Of a stretch of DNA of 11,042 bases, positions 1 through 11,042 are shown in pieces. The notes below the pieces were generated by a model. It saw nothing but the letters and a program-made list of their open reading frames with translations, was not told the origin of the DNA and did not search any database. A program made the translations under genes and the position numbers. The DNA lies in NCBI GenBank assembly GCA_964619725.1, contig CAZUFC010000201.1, forward strand, positions 1 through 11,042. Reading direction: 5' to 3'. Origin of the DNA: an uncultured bacterium. GTDB taxonomy: Bacteria > CSSED10-310 > CAZUFC01. Position 1 is the first letter of the stretch. Every line of letters begins with the position of its first letter.

Positions 1-185
1 TTGGAATACTTGGAAAAATTTTTCTCCAAAATCCTGCACAGCGGAAAAAGCTCCGTCCTGGTATTTGTTGCGAAGAGCGAAATATAATGTTATTGTTCTG
101 CGAGGTTAAAAAAGGCACGGACCTTTAGATTTATTACTGAAGCATTGGAAAAGCGAGGTTCGAGACAATAAAGGCGATCAAAAAA

Positions 186-1658
186 ATGAAGGAAGGGGAC
201 ATGAGACCGGTCATAAAATTTCTGGATGAAAAACTAATCGGCGAGATCATAGGCGAGGCTGTTTCGATTCTTTCGGAACTGGGGATCGAGGTTAACAACA
301 GCAGGGTAACGGAGCTGCTGACTTCTCATGGAGCAAAAGCTGACAAGGCGAAGAACCGTGTATATTTGAACGAAGCCATGATAGAGAAGGCATTGGAGAC
401 GGCGCCGTCTGAGATAAGTTTGTATGATGTTTTAGGCGAGAAGACTCATGATTTATCGGGAGACAATGTTTATTTCACCCCGGGTTCGGCGGCGATAAAC
501 ATACTGGACTATGAGACGGGGAGCATGCGGAAGCCGACGACGAGCGACTACATTCAATATGCGATGGTTATAAGCGGATTGAAGAACATAGCATCGCAGA
601 GCACGGCATTCATTCCGGGCGATGTGCATGAGAAGATTTCCGCGGGTTACCGGTTGTATTTGAGTCTGTTGTACTGTGAGAAGCCAGTAGTAACGGGGGC
701 TTTCACGATAGAAGGCTTTGAAGTGATGAAGGACTTTCAGTTGGCGGTTCGGGGAGACCGGGAGGAACTGAAAGCGAAGCCGCTGACGATATTTTCCTGT
801 TGTCCGACCTCTCCGTTGAAGTGGAGCGACGTGACGTCTCAGAACCTGTTGGATTGCGCCGAATATCATATACCTGTGGAATTTATCGCCATGCCGTTAT
901 CAGGCTTCATGGCGCCTGTAACGTTGACGGGCACGTTGGTGCAACATACCGCAGAAACGTTGAGCGGCGTGGTGATCAGTCAGCTTGCTGCTCCCGGTGC
1001 ACCAGTGTTGTATGGAGGTTCGCCGGCGATATTCGACGTTCGTTACGAGACGACGCCGATGGGCGCGGTAGAAACGGAGATGATCGATTGCGCTTACAAT
1101 GAGATAGGCAAGCATCTCGGTTTACCGACTCAGGCTTATATAGCGCTGAGCGATTCGAAGCTGCTTGATGCTCAAGCCGGTCTGGAAACCTCGATGGGCG
1201 CTACGCTGGCTGCACTGGCAGGCATCAACAACATTTCAGGTCCGGGCATGCTGGATTTTGAAAGTTGCCAGAGCCTGGAAAAGCTTGTGCTGGACAATGA
1301 AATTTGCGGGATGGCTTTGAGGTTGATCAGAGGAATCGAGCCGCGTGAGGATTTTCCGGCATTGCCTATTTTCAGGGAATTATTGCAGGAGGGCCATCTG
1401 CTTATCGCTGATCATACTCGTAAATACATGAAAGACCAGCATTATTTCACGGGACCGGCAATAGACCGCGCCAACCGGTCACGCCGTCAGGAAGAAGGAA
1501 GCAGGACGTTGCTCGAAAGAGCGCATGCGCAGGTGGAGAGCCTGGTTAAGAAGTATGAGCCGTCGCGCTTATCGGACGACACCAAGAAAGAATTGACGAA
1601 GCTTATAGCAAAAGAGGCGAAACGTTACGGGATGGACAAGCTGCCGTTATCCGAATAA
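186..1658 (+). CDS. Trimethylamine methyltransferase (MttB) superfamily protein, non-pyrrolysine type (methylamine/quaternary amine:corrinoid methyltransferase, MT1). The true start is probably the ATG at 201
   Basis: 490-aa ORF with MttB-family segments SPLKW, MPLSGFMAPVTLTGTLVQHTAETLSG, PGAPVLYG, DVRYETTPMGAVE and SDSKLLDAQAGLE...LAALAGINNISGPGML...SLEKLVLDNEI. No in-frame TAG. The purine-rich RBS GGAAGGGG (191-198) precedes ATG 201. A corrinoid protein gene follows. Confidence 0.93.
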   Translation: MKEGDMRPVIKFLDEKLIGEIIGEAVSILSELGIEVNNSRVTELLTSHGAKADKAKNRVYLNEAMIEKALETAPSEISLYDVLGEKTHDLSGDNVYFTPGSAAINILDYETGSMRKPTTSDYIQYAMVISGLKNIASQSTAFIPGDVHEKISAGYRLYLSLLYCEKPVVTGAFTIEGFEVMKDFQLAVRGDREELKAKPLTIFSCCPTSPLKWSDVTSQNLLDCAEYHIPVEFIAMPLSGFMAPVTLTGTLVQHTAETLSGVVISQLAAPGAPVLYGGSPAIFDVRYETTPMGAVETEMIDCAYNEIGKHLGLPTQAYIALSDSKLLDAQAGLETSMGATLAALAGINNISGPGMLDFESCQSLEKLVLDNEICGMALRLIRGIEPREDFPALPIFRELLQEGHLLIADHTRKYMKDQHYFTGPAIDRANRSRRQEEGSRTLLERAHAQVESLVKKYEPSRLSDDTKKELTKLIAKEAKRYGMDKLPLSE

Positions 1659-1698
1659 GACGGAAGTTTCATTATTGATATTCTATTTATAGCAAAGG

Positions 1699-2346
1699 AT
1701 GAGTGAAATGGAGTTGATGAAGCAATTATCGGAATTTTTGCAGAAGGGCGACGACAAGAAAGTCGCGGAGCTGACCAGGAAGGCGCTTGATGAAAACGTA
1801 TCGCCGCGCCTTATCCTTGATGAGGGTCTGATTGAGGGCATGAATGCGGTAGGCGAACAGTTCCGGGTTCACGAGATATTTCTTCCGGACGTGCTTTTAG
1901 CGGCCAGGGCGATGAATGCGGGTATGGATATACTGAAACCTTTCCTGATAGGCGAGAAAATAGAGTCTCGCGGCAAGATAGTCATTGGAACGGTACAAGG
2001 CGATCTTCATGATATCGGCAAGAACCTGGTTTCCATTATGCTCAAGGGAGCGGGATTCGAGGTGGTTGATCTCGGCAAAGACGTTTCTCCGGAAAAATTT
2101 GTGGAAACGGCCAGGAGCGAATCAGCGGATGTGATTGGACTTTCGGCGCTGCTGACGACGACCATGCCTGTAATGAAGGAGGTAGTGGACCTTTTGCGTG
2201 AAGAGGAACCTTCAGGTAAAATAAAAGTAATCATCGGAGGGGCTCCGGTGACGCAGGAATTCGCGGAAGAAATAGGAGCGGATTCTTTTGCATTCGACGG
2301 GGCGGCCGCTGTTGAGAGAGTGAAGAATTTATTCAAGAAGGCGTAA
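1699..2346 (+). CDS. Methyltransferase cognate corrinoid (B12-binding) protein, MttC/MtgC-like
   Basis: N-terminal four-helix cap region (GLIEGMNAVGEQF...IFLPDVLLAARAM), base-off His-on motif GDLHDIGKNLV (His codon 2008-2010), SALLTTTM and IIGGAPV. The start could alternatively be ATG 1708 or 1717. Confidence 0.96.
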   Translation: MSEMELMKQLSEFLQKGDDKKVAELTRKALDENVSPRLILDEGLIEGMNAVGEQFRVHEIFLPDVLLAARAMNAGMDILKPFLIGEKIESRGKIVIGTVQGDLHDIGKNLVSIMLKGAGFEVVDLGKDVSPEKFVETARSESADVIGLSALLTTTMPVMKEVVDLLREEEPSGKIKVIIGGAPVTQEFAEEIGADSFAFDGAAAVERVKNLFKKA

Positions 2347-2347
2347 A

Positions 2348-3232
2348 ATGAAAAATGTAATTGAGAGATTGCGAGCGGGTGAAATACTTGTGGCTGACGG
2401 AGCGATGGGCACTATGCTGATGAACCGCGGTTTAAAAAGGGGGCAATGTCCGGAGTCTTTCAATCTGAAAAAGAGCTCTATTTTAGAGGAAATTGCCGAA
2501 GCATATTTTAAGGCTGGAGCGCATATAGTTCAAACGAACACTTTCGGCGCTTCGCCTTTGAAGCTCGCCTCCTACGAACTTGAAGATGACACTGAGGCCA
2601 TCAACGTCAATGCAGTCAAAGCCGTCCGAAAAATAGTCGGCGACCGGGCATACGTTTCCGGCTCAGTCGGACCTACCGGAAGGATGCTGATTCCATTCGG
2701 CGATGTGGCGCCGGAAACGATGTACGGAAATTTTAAAAGGCAAATAAAGGCATTAATAGAATCCGGAGTGGACATAATATGCGTAGAGACAATGACTGAT
2801 CTCCAGGAGGCTGCGCTTGCGATAAAAGCGTCAAAGTCAATCGATTCAGACATACCGGTAATAGGTTCGATTACTTTTGATAAAACCTCCAGAGGTTTCT
2901 TTACGGTTATGGGAGTCGATATTGAAACTGCTGTAGACGAACTTGAATCCGCCAAGGCGGATATTATCGGATCAAATTGCGGTAACGGCATCGATAAAAT
3001 GGTCGAGATATCCCGTGAATACAGACGGTTCACGGAATTTCCTTTATCCATACAAGCCAACGCCGGCATACCCGTTATGAAAAACGGAATGCTTTCTTAT
3101 CCGGAAACTCCGGAATTCATGACCAAAAGGATACCGGATTTGATCGAAGCGGGAGTCGGCATAATCGGAGGTTGTTGCGGCACGACGCCCGAACATATCA
3201 AATCTTTTCGAAAGTTGATCGATTCGCTCTAA
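2348..3232 (+). CDS. Homocysteine S-methyltransferase family protein (stand-alone Hcy-binding domain of MetH type)
   Basis: DGAMGTML, TNTFGAS, GSVGPTG, ETMTDLQE and ANAG motifs, plus the three Zn-ligand cysteines GSNCG (C211) and GGCCG (C276, C277). The ORF ends after the barrel, with no pterin, B12 or reactivation domain. It starts 1 nt after the corrinoid gene stop (TAAaATG). Confidence 0.94.
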   Translation: MKNVIERLRAGEILVADGAMGTMLMNRGLKRGQCPESFNLKKSSILEEIAEAYFKAGAHIVQTNTFGASPLKLASYELEDDTEAINVNAVKAVRKIVGDRAYVSGSVGPTGRMLIPFGDVAPETMYGNFKRQIKALIESGVDIICVETMTDLQEAALAIKASKSIDSDIPVIGSITFDKTSRGFFTVMGVDIETAVDELESAKADIIGSNCGNGIDKMVEISREYRRFTEFPLSIQANAGIPVMKNGMLSYPETPEFMTKRIPDLIEAGVGIIGGCCGTTPEHIKSFRKLIDSL

Positions 3233-3411
3233 AAACAGGCTGCGCATGTTGAAAAAAAAGAAAAAAGCGGCGCATCCGGGACAGGCGTTAAAAGAAAAAT
3301 TTGAACTCTCAGATCAGATTTCACAGAAAAAAGTCGGCCGATGACGACTGAATAATAATTGACATCATGACGCTAATTACACTACTAAAAAAATGAGGAG
3401 TCCCGGACATT

Positions 3412-3543
3412 ATGACTCCTTTGTTGAACAGTAACGTTCCACTGAGGAAAATTCAGGTTCGTTTTCTGGGCCGCAACCGAAGGCCATCAAACGCGAATTC
3501 CGCTGTTGCAATAATCTTCGAACTTTTGAACATGATGAAATGA
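3412..3543 (+). CDS. Possible 43-aa small ORF upstream of mnmA (MTPLLNSNVPLRKIQVRFLGRNRRPSNANSAVAIIFELLNMMK)
   Basis: GAGGAG at 3395-3400 lies 11 nt before ATG 3412 and the frame is open to TGA 3541-3543. It is below the ORF-track cutoff and no homology was recognised. Confidence 0.2.
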   Translation: MTPLLNSNVPLRKIQVRFLGRNRRPSNANSAVAIIFELLNMMK

Positions 3544-3550
3544 CAGACTG

Positions 3551-4747
3551 ATGGAAATCAACACTCGTAAATATCGCGAATGCCTGGACGACATTGATAT
3601 GGGTTTGCATATGACCCTCATTCCCTGCAGGCGCCGCATTGCCGTAGCAATGAGCGGTGGAGTCGATTCAAGCATTGCCGCTGCGGTACTTCGGAATGCC
3701 GGTTGTGATGTTATAGGCATAACCCTGCTCTTTTCTGATGAGAAAAACAGCGCGGGCTCGCCCTTGTGCCTGGATTGCGGAACTGCGGTGAATCCCGAGG
3801 CTGACGTCGAACATGCCAAAGAAATTGCTGAAATCCTCAGTTTCAAGCATTATGTACTGGATTGTTCAAAGCAGTTCGAGGAACTCATATTGTTGCCTGC
3901 CTGGTACGAGTATTCCAGGGGAAGAACGCCCAATCCATGTATAGTATGCAACAAATTAATCAAATTCGGTCTTTTCATGGAATATGCTCAAAATTTAGGA
4001 GCTGAACTGATAGCCACGGGACATCATGCCAGAATTCAATGGGTTTACAGGGAAAATGAAAGACAGGAATGGAAATTGCTCCGCGGAAAGGACCAGCAAA
4101 AGGATCAGTCCTATTTTTTATCTTTCCTGGATGTCGGTCAGTTGAGCCGCTCAATATTTCCCATCGGTAACCTGACGAAGGAGCAGGTCCGGGATATGGC
4201 TGAGAGTCTCAAGCTGCCCAATTCGCGAAAGCCTGAAAGTCAGGATGTCTGTCTTTTTAAAGGAAAAAAGCAGTTTTCCGAAATACTTCGTCAGAAATTC
4301 AACGCGAAGCCCAGGAAAGGACTGATAACAGATACTGACGGAAAAATATTAGGCTCCCATACGGGCATCCATCAATTCACCATAGGACAAAGAAAAGGAC
4401 TGGGCATTTCTCTGGGTTCGCCGGCTTACGTGCTCCGGATAGACCCGGAATCCAACAACATCATAGTGGGAACCGATAAAAAAGAACTCTATTCTGAAGG
4501 GCTTCTGGCATCCGGAATTCATATGATTTCCCCATCACCTCTGCCTTCCAGTTTCGAAGCAGACATTAAAATTCGGTATTTACATAAACCGGTCAAATCA
4601 GAAGTTAATTTGTTCGGCGACCATAAGGCGGTGGTCAAATTTTCCGAACCTCAAAAAGCCGTTACGCCGGGCCAGGTGGTCGCTTTTTACGACAACGACA
4701 GCGTTCTCGGAGCAGGATGGATCGATGCCCCGCTCCGAGATGTCTGA
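3551..4747 (+). CDS. mnmA: tRNA-specific 2-thiouridylase MnmA. The true start is probably downstream (ATG 3599 or 3611)
   Basis: PP-loop AMSGGVDSS, GRTPNPCIVCN, IATGHHA, KDQSYFL, ESQDVC, FTIGQRKGLG, KIRY and AVTPGQ...VLGAG all appear in the canonical MnmA order. Confidence 0.97.
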   Translation: MEINTRKYRECLDDIDMGLHMTLIPCRRRIAVAMSGGVDSSIAAAVLRNAGCDVIGITLLFSDEKNSAGSPLCLDCGTAVNPEADVEHAKEIAEILSFKHYVLDCSKQFEELILLPAWYEYSRGRTPNPCIVCNKLIKFGLFMEYAQNLGAELIATGHHARIQWVYRENERQEWKLLRGKDQQKDQSYFLSFLDVGQLSRSIFPIGNLTKEQVRDMAESLKLPNSRKPESQDVCLFKGKKQFSEILRQKFNAKPRKGLITDTDGKILGSHTGIHQFTIGQRKGLGISLGSPAYVLRIDPESNNIIVGTDKKELYSEGLLASGIHMISPSPLPSSFEADIKIRYLHKPVKSEVNLFGDHKAVVKFSEPQKAVTPGQVVAFYDNDSVLGAGWIDAPLRDV

Positions 4748-4862
4748 ATATTCCTGATTCGCCGCCGCTCAATGCAGACTGGATATCGTATTCGCCCGTC
4801 CCTGAATGAAATAATGAAAGTTCCGCGATGATTAAAATTCCCGGTTTTTTACAGACAATCAT

Positions 4863-4897
4863 GCGGTTTTCGCCTGCAGGCCTGGCCGCTTTTATTT
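4863..4897 (+). terminator. Possible weak intrinsic terminator downstream of mnmA
   Basis: Outer stem GCGGTT(4863-4868)/GGCCGC(4884-4889) with G-U pairs encloses GCCTGCAGGC and is followed by TTTTATTT. The stem is imperfect. Confidence 0.3.
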
Positions 4898-4921
4898 ATT
4901 ATTAAATACAAAAATGTAACG

Positions 4922-6436
4922 ATGAAAAAAGACGGAATAACGACGCTGTTCAAAGGCCGTTCGGATCAACAGAATATCACCCTGATCCGACACCCTCAAT
5001 ACGGTCTTATGCTCATCCTCGACGTCGGCGTTCAATTCATGGAATATGAAGAACACATTTATCACGAATGCCTCGGCGTCATTCCAATGCTTTTCTGCAA
5101 TCCGAGAAGCATATTTATCGGCGGAGGAGGAGACGGTTTATTGACGGCGCGGCTTACACGCTTCTCCTTTGTGCAGGAAATTATCGTCTGCGATTATGAT
5201 AAAATACTCACTCAAGCCGCGAAAGATATTCCTCAGTTCGCAGAATTAAATCGTTACAGCTTATCGGATAAAAAAGTCAAAGTCGTCAACCAGGATGCAG
5301 CGGAATACCTGAAACATAACGAAAAAAAATACGATCTGATCGTTTGTGATTTTCCCGATCCTTTTACAGAAGAACTCGGACGTTTATACAGCGTCGATTT
5401 TTACCGGCTCGTTCAAAAGCGACTGAATTACAAGGGCATGATGTGCCGTCAGCTAAGGAAAGAAAAACGCATTACCGCGGTTAATCTTAATACGATCGCC
5501 GAAGTTTTCCCCAATATGCTTTATTTTAAATTGGACCTGAGTCCTCATTACGGTTTTGTCCTGGCTTCCGATTCTGAGATAGAAAGGTTTCGTTCGCTTC
5601 CCGATTGGACAGTTTTTCTGAATAAGGAAAAGATCAAATCACTGATTCGAAATCCCGAAGACTACCGAAGAGCGCACAAGGGCATCAATACCCTGGAAAA
5701 CAACATACTTTACCGCATAGCGATAACGGATGCCTATCTTGATGAAGCCTCTTCCGTCTTCCCTTTAGCCCCCGAATTCAGGAATGTTTTCATTGATGCC
5801 CGGAATCCCTGTTATCCTTATCTTCTTTCCGATTTCATACGTTCCTGCGGGGAAGAACATTCATTGATATTGCATGTAAAAAGCGCTGAACGCATTCGCT
5901 ATCGAGATGTTCTAAAGAAATCGGGGTATAGAAAGAAACAGGAATACAGACGGTTGAATTTTTGTTTCTCTGTCGCCGGAACAGCGATGCTCCAGAAACG
6001 GGCATCATCCGCAGACCATGCGGAACAGCTCTGTGCGGACTATAATACAGGCCGACCGGATTCACATCCTGATGCCGAAATTTTGATCGCGGATTATCTC
6101 AATAATTCAGTCAGGCCTCTGCTTCCTGCCGGAACAGAGCTTAATTTTCCCGATTGTGATTTCCATCAGATCATCATAATAGGAGAGGAAGAAGGCATTG
6201 TTCTGCTGCTTCTGATAATGACTCAACCCACTCTGACCGTCACTCTGGTGCATGCGTCATCGGCATCAGAGGCGCTGGAAGCTGCGTGGGCTAAATCGCT
6301 TCTGCTGCTTGAGAAGAAATTTAATGCGTTGGGAAAATGGTTGCAGATCGAGTCCTTTAATGATGAAACGACGAATGTTTTATCGAAGTTAGGAGCAGAA
6401 GATGCCGGACTATATTACATTTTTACGCAGGATTAA
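4922..6436 (+). CDS. Spermidine synthase (aminopropyltransferase)-like protein with an uncharacterised C-terminal extension
   Basis: Residues 1 to ~267 carry S-x-Q-Q-x-I, LILDVGVQF, YHECL, GGGGDG (aa 67-72), NQDA, YDLIVCDFPDP (D143), LYSVDFY and a terminal INTLENNILY, as in SpeE-like proteins. Residues ~268-504 are not recognised. No clear RBS. Confidence 0.82.
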   Translation: MKKDGITTLFKGRSDQQNITLIRHPQYGLMLILDVGVQFMEYEEHIYHECLGVIPMLFCNPRSIFIGGGGDGLLTARLTRFSFVQEIIVCDYDKILTQAAKDIPQFAELNRYSLSDKKVKVVNQDAAEYLKHNEKKYDLIVCDFPDPFTEELGRLYSVDFYRLVQKRLNYKGMMCRQLRKEKRITAVNLNTIAEVFPNMLYFKLDLSPHYGFVLASDSEIERFRSLPDWTVFLNKEKIKSLIRNPEDYRRAHKGINTLENNILYRIAITDAYLDEASSVFPLAPEFRNVFIDARNPCYPYLLSDFIRSCGEEHSLILHVKSAERIRYRDVLKKSGYRKKQEYRRLNFCFSVAGTAMLQKRASSADHAEQLCADYNTGRPDSHPDAEILIADYLNNSVRPLLPAGTELNFPDCDFHQIIIIGEEEGIVLLLLIMTQPTLTVTLVHASSASEALEAAWAKSLLLLEKKFNALGKWLQIESFNDETTNVLSKLGAEDAGLYYIFTQD

Positions 6437-7782
6437 TTTTCGGTCCAATCCGGTGAAAAATCTGCCGGCATTCTTTTCATCTCAAAAAGAACGGCGTTAA
6501 GATCATGCTTCAGACCGGCGCTGTCAGAAATAATATATTCCCAGACGAACTCTTTGTCAGGGGTTACCTCAAAAGCCCGTCCCTTGCTCGATTCCGTTAT
6601 TAAAGTATTGCCGTTCGGCAGTCTCTGGTTCGTCCCGCATGCTTTTGAAGAAAAACTGTGAGGCGGATCGCCTTCAAAAGTCCATATCGTTTTCCCGATA
6701 ATCGGATCATATTCGATTATCCTTGAAAATCCGTCATTTCCTTCACTGTCGAAGATCAGAACATGCCCGTCAGGCAGCAAAACAGGACCATGCTGACGTT
6801 TCCACGGTCCTGCTTGAGCCCATAGCATCTTTTCTGCAAGCAAATCGATAACCGCGACGATATTCAAACGGCGAATAGAAATAAGGGCATTGCCTTTTTT
6901 AAACCAGGGCGACAGATGCTCCAATGTTCCGTCGAAAACCTCAACGGCATTGGTATGAAAAATGTCGCCGTCCGAATCGATATCTTCCAGGTAATAGGAA
7001 TATTGAGAATTTTCCAGGCATTTATAAACAGAGATGTTTTTAATCGGCTTGCCTTTTTCAGTCAATATAGTAATGAAATCTTCCCTTACCGGATTAGATT
7101 CATCAATTTGCGGAATCAGACGCTCTTTCCAGGTCAGAATATAAATATTTCCGTCAAAGCCGATGCAAAAATCGTCATGGCATAATCCCGGATAGCTCCA
7201 TATCAATGAAGAATCCTTATCCACCCTGATCAATCCATAATTGTCGAATAACGCTAATACATCGCCGTTTTCCAAAAGCTCAGCGCATCGCCAGTAATCA
7301 CAGACATTCTTTCCTTCTTTTTCATAAGATTCAGGCCATACGCTTTTCAATTCCCGCTTCCATACATGGAGAATCTTGCCTTCCATATCCATAAGCAAAG
7401 CCGACGGCTCATGCGCCGGCACATAAAAATTTAATCCCTGATACGCTTTTTGCTGCTTGTAAAGAGTCAAACGACTTTCTTCCGGCGCATCGCTGCAGGC
7501 TTCCAGGCGCCGGATCGATTCTACCGGCGGCGCTTCATGCCTGACGGAGCTGCTGTCCTCCCCTTCTTTCGACTTACTAACCGGCCGAGCATTTATTCCC
7601 TGGACCGGCGGGGAATCGTTCCGCTTTTTCAGAACAGGACGTGATTCAGAAATAATTTTGGGTTTTTCAATAGAATCCTGTTTTTCGATTTGCGGCGCAT
7701 CTTCGCCGGAAAAGTTACAGGATAAAACGCAGGAAAAAATTATCGAGAGAACGATGATACAGAGAACATGGTTCTTATTCAT
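6433..7782 (-). CDS. Arylsulfotransferase (ASST) family protein, probable lipoprotein
   Basis: Signal peptide with lipobox-like VLSC (C22), then a low-complexity tether (~aa 23-95), then beta-propeller segments with CHDD, DIFHTNAV, LISIRR, QHGP and QRLPNGNTLITE...GRAFEVTP...VWEY, typical of ASST-like proteins. Confidence 0.82.
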   Translation of the reverse strand: MNKNHVLCIIVLSIIFSCVLSCNFSGEDAPQIEKQDSIEKPKIISESRPVLKKRNDSPPVQGINARPVSKSKEGEDSSSVRHEAPPVESIRRLEACSDAPEESRLTLYKQQKAYQGLNFYVPAHEPSALLMDMEGKILHVWKRELKSVWPESYEKEGKNVCDYWRCAELLENGDVLALFDNYGLIRVDKDSSLIWSYPGLCHDDFCIGFDGNIYILTWKERLIPQIDESNPVREDFITILTEKGKPIKNISVYKCLENSQYSYYLEDIDSDGDIFHTNAVEVFDGTLEHLSPWFKKGNALISIRRLNIVAVIDLLAEKMLWAQAGPWKRQHGPVLLPDGHVLIFDSEGNDGFSRIIEYDPIIGKTIWTFEGDPPHSFSSKACGTNQRLPNGNTLITESSKGRAFEVTPDKEFVWEYIISDSAGLKHDLNAVLFEMKRMPADFSPDWTEN

Positions 7783-7933
7783 ATTGAAGATTCAAAAGCG
7801 AATAATTGTGCAAATTTAAAAGCGCGTTTCAAGATATGAGTTTTAAGCAGAAATGATACCGACGGCTGTTTCAGATTTTGTGGAAATTTATTTCAGGAAG
7901 TTAGCCTATCAGCGCTCTTGCCGGCTTCTCACG

Positions 7934-8509
7934 CTATTTGTTCATGATCTCTACAACGGTCGAATCGGTTTTTTCAAGCATTTCCTGAAATTCCGGCGAA
8001 TCGCTCGGATCACCCGTTCCGCAAGCTCGGATGAGATAGGAATTATCGAATCCGAACCATTTGAAGAACCCTGCATATTCCGGATAAACATTGCTGAATT
8101 TTTCTTCATCGTCATAGCCCTGCGAGAGGATGAACACGAGTGATTTGTCGGGTTGGAGTCTGCTGGGATTCTTGCTTCGCGTAAAATCGGGAACCAGGTA
8201 AGAAAACGTTCTGTCAATGAAGGATTTCAACTGTCCGGAGACCTGTCCGAAATAGATAGGAGATGCCATAACCAGAACGTCGGCTTTAGCGGTTTCTTCC
8301 AGGACTTCGGTAAGATCGTCTTTCAGCACGCACCGGTCGAGCTGCGTTTTACAGACATAGCAAGCCTGACAACCCCGGTATTTCAAGTTGTTCAAAGCAT
8401 AGGTTTTAACATCCGCCCCCATACTCTCTGCCTTATCTACAAAGCGTTTCGTCAAAGTTGAAGTCACGCCCAAGGCTCTGGGGCTGCCCATCAAGCAAAC
8501 GATTTTCAT
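7934..8509 (-). CDS. Iron-sulfur flavoprotein (Isf)-like flavodoxin family protein / NADPH-dependent FMN reductase family
   Basis: GSPR...T FMN phosphate loop, compact CX2CX2CX6C motif (C47, C50, C53, C60) followed by LKDD, ASPIYFGQVSGQLKSFIDR. Strong RBS (GGGAGG) 7 nt before the ATG. Confidence 0.92.
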   Translation of the reverse strand: MKIVCLMGSPRALGVTSTLTKRFVDKAESMGADVKTYALNNLKYRGCQACYVCKTQLDRCVLKDDLTEVLEETAKADVLVMASPIYFGQVSGQLKSFIDRTFSYLVPDFTRSKNPSRLQPDKSLVFILSQGYDDEEKFSNVYPEYAGFFKWFGFDNSYLIRACGTGDPSDSPEFQEMLEKTDSTVVEIMNK

Positions 8510-8554
8510 AGTCTTTCCTCCCTTAAGAATAATCAGCCTATCGAAGCCGCTTTG

Positions 8555-8583
8555 ACAATATCTTAATCTTAAAATTCAGTCAA
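8555..8583 (-). promoter_or_regulatory. Candidate sigma70-type promoter for the Isf-like gene
   Basis: Minus strand reads TTGACT (8583-8578), 17 nt, TATTGT (8560-8555), about 45 nt upstream of ATG 8509. Confidence 0.5.
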
Positions 8584-10710
8584 TCATTCTGCCCAGCCGA
8601 AAGACCATTCATCGGCGGTACCGAACAGCTCAGTCATCTGATCATCGGTCATACCGGCATAAAAAACGATTCCGTCGGCATTTCCGCAATTACCGGGCCA
8701 TTCGAACGGATCAAGGATATTTTTTTCCGTGCTGCCCGGGTCCAGGTCCACCAGGTAATAACCGAATTCATCGAACTCAGGAGCAAAGAAAAGGATTCCC
8801 CATACATCAAGGATGACGAAGAGAGGAACGTCCTGAAAATCTTGAGCGCCGGGATTACATAGTGTGACGCTGCACCAGCATTGTTCGCCCGGCGAATAGA
8901 AAGTATCGGGCATATGTATGGTTACGCCGAGTTCGCTGCATTGTGGCGTATATGTCGGCAGGATGGGCGTTTCGGAAGGTGTCGGAGATACAGGAGTCGA
9001 AGTAAAGGCTATTGTAGGAGTAAACGAAGGCGTCAGTGAGGGAGTCGGTGAAAGCGTCTGCGTGGGAGTGCGCGTCGGGGTCGCCGGAGGGTCGGTGGGC
9101 GAAAAAGTCGGAGTTGGGGTAAAGGTTGGAAGACAAAAGGTATTTGTAGGAGTCGGGGTGGAAGTTTGAGTAGGCGAAGGGGGAACCGGGGTTTCGGTTA
9201 TTTCAACTGTCGGAGCGGGCGTGGGCATTTCCCCGAAATAGCGGTATAATCCGTCCCGACCCGGACCGTATTGAAACATGGGCATTTGAATTCTCTGATC
9301 AGAGGTTTGGTCCTGCAAATCCCAGAGATATATATGTGAATTTTCATTGGAAAAGTCTCCGGATTCCGCCAGCAGTTCCAGATCGCCGTCAATATCGGCG
9401 TCAGCGAAGGCGACGGTATTGAAGAAGGTGGTACCCTGCGTATTGAGGGGCCAGCCTTCAATGGGCTGTCCGTTATGGTGATAACCGAGAATAATGCCTG
9501 CACCGGTGTTGTCGTCCCACACGAATTCGGGATCATTGTCTCCGTCTATATCAGCGACAGCGACCTGGGCGTTGACGGCATTGATGGGACCGACGGGCCA
9601 TCCCGCGACAGATGTCCCGTCCATATGCCAGGCGTATACATGATCGACTGGTTCCGCGCTCAGCACCTGATCCCCGACGAGAAGCTCAAAATCATCGTCT
9701 CCATCCATATCCGCGAAAGTCGGCGGCGCGTAAATCCAGTAATTGACGAACTGTGGCCATCCCGGGAGCAAAGAACCGTCATGGTTTAAAATGAATACTC
9801 CGCTGTCGCCGCTTAAAGAATGCCCCCCGACAGCGATTTCCAGGAAGCCGTCACTGTCGACGTCGGCGAATACAGGGGCAGAATAGGAGAAAACATCGCC
9901 TGTCGCAGGGGTAAAAGGCCAACCCGAAACCAGCGTTCCGTCAATATTGAATGCGTAAATCGTATTATATGATTCGTACAGAATTTCCATTATCCCGTCA
10001 TTGTCGATGTCAGCGGCTCCCGCAGAAGATGCCGGAACGTGGTCCAGTTCCACCGGCCAGCCCGGCAATATGCTGCCGTCCCCTCCAATGACGTAAACAC
10101 GGCCGATCGGATAATCCCGTTCGCCCACTATGATCTCAGCATGTCCGTCGTCGTCCAGGTCCACAACCGTCGGTGATTTTGAAAAATCCCCGTTCGTCGT
10201 CGCCGGAAATCCCTCAACGAGGTCTCCATCCGTACGATAAGCATAAACCCAGCCGTCATCGCCGTTCGGCCAATTGCATGACGTTACCACAACCTCCCCT
10301 TCCCCGTCGCCGTCTACATCCCCGAATGCAGGGCCTCCTGAAACATCAGTCCCTGTCGATATAAACTTCGGCCAACCCGAAAGATAACTCCCGTCCGTGT
10401 CGACCAGATGTACCGTCTTGCCCGTTGAAAATAAAACCTCCATCTCAGCATCTGCATCACCCTGGACAAAAAGCCCTCCCTCCTCAGGCGGATACAACGA
10501 TATGTTCAACGGCCATCCCGGCATGTCCGGAGGATTCTCCAATGCGCCATTCATAAATTCTCCCCCGCCCGCTTCGTCTATCAATACATATCCCATCGCA
10601 TCCCTCGCCGGATGTCCCGGTTGATAAGAGACATATTCGCCGGCAAAACTCATTGCCGGAATGAAAAATAAAATTACTGAAATGAAAGCCCCAAAACTAT
10701 CTCTTTTCAT
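8584..10710 (-). CDS. Secreted FG-GAP/VCBS-repeat beta-propeller protein with a Pro/Thr linker and a C-terminal domain of unknown function
   Basis: Sec signal peptide (MKR, hydrophobic core, SFA|G), eight D-x-D-x-D-like loops alternating with eight G(W/F)P motifs, closing motif [14 protein letters not shown]-rich linker (aa ~496-590) and a globular C-terminus (aa 591-708). RBS AGGAGG at 10723-10718. Confidence 0.88.
8941..9225 (-). repeat. Low-complexity Pro/Thr-rich linker (TPTP/TFTP/SPTP repeats) within the FG-GAP protein
   Basis: Translation [71 protein letters not shown]. The repetition is at protein level and the codons are diverged. Confidence 0.9.
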
Positions 10711-10717
10711 CTGTAAA

Positions 10718-10723
10718 CCTCCT
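10718..10723 (-). promoter_or_regulatory. Shine-Dalgarno site of the FG-GAP protein gene
   Basis: Minus strand reads GGC-AGGAGG-TTTACAG-ATG (7-nt spacing). Confidence 0.85.
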
Positions 10724-11042
10724 GCCTGCTCTTTACTTAGATTTCTTTCAAAAAAATTTAAATTCCTCGCCTATATCAGACCGCCGTTCGACCCTATTCA
10801 GAATCATCAGAAAACTGCTCCATTAATACATAAAAAATACGGCCGAAAATGTCAAAAGCAACCGGCGAGGTTTGACATACTGCCCCTTCAGCCGTAAATC
10901 CCTGTAATCAATGCAGACGCTGCGGACGAAAAGGAACCGGCGGTCGGAGCATAAGAAACATATCATTTTTCCTGCCATTTTTTTAAATAGTTTTTGTCCA
11001 TAAACGGCGAATTTTTCACAATACTGCGTCAGTCTTCGGATT

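Follow-up and report, generated by a model that had tools for sequence, protein, structure and literature searches.

The three genes at the start of this contig probably encode a cobalamin-dependent methionine synthase in separate parts, with an MttB-family enzyme in place of the pterin (methyl-THF) module of MetH. This reading builds on domain identities, cofactor- and metal-binding motifs, synteny, and a lack of pterin methyltransferases in a third of the sampled cassette genomes, all of which are observed. The window, by which we mean the whole stretch of 11,042 nt that was analysed, is an entire contig (CAZUFC010000201.1, assembly GCA_964619725.1), and it is an ordinary member of a published kind of cassette; both the cassette and the hypothesis of its role have been in print since 2022.

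Organization of the locus

The genes and the intervals around them are as follows.

1-185, no strand: 5' flank to the contig start, read from the sequence
186-1658, + strand: MttB-family gene (P0001), ORF of 490 aa
1659-1698, no strand: 40 nt MttB-corrinoid spacer, a slot occupied by an activation-domain (ActD) gene in 50 of 54 related cassettes
1699-2346, + strand: corrinoid protein gene (P0002), ORF of 215 aa
2347: 1 nt gap between the corrinoid and homocysteine (Hcy) methyltransferase genes
2348-3232, + strand: Hcy methyltransferase gene (P0003), ORF of 294 aa
3233-3550, no strand: 318 nt 3' spacer closing the cluster
3551-4747: mnmA, the unrelated next gene, from the ORF and a profile search

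The ORF coordinates agree with the original prediction of three co-oriented genes separated by 40 nt and 1 nt, and the predicted lack of a pterin-binding methyltransferase in the cluster is borne out by a Pfam search (PF00809) in which none of the eight window ORFs tested has a Pterin_bind domain. In the sequence, AAAGGA precedes the ATG at 1699, and P0001 has an alternative start at Met6 (nt 201). The first cassette gene begins just 185 nt into the contig, and positions 1-87 belong to the end of an ORF (frame 1) that has nothing to do with the cassette. Far deeper contigs (depths of 236, 48 and 45 for X1, X3 and X4) share positions 1-53, the organism's own contigs having a depth of about 9-10; the deep contigs match only these 53 positions and then diverge, which marks a break of the assembly at a repeat. 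No Rfam family is found in the window at gathering score. A promoter and terminator scan of positions 1-3700 gave counts at the level of shuffled sequence, with none within or after the trio, and no terminator-like site was found on the + strand of the 3233-3550 spacer. The stretch is found in four DNA runs of a single study, and no RNA run is listed.

Conservation of the cassette

With P0003 as the query we collected 80 related loci, 54 of which contain an orthologous MttB gene (61-76% identity by tblastn) together with corrinoid and Hcy methyltransferase genes, all co-oriented; 51 of the 65 loci whose upstream sequence extends for 3.3 kb or more carry the trio. The original prediction had left neighbourhood conservation to a survey, and the trio is indeed conserved; it is more than a chance neighbourhood. 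Fifty of the 54 cassettes have the order MttB-ActD-Corr-Hcy, three are arranged ActD-MttB-Corr-Hcy, and a single one (L090) has the three-gene order MttB-Corr-Hcy, while Corr-Hcy order is kept in 71 of the 80 loci. The corrinoid and Hcy proteins of the window are 57-68% and 51-63% identical, respectively, to their cassette partners. Cassette-bearing metagenome-assembled genomes (MAGs) carry more than 15 phylum-level labels, which include Zixibacteria, Cloacimonadota, WOR-3, Aminicenantes/Acidobacteriota, Ignavibacteria, Aegiribacteria, Eisenbacteria, Planctomycetota, Bacteroidota, Fibrobacterota, Gemmatimonadota, Myxococcota, Actinomycetota and Clostridia. Even MttB relatives at 40-53% identity adjoin Hcy methyltransferases in four of six loci, with or without ActD or corrinoid genes, and in orders that include Hcy-ActD-MttB and Corr-Hcy-MttB.

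A pterin gene lies inside none of the 54 cassettes, and neither the window nor 19 cassette loci showed a SAM, B12 or THF riboswitch ahead of the cassette (Rfam, gathering score). The same scan returned only PYLIS matches and one tRNA, with PYLIS_3 scoring 38-46 bits on the coding sequence of six cassette orthologues. There is also a cassette variant in which mttB and mtbB contain a TAG and lie next to a complete pyl operon, which shows that the corrinoid-Hcy pair combines with bona fide methylamine MT1 enzymes.

The corrinoid protein and the Hcy methyltransferase

Pfam searches confirm the predicted domains in all three proteins. P0001 matches MTTB (PF06253) with 251.6 bits (cut-off 25), P0002 contains a cap and a Rossmann B12-binding domain (B12-binding_2, PF02607, 80.4 bits; B12-binding, PF02310, 105.7 bits), and P0003 matches S-methyl_trans (PF02574) with 231 bits. 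The motifs expected of a MetH-like system are present and, as predicted, intact: P0002 has DLHDIG (D102, H104 and G107; the DxHxxG motif) and SALLTT (the SxL motif), with D102, H104, G107, S149 and L151 invariant in 61 of 61 aligned corrinoid sequences, and the zinc-binding triad of P0003 (Cys211, Cys276 and Cys277) is invariant in 78 of 78 aligned Hcy methyltransferases. The best NCBIfam matches of P0002 are MtgC_2 (224 bits) and pyl_corrinoid (206 bits), both below cut-off, followed by the B12 region of MetH (153 bits). P0003 best matches the N-terminal half of PRK08645, a bifunctional Hcy methyltransferase/MTHFR (278 bits), and MetH at 181 bits; its matches to the BHMT-type PRK07534 (201.8 bits, cut-off 338) and the MmuM-type PRK09485 (93.3 bits, cut-off 215) are below equivalog level.

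A structure prediction for P0003 with P0002 gave a score of 0.60 compared with 0.00 for the best control, with runs agreeing in at least 43% of contacts and a partner pLDDT of at least 79. Of 157 solved complexes used for calibration, 116 reached the mark, as did 2 of 215 mismatches; just 18 of the 157 lie at or below 0.60, and both passing mismatches also do. The prediction weakly backs the pairing, and resemblance to MetH structures already solved may account for the passing score.

The MttB homologue and its methyl donor

P0001 scores 365 bits against TIGR02369, under the cut-off of 525, and its PDB matches are MtgB (9yce/2qne, 200 bits, E 5e-58) and MttB (7xcl, 190 bits). It shares 61-72% identity with 51 full-length cassette orthologues and nests in the cassette clade in a quick tree (SH-aLRT 96). 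The best MttB match among 13 genomes of the same phylum has 58%. The P0001 frame is without an in-frame stop, so it does not code for pyrrolysine. Pyrrolysine-type MttB has an in-frame UAG (Pyl334) together with Gly110 and Tyr364 (PMC9842639), and these positions align with Leu321, Ser101 and Ser351 of P0001, which thus lacks all three features.

P0001 has the signature S101/Q316/L321/S351/E359 common to the cassette clade. The glycine betaine-binding residues of MtgB are Y97, R312, H348 and F356 (PMC13080624), and they align with S101, Q316, S351 and E359, residues conserved in 51, 52, 49 and 52 of 52 clade members, respectively. Because all four are replaced, the donor is probably not glycine betaine, and the betaine-fed character given to the system in the original prediction is not supported. 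The donor is probably an N-methyl compound that is cationic and has no acidic group. The flanks of related cassettes show no recurrent transporter or substrate-preparing gene, so the nature of the donor is wholly inferred. The flanks do contain recurring unrelated genes, coding for a sigma-54 regulator, Fe-S P-loop NTPases, a C25 peptidase and an IS200 transposase.

The activation-domain gene

Calling the system three-part, as was done originally, does not fit its relatives, since 53 of the 54 related cassettes hold a fourth gene that codes for a MetH-type activation domain. All three ActD proteins tested are MetH-activation-like (PF02965, 36-44 bits), and a RamA-type activase (PF14574) is found in only four of 50 cassette genomes and was not found in the source genome, which is 90.9% complete. 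The window has no ActD gene between the MttB and corrinoid genes, its usual site; the other site, 5' of the MttB gene (three of 54 cassettes), would fall beyond the contig start. The sole ActD-like ORF of the source assembly lies on contig C70 (7863-8651), with 30% identity by tblastn and a borderline score of 24.5 bits, just under the cut-off of 25.

Methionine and folate genes of the host genomes

The source genome encodes a short MetH of 823 aa (Hcy, pterin, cap and B12 domains; contig C97) and two MTHFRs, and a separate cluster on contig C15 codes for a 270-aa stand-alone pterin methyltransferase, two further MttB proteins, a second corrinoid protein and an OpuA-type betaine ABC transporter. 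A search of the source genome for metH and stand-alone pterin genes, as originally suggested, thus finds both, and folate independence of the organism as a whole is not supported. Because MetH, MTHFR and the betaine-type MttB/pterin cluster coexist with it, the cassette is an auxiliary route here, one that the genome can do without, and since the genome has MetH, MTHFR and a pterin methyltransferase, P0002 could also be loaded from methyl-THF.

Among 50 cassette genomes, 34 have a pterin methyltransferase or MetH and nine have MetE-family genes, so the cassette is not the only route in most of them. In the other 16 no pterin methyltransferase (PF00809 and NF005719) and no fused MetH was found; eight of these also lack Meth_synt_2 (MetE family), and seven of the eight lack MTHFR as well. 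The eight include a closed chromosome of 2.37 Mb (L045/G021), which has AdoHcyase and two Cys_Met_Meta_PP genes; the counts of absence otherwise rest on MAGs whose completeness is not established. The cassette Hcy methyltransferase is the sole S-methyl_trans gene in seven of the eight genomes lacking MetH and MetE, and the closed genome holds a second, divergent S-methyl_trans ORF (109 bits). AdoHcyase is encoded in six of these genomes, which therefore make homocysteine.

PF00809 alone proved too insensitive as a test of pterin absence, missing a short MetH (G039) and stand-alone pterin methyltransferases (G008 and G011). Divergent pterin domains were missed in this way in three of 19 genomes until rechecked, and further ones may be missed for the same reason. 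Re-deriving the set with PF02574 and NF005719 reduced the number of genomes with no alternative from 12 to eight.

Relationship to known systems

The closest match is the gene cluster reported by Williams et al. 2022 (Environ Microbiol, PMC9324843) in Electryoneota and 'diverse bacteria'. From genomic inference, that paper proposes a new type of corrinoid-dependent methionine synthesis whose methyl donor is not known, and the cluster has the same three families in the same order (MttB ... corrinoid, Hcy methyltransferase). A conventional MetH is also present in those MAGs, as in the source genome. The window differs in having no activation-domain gene between the MttB and corrinoid genes, a three-gene form shared by L090 alone among the 54 cassettes.

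Mausz et al. 2025 (PNAS, PMC12478193) describe MtgBCDE of Ruegeria pomeroyi, shown genetically, a split MetH in Phaeobacter inhibens and the 'bhmt' locus of S. meliloti, in keeping with the original caveat that similar arrangements occur in Alphaproteobacteria. There, an MttB-family methyltransferase and MtgE, a stand-alone homocysteine module, use the same stand-alone corrinoid protein, and this sharing ties methionine synthesis to a methylamine-type MT1. In that system the pterin subunit MtgD is essential, whereas the window's type of cassette has no pterin gene and 16 of 50 genomes have none at all; the donor is glycine betaine, whose binding residues the window MttB lacks; and RamA and DUF1638 are credited with reactivation, whereas the cassettes have a MetH-activation-like module and RamA is seen in only four of 50 genomes. 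MtgE is mostly unlinked there, and the hosts are aerobic Proteobacteria, 70% of them without MetH.

With MetH itself the cassette shares the Hcy (Zn, Cys3) module, the cap and B12 module with DxHxxG and SxL, and, in the relatives, the SAM-type activation module. In the window, however, the modules are separate proteins, an MttB-family barrel replaces the methyl-THF (pterin) barrel, and P0002 is nearer to methylamine and betaine corrinoid proteins than to the MetH B12 domain (224 and 206 versus 153 bits in NCBIfam). The MtgB/MtgC/MtgA system of Desulfitobacterium hafniense and the MtpB, MtcB, MtyB and MthB systems of Eubacterium limosum also pair a non-pyrrolysine MttB-superfamily MT1 with a cognate corrinoid protein, but their acceptor is THF via a pterin MT2, with RamA/RamQ activation, where the window has an Hcy methyltransferase as its acceptor module. 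Their known substrates are all acidic quaternary amines bound by R312 (PMC13080624, PMC12155760), and R312 is an invariant Gln in the cassette clade. Methanosarcina pyrrolysine MttB/MttC resembles the window in fold and corrinoid partner (190 bits to 7xcl); P0001 has no UAG, and the Methanosarcina acceptor is CoM via MtbA.

Alternative explanations

It is conceivable, though we consider it unlikely, that P0002 is a shared hub as in Ruegeria, loaded for methionine synthesis from methyl-THF by a pterin methyltransferase encoded elsewhere, with the MttB protein mainly catabolic (donor to corrinoid to THF) and the system not folate-independent in practice. The 34 cassette genomes with a pterin methyltransferase or MetH leave room for this, as does the stand-alone pterin methyltransferase found in the source genome beside MttB genes, a corrinoid protein and a betaine transporter, and in Ruegeria both MtgC and MtgD are required for methionine synthesis and betaine use (PMC12478193). 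Against this reading, a corrinoid protein of its own is encoded in the C15 cluster, the pterin gene is consistently missing from the cassettes, and the 16 genomes found to be pterin-less by two models include a closed chromosome. The MetH-type activation gene in the cassettes is also in line with biosynthesis rather than catabolism.

Two further readings concern P0003 and are less probable still. Its acceptor might be a different thiol, or a selenol, rather than homocysteine, or else the trio might mainly dispose of or demethylate an abundant methylated compound; PF02574 proteins do include enzymes with different donors and acceptors, and P0003 falls under the curated cut-off of every NCBIfam equivalog that it matches. 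We regard this as improbable given that its top matches are the homocysteine domains of Hcy methyltransferase/MTHFR and MetH, that the zinc triad is invariant, that 53 of 54 cassettes pair it with a MetH-type activation domain, and that it is the only gene of its family in most genomes lacking MetH and MetE, six of which encode AdoHcyase. The least credible option, for which we see very little chance, is a direct, corrinoid-independent BHMT- or MmuM-type enzyme (using betaine, S-methylmethionine or SAM) that merely neighbours an unrelated MttB/corrinoid pair. P0003 resembles MmuM and bacterial BHMT in being a PF02574 protein of roughly 300 aa that stands alone, and PRK07534 (BHMT) gives 202 bits, yet this and the MmuM score (202 versus 338 and 93 versus 215) are far under the cut-offs, and the 1 nt gap and the widely kept Corr-Hcy order point to two genes that work together. 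PMC12478193 makes the case that the S. meliloti-type 'Bhmt' too is a corrinoid-dependent module, MtgE.

Proposed mechanism

A plausible scenario for the preferred reading, a methionine synthase in separate parts, is that the Co(I) corrinoid on P0002 receives a methyl group from a small methylated compound bound by P0001, and that methyl-Co(III)-P0002 then docks on P0003, where the zinc-activated homocysteine thiolate would accept the methyl group to give methionine and Co(I). Co(II) arising from occasional oxidation would be repaired by the MetH-type activation-domain protein with SAM and a low-potential electron donor; the repair protein is encoded within the cluster in related cassettes, and here it may lie beyond the contig start or be the distant homologue on C70. 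We infer all of these chemical steps and the direction of transfer. The central idea of the original prediction, that the MttB homologue replaces the folate module and methyl passes via the corrinoid to homocysteine, gains on the comparative side from the synteny across many phyla, the gene orders of distant relatives, the 16 pterin-less genomes and the eight with no other recognisable synthase. Our literature search found no biochemical, genetic or expression test of this cassette.

We offer tentatively, as a conjecture with the balance against it, that the cassette MttB clade, with its invariant pocket signature (Ser101, Gln/His316, Leu/Cys321, Ser351, Glu359), is a methyltransferase that needs no pyrrolysine and acts on a cationic donor lacking acidic groups, for example choline or protonated tri- or dimethylamine, and that the cassette is the sole methionine synthase in lineages without MetH, MetE-family enzymes, pterin methyltransferase and MTHFR, a group put at eight of the 50 sampled genomes, including the closed one. 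If so, the entire methionine/SAM cycle of those lineages would depend on an environmental methyl donor and B12.

Implications

What the window adds is small, namely a three-gene form in a genome that has MetH too. If the cassette works as proposed, it would be a fifth route to methionine besides MetH, MetE, the core-MetE families and BHMT, one in which methyl from an environmental methylated compound would pass via B12 without folate, and a function would be assigned to a branch of the MttB superfamily that ranks among the largest still uncharacterised. WOR-3, Zixibacteria, Cloacimonadota and Eisenbacteria appear to have neither a methionine synthase nor MTHFR, and the cassette would explain how these lineages cope.

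Organization of the trio

The window is a complete contig (C201, 11,042 bp) of a 9.17-Mb MAG of 344 contigs, with 90.9% completeness and 6.5% contamination. The original prediction read three of its genes as a candidate folate-independent, three-part methionine synthase:

186-1658, + strand: P0001, MttB (Pfam MTTB, 251.6 bits)
1699-2346, + strand: P0002, corrinoid protein (Pfam B12-binding_2, 80.4 bits; B12-binding, 105.7 bits)
2348-3232, + strand: P0003, homocysteine (Hcy) methyltransferase (Pfam S-methyl_trans, 231 bits)

The genes are co-oriented and separated by gaps of 40 nt (P0001/P0002) and 1 nt (P0002/P0003). P0002 carries intact DLHDIG and SALLTT motifs, P0003 has the Zn-Cys residues Cys211, Cys276 and Cys277, and a pterin-binding domain is found by Pfam in none of the window ORFs. 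Reading frames, domain families, motifs and the missing pterin domain all agree with the original observation, which is therefore correct. Because the P0001 frame has no internal stop, P0001 is a non-pyrrolysine member of the MttB family. The genes downstream of the trio are unrelated to it: mnmA, a speE-like gene, an arylsulfotransferase-like gene, and genes for an FMN reductase and an FG-GAP protein. We note that a 504-aa protein encoded at 4922-6436 (+) has a spermidine-synthase domain limited to its first ~270 residues, and that its C-terminal half has no Pfam match.

Conservation of the cassette

A P0003 query against one genome per GTDB species yielded 199 relatives; the best 80 of these were examined, with partner genes placed by tblastn. 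The proposed unit of MttB orthologue, corrinoid protein and Hcy methyltransferase is kept, co-oriented, in 54 of the best 80 of 199 loci, with tblastn identities of 61-76% to P0001 for MttB, 57-68% for the corrinoid protein and 51-63% for the Hcy methyltransferase. Fifty of the 54 have the order MttB-ActD-Corr-Hcy, where ActD is a MetH-type activation-domain protein and Corr the corrinoid protein; three, all labelled Bacteroidota, have ActD-MttB-Corr-Hcy; and a single locus (L090) has MttB-Corr-Hcy without ActD, as in the window. Of the 65 loci whose upstream sequence extends for 3.3 kb or more, 51 have all three genes. The remaining 26 of the 80 comprise ActD-Corr-Hcy (n=2, sequence cut upstream), Corr-Hcy only (n=9; five cut upstream, three with pyrrolysine-type methyltransferases instead, and one with a different MttB downstream), Corr-Hcy with a distant ActD (n=2, both pyrrolysine type), ActD-Hcy (n=3) and Hcy alone (n=10, three with less than 1 kb of upstream sequence).

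Cofactor and metal residues are unchanged in 61/61 corrinoid protein and 78/78 Hcy methyltransferase sequences. In a quick ML tree the window MttB lies inside the cassette clade (SH-aLRT 96), and the mixing of phyla within that clade suggests horizontal spread; the best MttB match to P0001 among 13 other same-phylum genomes is 58%. The trio is real and strongly conserved, and very probably makes up a methionine synthase that is split, depends on B12 and is loaded by an MttB-type module.

Binding between the corrinoid and Hcy proteins was modelled on supplied 25-row alignments. The P0003-P0002 complex scores 0.60 against 0.00 for the best control, with at least 43% of contacts in agreement between runs and partner pLDDT of at least 79. 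In calibration on 157 solved complexes and 215 mismatched pairs, the mark was reached by 116 and 2 of them, respectively; scores of 0.60 or less were seen in just 18 of all 157 solved complexes and in both mismatches that passed. The model thus gives weak support for binding, and because MetH structures have been solved, the pass may reflect mere likeness to them.

Activation protein and reactivation

ActD is ~240 aa long, scores 36-44 bits against PF02965, the activation domain of MetH (3/3 tested), and conserves PGYCGW and FCxxCxxxxC motifs (46 sequences). RamA-type activases occur in 4 of 50 cassette genomes, a rarity in keeping with an activation protein encoded by the cassette itself carrying out the repair. 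The sole ActD-like ORF of the window's own genome, on contig C70, has 30% identity to cassette ActD (24.5 bits). Positions 1-53 of the window are common to contigs whose depth is 20-fold higher and which diverge beyond position 53; these 53 bases look like a repeat or shared element where the assembly broke; an ActD gene may therefore lie upstream of position 1. Stand-alone ActD proteins (e.g. L018:5618-6361 and own-genome C70:7863-8651) have a conserved C-terminal CxxCxxxxC, and the cassette type has an extra Cys within PGYCGW. These cysteines could form a metal or Fe-S site; no such site is known from the MetH activation domain.

The methyl donor

P0001 is roughly equidistant from the glycine betaine enzyme MtgB (200 bits) and pyrrolysine MttB (190 bits). 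Mutagenesis and a ligand-bound structure (PMC13080624) assign glycine-betaine binding in MtgB to Y97, R312, H348 and F356. In P0001 these align with S101, Q316, S351 and E359, so that all four betaine-binding residues are replaced and the betaine-fed part of the original prediction is not supported. Among 52 clade sequences S101 is conserved in 51, Q316 in 52, S351 in 49 and E359 in 52; the cassette clade thus has an invariant Glu where MtgB has its cation-pi Phe. According to the same paper, every non-Pyl member characterised so far keeps R312 and acts on an acidic quaternary amine (PMC13080624); a second paper makes this point for phosphocholine (PMC12155760). Since the betaine residues are replaced and R312 is tied to acidic quaternary amines, the donor of the cassette clade is probably of a different class from those of known non-Pyl members, and the invariant Glu hints at a cationic donor that lacks an acid group. 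The flanking genes gave no clue to the donor.

More distant MttB relatives (40-53% identity) share the pocket S101, Q/H316, L/C321, S351 and E359, and in four of six loci have an Hcy methyltransferase gene as a neighbour, in the orders Hcy-ActD-MttB and Corr-Hcy-MttB. At five further loci (L023, L048, L021, L026 and L041), labelled Aminicenantes or 'uncultured bacterium', the corrinoid-Hcy module accompanies other methyl-donor:corrinoid methyltransferase genes, mttB and mtbB. Each of these has a single in-frame TAG, located where pyrrolysine is expected, and the corrinoid and Hcy methyltransferase genes follow; matches to Rfam PYLIS elements there reach 83 and 66 bits. In L023 (3307-13193) these genes have both a full pylSn-pylD-pylC-pylB-pylSc operon and an ActD-like gene directly downstream, on the opposite strand; four of the five genomes have a PylB match that exceeds its cut-off. 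These arrangements suggest methionine synthesis fed by tri- and dimethylamine in Pyl-decoding bacteria.

The Rfam model for the pyrrolysine insertion sequence of mttB, PYLIS_3, also matches UAG-free mttB orthologues at 38-46 bits (gathering 38), ~950 nt into the non-Pyl genes of L034, L035, L045, L046, L062 and L076. What it recognises seems to be conserved coding sequence, and such matches are therefore no evidence of pyrrolysine. At three loci (L050:6839-8290, L057:4626-6065 and L081:7821-9164) a ~480-aa ORF with a C-terminal URO-D (MtaA/MtbA-like) domain stands right after the Hcy methyltransferase gene, and may encode a second methylcobamide acceptor enzyme.

Folate-linked routes in the source genome and other cassette genomes

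In the source genome, a 90.9% complete MAG, MetE, like RamA, was not found; a MetH and a pterin methyltransferase are both encoded. The MetH (C97) is an 823-aa protein without an activation domain, and two MTHFR genes are present. The pterin enzyme is encoded on C15 (locus L009), in a cluster resembling a conventional quaternary amine:THF system:

6845-14528, - strand: MarR, MttB (499 aa), pterin methyltransferase (270 aa), OpuA-type ABC transporter (ATPase, permease and OpuAC binding protein), MttB (511 aa) and corrinoid protein (227 aa)

Both MttB copies have Tyr instead of Arg at the MtgB R312 position. The C15 pterin enzyme could load P0002 from methyl-THF; the best reading of the trio in this genome is that of an auxiliary route leading directly from donor to methionine.

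Pterin methyltransferases and other methionine synthases were sought in 50 of the 54 cassette genomes. By PF00809, 19 of the 50 encode only dihydropteroate synthase (DHPS), the ~400-aa frames being confirmed as DHPS in 5/5 cases. A recheck with PF02574 and NF005719 struck off three: G039, with a 784-aa short MetH (C179), and G008 (C212) and G011 (C24), with stand-alone pterin methyltransferases. The six-frame PF00809 search was blind to these pterin domains, which NF005719 or NCBIfam detected. In 16 of the 50, then, no pterin methyltransferase was found by PF00809 followed by PF02574 and NF005719. Among these 16 genomes, seven carry core-MetE-like genes and another, G007, a YitJ-like gene truncated at the end of a contig. 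Core-MetE methionine synthases have been the subject of earlier work, and Price et al. reportedly studied the split form of MetH as well as methionine synthases that are folate-independent. Tandem pairs of ~330-aa core-MetE-like genes are seen in G001 (C91:7436-11149), G003 (C9), G013 (C3), G017 (C47) and G022 (C17), and in G001 and G003 adjoin a ~610-630-aa Hcy methyltransferase/MTHFR fusion.

MetH, MetE-family proteins and pterin methyltransferases were all not found in eight of the 50 genomes (those of loci L018, L022, L034, L045, L055, L066, L067 and L081), of which L045 lies on a closed 2.37-Mb chromosome. MTHFR was not found in 7 of these 8 versus 9 of the other 42. AdoHcyase is encoded in six of the eight and a strong MetY/MetB-type gene in five. 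Because these genomes are mutually related and completeness is established for the closed one only, all of these counts are descriptive and carry no statistical weight.

Relation to described systems

The window trio is a three-gene member of a cassette kind already published: Williams et al. 2022 (PMC9324843) report this very cluster from MAGs of Ca. Electryoneota and from 'diverse bacteria'. In Ruegeria, Mausz et al. 2025 (PMC12478193) demonstrate by genetics that the corrinoid protein MtgC and the pterin subunit MtgD are each required for both betaine demethylation and methionine synthesis, propose that MtgC serves MtgB, MtgD and the Hcy module MtgE, and reinterpret the S. meliloti 'Bhmt' as MtgE. 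Full-text literature searches turned up neither a reconstitution of the pterin-free cassette nor a genetic test of it. Beyond the published work located, the comparisons add counts of cassette genomes without an alternative methionine synthase or pterin enzyme, an invariant non-betaine pocket signature, and further MttB subfamilies, pyrrolysine ones included, that are tied to the corrinoid-Hcy pair.
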